The translations under genes and the position numbers were made by a program. A stretch of DNA of 56,149 bases from Chara braunii (Eukaryota; Plantae; Charophyceae): the NCBI GenBank assembly GCA_003427395.1, contig BFEA01000029.1:1474976-1531124 (forward strand), in the 5' to 3' direction. The notes below the pieces were generated by a model. It did not search any database, was not told where the DNA came from, and saw nothing but the letters and a program-made list of their open reading frames with translations. Shown here piece by piece: positions 1 to 56,149 of this stretch; position 1 is the stretch's first letter; every line of letters begins with the position of its first letter.

Positions 1-63
<63 letters not shown>
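1..63. repeat. (GA)n microsatellite
   Basis: Pure GA dinucleotide run. Confidence 0.98.
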
Positions 64-69
<6 letters not shown>

Positions 70-189
70 TAAGCGTTAGTGTTGCCTCGCAATGATTTTG
101 TTAGGTTTTCACGATTCCTCTGTTTGTGAAAAGCTAACAAAATAAAAGATCAGGTCTGAAATAGGCTGTGCTAGAGTTTGTGGGGCCGC

Positions 190-760
190 ACACTACGTAT
201 GTCGTTCCTTAGTGAAGATGAATATATAGGACTATAAGATAATTGTGGTGAGTCCTCGTACAACATTTTTGGAAGACGGACGAACTACTACAGAACCACC
301 AAAAGAATTTGTCTCGTTCTAGTGTAGTGAGCAGTCACAGTCTCGGTTCTAGTGTACATTGTCCAGTCTCAGGTGGGGCTGCACACTACATGTCATGTCG
401 TTCACTAGTGAAGATGCATTTATAGGACTATAAGAGAATTAAGATGAATCGTACAACAACATGTCATGTTGTTCATTAGTGAAGATGAATTTATAGGACT
501 ATAAGAGAATTAAGATGAATCGTACAACAACATGTCATGTCGTTCATTAGTGANNNNNNNNNNNNNNNNNNNNNNNNNACATGTCATGTTGTTCATTAGT
601 GAAGATGAATTTATAGGACTATAAGAGAATTAAGATGAATCGTACAACAACATGTCATGTCGTTCATTAGTGAAAATGAATTTATAGGGCTATAAAGGAA
701 TTAAGATGAATCGTACAACATTTTTGGAAGACGGACGAACTACTACACAACGACAAAAGA
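190..760 (+). repeat. ~71-bp tandem minisatellite containing TATAGGACTATA
   Basis: Unit ACATGTCATGTYGTTCAYTAGTGAAGATGAATTTATAGGACTATAAGAGAATTAAGATGAATCGTACAACA repeats ~388-720 (with a small N gap); a diverged copy lies at ~190-270. Confidence 0.9.
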
Positions 761-929
761 ATTTGTCTCATCCTATTGTAGTCAGCACTGCCAGTCTCAG
801 TTCCAGTGTGCATTCTCAGGCGGGGCTGCACACTCCTTGGGCCTGGGACCGAAGGTAGGGCACACTTTCTGGAGGTAGATGCATTCACACTTTGCAGATT
901 TGGAGAAGAGCCGGACGCGGGCGCTAGAG

Positions 930-960
<31 letters not shown>

Positions 961-967
961 GAGAGAG

Positions 968-1048
<81 letters not shown>
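930..1048. repeat. (CA)n/(GA)n compound microsatellite
   Basis: Directly visible. Confidence 0.97.
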
Positions 1049-1051
<3 letters not shown>

Positions 1052-1551
1052 CGTGCGACACACGAAATGACATGTTCTTACGCCTGAACAGCGCACACTC
1101 CGAGGAAGTCTACATTTGTGACACGTGGGTTGCTAAAGTTGCACTCCACGTGTGTGAGAGTGCAATACGAGGCATGCTATAATAACCCGATTCTTCCACA
1201 TGTACGACACGTGGCGCGCTAAAAGTCCAATTCCTTGCGTGGGACACATCACATGCGCCACATCAACAATGTACACAGGTGGCATGCACCACAACAACAA
1301 CGTCCGGCGCACAGTGAACAAAACGGCAGCATGCTGCCACAGTCCCGCGTTGTCGTCCAGAGTGCCTGCGCACGCCCAGCGTCAAGCCAACGTCTCCAGT
1401 AATAAAGAATATGATCATTAACAGATGACGAACGAGCCTGAAAGTTGCAGATCATATTGGAGTGCCACGTGGCACTGTTCGCTGGTGAAGACGATGAAGA
1501 CAACCAATCAGCTCACATTATCGCAGTCACTGAAAGTCATTCATCTTGATG

Positions 1552-1627
<76 letters not shown>

Positions 1628-1785
1628 CTAGTCTGANNNNNNNNNNNNNNNNNNNNNNNNNNNNNNNNNNNNNNNNNNNNNNNNNNNNNNNNNNNNNNNN
1701 NNNNNNNNNNNNNNNNNNNNNNNNNNNNNNNNNNNNNTCAGCTCACATTATCGCGGTCACTGAAAGTCATTCGTCTTGATGTCTG

Positions 1786-1816
<31 letters not shown>

Positions 1817-2769
1817 CCTAGTCTGAATCATTGTCGTCGATGCTAGTCTCCGTGGTGTACGATGAGGTGGAGTTATCTTCATTATCTAGGGAATTTGGTG
1901 TCTGATCAGCCTCTGTATCGCTCGCACCGTAGTCAGTGATGACATCTTCTTCATTTGAACTCTCAGAATCCTTGCCGTATCCCTCAAAATCTTATATCTG
2001 CTCTTTCAGGATTTCGTCCTCACTTCTGTAATCTCCGTCTTCATCAATGTTGACAACGTCAATGATAGCCTTCATTTGTTCTGCTTTCTGAAGACATCGT
2101 TGTCGTTTACTCTCGGATTCTTCCAAGTCTTCAAGGAGATGTTTAACTCCGCGATCGGTGTCTTCTAGTCCTCGTTCGCGATACTTAGCAAGCTTTGCCT
2201 CCTTGTAAGCAACGTAATCTCGATGCTCTTTCTCTTCTTTAAGTGCTTCGTATCGTATGGAGTAGGGATGTCGTGCAGGAGATCGGCGACGGTGAGGCAT
2301 TTTCCGAAGACAGTATGAAGTTGTTCAACGGCGACGGCGAAGGATGCCGTGTCTCCTTGTTAAAGAACTTGTTCAACGACCGTTGCACTTCGTTGTACTT
2401 TGAACCGTGTTGAAAGAAGTTAGAAGGAGCTGTGCCCAAAAACGGCTCGTGCTCTACTGGCGCCCTACCCTGCTCTACACGTCTTTCCCCCTTTCCCCTC
2501 AACACCTCTCCCGCTGCTCGCCCTCGCTCCCGACACTCGAATGCACGGGCCGCTAGAGCGCCGTTAGATCGCCACTCTCACCCCTAGACTCGTAGTTATG
2601 CCGCTAGGGCTGCCTTCTCTAACAGAGCAGCGTTGCCCAGCAGGGCTCTCGCACGCATGTTACTCGCGAAAAGCGCACAAGCGCTCCAACACCACTTCCA
2701 CACTTCTCACGAATGGGCAATCTGTCCGAAAGTGTGGCTGGCAAGTCCTTATATTGCATCTGCGGGTCA

Positions 2770-3505
2770 CGCCTTTTCACCTGTGGATCATTACTTTGGC
2801 TGTGGGATATGACTCTTACCTCCAGGACATGACTTTTGCCCGGGGAAGTGTCATTTGCCTGTGGGATATGACTTTTCACCTTTGACTCTGGGATGTGAGT
2901 GTTCACGGGGTGCTTGTTGGACTTGACTCCCAAGGTACCTGACCGTGACCTACTTTAACCACGCAACGACAGCCTTGTATTTTCCCGAATTTTCATTGGT
3001 GTGCTGCGGCTCGCAACTAAGAGTCATGACTTTTCACCTGTGGAACATGACTTCTGACTGCGGTTATGTGACTCTTACCACTCTGGGATGTGACTGTTCA
3101 CCGACTGCCTGTTGGACTTGATTCCTGAGGTACCTGACTGCGGGATGTGACTCTCACCACTCTGGGATGTGACTGTTCATCGGGTGCCTGTTGGACTTGA
3201 CTCCTAAGGTACCTGAATGTGAGCTCCTTTAACCACGCGACGACAGCCTTGTAGTTTCCCGGATTTTCATTGGTGTGTTGCTGCATGCATCTAAGAGTCA
3301 CGACTTTTCACCTGTGGAACATGACTTTTGACTGCGGGATGTGACTCTTACCACTCTGGGATGTTTCACGGGGTGCGCGTCGGACTTCACTCCTAAGGTA
3401 CCTGACTGTGACCTCCTTTAACTACGCGACGATAACCTTGTAGTTTCCCGAATTTTCATTGGTGTGTTGCTGCTTGCATCTAAGAGTCACGACTTTTCAC
3501 CTGTG
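2770..3505 (+). repeat. Complex tandem repeat (~190-270 bp units)
   Basis: Recurring blocks GACTTTTCACCTGTGG, GGGATGTGACTCTTACCACTCTGGGATG, AAGGTACCTGAC, TTTAACCACGCGACGACAGCCTTGTA and TTTTCATTGGTGTG in 3-4 copies. Confidence 0.88.
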
Positions 3506-3637
3506 TCATTTTCTTATCTTTTTTTGTCGTTTTGTGGGCTCGCTCCTGTCGTTTCATTTTGGAATCTACCGCTGAAGTACAGAGAAATGCGTTGCTTATC
3601 GTTTTCCGTCGTTTTGTGGGCCCGCTCGCGTCGTTTC

Positions 3638-3684
<47 letters not shown>

Positions 3685-3719
3685 GATATATTCTGGTAGG
3701 TGGAGATGGATTGGTAGGA

Positions 3720-4225
3720 CTGCGAACAGATTCTCGGAGAATAACGGAAAAAACATTTGGACGAAGATGACTTTTTTAAGACTACGAATTGTTTTGCAGA
3801 GAATCTTGCCTATTTTTCAGATCCGGGAAGGGGATTTTTTAGGACTTTAAATCTTTTTGTCAATTGAAGAAGTCTTACGTATTTTTTATTTGATTTGGGG
3901 AAGAGACATTAATAGGACTACAAACTTTAATTTCAACCGACGAAATCCAGTTTATTTTTCGGATTTCGAGACTGTGAACAGATTCTCGGAGAATGTCGGG
4001 AAAAACATTTGGATGAAGATGACTTTTTAGGACTACGAAATGTCTTGCAAAGAATCTTGCCTATTTTTCAGATCCAGGGAGGGGATATTTTTAAGACTTT
4101 AAATCTTTTTGTCAATTGAAGAAGTCTCGCGTATTTTTTTTAGATTTGGAGAAGAGACATTTATAGTACTAAAAATCTTAACTTCAACCGACGAACTCCA
4201 GTTTATTTTCCGAATGTCGAGAAGA
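3720..4225 (+). repeat. ~252-bp tandem duplication
   Basis: CTGYGAACAGATTCTCGGAGAAT...AAAAACATTTGGAYGAAGATGACTTTT starts at 3720 and again at ~3972. Confidence 0.88.
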
Positions 4226-4590
4226 GATTTTTATAGGACTATAAAGCTTATATTCGACTGATTTAGTCTTGCCTAGTTTTCGGATTTGGGGAAGAGATAT
4301 TTATAGGACTATAAATTATAACTTCAACTGGAAAAAAACGTCCTTGTCTTCATCATTCTGGGAAGAGACCTTTATAGGACTATAAATATGAACTTCAATT
4401 GAACAAGTTGAGGCTCTTTTTCGGATTGGTTGTACAGACCTTTATAGGACTATAAATATGAACTTCAACTGAACAAGTGGAGGCTCGTTTTCGGATTGGT
4501 TGTAGAGACCTTTATAGGACTATAAATCCTAATTTCAAATGACGACGTCCTTGCTATTTTCCGGCTTCACACTTATAGGACTATAAAGCG
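4225..4590 (+). repeat. ~70-bp tandem array containing TTATAGGACTATAAA
   Basis: Motif at ~4231, 4301, 4372, 4442, 4512 and 4573, mostly with a 70-bp period. Confidence 0.88.
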
Positions 4591-5185
4591 GTTTTGACAA
4601 AGCTTAAAAGTCGGGCTCCGCAAAGACGACCTTAAAGGAGACTGAAACAAGCTTGTATTAAGCCTTCGAAACTGGTTTCCTGGCAGAATGTATTTTTTGA
4701 ACTGTAAGTCTACCCTAACATGCTGTTGAGAGCCGCACGCCGTTTTTGGCCCGAAGTCGGTAGCGTATATGTCAGCAAAAAACGCACTTTTGCAAAAATG
4801 CAATTATAGGACTATGAATGGGAACTCTCGACCTAAGCGAGAGCTGCAAAGTTGGGATCCTTTCTAGAGCGGGCATCTAATGCTTGCAAAAGATATGCGA
4901 TTTTTACTCCCTCAAGATTGTGCACAACACCTGCTTGCGATTTGCAGTCGTAAATGTTATTTGTTCGTCGTTTTTCCTAATGGTCCTCCCCAAAGGTTAT
5001 TCCTCTGCTTTTTTCCCGCTCATTTCACTGCCGCCGAAATTGGGGTTCTTACTGAGGGCCGAAAATCAGCTGTTGTAAAACTTCAAACACAATTTTGCAA
5101 ACCTAACAATTTATTTTGTTAGGTTTTCACGAATCCCCTGTTCTCTCTCTCTCTCTCTCTCGCACGCGCTCGCGTTTTGAAACAT

Positions 5186-5235
5186 GAAATGGGAACGCAT
5201 CTTCCCGCGATAGCGGGAAGATCCGTTCCCATTTC
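5186..5235. repeat. 23-bp-stem hairpin between (CT)n and (GA)n tracts
   Basis: GAAATGGGAACGCATCTTCCCGC-GATA-GCGGGAAGATCCGTTCCCATTTC, one mismatch. Confidence 0.9.
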
Positions 5236-5237
5236 GT

Positions 5238-5306
<69 letters not shown>

Positions 5307-6146
5307 NNNNNNNNNNNNNNNNNNNNNNNNNNNNNNNNNNNNNNNNNNNNNNNNNNNNNNNNNNNNNNNNNNNNNNNNNNNNNNNNNNNNNNNNNNNNNN
5401 NNNNNNNNNNNNNNNNNNNNNNNNNNNNNNNNNNNNNNNNNNNNNNNNNNNNNNNNNNNNNNNNNNNNNNNNNNNNNNNNNNNNNNNNNNNNNNNNNNNN
5501 NNNNNNNNNNNNNNNNNNNNNNNNNNNNNNNNNNNNNNNNNNNNNNNNNNNNNNNNNNNNNNNNNNNNNNNNNNNNNNNNNNNNNNNNNNNNNNNNNNNN
5601 NNNNNNNNNNNNNNNNNNNNNNNNNNNNNNNNNNNNNNNNNNNNNNNNNNNNNNNNNNNNNNNNNNNNNNNNNNNNNNNNNNNNNNNNNNNNNNNNNNNN
5701 NNNNNNNNNNNNNNNNNNNNNNNNNNNNNNNNNNNNNNNNNNNNNNNNNNNNNNNNNNNNNNNNNNNNNNNNNNNNNNNNNNNNNNNNNNNNNNNNNNNN
5801 NNNNNNNNNNNNNNNNNNNNNNNNNNNNNNNNNNNNNNNNNNNNNNNNNNNNNNNNNNNNNNNNNNNNNNNNNNNNNNNNNNNNNNNNNNNNNNNNNNNN
5901 NNNNNNNNNNNNNNNNNNNNNNNNNNNNNNNNNNNNNNNNNNNNNNNNNNNNNNNNNNNNNNNNNNNNNNNNNNNNNNNNNNNNNNNNNNNNNNNNNNNN
6001 NNNNNNNNNNNNNNNNNNNNNNNNNNNNNNNNNNNNNNNNNNNNNNNNNNNNNNNNNNNNNNNNNNNNNNNNNNNNNNNNNNNNNNNNNNNGAAAAAATG
6101 TTTGATTGTTTGGATTTGATTGATTGATTGATTGATTTTGTGTGTA

Positions 6147-6185
<39 letters not shown>

Positions 6186-6293
6186 GTTTCTTTAGCGTGT
6201 GTGTGTGTTGTGTGTGTGTTTGTGTGTGTGTGGGGGGGCGTGCGGGAGCGTGCGGGCGCGCTGTCGGAGGGCGCGGTGTCCCGGCCCTCCTTT

Positions 6294-9200
6294 GTGTACC
6301 AGGTCCTCACTCAATATTAGTCCCATGTTCTGGGTTATTGTTCCCTAGGCTCATCTCATGCTGTAGGTTTGGTTCCAGGATTGTTATCGGCGCGGACCGA
6401 TCCCGGTGGCGTAGCCCTCAGTAAAAGAGGTGCGCCACAGGGCTTTCCATTGGTCCACGCAGACTCGGCGCCCTGCTGTACAGCAGAGCACAACCGGCCT
6501 GTGGCCGTGGTAGCCGCCGGGTTCGCCCTGGGATGCGGAGGTGAAAAGATCAGCGCTGCCCTTTCTACTGCGCGCTGAGCTCCTACTAACCAAGTTATGG
6601 GATAGGTGCATGGGGCAAGTCTCTATCAAAAAGAAAAGACTAGATGAGAGAAGCAAAAGAAAGCAAAATGTGTGAGGGCGGAAAGGAAAACGAAGTGTCT
6701 GAACTCTACTCAGATCGTGGCCTTGGTCTTTGCTTTAATCTGGGTTAATCCAACGATATCGGGCCACTGTACCGTTGAGTTTTCTTTCCTTTCTTTATAA
6801 TTATTGCAATTATTATATTATCATTGAAATTATTGTCACTCACACTCTAAATAAATCCTCCCTACTATCGTTTCACGGAAAGGTCAAGCGATTCGAATTT
6901 TGTGCGCGGCTGTAGTCCGTGGCCCAGACTGATTTGGCCTGCCGCTCGCGTACCGCTGGTTGGGAGGCCTGCTCGAACGCTGTGCGGGGAAAACCCCAAA
7001 AGAGGGGCGACCCGCGACCGCATCGGCAGGAGGCTTGTCACCCCCGTGAAAGAGGGTCATAAGCCCCCTCCTTACCATCGGACACGGGTACCCGGAGGAG
7101 GTAAGCCAGCGGTTTGTTTTGAGGGGGATAAGTGCGCCGTCTGTATTTCGTTATGGGACCGCCACCTCAAAATAGTAGTCGCTTCTCAGTGAGACGGAGT
7201 GACAGGGACTAGTAGCAGAAGGGTTGTGGATATCGAGGCCATAAGTTATTTTCTTTTCTCTCTCTTGGTTTCCTTTTGTGTAAAATCACAATTTTAAAAT
7301 TATCCCGTTTATTTTCAAATTTTCACCAAGTCTTGAAGCTTCCCGTTTAGAACGCAGGTAACTCGGTATGAGGCAGATCTATAAAAGACAGCAGGCGGGG
7401 GGCTGAGCAGGGTGAACTATCCCGCCACGTCTAGTGTTGCTGGTCTGAGGGCCTGAGTGGAGCGGTGAATAGCCTGGGCCATCTGAGTGTGTGCACCCAG
7501 GGGTGGGTCCGTGGCTGTCTCTGAGTAGTTATGGCCTTGCACGGGTATAGACCCTGCTACTGGTATCACAAGATTCGGTGGAAGCCTATGTCCGGGGAGG
7601 GGCCCTGGATCACGGCAATACTCAACTACGATGGGGGAGACGAGATAAGACTGAGGATTAACGTGGAGGGGGGAAAAGAGGAGGAGATGCGGACTGATGG
7701 AAGGCTACAGAACACTATCACAGAGACGAAAGACCGTGTGGAGGGGCGCTGCAGAAGGGACGGCGTGACGACGAAAATGCAGGTAACGGTCTCGTATCAT
7801 GAGACCGAGACCTCGATGGAGACGGCGGATTGGGAGCAGGCCCACCTGGAACGGGACTCAGGTGGGGAGAGCGAGATGAGCGAGGCGGAGGATCGGGAGA
7901 CGGACCTCAGGTCCTGGAATAGACCAGGCGAGATCGAGAGGCATCACCGGACGGTGAAGCCAGTGGAGCGCGGACCCGAGGCCAGCTCTCATCAACCGGC
8001 GCCCAGAGGCCGAGGGACGGGAGAGAGACAAGGCAGAGGAAAAGGACGTGTGTGAAGGGGGCAAGTGAGCTGTGAGGCGGCTACAGGGACACACGAGGCA
8101 CAGTCGAAGGCACGTGAAGTGAGCGAGAGGAGGGATTTTGGCAAGCGTAGCGGGGTCGAGGTCAACGCGCAACAGTACGGTCTCTGAGGACGGGAGACAA
8201 GAAAGGGGGAATGAGTGGCCGACAGAGGGCAAGCTACACGTGGCAGCCCGAGGAGAGAGGGGGAGTCAACAAATGTGGGCGAGTTGCAGGCAGGAACGCG
8301 CGAACTCAGGAGATGTTGTTGACGTCAACTATAGCCTCAGAGTTCGCACTCAAGGCTTTGAGTGTGCAGAGCCTGTTGAGAGATATCTGGAGGTCAAACG
8401 TGTAGTTGTTCTGAGAAACGGGGAGTGAGCTACGGGGCAGCTACGCAGATACATGGGTGACACGTGGCACGACCCGAGGAGAGAGAGACGTCGGTCAGCT
8501 AGAAGGGGAGAGAGTGTGAGCGTTACGGAACCTGAAAGTGGGGAGGCAGGTGTAGCTGCACGGGCACACTTGCGACTGGTGGTGTGGTCCGGGGAGAGAA
8601 AGGGCGATCAACGAGAGGTGTGTGGAGGATGTGATGAGCTTGCGGAGCGCAATTGGTGTCAATCGTAGCAAGAGACATGTGTGAGGCGCGCGCAACCACG
8701 ACCAAGAACGCGCACGCAACGAGAGAGTCAACGGTGGAGAGGGGAGAGAACTGAACGCGTGTGCTGAGATGTTGACGTCAACTGCTGGGAGATTAGAGCA
8801 TGGCCGATCAAAGTTGATCATTCCCTGTGAGGGGACCTTGGATTGAACTCTGATTGGTGATTGGATGGTCTTTCGTGAGCTGGCTGTTTTCCTTTTGACG
8901 CTCACACATCACGGACAGTGAGAGCTGCGGACGACGTGTCTTGGCTGTTTAATTGGCTGGAGCTGCATTTATCACGGGCCATGTTGAGCGTGATTGCAAA
9001 GGGGCCAGTGAAGAGGTTCACAAGAGTAATGGTCAGAGCACAACTCGTATCGCCAGGTCAAGAAGAACGGTGAAGACGGGCCTGCAGACACACCCTGGAC
9101 AACTGGCTTGTCGTGTGGCCAGACCATTTTTGTTGCCTTAGGATGGGCAGATTCATATGGCGCATGCGGAAACGGTGTGAGAGAGAGAGGGTGAACCATC

Positions 9201-12200
9201 TCGCGTGCAAAGAGATTCCAAGACTGGCTAAGCCCGTGGGGAGGAGGAAGGGTCTCTTGCTTTTGAGGACGATTTCGCTTACCGACTGGCGCTCCCTCTC
9301 TAACGACCGCCTGTCTTGCCACTTTCGTGTGACTTCCAACCTGTAAAGGAGATGGCAATCAAGGGTTAATGACACATCTTTCCCTTATAACAGCCTTGAT
9401 CGAGCCTTCAGATAAGATGTCGGTCTTTGCAGAATAATTCCCCTCTTGTTTTCACTAATTTTAGTTTACCTTTTAGTTTAGTTAGTCAGTACGACTGATT
9501 GTTATTGATTGACCATGTTGCATCGAAAGAAAGAAATAAGTCCTCGGTAGACTGTGTAAGTGGGCGAACAAAAGAGTAGCACCTGTGCGTAATAGCGATT
9601 CAAAATGTGCTAGCCACGAAGGAAACTCAATGTGTGGGAGCCTAGTTTAAGTGTTTAGTGTGGCTGGAATTGAATACGTCGGTATTAGCTTGACTAGTCA
9701 CTTGTCCATTTGAATGTGCTATTTGTATTGGGTGTTTTGCTTGGTTTCTTGGTAAGGTCAATGAGACACGCAACCTTTGTATCCGTGTGCTTAAGCTCTG
9801 TGAAGACAAAGATTACGAGTGCAATTGGGGTTTAAACCCTTCTTTTCCCTTTTCATCTGCGAGAGACTGCATAGTGTTGACTGCACTGTGAGACTACACT
9901 GCACAACTACATTGTGTAACTGTGTGAGCGTATGACCACTTGGGCTTGCACATGCTCGCTCGATCGAATGTCAACTAGTAGGTGTACGGGCTCACTTGTG
10001 ACGTGAGAAGGATTGAGCGCACGAACACATAAGCAGGCATGTGCCCTTGTGAATAGGCGAATGTATGCTTGAATGTGTGCAGATTTGGTGAGTGCAAGTA
10101 GGTGTCAGTCCGAGTATGCGAGTCTACCTTTGGCTTACCGAATGTGCCTGCATGTCAAAGTGGGAGTATGGAGACAATTTTCTTTTTGATTGCTATCTAA
10201 GCCTTGGGATACTACTTTCTGTAAACCCTGTGTTGAATGGCTTAGCTGACCACATGGTAAAGTCAAAAAAACGAGCAGCCTTTGCATTCGTGTGCCCTGT
10301 GCCATGTGATCGCCAGAAGTATTTGTTTCGTATAACTGCACAGTGCGATTGCTTCGTGTGACTGCGTCGTGTGATTGTTTCGTATAACTGCACAGTGCGA
10401 TTGCTTCGTGCGACTGCGTCGTGTGATTGCTTCGTATAACTGCACGGTGCACTTGCTTCGTGTGATCACACGGAACGATTGATTCGAGGGACCAAGCCGT
10501 GTGATTAGCTTCGCGTGACTGCAGGAGGTTGTGAGTGTACTGACTTGCGCGTGTTCACGGGAAAGGAAGGTTTGCCTATAGAGGTAAGAGTTAGAATGTG
10601 CCCTGAGGTAAATCAAGTGCGTGACTTTGTAAGCCTGCAAATGGCTGTGTGAGTTTGCGGTAGCTTCGAAAGGTCTGCAAACGCATTGTTTGGTTAGTAG
10701 AACAACCAATCTCTTTCCTTTCTCATGAGTTTAGAAGCTGAGTGATGAAACGATATGGAACGAAAGAACGGTTGAAAAGGGTGGCTTACCTGATCGCCAA
10801 GTTCTTGCTTGACGGGGACTGATACCTCCTGCCTCTAGTAGCCTCGGGATGTTCACTCAGTTGATTTACTAGTTTGTTTGGAGCGTTTTGATGACTTAAC
10901 TATCCTAATAAAAAGAAAGATACATCTGCAGATACACGTACAATTCGCCCCCAGACAATTGACAGTCAGGCAGAACAGGTTCAGGGGGCTCCACATCTGC
11001 CCAACTCCCGACAAAACTAATGTTCAAGAGGGGAAATTAAGGTGTACTCTACATGTCAAGAGATGAGTATTTGACGGAACAGTTTAGTGTCCCGAATATC
11101 TTTTTAGGGTCACACGCAGCGTACAGGTAGCTCTAATTCTGAGACTGTACTAAACTCGTCACTGAAAACTCTGAGTACTAACCTAGAGCCCATAATATTG
11201 GTCATGCTTGACACGGGTGCTTGCACTCGTGGCTAGCGTGATGTGCCCTTGAAGGGGAAAGATGGAGAAAAGAGATACAGTAAGAGTAACCTATTCGCTG
11301 CATCAGGACATGACCGAAGGTTGGGAAGAGAGAGTGACTGAGAGTTTTCATAGCCAGAAAAGGCTTATGAAGGAACGAGCCGTGATGTTAGTGAGAGGTC
11401 AGACAGTCATGGAGTATACTTGCTACATTTATGGGTCTGACGGGAAATTACACAGTACTCTCTCATCAGTGGAATCCATTGAGGAGGCAAAGAGGATGGT
11501 TGTCAGAGATCGGTGAGAAAGTTTAATCTTCAATTCGGTGAGAGAGGGATTCTCATTAGACAAAGACAGATCAAAAGGAAAGGTCGAGGTTCAGAAAACA
11601 GGTTGCAACCGAACACAGAGTAAGTCATTGAGTCACGAACAGTAAATGAAACAACTAGCAAACAAGGGATAATTATCAGTTAATTGACAACATTCACTTA
11701 TCCGTCATCAGTCAACCAACAAAACTTTATTTCCCGTCAGCGATTAATCAAGGATGCTCAGTTCCTGATCATGGGTTGATCAACAGTTGAACGACACTTG
11801 ATTGGCGATCAGTCAGTGCTCAGATAATAATCTCAGCGGTATTCAACTTCACAGTTTAGCTATCAACCAACAGCCAGGAAAAACATCAATCGGAGTAAGA
11901 CTTTAGAAAGGTAATCAAAACAGCGACACTCAACAAACAATCTGTCAGCAAGCAATTAGTTTTCAGACCAGTAGTTGAACAGTTTCCTGGTCAGCGATCA
12001 TTCAATCCTCTAATCAGCATTGAGAATCAGCATTCAAAAGTCAGCAATCAGTCAGCTTTCAGTTCAGCAATCAGATCAGCAAATAATCAGTCCAAGCAAT
12101 CGTGTCAAGTGTTCTGATTAACAGTAATCAGAAAGGCAATCAGATCGGTAAGCAGTTTAGCAATCAGATCAGCAACCGAATCTGCAATCGAATCGGCAAC

Positions 12201-13050
12201 TAGATCAGCATCCATATCAGTAATCCAGCAAACGGTTCAGCAATCAATTCTGTAACCAGATCAGTGATCAAGTCACTGATAATCATCGGACGGCAAACAA
12301 GACATTCATGAGTACGGTCCAATCCATCCTGGTCAGCGAGTCAGTGCTGACCAATCTCAACCAGCTTTCATGCAAGGAGGCCATTCATTACCAGTATGTC
12401 AATGCCATCGGCTTCAGACAGGGGGATATGTCAGTCTTTGTTGTCTAGACCAGTTTTGCTGACGGTACTATTCGTGACTTGAGGCCATGCCTGAAAAAGG
12501 GCAAGGACGCTCATGAGCATTTTGACCCTGTCTGGATCTCAGCCACCAAATACCTCGAGCAGAGAGAGAGGGAGCTCGATGAGGGTGGCACTACGCTGAT
12601 CCGCAGCTTTGGGCCAAAGCTCTATACTGACTACCCCAAGCCTCATGTTCCTTCTCTTCTCACGGATGGCACGAGTTGGCTGGATCTGGTTGACTTGGCA
12701 AAAAGGTATGTCTCTCCGACAGTGATCGACGTTGAGGCACTAACCGAACCCACCGAGTACCCCTACCTCAGGCGAGGAGTCTTTTCAGTGGACGGACTAC
12801 CTACTTTGTGGGAGGAGTTTTGCTCCATGGTTAACTACCGCGTCATGTGCCTCGGATGGTCATGCTCAGAGCTTGCTGGCTTCAGGTGACTCTTTATCAC
12901 GAGGCCTCAATCTCAGACTGTACGCGGGCATGGTTCTCAACACCAGAGATGAATAGCAAGATGAGAGATTGAGAGAGACTGACTAGAGGGATGAGTGAGA
13001 ACTCTTGTGAGGTGCTGACCATGCTTGCTTATGTGTACTTTCTGGGATTA
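6294..13050 (+). mobile_element. Probable degenerate LTR-retrotransposon-derived region with no recognisable pol
   Basis: Only short orphan ORFs (7531-8055, 11262-11516, 12479-12889). An AATCAG-rich low-complexity tract (11640-12400) is followed by purine-rich AGACAGGGGGA and then TG at ~12429, resembling a PPT/LTR junction. No second LTR or domain motif was seen; boundaries are approximate. Confidence 0.35.
10323..10465 (+). repeat. 52-bp tandem repeat, ~2.7 copies
   Basis: TTGTTTCGTATAACTGCACAGTGCGATTGCTTCGTGTGACTGCGTCGTGTGA at 10323, 10375 and 10427. Confidence 0.9.
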
Positions 13051-13471
13051 TTATGAGTTCTCATTCTTCCCTCATTCAATTGCCCTTGTCTTCGCTCAAG
13101 TCANTCANTCTTATTTTCTGCATCGATCTTGCATGATGATTGCCCNTGCGAATGATTCTGTCACAGTTCTCAAAATCAGATTGACATAACTGATGCATGC
13201 ATAGCACCTCATAATTTTATAATTATTTATTTGCATAATTCTCTGCTGTTCCGAATCAAAATAAAAGATTCCTAAGACCGGGGACCGGCGAAGACCGCAA
13301 TTGAAGGGTCTCGCTCGAAGCCGGACGCACACAACAGAAAGGGATTTGCATTATCTAATTTATTTTGTTTATTGCAATAACATCCAAAATCCTGCGTGAC
13401 AGCCTGTTGGCTTTCTTGGTCGCCTGAAGTGGCCTGACTAAGAAAAAGTGCGACAGCACGCGCACGCAAGA

Positions 13472-13546
<75 letters not shown>

Positions 13547-13814
13547 NNNNNNNNNNNNNNNNNNNNNNNNNNNNNNNNNNNNNNNNNNNNNNNNNNNNNN
13601 NNNNNNNNNNNNNNNNNNNNNNNNNNNNNNNNNNNNNNNNNNNNNNNNNNNNNNNNNNNNNNNNNNNNNNNNNNNNNNNNNNNNNNNNNNNNNNNNNNNN
13701 NNNNNNNNNNNNNNNNNNNNNNNNNNNNNNNNNNNNNNNNNNNNNNNNNNNNNNNNNNNNNNNNNNNNNNNNNNNNNNNNNNNNNNNNNNNNNNNNNNNN
13801 NNNNAAAAAAAAAA

Positions 13815-13830
13815 ATCAATCGATCAACCA

Positions 13831-13876
<46 letters not shown>

Positions 13877-13890
13877 TAATCATTTAATCG

Positions 13891-13943
<53 letters not shown>

Positions 13944-13960
13944 CAATCAATCAATCAATC
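13815..13960. repeat. (TCAA)n tetranucleotide microsatellite
   Basis: Directly visible. Confidence 0.95.
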
Positions 13961-14204
13961 ACATTTTTTTTTCTATTTTTTTAATTATTTTTTAACATAT
14001 AAAAAATCAGCCCCCCCCAATTTTTTGATTTTTTTTTTTTTTTTTTGCATAGGCCTGCAGCGGCCAACGTGCGCAGGTCAACAGCGCGCGCGGATTTTGA
14101 GGGCGCACGCCCGCCTGCGCGTGGCGCGGCCGCGCGCGGACTCGGCCGCGGACTCGGATCCTGCGGCCGCGGCCTAGGTTGCCACGTAGGAGCGAGGTAC
14201 TGGT

Positions 14205-14550
14205 GGTTTAAACAACCAGTACCTTTCCCATCTATTATTTTAGAGGCACACTGGGTAACGTGGTGGCTTGAAACGGAAGGGCGGTTGCTGATAAATCGAA
14301 TCACCGGCCACACTTGAATTTCGGGCTGGCCCGTAGTGCCTGCGGTCAATACAGCAAGAGTTCACGATTATTAGCCCTTAAACCACCAGTACGTTTTTCA
14401 TCCATTTTTTCAGAGGCACACTAGGTAACACGCTGGCTTGAAACGGAAGGTGGTCGTCGATAAATCGAATCGATGGCCACTCTTAGTTTTCGGGCTGGTG
14501 AGTAGTGCTTGTGGCCGACATAGTATGGGAAAGGGTTTAAACTACCGGCG
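14205..14550 (+). repeat. ~175-bp diverged tandem duplication
   Basis: AGAGGCACACT...GGCTTGAAACGGAAGG...GATAAATCGAATC...TTTCGGGCTGG occurs twice. Confidence 0.8.
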
Positions 14551-16384
14551 CGTTTCCTGACAAAATATCGTTGATATGGCATGATGTGCACCGCATCCTT
14601 CTGGATGTGCCGGTCTGCTCTGCAGTGATAAACTCTGGCCTAACGGGGCAGTTCAAAAATGGATGAATTTGGCTTCCCAAGTCAGATCGGTACATCCCAA
14701 GGACGTGTCAGAGAAATTTGGTTTGGAAACATACAGGGGGTGCAATGAGTATCGAACATGAGGGGCAAAGGGGTTCTGGGCCGTTCAAGTTGTTCACAAA
14801 TGCAGGTTTATTTAAGGTTGTTAGATTTGAGTGATTCTAATTTGTTGGATTGATCGATGCAATAGCTGGAAGTTTGCAGCGGGGGGTCCCACAAAAAACG
14901 ATTTGCAGCACGGGTTCCCACAAACAGTTTGCAGCGTGTCGGCGAACAATGGAACACGAGGGCAGCAAACACTGTGGACGTAGAGTGTTGATTTATGTGA
15001 ACATCTCACTATGTCAGTGAACAAGGAAACACAAGGAGGAATATCGCGCTTGTTTTTTTTTCATAATTTTTTTTATCCTTTTTGTTTACAGGGATCTCTT
15101 GGCCTCTGCCCGACCGCCTGGGTAACCGAGGTGACCCCAGCGGTTGGTAACACATGTTCGTGAGTTGCTTTACCCTTGTTCTTTTATTTTTTGCTAGGTA
15201 TTGATAAAAACGTAAGCTTTGACACCTTTTTTCTTTTTTAGGGATTGATAGAGAGAACGAGAGGAATGGAGGATCAACATGGATCATTAATCAACACGAT
15301 AATATTGTCGCGCTTGTTTTTTTGCTTATATTCTGTATAGCACACCGAATATGTTCGGCGCCCCACCGAGCAACCGAACATGTTCGGATGCTCGGCCGAG
15401 CATAAATTAGGGGGTTGCCAAGCGCATCCTCGTGTGTGTGGGGTGTGTGGGGTGTGTGGGGTGTGTGGGGTGTGTGTGGGGTGAGTGTGTGTTCGTGTGT
15501 GGTGTATGTGTGTGTGTGTAATTTGAGGAGTGATGAGCAATGGTCGTCAAGGCTCCCAAACTCCTATATGTATAAAACAAAAAATTTAAAATGAAAAAAT
15601 AAAAATGTTCAGGCTCTGTCTATTTTGGGGCACTTTCGGGCTGGGTGCCGAGCCTTCGGGTTTGGTCACCGAGCCCGAATGCGATGCTACGCAGCTTATG
15701 TTTTAAAGTGCAACAAGTTGGTCTTCAAATTGATAATTAAACACAAAAAAAATCAAAACGTTTGCGTAATTTTGAAAAATGGTGTATCTGGCCTAATCTA
15801 TTACAAAATAAAGATCGACGTCATTTGATCTCAAAGATCGAGCACTCGAGATAACCCCTTTGTGATATTGTACAGGCAATGTTAGCTTGACATAAGTGAT
15901 TTGATTAAGCAACATGGGAACTAAAGCCTAAAGTTGCCTTTTTATTTTATTTGAAGGACTGATTCCCTTCACATAAAAAACGAATTACTTATTTAAGGAC
16001 TATAGGAAATATCAACCTTATATATACACTGCACACTTAAGTGCCACCACCCGAATTTGATCAATAATGTCGATTGAACTTCGAACGTTCGCTAACCCCT
16101 TCCAAAGCATTTGGCGGAATATTTTTTTTTCCTTTCTCATTTTTCTAAATGCAAAAGTTGTTTGAGACGGGAGGAAAACTACCCACTGAACACCCTTGAA
16201 GCCCTTTGTCCCCACAATGTGCGCATGCATGTGTGTGAGTGTGTGTGAGTGTGTGTGCGTGTGTGCGTGTGTGCGTGTGTGCGTGTGTGAGTGTATGTGT
16301 ATGTGTGCATGTGTGTGAATATGAGTGTGTATATGGTCGAGGGGGGGGGGGGGGGGGTTGCGATTGGTATCGCCTTGGTACTCT

Positions 16385-17225
16385 GGGGAGGTCACCCATC
16401 GTACAAGTTTGTTTCGGTTGCTCAACTGGATGACCTTGGTGACACATAATATAAAGTAAGATAAAGTGGTTCTCATTAGTAATTGACAACTTTTTTTTCT
16501 CCTTTCCTACCAAATATATGTGAATTTTGAAAAAATGGATCGATGAAAAAGGAAGATTTGCCTTGTTAAGTTAAACTTTCATAAATGACTTTAAGCAGCA
16601 GCTTCAAGCTAAAAATGAAAAATTGTTCTTTATTTATTTAAAAGGATGAGATTTAAAAAAAAATGAATCGATGAAAAACGAAGATTCACCTTGTTAAGTT
16701 TAACTTTCGTAAATGACTTTAAGATGTGAGGAATAAGCAGAAGTTTCAAGTTACAAGTGAAAACTTGTTCTTTTTTTGTCTAAAAGGATGAGATTTCACT
16801 TGAATTTTGAAGCTGCTAGTTAAACTTAATAACGTGAGTCTTCATTTTTCATCGATTCATTTATTCCAAGTTAACATGTATATATAAAAAAAAATGATAT
16901 TTCATTTGTCATTTGAAGCTACTGCTTATACTTCACACCCTAAATTCATTTAAAAAATTCAAACTTAGCAAGATCAGTCTTTATTTTTCATCGATTTATG
17001 CGATTGATTGAATAATTGCCTCACTGCCTCCCCCCGTTAAACTTAACGAGGCGAATCTTCCTTTTTCATCAATTTTTTTAAAATTCACATATATTTGGTA
17101 GGAAAGGGAAAAACAAAATTATCAATTCCTAATGAAAACCACTTTATCTTACTTTGTATTATGTGTAACCAAGGTCATCCAGTTGGGCAACCCAGACAAA
17201 CTTGTACAATGGGTGACCTCCTCGG
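16385..17225. mobile_element. AT-rich fold-back/MITE-like element, left part
   Basis: 16385-16570 is the inverted complement of ~17036-17222. 16385-16997 is also a ~600-bp direct repeat of 45761-46345. Confidence 0.75.
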
Positions 17226-18849
17226 TGTCGACCGGTAGAAGTATCTGCCGGCCTGCGGAATCGACCTCGTCCCCTCCCGCATCTGTCACCCACAGGGAGG
17301 CCGGTTCCGGGCTCCTGTAACCTGTAAAAAAAGAACGTTAATACTTGACAAAATCAAGACGAGGGGATAAGGGATAACAAGGAGCGATATGAAATAAACA
17401 GAGTCTCTGAAACTATTATTCTGATTCCACTCATTCCCCCACACCGAAGTCTGTTTAATCCCTCACAAATCCATTGTACTAGGCTTGCATTTTATTCCAG
17501 TGTCGATTGATCTCCTCTCGTTTCTACGGTTAGTCCCTTTCCTCACCCTGCAGCGTCAGTAACAGTTGTCCGCCTTCAGGGATCAGGGCTCAGAGGTCTG
17601 ACCTCCGCAAATTGTTTATGTGATTGATATCTGCCAACAGATTCAGGGTATGATCCGCTGCCACTATCGCTGAATCTGAGTCTGCCTAGGTCTCAGCTCA
17701 ACCCCTAACTTGAGTCCACGAATCTTGGTGAGTTCATTTCCTGAGGCGACGGTGTCGGCTGATTGGGCTCAAGCCCGCTGAGACCAGGAGGTTGAATCAT
17801 GTGCTTGTTGTTTCTGTTCCCAGACGATATCTGTTTGCTGGTTCGATTCCTGCTGGCCCAAGTTTACCGTGATCGGCAGGCTAAGTCCTTGAGTCCGCCC
17901 ATCCGCCGATCCGCGTTTTGCTGGCACGTGATTCGCAGACCTGCGGCTGTTCACTTTGGCTTTGCCGCCTGGAGATCCGCTACCGCTGAGCGGTTTTCTG
18001 AATTTTGGTCTCGGGTCCGATCTGTATCTGGTCTTAGTCTGTTGAGGTCTGGTATCAATCTGTCTTGAATCTGATCAAAGTTCTGAACTTAGTGGTCCTC
18101 TGTGGTCTCAAGTCTGAGTCCAAAGCCGCAGCTTCAAACCTGAGTCCCGCTGCTGCGGCTTGAGCCTGATTTCTGGAATCTACAATCCCCTGTTCCCCGA
18201 GTGTGAGTTTCGCCGCTGCCTGCCATAGTCTGCACGTTCTCGCTCCTGAGGTTGTTCTTTGAAAAGGATCTTGAGTCCAATCCCGAGTTTAATCCCAGGT
18301 TTGTCCCTGTAAGAGGGTTAAGCTGGCTTTTGCAGACCGGGATTTGCAGAGTTTTCTCCACGGTGTCTCTGAGTTTGATGTCTCCGCATTTCTGTCGTTG
18401 CTCTTTGCAAAGCTTTTGCCGAATTTGTTTCATTGCCCAATTCCTGATCCTCCTGTGCTCTCGCAGGGGACTGTTGTACCCGGATTGTTGGTTTAGGCCG
18501 TTGGTTCAGAACAGGAGTCACAATTTTTTATTTTTTTTTGACAATTTTTTTATATTATAAAATCACGAGGCCGGGGCCCTCACAGTCTACCCGGAAAAAG
18601 CTGGGGCCAATACCCAGTTTAGGCTAGGCTGGAAACCGGGTCCAGCATCCCTCATTTCTTGAGTAGTGATCAATCACTTGAAATAATAAGAATTTCCTCT
18701 GGAGTGTAGCTGAAAATGCTACACTAACTGGCGAATCAGTTCTAACTAATATAAGGACCAAAAATTAACAAAATCTACTACTAACCTGTACAGCAAAGTC
18801 TGCGAAAAAAATTATTTACAATTTGTACAATAGCACGAAAAAGAAGAAA

Positions 18850-21800
18850 ACTCAGTCAGGCTCAATGGCCCAGGTTCTTCTTGCTTCTAGAATCCTGGAG
18901 AAAATCAGTCTGCCCTTTTGGTCAGGAATCGCCCAGCAGTAATCTTTACTCCAGATCTTGATGAAGGTTTGCCGCTGCATTTCCCCAATCGACCAGTATG
19001 ATGTGCATCATTCCCTCCTTAAATTCAGCTTTAACCTTGTCTAGGAATGAGGCAGTCTCCTTGAACCTGACCTTGTTTCGTTCCTTCCATAGGATCCACA
19101 TACCAAGGATTATGACCGTACGAACTACTATGGGGAGGGACAAGTCCACTCCTCCAAGGATGAGCTTTTTAGTCCATTGAATGTCGATATCTGAATCCTT
19201 GTAGGCTTTCTTCCATTCTGCCTGCCACCAGGCCCAGGATTTCTGGGCCAACTCGCACTCCCACCAGATATGTGCTTGATCTTCAAGTTGGTGATTTGAG
19301 CAGGTGGTACAAAAGAGACTTACCTTCATTCTTCTGGACACACACCACTTTCCTGTAAAACCACTCTGATGGATGATTAGCCATTCAAGGTTGGCGTGCT
19401 TGACCACCTGATAACTCTTGATCTTCTTCCCAAACGTTTTGGCCCAGTCAATGTTGCATCGTGGGAGATCTTGCATTACCTGTGTTCTGTCCCATGTCCC
19501 TTTGACAGAAACACATAGCTCGTTGGCTCTCGTCTTCAGCCGGTATCCCAGAGAGGGGGAGTAGTCTGAGATGGCTACTGTGGAAAGATTCTCAGAGGTA
19601 TTAACCCATCCAAAGGACGTAGGGTCCACCTTAGCTTCAACCAAGGGTTTTGTACCTAAGACTGGAGAGAATATGATCTTGTCTCCTGCTTTTGTCTTTT
19701 GGATCGTCTGCTTAACTCTGATTTGGGAGAGGGAGTGTGAGTCCAGTGCTGCCAAATTTGCTTTCTTTTTTGCCAACACATTTTTCTTACTTTCCTATTC
19801 CGAAGCCAGAACTGTATCATCATCTAAAACCTCCTTTATCCTCCAATATCTTTGTGGATCCGTTTTCTCGGTAGTCCAAGTGTCTATAGGCTAATGATAG
19901 TTCCTCAGCAAGGCACAACAGTGCTGAGGGACTGCTTTTTGGACTATGGGGAGACAGGTGTGGACATCCCTTGAATTGCCCAGAATGTCCACCAACAGCC
20001 TTGCATCTTTCCAATCCATTCTTTCTGTGTCCCAAATGTGTTTCATCTGAAAAAGTGGTTGCACCAAAACTTCGTCCCTGGTTTTGGGGTTGCAGATCAG
20101 GGAGGGAAAAACTATCTTCCATGCCTGGATAACAACTTTCCAGAATTCGTTTGTCACCCTCTTCTCTAAGAAGGGTTTAAATAGAAAGCAAAACCACACA
20201 TCTTTCGGGTTGCTCAATTCTCATTCCTCTCCAAGAATGTGCTCAGCAAGTAAAATCCAGGGAGCCTGTTCCTGACATAGAATCCCTCTAATAACCCATT
20301 TACATAATAAGGCTTGATTCTGTGTGACCGGGTCTAGAATACCCAGGTCTCCCTCATTCTTTTTCTGAGTGATTTTCCACCAAGCAACTTTGGGCAGGGC
20401 GTTGCCACATTCAATTGTACCCTTCCATAAGTATTTGGAGGAAATTGCCTTGATGCGTTTTGCTGAACTTGGAGCTAAGGCTTTGACAGTGAGTACATAC
20501 CACATTGTGGAAAAGACCACAGCATTCAAAACCATAGCCCTACCGAATAAGGAGATGGACCAAAATTTAGACCAGGTACCCAGTCTGTTCAAAACTTTCT
20601 CCTCTAGCAGTGCATTTTGCCTGGCCTGATTGTCAGAAAATGAGATTTCCACTCCGAGAAATCTCTCCGAGGTACCACAGTCCTTGAGTTTCATACCCAG
20701 ATCTAGGGTCAGTGGACTTTGATCTCTGGACAAAATCACTGATTTGTTCCAACTTACCTCGGCTTCGGATGCCTTCTCAAAGAGGTTTAGGCAATCCGCT
20801 ACTCCTCTCAGGGAGGAGGAAGAGTTATGAGAAAATACTGACAGATCGTCGGCCAGTGCCGAAGCTCGAAATTCGAGCCTAGGCGCGATCTGTAACCCAA
20901 CGATATCAGGGTGGTTCCTGATCATTTCTAACAGAACTTCTTGTTGAATCACATATAGCAACGGTGCAAGAGGGCATCCCTGTCTAAGTGACCTAGAGAG
21001 TGTGAATGGTTCAGATTTCATTCCATTGACGATTACCAAAGCCTGTGAGTCCTGATATAGCATTCTAACCCAGATACAGTACTTTGGGTCGAATCCTCTC
21101 CTGCTGAGAACTTTCATCACGAAGTTCCAGTTCACTCTATCGTATGCTTTCTCGAAATCGATGAGTAAAATTATTTCATCTGATTCCCGAGCCTTAATGA
21201 CTTCAATGGCCTGCATCATTGTGACCACATTATCTAGGATTTGTCTGTCGTGGACAAACCTAGACTGATCGGGGTGGACCAGTTGTGGAATGATTGTTGT
21301 GATTCTCCTTGCCAAGGTTTTTGCTAGGATTTTCCCAGAAGTGTTGAGGAGTGTGATAGGTCGCCAATTTCTGACGTCTGTTTTATCGTTCTTTTTGTAG
21401 AGAAGGGATATAGCCCCTTCCATCATTCCTCTACCCAGTTTCTGGCCCTGCAAAACTTTGTTGAAGATACTGAGAAGAATTGGTCCAAAAATAAGCCAGA
21501 ATTCACGAAAAAAATTTGTGGGCAGGCCATCTGGGCCTGGGCATTTGCCCACGGCCATACTGTACAGCGCACCGGAAAGTTCTTCCAGTGTAATCTCCTT
21601 ATCCAACTCTGTTCTGACCTCCTCAGAGATGAGGGGAGTGATACCTTGCCATAGCATGGTTTCCTCATCTTGTTCCACAAGAGATAGCATGGGGTTCTTC
21701 TCAGAAGTGAGAAGATGTGCGTAGAAAGTGCGAACATATCTGCATATGCTCTCTGTGTCCCTGGCAGCAGGTTCATCAGGACTGAATGGATGTCTCATCT

Positions 21801-22986
21801 CTCTCATAGTGCTTTGTCCTCCGTTCGAAGAGGTCTTAGAGAAGAAATCTGTACACATTCTATCATCCTTAACTATCTTTGAGACTGCTGAGTATTTGGC
21901 CCACTATTCTTCTCGTTGAATTTTGAAGCTTTCCCATTCTCTATTCAGTCTGATCTTTCTTTCTATCCAGTATGCCTGAGAGTCATCATTGCGTGCGATA
22001 TGTGTTTCTGCAACCACCACCTTCTTTCTGAAGTCCCCTTCTTTCTTCAATTTGTCCTTAGCAAGAATGTAGGAAAAAGTGCTAAGCCAGCAAGAGGTTT
22101 GTTGAATACCCCTGTCAAACCACTCGCTTTCTTCTGCAAAATTCCCGATTTCCTGCTTCCAATCGTGCCAAAATTCCTTGACCCATTCAATTACTCCTTC
22201 ATTCTCAAGCACACACAGATTCAGTCTGAATAAGTCTTTTTTCCTTGCGACAGGTTTTGTCACACTGATGTCCAAGGTCAAAGGTTTGTGGTCAGACATA
22301 GGGTCGAAGTGAACCTCACAGGCCAGAATTTTGTCCGAGATTTGACTACTTGTGAACCAATAGTCTAGTCGTTTGCTTACCGGTGTACCTGAGGCGGCGG
22401 ACCAGGTGAACTCTATTTTTTCTGGAAACATAGTTCTGAAGACATCCACTAGGTTATGATCACACAGAAAACTATGCAGTTTCCTGCTTTCTGCTCCGTT
22501 CCCTTTCCGGTTAGAGGAATCCAAAACGGGATCAATGGCTATATTCCAGTCACCTCCTATTATCAGGTTGGGTGAATCTGGAATGACATAATCGATAACT
22601 TTCATGAAGAGAAATCTTTCTCTGTGGTCGGAGGGAAGGTAAATGGACAAAAAGGTCCATACCTCTCCCTCAATCACGAGCTTCGCCCAGACCCATCTCC
22701 CAAATGAATCCTTCCAACTATCAACACATGTGCATTTAAGGTCTCTGTGTACGAGGATAGCCGTGCCATTTTTGGAACCATCTGCTGGAGACCACCACTG
22801 GTCCCCAGTCCACCAACCCTGGATATCGTCAATCTTTTCTTGGTTCAGTTTCGTTTCTTGTAACAGGATGACTTGGACCTTGTGTTGATGGATCCATGTT
22901 TTTAACCGTGCCTTCTTCCTTTTCCCGTTGTTGTCCCCTAAACCCCTGACATTCCAAGTCAGCACTCTAATCTTGTTGTCTTTCAT
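18850..22986 (-). pseudogene. L1 ORF2 (apurinic endonuclease + reverse transcriptase + zf-RVT-like C-terminus), disrupted
   Basis: APE motifs TWNVRGL, LLQET, GGDWN, KRLDY and SDH. RT motifs GPDGLP, NWRPITLLN, DFEKAYDRV, LRQGCPLAP and LADD. C-terminal CTTC...HIWWEC. In-frame stops at 21904-21906 and 20221-20223, and frameshifts near 19.8-19.9 kb. Confidence 0.93.
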
Positions 22987-25438
22987 TTACTCCTCCTTGA
23001 GTGCCCCTTGGTTGGATTGGGTGGGTGGGATCTGTTGCCGCCTTTGGAGCTTGGTCCGTGGACCAAGGTAGCTTAATCTGCTCCTTGAATTTTTTGGAAC
23101 CCAGATTAAACTTTCTCGGGATCTGCGCATTAATGCTGAGAAGGCATTCAGCTCGAATGCCGTCCAAGATTTCAATGACCGCCAGATCTGTCTTATTAGT
23201 AATCCTGAGCCATTGAATCGGGACCCAATGATAGCCAGCATCAGCTATTCTGGCATCCAAACCTTCCAAGGGACGACCATTAATCAATGCTGAGACCACA
23301 ATGTATATCTGTCCTGAGGTACCTTTCTGGATATCGCTTCTAAACGTGCCATAATCTTGCATTAGCCTTACCTCGTATCTTGAGCTCGTCATGTTTGTGG
23401 CTCGATCCAGTATCGAATCGAGACTTCGTTGCTGCTCAGATTGCCAGGCCGGGAGTAGGAGCGGCCCTTGGCCCTGTGGGACCAATAGCCACTGCGCCTC
23501 TACCGGCCTGTCTCTGAAGATGATAGGGCACGAGAAAAATTTGACTGAGGTACCTTGTTGCGAGAGATCCTGTGGGATGGTTTCCATCCCTTTATTCCTC
23601 GTTGTTGCTGCTGATTGCTGTTGGTTCTGACTTTGGGATCCTATGTCGTGCTGAAGGAAAATTTCTTCCCGCAGAGTGGTAGCTTCAAAAGAAGAAACCA
23701 TCTGAGAGACCGATCCTGCTTGTCGTACCGTATTTACTATCTCTTCTGTGTCATGGGCAGTCTGCCCATAATTCCATTCAGGTTCAGTGAAGTCAGGTCG
23801 AGCGTACTTCGATGGAGACACCAACAAGAATCCTTCGACTGTTTCGGCCCCAGTCCCTTGAACCCGATTGACCGAGACAGAGAGACCTCTGTTTTCACCC
23901 ATTTGTGCCGAGGAACGACCCTTGCCCGTAGCTAGAGAGGCTTCGGGAGTGGGTCTCTTTCCTCTACCATTCGCGGGACTGGGTAAAGGACTTTTACTAA
24001 ACAGAGGGGATGCTGGGGTAGAGTTTCTTCCTCTTCCCCAGGTAGTGGTGTTATCTGCAGGTCGAAGACCTGACTCAGTTGAAGAGACTGAATGTTTGAA
24101 TGGCCTTGTCCCCGTGTGAATACTGCTGTGTACGTTTGTGCTTCCAAATCCTCCTCCAGTGGTGGATTGAGGGTCTTCTGGCTCATGTCTTTGTTGGGGA
24201 GTTACTTGCCTCTCTTGTAGGGACGCCGTGGCGTGTCCACCGGGGCCCTCTGCATTGCTGGTCTCAGGGGAACCGTTTGCCGGTACCCCTGTCTGGAGGG
24301 GTCCAGACATCGGCTCTCCTGACCTTCGGCCTCCTGCATTCGGAGGTGGGTCTGACGGGAGCGGGACAGATTGTTGCATAAGTGGAGGGGGGGCTCCCGA
24401 CATCGGCACTCCTGACGCCTGGAAACCAGAGGTCAGGGGTTGGCCGGCCTGAGTTGGGACTGTTTGTTGCACGGGAAAAGAGGAGGGAGGGGGGGGAAAG
24501 GGGGAGGGCGGGGGAGGCATCCCTTCCCTTTCCTCTCGTGCCTTCCCTTTGGGATTGTTGGGTACTGGTCTGTCTCCTTATCCCGTAGAGTTCCTAGAGG
24601 AGCTTTTGGTTTGTTGACAGTCCTGCGTCTCATGTCCATACCAGCGGCAATTGTTGCAATGCCGAGTGAAACAGTCAACCAAATCCGCGGTAAGGATGTC
24701 CAAACCCAGGATAATCTGGATTCGGGGGTTAAAATTCTCCTTGTCTGCAGGATTTAAACCAAACTTAATATTGACCAAGTGTGGATTTCCCTCATCATAT
24801 ATGGGGTCGAAATCCTTAATCACTTCGCCAATCGATTGGCCAATCATCGTGCGCAGAGTCAAATATGCGCCGATTGGGACTTTAATAGCCATTACCCAAT
24901 AATTCTCCTTCTTCTCTTTGTCCCTCAGCTCATTCCACTCATTCTTTGGCAGCCAGGATCTGATAAGTACTTTGTACCACTTGCCCTTCAGTTTAAATTT
25001 CTCCAGATCCTTCTTAATCAAGACGTCCCTGATTTCTTTGGAGCGCGCTATGTACGTAACTATATGTTATCCTTCAACATGGGTAGTACCACGACCTAGA
25101 GCGAGTTGTTGGGGAGATAGCTTGCCTCCCTCCAAGTTGCGGATCAAGAGCAGTTTTTCTGAACTGCTGATGAAGTTGGTCGGGCCCTGAAAAGCATATA
25201 CAACCGTATGCTCTTTCAGCCATTGGATCTGAATCCGATTGAAGTCATCGCTCGGTATGCCCTTAATAACCCCATTGATGACCCTTGTCCTCACGTACCG
25301 GCTAACATCTGGGATGTTGCCTTGCGAATAGCATTCCTGCAGAAGCTTCCTGATTCTTACCTCTTCTTCTTCTGAGATAGGCTCACTCCAGCTTTCTGTT
25401 GGAGGGTCTCCTTCAGCGAAGGGGTCTTCAGGATCCAT
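22967..25438 (-). pseudogene. L1 ORF1 (zinc knuckle, Pro-rich linker), disrupted
   Basis: Fragments 25067-25486, 24578-25021 (CNNCRWYGHETQDC = CX2CX4HX4C) and 22967-24520. The ORF1 end overlaps the ORF2 ATG by 20 nt. Confidence 0.82.
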
Positions 25439-27360
25439 TGGACAGTCTGAGGTTGAAATGAAAGGCAGGTTGAGGAGGAATTCCAAAATCAGGATAGGAG
25501 ATGGGAGTTGACAAGGGAGAGTCAGAAGTAGACGAGGAATCAGGTGTGGAGATTCGAATAGAGTATTCCAGTTAGGTTATAATACTGGAATACCGTGGAT
25601 CCTAGGATCCAACATTCTTACTTAGAATTCCCACGGTGGTTGGACCTACCCAATTTAGCTTGAGTTTGTCTCTTCTATTACGAGGTCGGGGAGGAAAAAA
25701 CCCGCGCTGAAGTGTCACCAATGAAAACGTCGTTTAAAGACAAAACATCATCATGATGATTCAATAATTTAAACGGAGGTCCCTTGTAGTGAGGGGTTCG
25801 AAAAGAGTTCTTTTTCCGAAAAAAAGAATCTCGGATTCAGGAGGACCCGCCCTAGGTCATACCCACTCAGGAGAAGGCAGCCCTAAGTTCGAAATCGATC
25901 CCGTGGCGACCTCCTCTCCGAGAGCGGAGGAAAGAAAAGAACAATCCGCCCAGAATCTCCGAAAATACCAATAATAGGATGGACCAGAGAGATACCGCTC
26001 CTTCCCTGCAAGACGTAGTCCAATACCTAAACAGTGATTTACTAATACGGAAAAAGAACAAGAAGTTGCTGAGGCATAGTACTGAGCTCTATTGACCATT
26101 GCAGAAGGACATAAAATTTTGTCCAGAATACTTATCAGCAATAAGCGACAAAAATATAATTATCATTCTCAAGCTTCTCAAAAAGGAAGTTCGAGGGAAA
26201 GAAGGTCCGGAGAAAAAGAGGACAGTAATTTCTCCCACAAAGTAGACGCTCGCTACCTTTCAGAGAACATTACTTGAGGAGAAAAAGCGAAAATTCTCAT
26301 CCCATAGTGTAACGATACCATAGGAGTGAAGACAATTCACCGTATCAGAGTTACTGCGCCATTCGAGGAGAGCATTACAACTCGAGGATCGAAAAAAAGT
26401 TATGATGTTACCTTGTCTCTCTGCGTGGTATAGAAAGAGTCTCGGCGGAGAATTCTTGCCATTCACAGCGCATAATAAAACTGCGCAACGCCTGTGGACG
26501 AGATGCCATTTGGCATATCATCACTAATTGCTGGGTTAACAAGAGTTGATAACTGTTTGAGAACTTTGTCCCAGTCCCTACGTGCTACGGTGAGATAGCC
26601 TGTATCTGAAAGCCTTGACTGGCTAGAGCACTTCCCCTGATGTCGAGTGCCTGAGTGGCTATGGCGACATCGTTCCGGGTTAGGTGAGGTGACCTAATTC
26701 GTCACCGTGTGCTCGTGCAGGCGCAGCTTGGCGCCACTTCGAGCGCACCTTGTTGCCTCTCTTTTCTTCTTTTTCTGCATGACTGACCAGACTAACAACA
26801 ACAAACACCCTGCTAAACACCCCATCCCTGCTCTTGTGTGGCACTCCGAACAGGCAGCAACATAGCTGAGAGGAGTAGGGCTGAGGTGAGTAAGGTAGTC
26901 ACTGCCGGCAACCAACACCCAGTGGCCTTACTTGCTGAAATTTCTTATCTATTCCTAATTCTTCTGCAATCTAGCAAAGAGAGTGGGGAGCTAGTTATGA
27001 TCACGCGCCGTAATTAGGGTGAAGAGGCTCCTCCCCTGCTCAGTTAATCCCCTGCTCCCCAGGGCAATCAATGCTGGCAGGACCTGTCCTACATTGTTGT
27101 TGACAATTCTCAACTGTACCACATCTATAAGGGACGCTGGACCCGTTTTCCAGCAGGTGTTGCTCCCCACCAATAGATGGAGCCTATCCCCATGTGCTAA
27201 CGGCGGCTGCTCTTATCACCGTCGTTAGCACCGAAGGGATTGTTTTCTGGAAGGGGGGGGGGGGAAAAAAAAAAAATCTGAAAATTTGAGATCTTTTGAT
27301 TAATTACTCAGAGCACGAACAATCAACTTAGCAAAATCCAATCAATCTTCCGCCATGGGC

Positions 27361-27495
27361 AGTTAGAGGTGGTAGGGGGCGGCAAAGGACGGTTAGGGTT
27401 GGTTGGGGACGGTTAGGGGTGATAAGGGGCGGTTAGGGGCGGTTGGGGACGGTTAGGGCCGGTTAGGGGCAGTTGGGGACTGTTAGGGGTGGTTA
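27361..27495 (+). repeat. G-rich 10-bp tandem repeat (GGTTAGGGGC-like)
   Basis: About 12 degenerate GGTTRGGGRY units followed by one N and an A-tract. Confidence 0.9.
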
Positions 27496-28148
27496 NGAAA
27501 AAAAAAAAAAAAAAAAAAAAAGGGCCTGCTTTCGAGCCTGATCCCTGCCTGCCTTGGCCTTCTTAGTGAGAATTCACAAAGCCCCGTCGATAAAAACGCA
27601 TGGTCCGGTACAGAGAAAAATAGGGGTCCTCCCTTTAGAGCGCCCATTTGTAGTCAAAGGCTCCCATTTACTCTTGGGCCCGGTAACAAATGTCAAGGCC
27701 CTGTCGATGCTGGCGCAGTGATTTCCTTCGTTCTCGGCCCTGAGGTAATTCCCCACTGTCATAGCTTCCCAGTTCACCGGCGGGCTTGACGCAACTCTTG
27801 GGATACCTTCACTCTGTAATTTTAATTTGACGGCGGTGACAAGTTCCGGTCGTCCGATCACATACCTTCATTCAACGTTAGAATTGTCCAGTCTTACTAA
27901 AATAATAAATTCTCCGGCTACCGCCGAGTCTTAGAAAAATCACCCTCCTAGGCCCATATTTTCCCATAGTCTCGTCTGACCTTGGTTTCTCCCGTGTCGT
28001 CTCTCCTTCATCAGTCGATCGTCTCCCGTTCGATCGGTCCGCAAGGTGAAAACCGTCGGAACTGGTCACTGTGTGAAGTCTGACCGTCAACTATAGACTT
28101 TTCAAAGGAACTAAAGGGCGGCGTAAGGCTTGGGCCGCCCGACAGCAG

Positions 28149-28162
28149 CCCCCCCTCCATTC
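28149..28162 (-). promoter_or_regulatory. Polypurine tract of the LTR element
   Basis: Minus strand GAATGGAGGGGGGG, 4 nt before the TGTCGGG start of the 3' LTR. Confidence 0.85.
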
Positions 28163-28571
28163 TCGACGTCCCCGTCAAGCCATCTTGGAGTGTCGTGTGA
28201 TTATCGAGAAGGAAAATTTTAATCAGCTGACACCTAATCCGTACCCGATCAACCCAAAGAAACATATTCCTTTTATAATTTTCATTCTTCCTTTTGCCTT
28301 TCCTACCTCTCTTTCCACCATCGTTTCTTTTAGCTTTCCACTTTTTGTTCCTCACTTGCTTTTTCAACCACTGTATCGATGCCAAGCTCCAGTAGACTTT
28401 GAATTTGTCTCGCCACTTGTGGAAGTAAAATTTTCTTTCGCTCATACGCTTAGTCGGCGGTTTCAGTTTGACAAATGCTAAAATACCTTCTTCCTGGAAC
28501 ATCAGGTTTTTGAACTTCCGAGTTTTACCTCCTCCGTTCACGAGCGTCCTTCTCCTTCTCGCTCTCATTTT

Positions 28572-31102
28572 TCATCCAATCAGTAAGGCTTCAAAGAGTG
28601 TAAAGAAAGGTCTTGCAAGAAAGTTATCGCTTGACAGGCTTGTACGGATCCATAAGGAGCATAGTTCACCCTTCGCACCACCATAAAGATCAAACGTAAT
28701 GAAACATTCAGTTACGCCAGGTAAAATGCCGACGTCAAAGCTGGAGCCGCAACACCAACAGCGGAAAGCACGAGCATATGCCGACACAAGGATGATCAAC
28801 AACAGAAAAGGGAGACACAAGTCTATATTCCAGCCTCGGTCCCTTATCCCAAGTTGAAACACTGCGACCCAATTTCTAGTCTCGACCGAATCATTATCAT
28901 CAATAACAGATTCCTTCACTTGAAATCCTTCCTTGAGTTGTGACAGTTCCTTAAATTCTCTTGACGTGCCTCTAAGATGGTCAACATCCTCAATAAGCTT
29001 AACTTCCACGATGGTTTTTCCTCCGCCTTCTTGGTCAGATGGAAGTCGAATCTCATAGTCTTGACCCTCCAAAAGGCTCCCATCTAATTCTCCTTCAACA
29101 CTCACCGCCATGAATTGATCCATTATGTAGTCCCCAATATCTTTCGTAGTTACCAGATTTTGACTCATAGTTGTCTTAGGACTATTCCCAACATCATTTC
29201 CAGATGTATCGACGGTCTAAAACAGTTGGGCAAAGCCATAGATGACATCAGCCTCGACGGTCTCAAATAATTGAGCAAACTCGTAGCTGTCTTCAGGCTC
29301 GACGACCTCAAATGGTCGAGCAAGTCCATAGTTATCGTCCAGCTTATTTGTGACTTCAAATGCTTGTGAAATTTTTGCGCCCACAACTTCGTCGAGGGGA
29401 TCTCTTTCATCTTGATCCTCTATCAACTCGTCTTGGGTGTCTTCAGTACTTTTAAAGTTTTCCCGTTCCTCATCTATTGTTATCATCTCCATTGTCGTGG
29501 TTCGATTTACCAGTGTCTCCTCAATAACCCTCGGATTTTCGCCCGTCGACGAGACATCGATGCCGAGGCTACCACTATCGGTTCTATCCTTACTGAATTC
29601 TCCATTAGCTTCCGTAGCACACACTAAAGTCGCATAGGAACCTTCCTCACTATCCTCGAACCGAATGCTTGAAAATTGAATCGTCAGATTATCTTTTGCA
29701 TCTAGATCCTCCTCAAACCGGACACTCGGTACCCAGAACTCTCCCTGCTCTGGCTCTTCCGCTGTCCTCGTTCTAATGTCAATGTTCGTCTCCGTAGAAG
29801 TTCGGAAGAGTATATTTTCGCCCTCATTTTCCTTTTTATACCGGTTCTCTTCAAACCTGATACTCGGCATCCAAATTCCTCCCTGAATCACCTTCTGCGT
29901 TGCTCCTGCATTAATGTCAGTATTCATCTTCGTAGAAGGTCCGCATGATATATTTTTCTTGTCATTTGCACATTCGATCCCTCTCCTCTCATTCAGCTCG
30001 ATGATTTTCTCAGAGTCTTTTTCTCGTCTGCCCCGAGGCTCTTGTTGTAAGGGAATCTTCAACGGTTCCTCGCTCCCTCGAGGTGAGACATTCTTCGTTT
30101 TTTTTATCCTCTCTCGTTCATTCCTTAGGGTTTCTATCTCCTCGACCATTTCTCATCCTTTCCTATGTGATCTCCTTCGTTCTTCCTTTTCTTCTCTACT
30201 TCTCCAACGCCTATCTCGAAATCCCCTACCGTCGTTCTTCTTCCAGTTGTCACGGTTTCCTCCTTTCCATTCCCCACTATCTCTACTTACTTTACTTTTG
30301 TCAGGCGACATGAACTTTTTTCCATCCTCATCACCGAATTGTTTTTCTAAATGACTTCCGGGTACTCCTTTCCCTAGTTTCTCCAACACCCCATGGAATC
30401 TGGTCCCCCAGTCTGCAAAGCCAATGCCTTTGTCTGAGCGAACGACACCCTTTTAGTGGGCGTGTTCTCCATAACAAACTTTCTTCTCTCGATAGGTAGA
30501 GTCCCTATGAATATACCGCATCGTTCTATCTCACCGGGAAACCCATTTTCTATCAATGGTTCAGATGCCGTCTCAAAGTGTCTCGCAAACGCCACTAACG
30601 TCTCTCCTTCCTCCTCCTTCATCTCCTTTAAGTACTCGACCGAGTAGAAGATGCCGTCACATGCAAAGGCTTGAGACAATCATTCTCTGAAGGTTGCCCA
30701 CTTCCAATCCTCGGGTATAGCAGCATGCACGTCTTTGTCTAGATTGAGATCGGTGTGATTAATGAATCCCATTATCGCTTCCCGATCAGTCCAACCCACT
30801 CTCAAGGCATAAACTTCCCAGTCATTCAGGAACTCTGTTACCCGATGTCCCGTGAAACATAGAGGCTGGCCGAAGTACGGTGGTTGGTAAAACATTGAGT
30901 TGTACAATGGTCCGCACGCCATAGCATATGGATCTGGTTTGCATGGTGGCTCATATCGTCCCTTTTGCCAAGTCTCCCCTTCAGGAATCCTCACACTAGT
31001 TGCCGCCTTTACATGAGGAGGTCTGTTTTCAAACTTTCGACTCCACCTTTCTCCTACTCTCGTCGTCTTCCTTTCTCCTTCTCCGGGACTCTCAACCCCC
31101 AT
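28572..31102 (-). pseudogene. Decayed gag-like polyprotein with long acidic/low-complexity C-terminal part
   Basis: Consecutive ORF pieces (30680-31102, 30374-30679, 30153-30389, 29217-30149, 28572-29168) between PBS and PPT. FTGHRVTEFLNDWE and ETLVAFARHFE resemble retrotransposon Gag capsid motifs. No PR, RT, RH or IN motifs were seen. Confidence 0.6.
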
Positions 31103-31982
31103 CTTTCTCTCAGGAATATTAAGCTCACTCCTTACTTCCGAGAGTCAAGTTCTCTCCGCAACTTCTCAATGTTTCAACCCTCCATCAATCTGGAAGTGTA
31201 CTCTCTCAGACGTTGTGTAGCTCAGCCCGACTGATGAGCTCATAGATCCCTACGACAGGCCGCCACTGGACCCGCCTATATCCCTGACAACGTCAACAGG
31301 CCTAGAAGAGAACCGCCCTCTGGCGTATCTCCTCCTACCCTTATGTCGAAAGAGAGGTTGATCTCATGTCGCCATCGTCGCTGGCCTACCGATCCCGAGA
31401 GCTATCCCTTGACGTGAGCCGGCCAACTCGTGCGTCATAGGGTCGGACCAAAGTCACACGCTCACGGAACGGTGGTATTTCCCTCGTGCAATCCTATCCG
31501 GCACCATGTCTCTACTCGGCCCACCTCAGACATGGATTTACCCGGGACGCTTTCCCCCGACACTGTGTAGTGTCCTAATCAGACCTCCCGCTAACAATCG
31601 GATCAGCTAGCCTGTCTATTCGCCCCAACTCCTTGCGATCCGGGGCGCTTCTCCCCTCCCCTTCAGTCCCTCCAGTTCTTCCCCTGCTTACAATTTTCTC
31701 TATTGGAGTCAGATCGGGGTAGACTGACCAAAGGGTAGGGATAAAACCAGAATTATCTCGCTCGATCACAATCACAAGAAGGATGGAAGGAAAAAATGCA
31801 TGAGATCACCAAATGCAAGAATCAAGAATATCACGAGCATTGCAAAAATCAACGTCTCACCGGGGCATGCCGTTCGCTGGTTGGCTGATTGCTCGTCGCC
31901 TGCTCCGCTCTAGTCGTACTCCTCTCCTGATCCTCTCATGTCCCCGCGGTTACAGGCGGACCAAAGTCCCGAGAGGCAGCCT

Positions 31983-32000
31983 TCCCCGGCAACGGCGCCA
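31983..32000 (-). promoter_or_regulatory. Primer-binding site TGGCGCCGTTGCCGGGGA (tRNA-Asp type, as in Athila-like elements)
   Basis: Lies 1 nt after the ...CGACA end of the 5' LTR on the minus strand. Confidence 0.88.
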
Positions 32001-32971
32001 CTGTCGACCGGTAGAAGTATTTGCCGGCCTGCGGAATCGACCTCGTCCCCTCCCGCGTCTGTCACCCACGGGGAGGCCGGTTCCGGGCTCCTGTAACCTG
32101 TAAAAAAATAACGTTAATACTTGACAAAATAAAGACAAGGGGATAAGGGATAACAAGGAGCGATACGAAATAAACAGAGTCACTGAAACTATTATTCTAA
32201 GTCCACTCATTCCCCCACACTGAAGTTTGTTTAATCCCTCACAAATCCACTGTACTAGGCTTGCATTTTATTCCAGTGTCGATTGATCTCCTCTCGTTTC
32301 TACGGTTAGGGTCTCGTTAGACACTCCTAAAAGAATCCTAAAAGATTTAGGACGAGTCCTAAAAGTTTTTTAGGATTTCGCGCGGCGTCATTACACGCAA
32401 TCCTAAAAATCGTCTTTTAGGAATCGTCCTAAAAGGTTTCCTGCGGCCCGTTTTCATACATATATACGCAGCCGCATCGCGGATGTCCGTCCAGTCCTGG
32501 CTGGTGTTCGTGGTCCACACTGCGGTGGGGGTTTGGCGGCTGCCGACGGGTTGGTGAAGCGCGCGGTTGCCGAGACCTTCAAAATTTGAAATTTGAATTT
32601 TGGCGGACACAGGCTGGCAGGCTGGAGGACGGCAAGGCGACGCGTGTGATGTACAAGACACGGTGGTGGCGGCCCCTTCGCCGTGGGTAACCAGCTTTGC
32701 TGTACGGGGGAATTGTGAGGCGCGCGGCGCATCTTCCTGCTCGGCGCATCTTCACGTACGGACGTGCCGTCGCCTTCGCTGTGGAAGCGTAGAGCAGCAG
32801 GCACCTCTTCGCCATCGCGCTTGTTCCATCTCCTGAGGTAGTGCACAGCTGCGGGATGTCTACGGGTCACACAGTGTGCGTGGTGTCCAGTGGCAACGCT
32901 GAGCAGCGGGCGTATCTTGGGCGGTTGCGGCAGGAGCGAAGGTGTGGCGGGTAAGCGATTTGCGGAGATGG

Positions 32972-34324
32972 ATGGCGGAGATGGATGGCGGAGGCTGCGG
33001 CCACGGTCTGCGGGCGGAAGAGATGGAGGCGGTGGCGATTGCTGTGTCTACCGTCGTCCTAGAGACGATGAACGAGATGTCGTCGTCGTCACGAGACGTG
33101 GCGAAGCAGCTCTGTAAACGACGAGCGCTGTTGTAGAGCTATGCCAAAGCGGCGGATTGCGTGGCAACGTGTGAGGCAGTGGTCCAGTTGTGTGTCGCAC
33201 TGTCATCTGGCGTTTTCCCCCGGCAGACCTCGCGATGGTGGATCAAACGACGTACTGGCGGAACATGGGAGGACCTCCGGCAAAGCGATGACGCCACGGA
33301 CGAGTACTACCGCCAAAAGTTGCACATGTCGATGGCCATGTTCAAGCAGATCGTAGCCGCTCTCGCCGCGTTCGTGGAGAAGAAGGTCACGCACTACAGG
33401 ACGCCATTGCCAGCGGAGCAGGTTATCGCTTTCGCGTTGTACAGGTGGGCGTTCGGGGAGACGTACGAGAGTGGCACTTCAGCTTTCGGCATCGGTAGGG
33501 TCACTGGACTGCAGGCCGTCCGCGACGTCACTTCGGCGCTGCTGCGGGTGTACCTCGACACCATCAAGTGGCCAGTGGGCCGCAGACGTGCGCAGATTCT
33601 CCGCACTTTCTGTGACAAGGGATTCCCGAACTGCTTCGGCGCCATCGACTGCACACACATCTACATCGACAAGCCCGCCGACGCACCTTCTGCCAACTAC
33701 TACGACCGCAACCACAAGTTCTCAGTGCAGGCGCAGGTCGTCGTGGATTTGGATCTCCGGATCCTAGACGTCCACGTCGGATACCCGGGGAGTGTGCACG
33801 GCGTCCGCGTCCTGCACAATTCCCAGCTCTGGAGGCGCGCGCAGACTGGCGAGCTCTTCGACACAGCTCCAGAGAATTTGTCGCACGGTGTCGTCACGCT
33901 AGGATACCTGCTGGGCGACAACGGTTATCCTGTTGCCTGTCCATGGATCGTGCAGCCATATGGAGGAATAGACCAAGGTCCTGTTGAGGAGCGCTTCGAC
34001 AACCGGCAGAAGGTGGCGCGGGGGTGTGTGGAGAAGGCGTTCGGCCGACTGAAGTGCATGTGGCGTCTGTTCTTGCGCACCCACAAGACGAACCTGGAAA
34101 CATTGCCACAACAATTCGTCGCCGTCTGCACTCTCCACCACATCCTCCTCGATGCGGGGATCGACTTCGATGAGAACCTGTTATGGGAGGTGGGTCCGGA
34201 CGGCGTCAGGCGCAGAGTGGACTTGGCCATTGTCGGGGGCGGCGGAGGCGGGCAGCCACAGAGCTCCAACGTCGAGGGGGAGTTGTTGCGGAACGTGCTT
34301 CGCGACCGCCTGGCTTTGATGTAG
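32972..34324 (+). pseudogene. Harbinger/HARBI1-like DDE transposase
   Basis: Motifs GFPNCFGAIDCTH, PGSVHGVRV (usually HD), LLGDNGY and VEKAFGRLK. The upstream in-frame segment (32942-33136) is separated by a TAG at 33134-33136. Confidence 0.92.
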
Positions 34325-35694
34325 GNNNNNNNNNNNNNNNNNNNNNNNNNNNNNNNNNNNNNNNNNNNNNNNNNNNNNNNNNNNNNNNNNNNNNNNNNNN
34401 NNNNNNNNNNNNNNNNNNNNNNNNNNNNNNNNNNNNNNNNNNNNNNNNNNNNNNNNNNNNNNNNNNNNNNNNNNNNNNNNNNNNNNNNNNNNNNNNNNNN
34501 NNNNNNNNNNNNNNNNNNNNNNNNNNNNNNNNNNNNNNNNNNNNNNNNNNNNNNNNNNNNNNNNNNNNNNNNNNNNNNNNNNNNNNNNNNNNNNNNNNNN
34601 NNNNNNNNNNNNNNNNNNNNNNNNNNNNNNNNNNNNNNNNNNNNNNNNNNNNNNNNNNNNNNNNNNNNNNNNNNNNNNNNNNNNNNNNNNNNNNNNNNNN
34701 NNNNNNNNNNNNNNNNNNNNNNNNNNNNNNNNNNNNNNNNNNNNNNNNNNNNNNNNNNNNNNNNNNNNNNNNNNNNNNNNNNNNNNNNNNNNNNNNNNNN
34801 NNNNNNNNNNNNNNNNNNNNNNNNNNNNNNNNNNNNNNNNNNNNNNNNNNNNNNNNNNNNNNNNNNNNNNNNNNNNNNNNNNNNNNNNNNNNNNNNNNNN
34901 NNNNNNNNNNNNNNNNNNNNNNNNNNNNNNNNNNNNNNNNNNNNNNNNNNNNNNNNNNNNNNNNNNNNNNNNNNNNNNNNNNNNNNNNNNNNNNNNNNNN
35001 NNNNNNNNNNNNNNNNNNNNNNNNNNNNNNNNNNNNNNNNNNNNNNNNNNNNNNNNNNNNNNNNNNNNNNNNNNNNNNNNNNNNNNNNNNNNNNNNNNNN
35101 NNNNNNNNNNNNNNNNNNNNNNNNNNNNNNNNNNNNNNNNNNNNNNNNNNNNNNNNNNNNNNNNNNNNNNNNNNNNNNNNNNNNNNNNNNNNNNNNNNNN
35201 NNNNNNNNNNNNNNNNNNNNNNNNNNNNNNNNNNNNNNNNNNNNNNNNNNNNNNNNNNNNNNNNNNNNNNNNNNNNNNNNNNNNNNNNNNNNNNNTGTTT
35301 GGGGTCATCGTGCAATCATTCCGCCAAAGACACGAGAAGAAGGGACACGTCACAGGATAAAAAGTGTGCGCTGCAAGCGCTATGAAGTTCTTTCGCAGGT
35401 AACTGCGATGATAGAAACACAAAACACGTTTCGAAGTAATGAAGCGGTCATCGGCTACAACGACAGACAAGCTAAACACCTACACTAACCTCCACATGCA
35501 CGATCGAGTCCAGTGAACCCGTTGTCGTGCCACGGCCAACACACTATACAACTCCGCCACCGACGACGCTCCGGGGGAATCCCTCCTACCCCCGCACTAA
35601 ACAGCCGCGCAGCACGCACCGTCCCAGTTCCATGCGACGCCCATAACGCCCAGCCACTTCCACCTACGCAACCACTCTCAACAGCCCTGTTTGG

Positions 35695-35731
<37 letters not shown>

Positions 35732-35816
35732 GCAACAGTCCAACCGCGGTGAAGCCCCTCACGTCGATGTGCCACGTGGACATGTTCGAGGACTATAACA
35801 ACCGCCGCCCCACCCG

Positions 35817-37460
35817 CTACACGCCTTCTTTCTTGTCGTCGTCGCCGTCGTCATCGGTGGGGCCCGAACCCAACCAATCAAGCCTCTTGCAATCCTCCGG
35901 ACCCGTTACGCTGGCGTCGTGGCCGAAAGTAATGCCGCAGGGTGCCCATTGAGGGATGTAGTTGGGGTGCTCGCCAAACGTGGGGTTCGCCTTCCCGAGC
36001 CTCTCGGTGACGGCTTTCGAGGCGCGGACGACGGATCGTCTATGGTCGAAGGAGCGATGCATGGACGCGACCAGTGTAGGCCTGGCCAGCAAGTTGACGG
36101 AGTAGAACGCCTCGTAGTGGCTGCGGAAGTCGTCTCCCGCCATGTGCATTATCCACATTGCCGCCGCCAACAGAAGTCTGAAGCAGTCAGCCACCCGACA
36201 AAGACGGTCGTAGGAGATGAAATCGCCGTCAATGTGCGCTCCCATCTGCACCGCCGCGCGGAATGTTTGGGCGATGCAGATGGCGGTCGACTCCTGGTAT
36301 GCCGCCATGTCGTCGTCGTCGGGTCTGTCATTGATATGGGCGCCAGCGAACCACAGTAGCAAGTCCATGTTGAGATCTATCGTGTGGCCGCAGATGGGCG
36401 CGCTGACGACGTTGGACCAGTCCTCGGCGTACCACATAGCACGCGCGATGTTCGTTGCTACGGACTCCAGTGCATACTGGTAAGCCAGGTTGTACCCCCT
36501 TGCGCGGTTGCCGGAGTTGAAAACCCAGCCATGCAGGACGCGCAAAGCCACGTTCTCCACTTTCGCCGCACGGGTGATCGCTTGCTGCAGCTGCGATGGG
36601 TCGGAGATCCTTGCTACCCTGGTGCTCGACTTCGGCAGGATGACGCTGCGAGAGACGGTAGTCGCTGGAAGGCCGCTGGCGATGGCGACGAAGTATTCCC
36701 GCGTCTCGTGGATGATGTTGTACAATCTCCGCCCCTCCCCCGTCCTCCAGAACGCTTTGTCATCCACCCAGAGCAGGGCGCGATCGATGAGCTCTCTGCT
36801 CATGGTTTCCTTGCGCACCCGGCTCGGACCAACATCGCCGCCCTCCCGATCGATTGTCTTCTCGCCACGCGCGTCCTCTCTCGCCGTCGTCGCAGCTGCT
36901 GCCTCCTCTCTCGCCGTCGCCACGGGGGCCGAGTTCACTGTGGCGGTCCCGCCCGCAGCACCTGCCGCCTCGCCCTCGATTGCGCGTCGCTCTGGCACGA
37001 CTTCCTTTTCCGGGAGGCGTGTAGTCATCAACGGCGCTGCGGAGTCTTGTGCAAGATTGCGCTGGCGACGTCTTTCCAACGTCTCGTCATCATCGCCTTC
37101 CGCCACGATGACGGCAGCCTTGTCTTTCCTTGCATCGCGGCCACGCGCCTGCTGCGCCTCGGGTGCAGGGGAGAGCATCCTCTTCGACGCGCTGTGATCA
37201 GAAGCTCGCTGGCAAGCGCTTTGTCGCACCGCGGATGCCGTCGCCTCCGCCTGCGGTTCCTCCATCCCGAAGTCGTCGTCAGACTCCATTTCCGCTGCGG
37301 TCGCCCAACCTTCGGAACCACGAGCAGGCACGTTTCCTGACGCTTCACCGGAGCGCACCTTCTTCGATTTCGGGATATGGCACCGACCTTTCGCCTGCGC
37401 AAGCCCGACGGCGGCTGCGGCATCGCGCTTCGTGCCACGGGCGCTCCCTCGCGTCGACAT
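35817..37460 (-). CDS. Harbinger-borne third ORF of unknown function (~547 aa from the first ATG)
   Basis: Uninterrupted frame 35817-37508 inside the TIRs. The N-terminal half is A/E/R-rich low complexity with a basic KSKKVR patch. The C-terminal ~320 aa are Trp/aromatic-rich and look globular. Confidence 0.75.
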   Translation of the reverse strand: MSTRGSARGTKRDAAAAVGLAQAKGRCHIPKSKKVRSGEASGNVPARGSEGWATAAEMESDDDFGMEEPQAEATASAVRQSACQRASDHSASKRMLSPAPEAQQARGRDARKDKAAVIVAEGDDDETLERRRQRNLAQDSAAPLMTTRLPEKEVVPERRAIEGEAAGAAGGTATVNSAPVATAREEAAAATTAREDARGEKTIDREGGDVGPSRVRKETMSRELIDRALLWVDDKAFWRTGEGRRLYNIIHETREYFVAIASGLPATTVSRSVILPKSSTRVARISDPSQLQQAITRAAKVENVALRVLHGWVFNSGNRARGYNLAYQYALESVATNIARAMWYAEDWSNVVSAPICGHTIDLNMDLLLWFAGAHINDRPDDDDMAAYQESTAICIAQTFRAAVQMGAHIDGDFISYDRLCRVADCFRLLLAAAMWIMHMAGDDFRSHYEAFYSVNLLARPTLVASMHRSFDHRRSVVRASKAVTERLGKANPTFGEHPNYIPQWAPCGITFGHDASVTGPEDCKRLDWLGSGPTDDDGDDDKKEGV

Positions 37461-37730
37461 GCTGGCCGCGGATCTGTGGTCACAACCTTTTGCCCCTCCT
37501 TTCAACACTTGGAAGCGCTTCGCCGACCACCGTTCCTATCTCCCAGCGATGTGCTGCGGCGCGGCGACGACGAGGAAGAATCCTCAACGGCAGGGCAGAA
37601 GACGACGACGCAGACGTGCAGGGTAGAAGGACGACGACCCCGCTGAAGCAGAAGAACCGTCCTTCGACGACGCTTTACGGCAAGAAGATTTACGGTGGGA
37701 AGGGCGGGAACGGCGGAGAGAAGCTTCACG

Positions 37731-37892
37731 GCGAGAAGCTTTACGGCGAGAAGGGCGACGTAGCGCGACGAGATTGCTCCGCGGCGGGAAGCTTTACAGC
37801 GAGAAGGGCGACGTAGCGCGGCGAGATTGCTCCGCGGCGAGAAGCTTTATGGCGAGAAGGGCGACGTAGCGCGGCGAGATTGCTCCGCGGTG
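37731..37892 (+). repeat. 53-bp GC-rich tandem repeat running into a gap
   Basis: GCGAGAAGCTTTACGGCGAGAAGGGCGACGTAGCGCGRCGAGATTGCTCCGCG at 37731, 37784 and 37837. Confidence 0.9.
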
Positions 37893-38779
37893 ANNNNNNN
37901 NNNNNNNNNNNNNNNNNNNNNNNNNNNNNNNNNNNNNNNNNNNNNNNNNNNNNNNNNNNNNNNNNNNNNNNNNNNNNNNNNNNNNNNNNNNNNNNNNNNN
38001 NNNNNNNNNNNNNNNNNNNNNNNNNNNNNNNNNNNNNNNNNNNNNNNNNNNNNNNNNNNNNNNNNNNNNNNNNNNNNNNNNNNNNNNNNNNNNNNNNNNN
38101 NNNNNNNNNNNNNNNNNNNNNNNNNNNNNNNNNNNNNNNNNNNNNNNNNNNNNNNNNNNNNNNNNNNNNNNNNNNNNNNNNNNNNNNNNNNNNNNNNNNN
38201 NNNNNNNNNNNNNNNNNNNNNNNNNNNNNNNNNNNNNNNNNNNNNNNNNNNNNNNNNNNNNNNNNNNNNNNNNNNNNNNNNNNNNNNNNNNNNNNNNNNN
38301 NNNNNNNNNNNNNNNNNNNNNNNNNNNNNNNNNNNNNNNNNNNNNNNNNNNNNNNNNNNNNNNNNNNNNNNNNNNNNNNNNNNNNNNNNNNNNNNNNNNN
38401 NNNNNNNNNNNNNNNNNNNNNNNNNNNNNNNNNNNNNNNNNNNNNNNNNNNNNNNNNNNNNNNNNNNNNNNNNNNNNNNNNNNNNNNNNNNNNNNNNNNN
38501 NNNNNNNNNNNNNNNNNNNNNNNNNNNNNNNNNNNNNNNNNNNNNNNNNNNNNNNNNNNNNNNNNNNNNNNNNNNNNNNNNNNNNNNNNNNNNNNNNNNN
38601 NNNNNNNNNNNNNNNNNNNNNNNNNNNNNNNNNNNNNNNNNNNNNNNNNNNNNNNNNNNNNNNNNNNNNNNNNNNNNNNNNNNNNNNNNNNNNNNNNNNN
38701 NNNNNNNNNNNNNNNNNNNNNNNNNNNNNNNNNNNNNNNNNNNNNNNNNNNNNNNNNNNNNNNNNNNNNNNNNNNNNNN

Positions 38780-38835
<56 letters not shown>

Positions 38836-39067
38836 TTTCATCAATACAACGATTGACACCACGAAATGCGGCAAATCCAGCGCAGACGGCTCCCCTCATC
38901 TGTGGCAACCATTTCGCAAGCAGAATCATATCGTGCAGTCTGCCTCCATCATCTTACGCAGAAGAAACCGACATATAGAAAAAAATTAAATAACAAAACA
39001 AAAAAACAATCTTCATGGCTACACCGACCGCAATGGCAGCAACGTAATCAAGAAACGATTTGATGGG

Positions 39068-40991
39068 CTACATCGTCGAACGACCACGGATGGCGGCAAC
39101 GATCTCTTAAAGTGCGTGACACATCATCCTCTGCGTATCGTCGGACGCCGCATAGTGCGCGTTTTGGACCGCTACTTCCTGCGCGAGTATGTCGCACTGC
39201 TGTTCTTGTATGTCGCATTGCCTCGATGAAATGTTGCATTGCCGTTTGCTGGACGATTCAATCATCGACGACATCAGTTCGCCATTGCGGTCCATGACAT
39301 CAGCGATGGACTCCAGCGCCTGTTGGCGCGCATTCGTACGCTTCCCGCCTCCGGCAACACTGCAAGCGTTCACGTCGGAGTCCCTTGTAGAAGATCTTTC
39401 TTAAGCGCAACCGTCACCACCGCCCTCACTATCAACAGACTCCCCACCACCCGCTCCTCTCCAGGGCAGCTGCACCCCGTCCGGACTGCCGGTGTCGGCG
39501 ATGTTGGGAGGGAAAATAGTATGGTTCCCCAACATGCCGGAGTGGATCTCGTTGTACAGCACCCTCTCCATCCGGAACTTGAAGTTGTGCTCCTTCCTTT
39601 CGTCGTTGGACAACTTGAAGAAATCTGGTCGCCCGCTCGCGTTCTGAAACCTCTGTATCTTCTTGTAGTTTTGGAACAAATTGTCCCATTTCTTCATGCA
39701 GTCGTCTGCGTCTTTAGGGCTCCCACCGTTCGCCATGCGCTTCGCAATGTCGACCCACTTCCACTCCTTCGTCCGCATCCGGCCGTAATTGTGGCCTCTT
39801 CATGGGAGGCCTTGGTAAATCTATGCCAGTAACAAGGTTGACTTTCTTAATTGGCACTCTTTCTCTTTGTGGAGTTCCTCCTTTTGCTTGTTTTTGGTCA
39901 AAAGATAAAATTATTGCTGATGCTTGGAAATATAATTTTAATTTAGGCTTGATTGCTTGGATTACAGCGGGATTACCTGGCTTTTATATGTTCAGCCCAG
40001 CGAGGTGCATCTCCTGCTCCCGCTTGCATCTGACGAGGAGCATCTGCTCGTCTGTCGACCAGTACGTCGCAGACTTCCCTCCGTCGTCGGTGACGCCACC
40101 TCTGCCGCCACGGCCAACGGATTGACCATGGCCACCACGGTTGCTGCGTCCAATACCCCTACCACCCGTCTTCCCCACAGGCCGAACAACATTGTCGTCG
40201 TCGTCGTCCCCCGCTTCGACTTCCTCCCTGAATCCATCGTCGGCATCGTCACCGCCACAACCATCGTCGTCGCCGACATCGCTGTGTGCCCGCATGTTCG
40301 ACACGCCTCGAGTGATGTTCTCCACACTGGCTCTTGAACCCGCCAGTGGTCTGCAGGCGCCCTCGTCCCTCCCTTCGGGTGGCGCGGGTGTTGTTCGGTT
40401 CAGCATTGACGAGCGTGCACCGCTGGTGCGCAGGGACGCTGCTGCGGCAGCAGTGCGCACGTCCCAGTTATCCGTCAATCGTTCCCCGGACGGCGCACTC
40501 GATACATGCTGCCGGGCTGCTGGCGAAGACCCGACACCGCCAACGACGGACGCGCCGCCACGTACTGTGGAAGGTCCCGTNTGCTCCCTTCGAGGCTGCT
40601 GCAGGCCACGTGCGGAAGCATGGGCGGCGNTGATGACCGTGCNGCTCGCCTCCNTGGCACCGCCAGAACTCAAGCCGAACCGGAGATCAACTCCCCCGTC
40701 GTCGTCGTCTCCCAACCCTTGCTGCAGGAGTGACGTGTACTNGCCTCGTTCGTTGCTCGCCGACCCGCCTACGAGCACCGTCTGCGACAACAGCTGCGTN
40801 GACCCGCTGGCNAGAGGAAACGTTGGAAGTTCATCCCCCTCCGGCTCCTCGTCCGAGGGAGGCAGCGGCGTCTCCCACGACGGCAGATGGCTGTACATGG
40901 ACGGGTCGTACCGCCGTGAAGGCTCCGTCGTCGCAGGTCTTCTTCCGCCCTCAGCTGCAGGCAGAATAGCGCGTGCCTTCATGCCCGCCAT
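39068..40991 (-). pseudogene. Harbinger Myb/SANT (trihelix-like) DNA-binding protein, disrupted
   Basis: [23 protein letters not shown] | [21 protein letters not shown]...DDCMKKWDNLFQNYKKI followed by a C-terminal coiled coil. Split by a 196-bp insert; in-frame TAA stops at 39401-39403 and 39107-39109. Confidence 0.9.
39797..39992 (+). pseudogene. ndhF: Plastid ndhF fragment (NUPT)
   Basis: AT-rich island in GC-rich DNA. It translates as [43 protein letters not shown]...[14 protein letters not shown], matching the plastid NdhF signature GTLSLCGIPPxACFWSKD...TAGLTxFYMF. Confidence 0.92.
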
Positions 40992-43504
40992 GGGACGTTC
41001 CTCTTGAAGCACAGCGCGTTTCGTCGACGCCCTGCGCTTTCAACGTTGCTTCCACGGCCGGCACGACAAGCACACGTGGAGGAAGACGACAAAGAGGAAA
41101 ACGACCACCACGAGCAGCAGCAGCAGAGGCAATCTCCTCTGCAAATCTGCCATGAATTCGACGTCGACAGGCGACCTTGCACGTGACGTCCTGCTGAACT
41201 TTCTCCTTGCATGCCCGCGGACAAGGCCGCTGGACCTTCATATGCCGTCGACCGCCAGCGAAGACGACAAANGTTGGCGCCNCCGATTCAAAAACTGACC
41301 GTTGGCGCCCACGCCGCCTCCGTGTGTCGTCGTGCAGACGTCTGGGAACTCCTCCGTTGCCTGCACCCGAGCCAACGGTCTGCAACGGCCGCCCGCCTGG
41401 CCACGCTTCGCCCCGCCTGCTCCACCCCACTGTCCAACGGCTACCAGTGGGGGCCGTTGCCGTCATCGACCGCCAGAAAACCTCCGATGTCCGCCCACCG
41501 GCCCGATGGACCTCTCCTGGACCAGCTCCTCCGTGTCGACGGTGCCATTCTCACGACGCGACGACTCCGTGAAATGCGGGAATCCTAAATTTTTCAGTAG
41601 GTCCGGGGCTACTGGAAAATTTAGGACGATTTGGCTGGGGAATCCTAAATCTTTTAGGACGAGTCCTAACGCCGTTTTCACATTTTCGATTCCCGCGTCC
41701 CATTTAGGACTGCGTGCAACCAAGACGCAATCCTAAAAACAGGAACTTTTAGGAGTGTCTAACGAGACCCTTAGTCCCTCTCCTCACCCTGCAGCGTCAG
41801 TAACAGTTGCCCGCCTTCAGGGATCAGGGCTCGGAGGTCTGACCTCCACAAATTGTTTCTGTGATTGATATCTGCTAACAGATTCGGGGTCTGATCTTGG
41901 CAGATTCTAGGCCCGCTGGTTGCAGCTCCGCTGCCACTATCGCTGAATCTGAGTCTGCCTAGGTCTCAGCTCAACCCCTAACTTGAGTCCACGAATCTTG
42001 GTGAGTTCATTTCCTGAGGCGACGGTGTCGGCTGACTGGGCTCAAGCCCGCTGAGACCAGGAGGTTGAATCATGTGCTTGTTGTTTCTGTTCCCAGATGA
42101 TATCTGTTTGCTGGTTCGATTCCTGCTGGCCCAAGTTTACCGTGATCGGCAGGCTAAGTCCTTGAGTCCGCCCATCCGCTGATCCGCGTTTGGCTGGCAC
42201 GTGATTCGCAGACCGGCGGCTGTTCACTTTGGCTTTGCCGCCCGGAGATCGCTACCGCTGAGCGGTTTTCTGAATTTTGGTCTCTGGTCCGATCTTTATC
42301 TGGTCTTAGTCTGTTGAGGTCTGGTATCAATCTGTCTTGAATCTGATCAAAGTTCTGAACTTAGTGGTCCTATGTGGTCTCAAGTCTGAGTCCAAAGCCG
42401 CAGCTTCAAACCTGAGTCCCGCTGCTGCGGCTAGAGCCTGATTTCTGGAATCTGCAATCCCCTGTTCCCCGAGTCTGAGTTTCGCCGCTGCCTGCCATAG
42501 TCTGCAGGTTCTCGCTCCTGAGGCTGTTCTTTGAAAAGGATCTTGAGTCCAATCCCGAGTTTGATCCCAGGTTTGTCCCTGTAAGAGGGTTAAGCTGGCC
42601 TTTGCAGACCGGGATTTGCAGAGTTTTCTCCACGGTGTCTCTGAGTTTGCTGTCTCAGCATTTCTGTCGCTGCTCTTTGCAAAGCTTCTGCCGAATTTGT
42701 TTCATTGCCCAATTCCTGATCCTCCTGTGCTCTCGCAGGGGACTGTTGTACCCGGACTGTTGGTTTAGGCCGTTGGTTCAGACCAGGAGTCACAATTTTA
42801 CTGATTACGATTTTCATAGCCTCTGTGTACTATTTGACCACCCAGAATTGTTACCAGCCACTGCGTATTACTAAAGTAGAATAAATAAATAGGGAAAATA
42901 ATGAAACCAGTGGTATTGACAGAGTAGACAACAGACAACCATCTCCTTCCTCTAGAAGTGAGGAATCGCCCCTCCCATGGCGAAAACTTCCCTCACGTGG
43001 CAGGCTTCCAGCACCCAAGTATTAATGGAGTTCGTGAATTATCCAATGGCATTTTTGAGATTTTATGCGTTGATAATGGCAATGTTGGAAACCCCGGTTG
43101 GGGAACGCTCCGCTCACTACCTTCCTGGCTTTTCTTACTCTTTTCTCCCCTCTTGAAAGTCTCTCCATGCCATGCCACTCACTCCTATCTCCACGGGCCA
43201 GGTAGTGAAAAAGATTTATTTGGAGCAAGTGAATGTGAAATGAGACTCGCTGGAGAAGGATCTCCCTTCCTTCAGTATTCTGTCTCCTTGCTCCATGCAT
43301 TCCCTCACAACTGTGTGTCTCCTGTCTGTGTGTATTCCTTTGTTCTATCCCTGCGTCCGTGTTCCACACATGTATCTCTTGAGATCGAAGTGCCTGATGA
43401 ATCCTGGTCCAGAACTTGGCAGGGTGCGTCTGGGAGGCCGAGCCCTGCGATTTGATACCAGCGACTTGGCGATTTTCCATACTCAGAGGAATTCACCAAC
43501 AGTT

Positions 43505-44216
43505 CTGAAATTTCGAGGGTCGGTAGATTAGGCTGTGATCTTTCCAGGAAAAATGAGAGAAAAAGTAGGACAAATAGTTTCGACAGTGAAACCGTCGCCG
43601 CGCCGTTTTGATGCATCTTCCAGTTTTACCGCTGTGCCGTTCGTAGGCCAATGGGAAAAGTACTCTCCCTTTAGCGATTTTTCGCGCCCCAACGAATGCG
43701 TTTTGGAGTCTGTAATTTTAAGGTCCCGTAGGTTTGCTCGAGATATTTCCAGGAAAAATAAGAGAAAAATTATGAAAAATCTTTTCGTCAGTGAAACAGT
43801 CGCCGCGCCGTTTTGATGCATACTTCCAGTTTTACCGCTGTGCCGTTCGTAGGCCAACGGGAAAAGTACTCTTCCTGTTGCGATTTTTCTCGCCCCAACG
43901 AATGCGTTTTGGAGTCTGTAAATCTAAGTTCCCGTAGGTTTGCTCAAGATCTTTCCAGGAAAAATAAGGGAAAAATTAGGAAAAATCGTTTCATCAGTGA
44001 AACAGTCGCCGCGCCGTTTTGATGCATACTTCCAGTTTTACCGCTGTGCCGTTCGTAGGCCAACGGGAAAAATACTCTTCCTGGTGCGATTTTTCTCGCC
44101 CCAACGAATGCGTTTTGGAGTCTGTAATTTTAAGGTCCCATAGGTTTGCTGGAGATCTTTCCAGGAAAAATAAGAGAGAAATGAGGAAAAATCGTTTCGT
44201 CAGTGAAACAGTCGCA
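43505..44216 (+). repeat. 206-bp tandem repeat (~3.5 copies) inside the 5' LTR
   Basis: CAGTCGCCGCGCCGTTTTGATGCAT at ~43592, 43797 and 44003, with a partial copy at 44209. Confidence 0.92.
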
Positions 44217-45494
44217 TTTGGTGCATATTCAATTTTACCACAGTCCCGTTTGTAGATCAACGGGAAAAGTAATCCCACCGCTGTAATCCACCGCCGCTTC
44301 GTGCATTTCATTACTCGCGTGTCCCGGATATCTCCCCACTTCCGTGATTGGAAGACTGATTGGTCTCCGTGTGCTGATTAGGTAGGTAAATATCCCCCTT
44401 CGGTGCGCCTCTACCAGCGAGATCGAGGAGCTTACCCCCACTGCCGTGCGTAGGCCACCGTGCACTATTGTACCAGTTCGCTGGTGAGTACACAACAACA
44501 GGTACATTTCGAATGCACCAGGTCGGGGGCTCGTGTCCCCAGGGACCACCCGCACACTCCTGTGTGCCGGCACTACATGTAGCCCTCCTTGAGCTAGCAC
44601 TCGAGTGCCAGCCCCGTCTGCGTTTCTTGTGTGCGTCCGAGAAGTGTCCCCAATCTGGGCCCAGTTGGGCTTATATACTTTGTTGGGCCCAACTTCACAT
44701 GCCTCAGTTCTGGTCTCAACCTCCCAAGTGTCGGGCGCTGTCGAGAAACTTGCAGGGCCCCGGTACCCAGCCTCCTCCCGAACCTAGGGCCGGGCCTATT
44801 TGGTGCCCCGAAAAGTTACTTGTCAAGAGGGCCCTTTTGTCGGGTACCGGCCTTTTGCAGCGCCTTGGTACCAGGCCTGCTTCCGAGCCTGATCCCTGCC
44901 TGCCTTGGCCTTCTAAGTGAGAATTAACAAAGCCCCGTCGAAAAAAACGCAGGGCCCGGTACTGAGAAAAATAGGGGTCCTCCCTTCAGAGCGCCCATTT
45001 GTAGTCAAAGGCTCCCATTGGTCTTGGGCCCGGTGACAAATGTCAAGGCCCCGTCGATGCTGGCGCAGTGATTTCCTCCGTTCTCGGCCCTGCGGTAATT
45101 CCCCACTGTCGTAGCTTCCCAGTTCACCGGCGGGCTTGACGCAACTCTTGAGATACCTTCACTCTGTAATTTTAATTCGACGGCGGTGACAAGTTCCGGT
45201 CGCCCGATCACATACCTCCATTCAGCGTTAGAATTGTCCGGTCTTACTGAAATAATAAATTCTCCGGCTACCGCCGAGTCTTAGAAAAATCACCCTCCTA
45301 GGCCCATATTTTCCCATAGTCTCGTCTGACCGTGGTTTCTCCCGTGTCGTCTCTCCTTCATCAGTCGATCGTCTCCCGTTCGCTCGGTCCGCAAGGTGAA
45401 AACCGTCGGAACTGGTCACTGTGTGAAGTCTGACCGTCAACTATAGACTTTTCAAAGGAACTAAAGGGCGGCGTAAGGCTTGGGCCGCCCGACA

Positions 45495-46345
45495 CCGGGC
45501 GCCCGTATCTATTAACTGAGTTAACTCAATGATACTACTTCGCTGCCTAACCTCTGCGCTCTTGTCCTTATTTGAAAGAAATGATCCTCCTTCTGGTATC
45601 GCCGAGGTTTAGTAGCCTTTGTCTGGCTACCTTAAGCATGCCAATATTTACTCTTAGGTGCCCACGTCGATATCAACGTCTTCAGATAAGGACAAGAGCG
45701 CAGAGGTTAGGCAGCGAAGTAGTATCATTGAGGTAACTCAGTTAATAGATACGGGCGCCCGGGGAGGTCACCCATTGTACAAGTTTGTCTGGGTTGCCCA
45801 ACTGGATGACCTTGGTGACACATAATACAAAGTAAGATCAAGTGGTTTTCATTAGGAATTGACAATTTTGTTTTTCCCTTTCCTACCAAATATATGTGAA
45901 TTTTGAAAAAATTGATCGATGAAAAAGGAAGATTCACCTTGTTAAGTTTAACTTTCATAAATGACTTTACGATGTGAGGAATAAGCAACAACTTCAAGCT
46001 ACAAGTGAAAAATTGTTCTTCATTTATCTAAAAGGATAAAAGTTTTAGAAAAACTGATCGATGAAACATAAAAACTGAATCTAACTTTCGTAAATGACTT
46101 TAAGATGTGAGGAATAAGCAGTAGTTTCAAGCTACAAGTGAAAATTTGTTCTTCATTCAAGTTTATCTAAAAGGATGAGATTTCACTTAATTTTTGAAGC
46201 TGATAGTTAAACTTAGTAAGGTGAGTCTTCCTTTTTCATCGATTCATTTATTTCAAGTTAACATGTGCTACTGCTTATTCTTCACACCCTAAAGTCATTT
46301 TAAAAAGTGAAACTTAGCAAGATCAGTCTTTATTTTTTATCGATT
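45495..46345. mobile_element. Fold-back element, right part (hairpin core plus AT-rich arm)
   Basis: 45495-~45575 is the near-perfect inverted complement of ~45680-45762. 45761-~45950 is inverted relative to 17036-17225. Confidence 0.78.
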
Positions 46346-46373
46346 CATTTGTTCAAACTTGTATTGGTCAGAA

Positions 46374-46381
<8 letters not shown>

Positions 46382-46415
<34 letters not shown>

Positions 46416-46615
46416 TCAAATAGAACTGCCCGGTAAACCGTAGGCAGAGAGGGAGAAGAGGACAAAAAACGAGGGGCTGTGACAAACTGTTTCGTCGGAG
46501 TTTATATATATATATATATATATATCGTCAAATAGAACTGCCCGGTAAACCGTAGGCAGAGAGGGAGAAGAGGACAACAAACGAGGGGCTGTGACAAACT
46601 GTTTCGTCGGAGTTT
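46382..46615 (+). repeat. ~112-bp tandem duplication anchored on (TA)n
   Basis: (TA)n-TCGTCAAATAGAACTGCCCGG...TTTCGTCGGAGTTT occurs twice. Confidence 0.9.
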
Positions 46616-47322
46616 CACCGACTCATATATATTGTCAATGATTAATAAAAAATAACTTTATATCAATTTATAATTTATGTTACTGGGGTCGTTCAACCTA
46701 GGCTGTCCAACCGGTGACCTTGGCAAACATGCATGGGGAGCTACCCACCCGGGGTACCTAAGCGACACCAAAAGGGGGGTCTTTTTGTTTTTGGGCAGTG
46801 AAGCAATTTTTGCACCAATGAGATGTGCCCAAATTTGACTTTATCTTTGAATTTGGTGATATCTCACTAAACGATGACTAGAGGTATAAGCGGGGTTCAA
46901 AAGGGCTCGAAGGAGTTGAAATGGGCTTAAAGGGGTATGATACTAGGAATATTTTCATGACCAGCCGCTCTGGACCGACCTGTCAGCCGGGTTTGACGTC
47001 GGGAGGGTTTGGCGCCCAGGATATCCGGGCATGGGAAAAAAAAAAAAAAAAAACAAACAATTTGGCGGTGGTTGTTTTCCGTGCTCTCCGAGAGGAGCCT
47101 CAATCCAAGCTCTTTTCTTTTTTTGAGTGTTGGCCGTCAAGGGGGGGGAAGGGGAGTATAAATGAATTTTAATGGGGCTACTAGGGTTTCAAGGGGGGTG
47201 CCTTGGTGTGATTTGGTTATTTTTTTTTTTATCTTTAGTTCCATGGGCAATTTTGATGTGACCGTCAACCAAAGGTTGTTTATATTGCGATTCTACACAA
47301 CACATTTTTTGCGTTGGGGCTG

Positions 47323-47477
47323 TCCGGGCCCATGGCAGGGGGTCATGCCTGACTGGTCACCCGGTCGCCAAACTGGGCGTGATATTGGGACCCGGGCTGC
47401 CCGGGCCCATGGGCAGGGTTCATGCCCGACCGTCACCCGATCGCCAAACCGGGCATGATGTCGGGACCCGGACGCCC
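47323..47477 (+). repeat. ~78-bp GC-rich tandem duplication
   Basis: CCGGGCCCATGG...TCATGCC...GTCACCCG...TCGCCAAAC...GGGACCCGG occurs twice. Confidence 0.8.
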
Positions 47478-49344
47478 AATATATCTCCCTAGGTATGATA
47501 TAATTTATTATTATTATTATTATTTTTAAATGTATAACTATAATTTCATTGTACAGTTGGACTCGGACAAGGAACGGCAACTCACTAGCGTACACAACAG
47601 CAGTTCGCTTTACTGAGGAAAGGGGATGAGGACCTAGGTTACGAGATGTCTGATCGGAGACGTTTCCGTCAGACGTCTGGTGAGGGGTTTGTTCGAAATC
47701 CCGAACAAATCATTTTTTCCAAAATAAATACCTAAAAAAAATAAAAAATGGGGAGGGGCTGCACTACATGAGGTAACCCCATAAAAAAAAATTCAGCTCA
47801 TTTGGAGCAAAAAAAAAAAAAATCCAAAACATGGGAAAATGGGGTTCCGCGGGGGGGGGAGGGGGAGGGGAGGGAGGGGGGGGGGGGGGGGGGTGTGCAT
47901 GATTGAAATTGACCCCAATAAGATGGACCCGTTTGGTTGAAAATGATACAAACATCTTTGGAGATTTTTTTTTTTTTTTTCTATGGGCTCAAATGACCCA
48001 AAACTTTTGTGGCATATACCTCATGTGAGGGAGAACCCACAAAAAAAATAGTTCTTTTTATTTTTATTTTTTCTAAACCACTAGTACCTCCAAGCCTATT
48101 TTCGACAAGTTTTGGTCTACCTCTGAACTTTCAGGAGGCCGAACCCGACAACGGTTGTCGTTTATCAATCTGATCGGCGGCTGCCGTTTCGTTTCGGCCT
48201 CTTGAAAGGTTGGAGGCCGAGTATTTTCGAACCGACAAAGGCACTAGTGGTTTGAAGAGGGTTGGACATACTGTCTCCGGAGGACGTCTCCCCAGTTGTC
48301 CGACCGGACAAGTCGGACATCCAGAGGGGGCCTGAACGTCCGCCCTGGTAAGCTAGATGAGGACACATTTCCCTTAAGCCACCGCTGCATTTCCCAGGTA
48401 ACTTCAAGAATAAAAAATACAATATTGTGGGTTCTTTGGAGGTTGGGCGGTACTGGACCAAAATAGTTGGTTGCACCAGCCAAAAAGGAAAAAAATTGCG
48501 TAGGCGCTTTGACAAAGCTTGGTGTACAAAGGGAATCCACCGCGGCAAACGAAGGCTCGGAGGTAATGGTGGTTTTAACCACCAGCTCACACGAGCCTAA
48601 GTTGACAAGCTACCTTCTAATGCTCGTGAGCCTCTAACACAAGCAATTTTATTAAAATAGACATATTTTTCTTTTATGACGAAATTGAAACCTCATAAAT
48701 TGACCCGAGTTAAGTAGAAATTTTAAGCTTTAAAGGGTCCGACGTCCTTAAAATGTAGGACCCCTTGAATGTATGTGGACCTAAGGGGTATATCATTTTC
48801 AGGAGGTACGACGTTCAGAAAATGTCGTACCTCCTAGATGTATGTGTACCACGAACTAAATCGGACCAATTTATGATGTTTCGATTTTGTTCTTAAATTA
48901 AATATATCCATTTTTACGAAATTGTTGTTTAAGTGTTTTTTTTTTCAAAGTGGCCTTCGACCTTGCCCACCAGCACTGACTCAAAGAGCCCAACCAATTG
49001 AATTACCTGACAAATCTGGACTGGACAGTCTTTCATGCGTTTTTAATAGTCATTATAGTATTATTGGGTATCTCTTAGCATCCGTGTTCATCCCTCCAAC
49101 GAGGGAAGATGCTAGAGATGCACCCACCACCAGGTGCGATACCCGCTACAGCAAGTGGGTGATACCGTTCAGGGGGCAACCAATAGCATTAGGATCGAGC
49201 TTCATCGGAGTGGTGAATCGCTCCTCTCCAATCCCCTCCCCCTACGACCATTAGCAGTTACTGTAGTAGCTGCTTAATATTGATTGGTTGGGCCAATGGT
49301 GTATCTCCAAATGGCGGGCACTGAGTGTGCCAGGTAGGTACGTT

Positions 49345-49411
49345 AGGCCAATTGGAATTGAACCCAAGATCTTATGAATTCCACATGTGTACCTTGCCAA
49401 CTGAATTAGGC
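49345..49411 (-). other. tRNA-like/SINE remnant
   Basis: Minus strand A-box-like TAATTCAGTTGG and B-box-like GGTTCAATTCC at tRNA-like spacing; no full cloverleaf. Confidence 0.3.
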
Positions 49412-49605
49412 TACTGACGCCCAACATAGCTTGAGGTGCACTGGCCTTAAATCACCAATACTTGGCCCAACTATCAAGCCTGAGACTCGACCGACCGGTA
49501 GGCCGATCCGTGCCGAGGCCCGGACTACTGGGCGTTCAATTCCTGGACCTACTCATGAAAGATACAAAAAAGAAAATGGAAAAGAGAACAGACTTGCTTT
49601 TCGTT

Positions 49606-49717
<112 letters not shown>

Positions 49718-49786
49718 GGCAAGGTTCTCTGTTATTTTTCTCTGTATTATTTCTTGAGGGATTCGGTGATCCAGGGGCGAGGAGAA

Positions 49787-49894
<108 letters not shown>

Positions 49895-50019
49895 CCCTGC
49901 ATCTTATTGTTTTTTACCGTTGCTTTTCTTTGTCTTTTAATGTTTTCTAATTTGTTTTTCTTTTCTCTTCTCTCTATTCAATTGTGTCGTCCCCAAAACC
50001 GCGTTGCCGGGCCTTACTT

Positions 50020-50055
50020 CTGTCTCTTATACACATCTAGATGTGTATAAGAGAC

Positions 50056-50057
<2 letters not shown>
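50020..50057. other. Nextera mate-pair junction adapter (assembly artefact)
   Basis: Exact CTGTCTCTTATACACATCT+AGATGTGTATAAGAGACAG (two Tn5 mosaic ends back to back), flanked by a duplicated segment. Confidence 0.98.

Positions 50058-50100
<43 letters not shown>

Positions 50101-56149: not shown

Follow-up and report, generated by a model that had tools for sequence, protein, structure and literature searches.

Among DNA transposons, PIF/Harbinger elements are the textbook case of a two-protein system, and their genes gave rise to the host genes HARBI1/NAIF1, ALP1/ALP2 and HDP1/HDP2. VANC of VANDAL21, a Mutator-like element of Arabidopsis, is a lineage-restricted, fast-evolving extra gene beside the transposase and serves as the model for anti-silencing, and mudrB of maize MuDR is an orphan, non-catalytic accessory gene of narrow host range that lies convergent with the transposase gene. 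For PIF/Harbinger and its sister groups, a survey describes two ORFs as the full coding capacity (380 PHIS families, 836 genomes; PMC4482050). Our literature searches returned no relevant three-ORF Harbinger and no description of a Harbinger from Chara. The Chara braunii element analyzed here shares with canonical PIF/Harbinger elements (PIF/Pong of plants, Harbinger3_DR of zebrafish) a DDE_Tnp_4 transposase and a separate Myb/SANT-like DNA-binding gene, together with short TIRs, a 3-bp TWA (here TTA) duplication and subterminal repeats, whereas the canonical elements lack its third conserved gene of ~550 aa, located between the two. We consider it likely that this is a three-gene Harbinger whose additional protein, ORF3, is under selection, co-diverges with Myb and transposase, and would act as a nuclear accessory factor at the interface with the host.

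The window, a stretch of 56,149 nucleotides of contig BFEA01000029.1, contains a complete PIF/Harbinger copy at positions 32309-41770. An earlier note on this DNA had described the element as complete, citing its 25-bp TIRs, its TTA target-site duplication and the empty site that the sister LTR retains, and the window sequence bore out each of these features. The 25-bp TIR, GGGTCTCGTTAGACACTCCTAAAAG, was found at 32309-32333 on the plus strand and at 41746-41770 on the minus strand with 0 mismatches, a pairing of which none is expected by chance, and had no further occurrence in the window. The TTA duplication flanks the element on the left (32306-32308) and on the right (41771-41773); in the host LTR retrotransposon, the sister LTR has kept the empty target site, in which the left flank is followed by one TTA (17530-17532) and then by the right flank. 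The combination of TIRs and a 3-bp TWA duplication that characterizes PIF/Harbinger elements was present, with 25-bp TIRs and TTA, both in the window and in a second copy, L005. Because the host LTRs are 95-99% identical, the insertion is young, and the window element is a recent arrival, inactivated by mutation, that belongs to an abundant PIF/Harbinger family of Chara braunii. Furthermore, TCCTAAAA repeats are located subterminally at 32325-32434 on the left (7 copies in both orientations) and at 41652-41754 on the right (3 copies). Ten of the 12 matches to TCCTAAAA in the window fall within ~130 bp of the element's two ends, compared with 2.3 expected across the whole window, and these repeats are probably binding sites for the Myb-like protein.

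The intronless DDE transposase gene (DDE_Tnp_4 / Plant_tran) spans 32972-34324 on the plus strand and matches DDE_Tnp_4 at 1e-24; in Pfam, the segment 33161-34324 matched PF13359 at 9.7e-25 and PF04827 at 7.6e-12, and the window transposase is 58% identical to the intact transposase of L005. The Myb/SANT-like gene (~39071-40991, minus strand) carries a PF13837 match at 39401-39778, also detected in the intact Myb protein of L005 at 2e-11, and ends at its own stop after ...IRGRSTM. ORF3, at 35817-37460 on the minus strand, encodes 547 aa plus stop and is open from its ATG. The earlier note had stated that the two canonical genes are disabled in this copy while ORF3 is open, and the lesions could be assigned accordingly: a single in-frame stop at 33134-33136 disables the transposase, and the Myb gene carries three defects, namely an ndhF-like insert of 196 bp at 39797-39992, a frameshift near 39400 and, in the part encoding the C-terminal coiled coil, a premature stop. 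All three genes are GC-rich, as had been noted for ORF3, with values of 0.60-0.65 vs 0.46-0.54 in the flanks. Purifying selection acts on the canonical genes, with a dN/dS of ~0.20 for the transposase and 0.21-0.35 for Myb.

Two assembly gaps lie in the vicinity of ORF3, the first (34326-35295) between the convergent stop codons of the transposase and ORF3 and the second (37894-38779) within the spacer between Myb and ORF3. Neither touches ORF3, and its frame is independent of them because 434 nt and 521 nt separate it from the gaps. In the copy L003, which is 92-94% identical, uninterrupted low-complexity DNA occupies both gap positions, with ~965 bp of non-coding sequence at the first and ~641 bp at the second. 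The spacer (37461-39070, minus strand) is fast-evolving and not alignable between subfamilies, and it harbors a 53-bp tandem repeat in 4.1 copies (37678-37890) and an (AC)27 tract (38780-38833). The previously reported distance of ~1.6 kb from the Myb stop to the downstream ATG of ORF3 was correct for the window, where it includes the gap of an estimated 886 N; the corresponding distance is ~1.15 kb in the gap-free copy L003.

ORF3 homologues were found inside Harbingers, in constant order, at five other loci. These loci, whose flanks are readable (L001, L002, L003, L005 and L006), displayed the gene order Myb(+), ORF3(+), transposase(-), which persists at ORF3 identities as low as 42%; L004 contains only Ns upstream of ORF3, and at L006 the TIRs were not found, with an N gap at the expected right end. 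L005, located on BFEA01000323.1 (736801-758531, reversed), is fully intact, possessing TIRs, TTA on both sides and three separate intronless ORFs, including a transposase of 455 aa. In intact family members, the Myb/SANT-like protein has ~553 aa; ORF3 (~550-580 aa) follows ~1.2 kb downstream in the same orientation, and the gene for the DDE transposase (~455 aa) converges on it. Gene-number adjacency in the Chara gene models, which together with the six loci constitutes our gene-order sample, agreed with this arrangement: 14 of the 101 ORF3 gene models adjoin a transposase model from the best 120, where 0.45 would be expected by chance. With a third selected ORF in a fixed position at six loci, the coding capacity of the canonical two-gene Harbinger is exceeded.

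Subsequently, selection on ORF3 was quantified among copies. Over the whole ORF the dN/dS was 0.24-0.36; the C-terminal domain gave 0.15-0.24 and the N-terminal half 0.39-0.55. These values lie well below 1 and resemble that of the transposase, with dS approaching saturation in the most divergent comparisons. Long antisense ORFs (318, 235 and 146 aa) overlap ORF3, a pattern that could arise if ORF3 had opened by chance in GC-rich DNA or were the antisense shadow of another gene, and we give this explanation practically no probability. In a six-frame comparison, the ORF3 frame showed the lowest dN/dS and zero stops, whereas the antisense frames contained 8-30 stops across copy pairs and had higher dN/dS; the comparison thus refuted the antisense shadow and placed the annotated frame ahead of all antisense frames. 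Moreover, substitutions concentrate at the third codon positions of ORF3, where mismatches are twice as frequent as at positions 1 and 2, and the frame is retained in >100 paralogues. Between the window copy and L001, nucleotide similarity begins at the ORF3 ATG and stops at its stop codon. Pairwise identities of ORF3 and the transposase were correlated (r=0.89) across 15 element pairs that are not independent of one another. Judging from these sequence comparisons, ORF3 is a real third gene of the element under selection, and it has diverged in step with Myb and the transposase as the family radiated, under purifying selection of similar strength. Such co-divergence and selection suggest that ORF3 would serve the propagation of the element itself. 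Collectively, the fixed order, the low dN/dS and the superiority of the sense frame sustain the earlier note's view that ORF3 belongs integrally to a Harbinger lineage as an accessory gene.

We also considered whether ORF3 represents the 3′ part of a Myb/SANT-ORF3 fusion, formed when splicing removes the Myb stop together with the 1.2-kb spacer, or whether both forms are produced by alternative splicing, for which TnpA/TnpD of En/Spm provide a parallel. Myb and ORF3 lie on the same strand, approximately one-third of the 101 public ORF3 gene models have PF13837 upstream and joined to ORF3, no ORF3 promoter is in evidence, and the sparse RNA reads are compatible with splicing as an additional isoform. 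However, the junction peptides vary between models (P0003, P0004, P0005, P0008 and P0009), the intact L005 is annotated with three separate single-exon genes, and an MS(T/A)RG start is kept in 13 of the 14 ORF3 models that reach the N-terminus. Read-through from Myb into ORF3 is excluded because the Myb stop after ...R(G/E)RS is conserved in 4/4 loci and in-frame stops occur 2, 4 and 17 codons upstream of the ORF3 ATG in three subfamilies. RNA from three oligo-dT runs yielded 14-85 reads over 5.2 kb, with unclear strandedness and no splice joints; these reads are mostly <95% alike and hence derive from paralogues, and three of them follow genomic sequence of the paralogue type without a break over the 25 nt that precede the ORF3 ATG. 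The evidence therefore argues against a fusion, which we regard as improbable, and favors ORF3 as a predicted separate cistron with its own conserved ATG. In about one-third of the Chara braunii ORF3 gene models, the fusion to Myb appears to be artificial, and every ORF3 gene model is a TE gene that is counted in the Chara braunii proteome.

The N-terminal ~225 aa of ORF3 are disordered-looking and of low complexity, with acidic patches and basic NLS-like clusters (RGKKRD, PKAKRxR) that are predicted from the protein sequence only. The C-terminal ~320 aa comprise a conserved domain of ~270 aa at approximately residues 232-510, all-alpha according to the model, followed by an acidic tail. An AF2 model built on an alignment of 24 close paralogues reached a pLDDT of 47.6 and was discarded; adding 15 divergent members raised the value to 72.7 with a pTM of 0.71, and this model was all-helical. 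The absence of a recognizable domain asserted in the earlier note held in Pfam, PDB sequence, profile and fold searches alike. None of 24 members matched Pfam even at E<=10, the ORF3 profile returned only ribosomal S6 at E 0.91 among PDB sequences, and hhalign related ORF3 to neither the transposase nor the Myb protein of the element. A Foldseek search of the PDB with the better model gave a best E of 0.12 and TM <=0.35, an Atlas shape search gave TM <=0.43, and the wide fold search with VIA gave a best Z of 8.6 (a designed helical filament), below the noise level of ~13 for helical bundles. The VIA search also returned cytomegalovirus IE1 at Z 6.8-7.6, below the same level. The nearest protein-language-model neighbors of ORF3 (0.92-0.95) were Pfam DUF6532 and DUF6698, which are multi-copy basidiomycete proteins. 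These families showed no HMM match to ORF3 at E<=10, their shared-feature counts of 133-158 were lower than the 170 typical of true members, and the Atlas shape search did not return them; we treat the kinship, suggested by embedding similarity alone, as a lead only.

Host-sequence capture is frequent in DNA transposons, and the window copy has itself gained a plastid ndhF fragment. ORF3 could accordingly be a captured host-gene fragment or a Pack-type passenger with no role for the element, to which we attach very little probability. A profile search of 1.84 billion proteins returned 126 matches, and no host or foreign homologue appeared among the 10 matches checked for source organism, 10/10 of which were from Chara braunii; few Charophyceae genomes are public, which may partly explain the absence elsewhere. 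In addition, ORF3 occupies the same position in all sampled subfamilies, its purifying selection equals that of the transposase, and the two genes co-diverge. ORF3 is without a detected sequence or structural relative outside Chara braunii among the matches checked.

The open frame of ORF3 beside a broken transposase and a broken Myb gene might also indicate that the window ORF3 was domesticated, its frame being held open by host-level selection after the other two genes had died. Contigs from run X1, which may not be RNA, match the window copy exactly in ORF3 and Myb. Nevertheless, the insertion is young, the closest copy to the window ORF3 differs from it by a dS of 0.07 with a dN/dS of 0.44, and an intact 547-codon frame is unremarkable at the element's age; by rough estimate, the chance of such a frame remaining open by luck is about one in five. 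Given this youth, an open ORF3 in a dead copy needs no special explanation, and domestication has scarcely any probability in our assessment.

Returning to ORF3 as a gene of the element, we propose that translation would start at its own conserved ATG, between the Myb/SANT-like gene and the convergent transposase and with the 25-bp TIRs outside, and that the product most likely would function as a nuclear accessory factor at the element-host interface rather than in catalysis. Such a role is suggested because other Harbingers manage with transposase and Myb, and because ORF3 seems confined to one host lineage. Candidate tasks would be counter-silencing, chromatin or target choice, and assembly or regulation of the transposition complex; the anti-silencing or targeting role raised in the earlier note is a purely inferential one. 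A predicted complex of the transposase, the Myb C-terminal region and the ORF3 domain gave an ipSAE of 0.00; since our own alignments were not used and the fold of a partner is uncertain, this value counts neither way on binding.

By analogy, ORF3 may be compared to VANC as an extra, lineage-restricted gene of a DNA transposon family, but it belongs to a different superfamily and has no sequence or fold similarity to VANC (Pfam at E<=10; PDB and Atlas fold searches below noise). A more specific version of this comparison would make ORF3 a factor for chromatin or anti-silencing whose all-alpha fold has not been seen before, invented in Charophyceae as an independent counterpart of VANC, and would credit it with helping this Harbinger family reach a copy number in the hundreds in the large genome of Chara; in our judgment, this version is doubtful. 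ORF3 likewise resembles mudrB in being an orphan accessory gene of narrow host range that is convergent with the transposase, whereas mudrB is unrelated in sequence and MuDR is a two-gene element; in Chara, the orphan would have been added to an existing two-gene system.

To our knowledge, very few TE-encoded factors that deal with the host have been found beyond Mutator-like elements, and ORF3 is a tractable candidate for one. It would also define a new protein family, represented by >100 paralogues in a single genome, whose modeled fold has no relatives. A third, orphan protein selected through the whole radiation of this family means that the coding repertoire of PIF/Harbinger elements is wider than has been described.

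The earlier note had described a complete Harbinger element at 32309-41770, and it was confirmed at those coordinates. The 56-kb window contains the 25-mer GGGTCTCGTTAGACACTCCTAAAAG in two places only, 32309-32333 on the plus strand and 41746-41770 on the minus strand, and TTA adjoins both ends of the element. Joining the two flanks through one TTA restored the unbroken sequence of the sister LTR, in which TTA stands once, at 17530-17532; the element is therefore a bona fide insertion with its empty site preserved. The LTR pair (about 17226-17900 versus 31909-32308 plus 41774-42173) is 95-99% identical and belongs to a host LTR retrotransposon covering roughly 17-42 kb of the window, whose second LTR the Harbinger entered after the retrotransposon had integrated. 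The octamer TCCTAAAA is present in 12 copies in the window, 10 of them within about 130 bp of the element's two ends, as expected for the subterminal repeats of a PIF/Harbinger element. Outside the element it occurs just at 3837-3844 and 4025-4032, both on the minus strand, where another Harbinger or a derived MITE may end.

The two canonical genes are disabled in this copy, as had been claimed. The transposase gene (32972-34324, plus strand; DDE_Tnp_4 match, 1e-24) contains one in-frame stop at 33134-33136, and the Myb/SANT gene (about 39071-40991, minus strand; PF13837 match) has three lesions: it holds a 196-bp insert, shifts frame near 39400 and terminates prematurely in its C-terminal coiled-coil region. 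The insert, a plastid ndhF-like sequence at 39797-39992 (PF00361, 1.3e-11), lies within the Myb/SANT domain. Paralogue RNA reads skip exactly this interval, and one contig from X1, a sequencing run whose contigs match the window copy, also has the insert and then differs past 39992. At 40291-40325, reads of all three RNA runs (10-17 per run) cover just about 35 nt and continue into unrelated sequence on either side; this looks like a short motif that an expressed gene elsewhere also has, rather than transcription of the window copy. ORF3 (35817-37460, minus strand) is open over 547 codons and resembles the other two genes in GC richness, in agreement with its first description. The high identity of the host LTRs and a dS of 0.07 between the window ORF3 and its nearest copy mark the insertion as young, so that an unbroken ORF3 frame in a dead copy is unsurprising. 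Domestication of the window ORF3 is a needless explanation.

All 101 ORF3 protein matches came from Chara braunii. We took the genomic surroundings of homologues ranging from 94% down to 42% identity and found that the window's order, Myb(+), ORF3(+), transposase(-), recurs at all five genomic loci with readable flanks (L001, L002, L003, L005 and L006); the homologues there lay within Harbingers and not, as the earlier note had allowed, outside them. Moreover, 14 of the 101 ORF3 gene models had a gene number next to that of a transposase model among the best 120, versus 0.45 by chance. L005 is a fully intact element with TIR and TTA at both ends, publicly annotated as three separate single-exon genes of 553, 576 and 455 aa.

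The element at L003, 92-94% identical to that of the window and with both TIRs present, is continuous at both places filled by Ns in the window. In place of gap 1 (34326-35295), between the convergent transposase and ORF3 stops, L003 has some 965 bp of low-complexity DNA, and in place of gap 2 (37894-38779), in the Myb-ORF3 spacer, some 641 bp of microsatellites and tandem repeats. Neither gap touches coding regions, ORF3 lying more than 430 nt from each. Tandem repeats in the window spacer comprise a 53-bp unit present 4.1 times (37678-37890) and (AC)27 (38780-38833); that of L005 (8784-9360) is likewise repeat-rich and includes a poly-G run of about 70. Because L005 is gapped at the same spacer, the repeats there seem to defeat the assembler, and gap lengths are unreliable in this spacer, which is gapped in at least two copies (window and L005). 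Long (CT/GA)n runs occupy the region where the convergent 3' ends of ORF3 and transposase meet, between their stops (L003 14810-15090 and 15728-16388; window 35697-35729).

We quantified selection by the Nei-Gojobori method between intact or nearly intact copies. The earlier note had named a dN/dS near 1 and an antisense shadow of another frame as ways in which ORF3 might prove spurious. Overall dN/dS was 0.24-0.36, with 0.15-0.24 in the C-terminal domain and 0.39-0.55 in the N-terminal half; for the same element pairs, the transposase gave about 0.20 and the Myb gene 0.21-0.35. When all six frames of the aligned DNA were compared, ORF3's own frame had the lowest dN/dS and zero stops, antisense frames had 8-30 stops, and mismatches were twice as frequent at third positions as at positions 1 and 2, which rules out an antisense shadow. 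Furthermore, identities of the ORF3 domain and the transposase were correlated across 15 element pairs (r=0.89; the pairs are not independent and the value is descriptive), showing that the three genes diverged together. Fixed order, purifying selection and co-divergence establish ORF3 as an integral and selected gene of this Harbinger lineage, the accessory gene that the earlier note had proposed.

In the window, as in L001, L003 and L005, the Myb frame stops within two codons of ...R(G/E)RS, and it is followed by a low-complexity spacer of 1.15-1.25 kb that is unalignable across subfamilies. The ORF3 start, MS(T/A)RG..RGKKRD, is kept in 13 of 14 models reaching the N-terminus, with in-frame stops 2 (L005), 4 (L006) and 17 (window) codons upstream of the ATG. 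The stretch over which the window copy and L001 resemble each other in nucleotide sequence begins at this ATG and ends near the ORF3 stop codon. The Myb stop, spacer, conserved start and upstream stops argue for a separately encoded cistron, and we conclude that its own ATG is where ORF3 translation starts. A spliced Myb-ORF3 isoform may exist in addition. About a third of public gene models join the Myb N-terminus to ORF3; their junction peptides vary between models (e.g. P0003, P0004, P0005, P0008 and P0009), and ORF3's own start is recognisable inside them. Three reads extending 25 nt upstream of the ATG, with a sequence like that of the L001/L004 subfamily's genomic DNA there, argue against a splice acceptor right at the ATG. 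The three oligo-dT RNA-seq runs yielded a handful of reads, mostly paralogue-derived, with no joints among them. The fused models are probably annotation artefacts, and some ORF3-containing public models also take in TE pieces such as RT or SWIM.

The N-terminal ~225 residues of ORF3 are of low complexity, with two basic NLS-like clusters, several acidic patches and, directly before the C-terminal domain, an acidic DDDEPLE-type motif, a layout, not a sequence, retained in subfamilies with about 40% domain identity. The C-terminal ~320 residues are well conserved and end in an acidic tail. As first noted, no domain is recognisable: Pfam gave no matching family even at E<=10, a PDB sequence search gave no match, and the domain showed no relation to the element's own transposase and Myb protein. 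Among 1.84 billion representative proteins, a profile search returned 126 matches, and all ten sampled were from Chara braunii. An AlphaFold model from 39 paralogues (pLDDT 72.7, pTM 0.71) predicts two bundles of helices, which span approximately domain residues 20-131 and 165-290; Foldseek, VIA-align and Atlas shape searches with it gave no match exceeding the noise level to be expected from helical proteins. Embedding similarity (0.92-0.95) pointed to DUF6532 and DUF6698, two families of basidiomycetes, with neither an HMM nor a shape match to ORF3.

Harbinger transposition elsewhere is not known to need anything beyond the transposase and a Myb-like protein. ORF3 appears, from its sequence matches, confined to one host lineage, and its disordered charged region and helical domain suggest a regulatory or scaffold protein, not an enzyme. 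By this indirect argument, the protein would be nuclear and act for the element at the host interface; a role in countering silencing, in chromatin or the choice of target site, or in assembling or regulating the transposition complex would each be compatible. We give such host-interface readings, taken together, an even chance, and consider anti-silencing specifically unlikely. PIF/Harbinger coding capacity has been described as two ORFs (PMC4482050), and in the full-text literature searched we found no three-gene Harbinger and no account of this Chara family. The fused gene models, if artefacts, inflate and distort the Chara braunii proteome. Collectively, ORF3 is a real accessory gene with good support, and its product represents a new orphan protein family.
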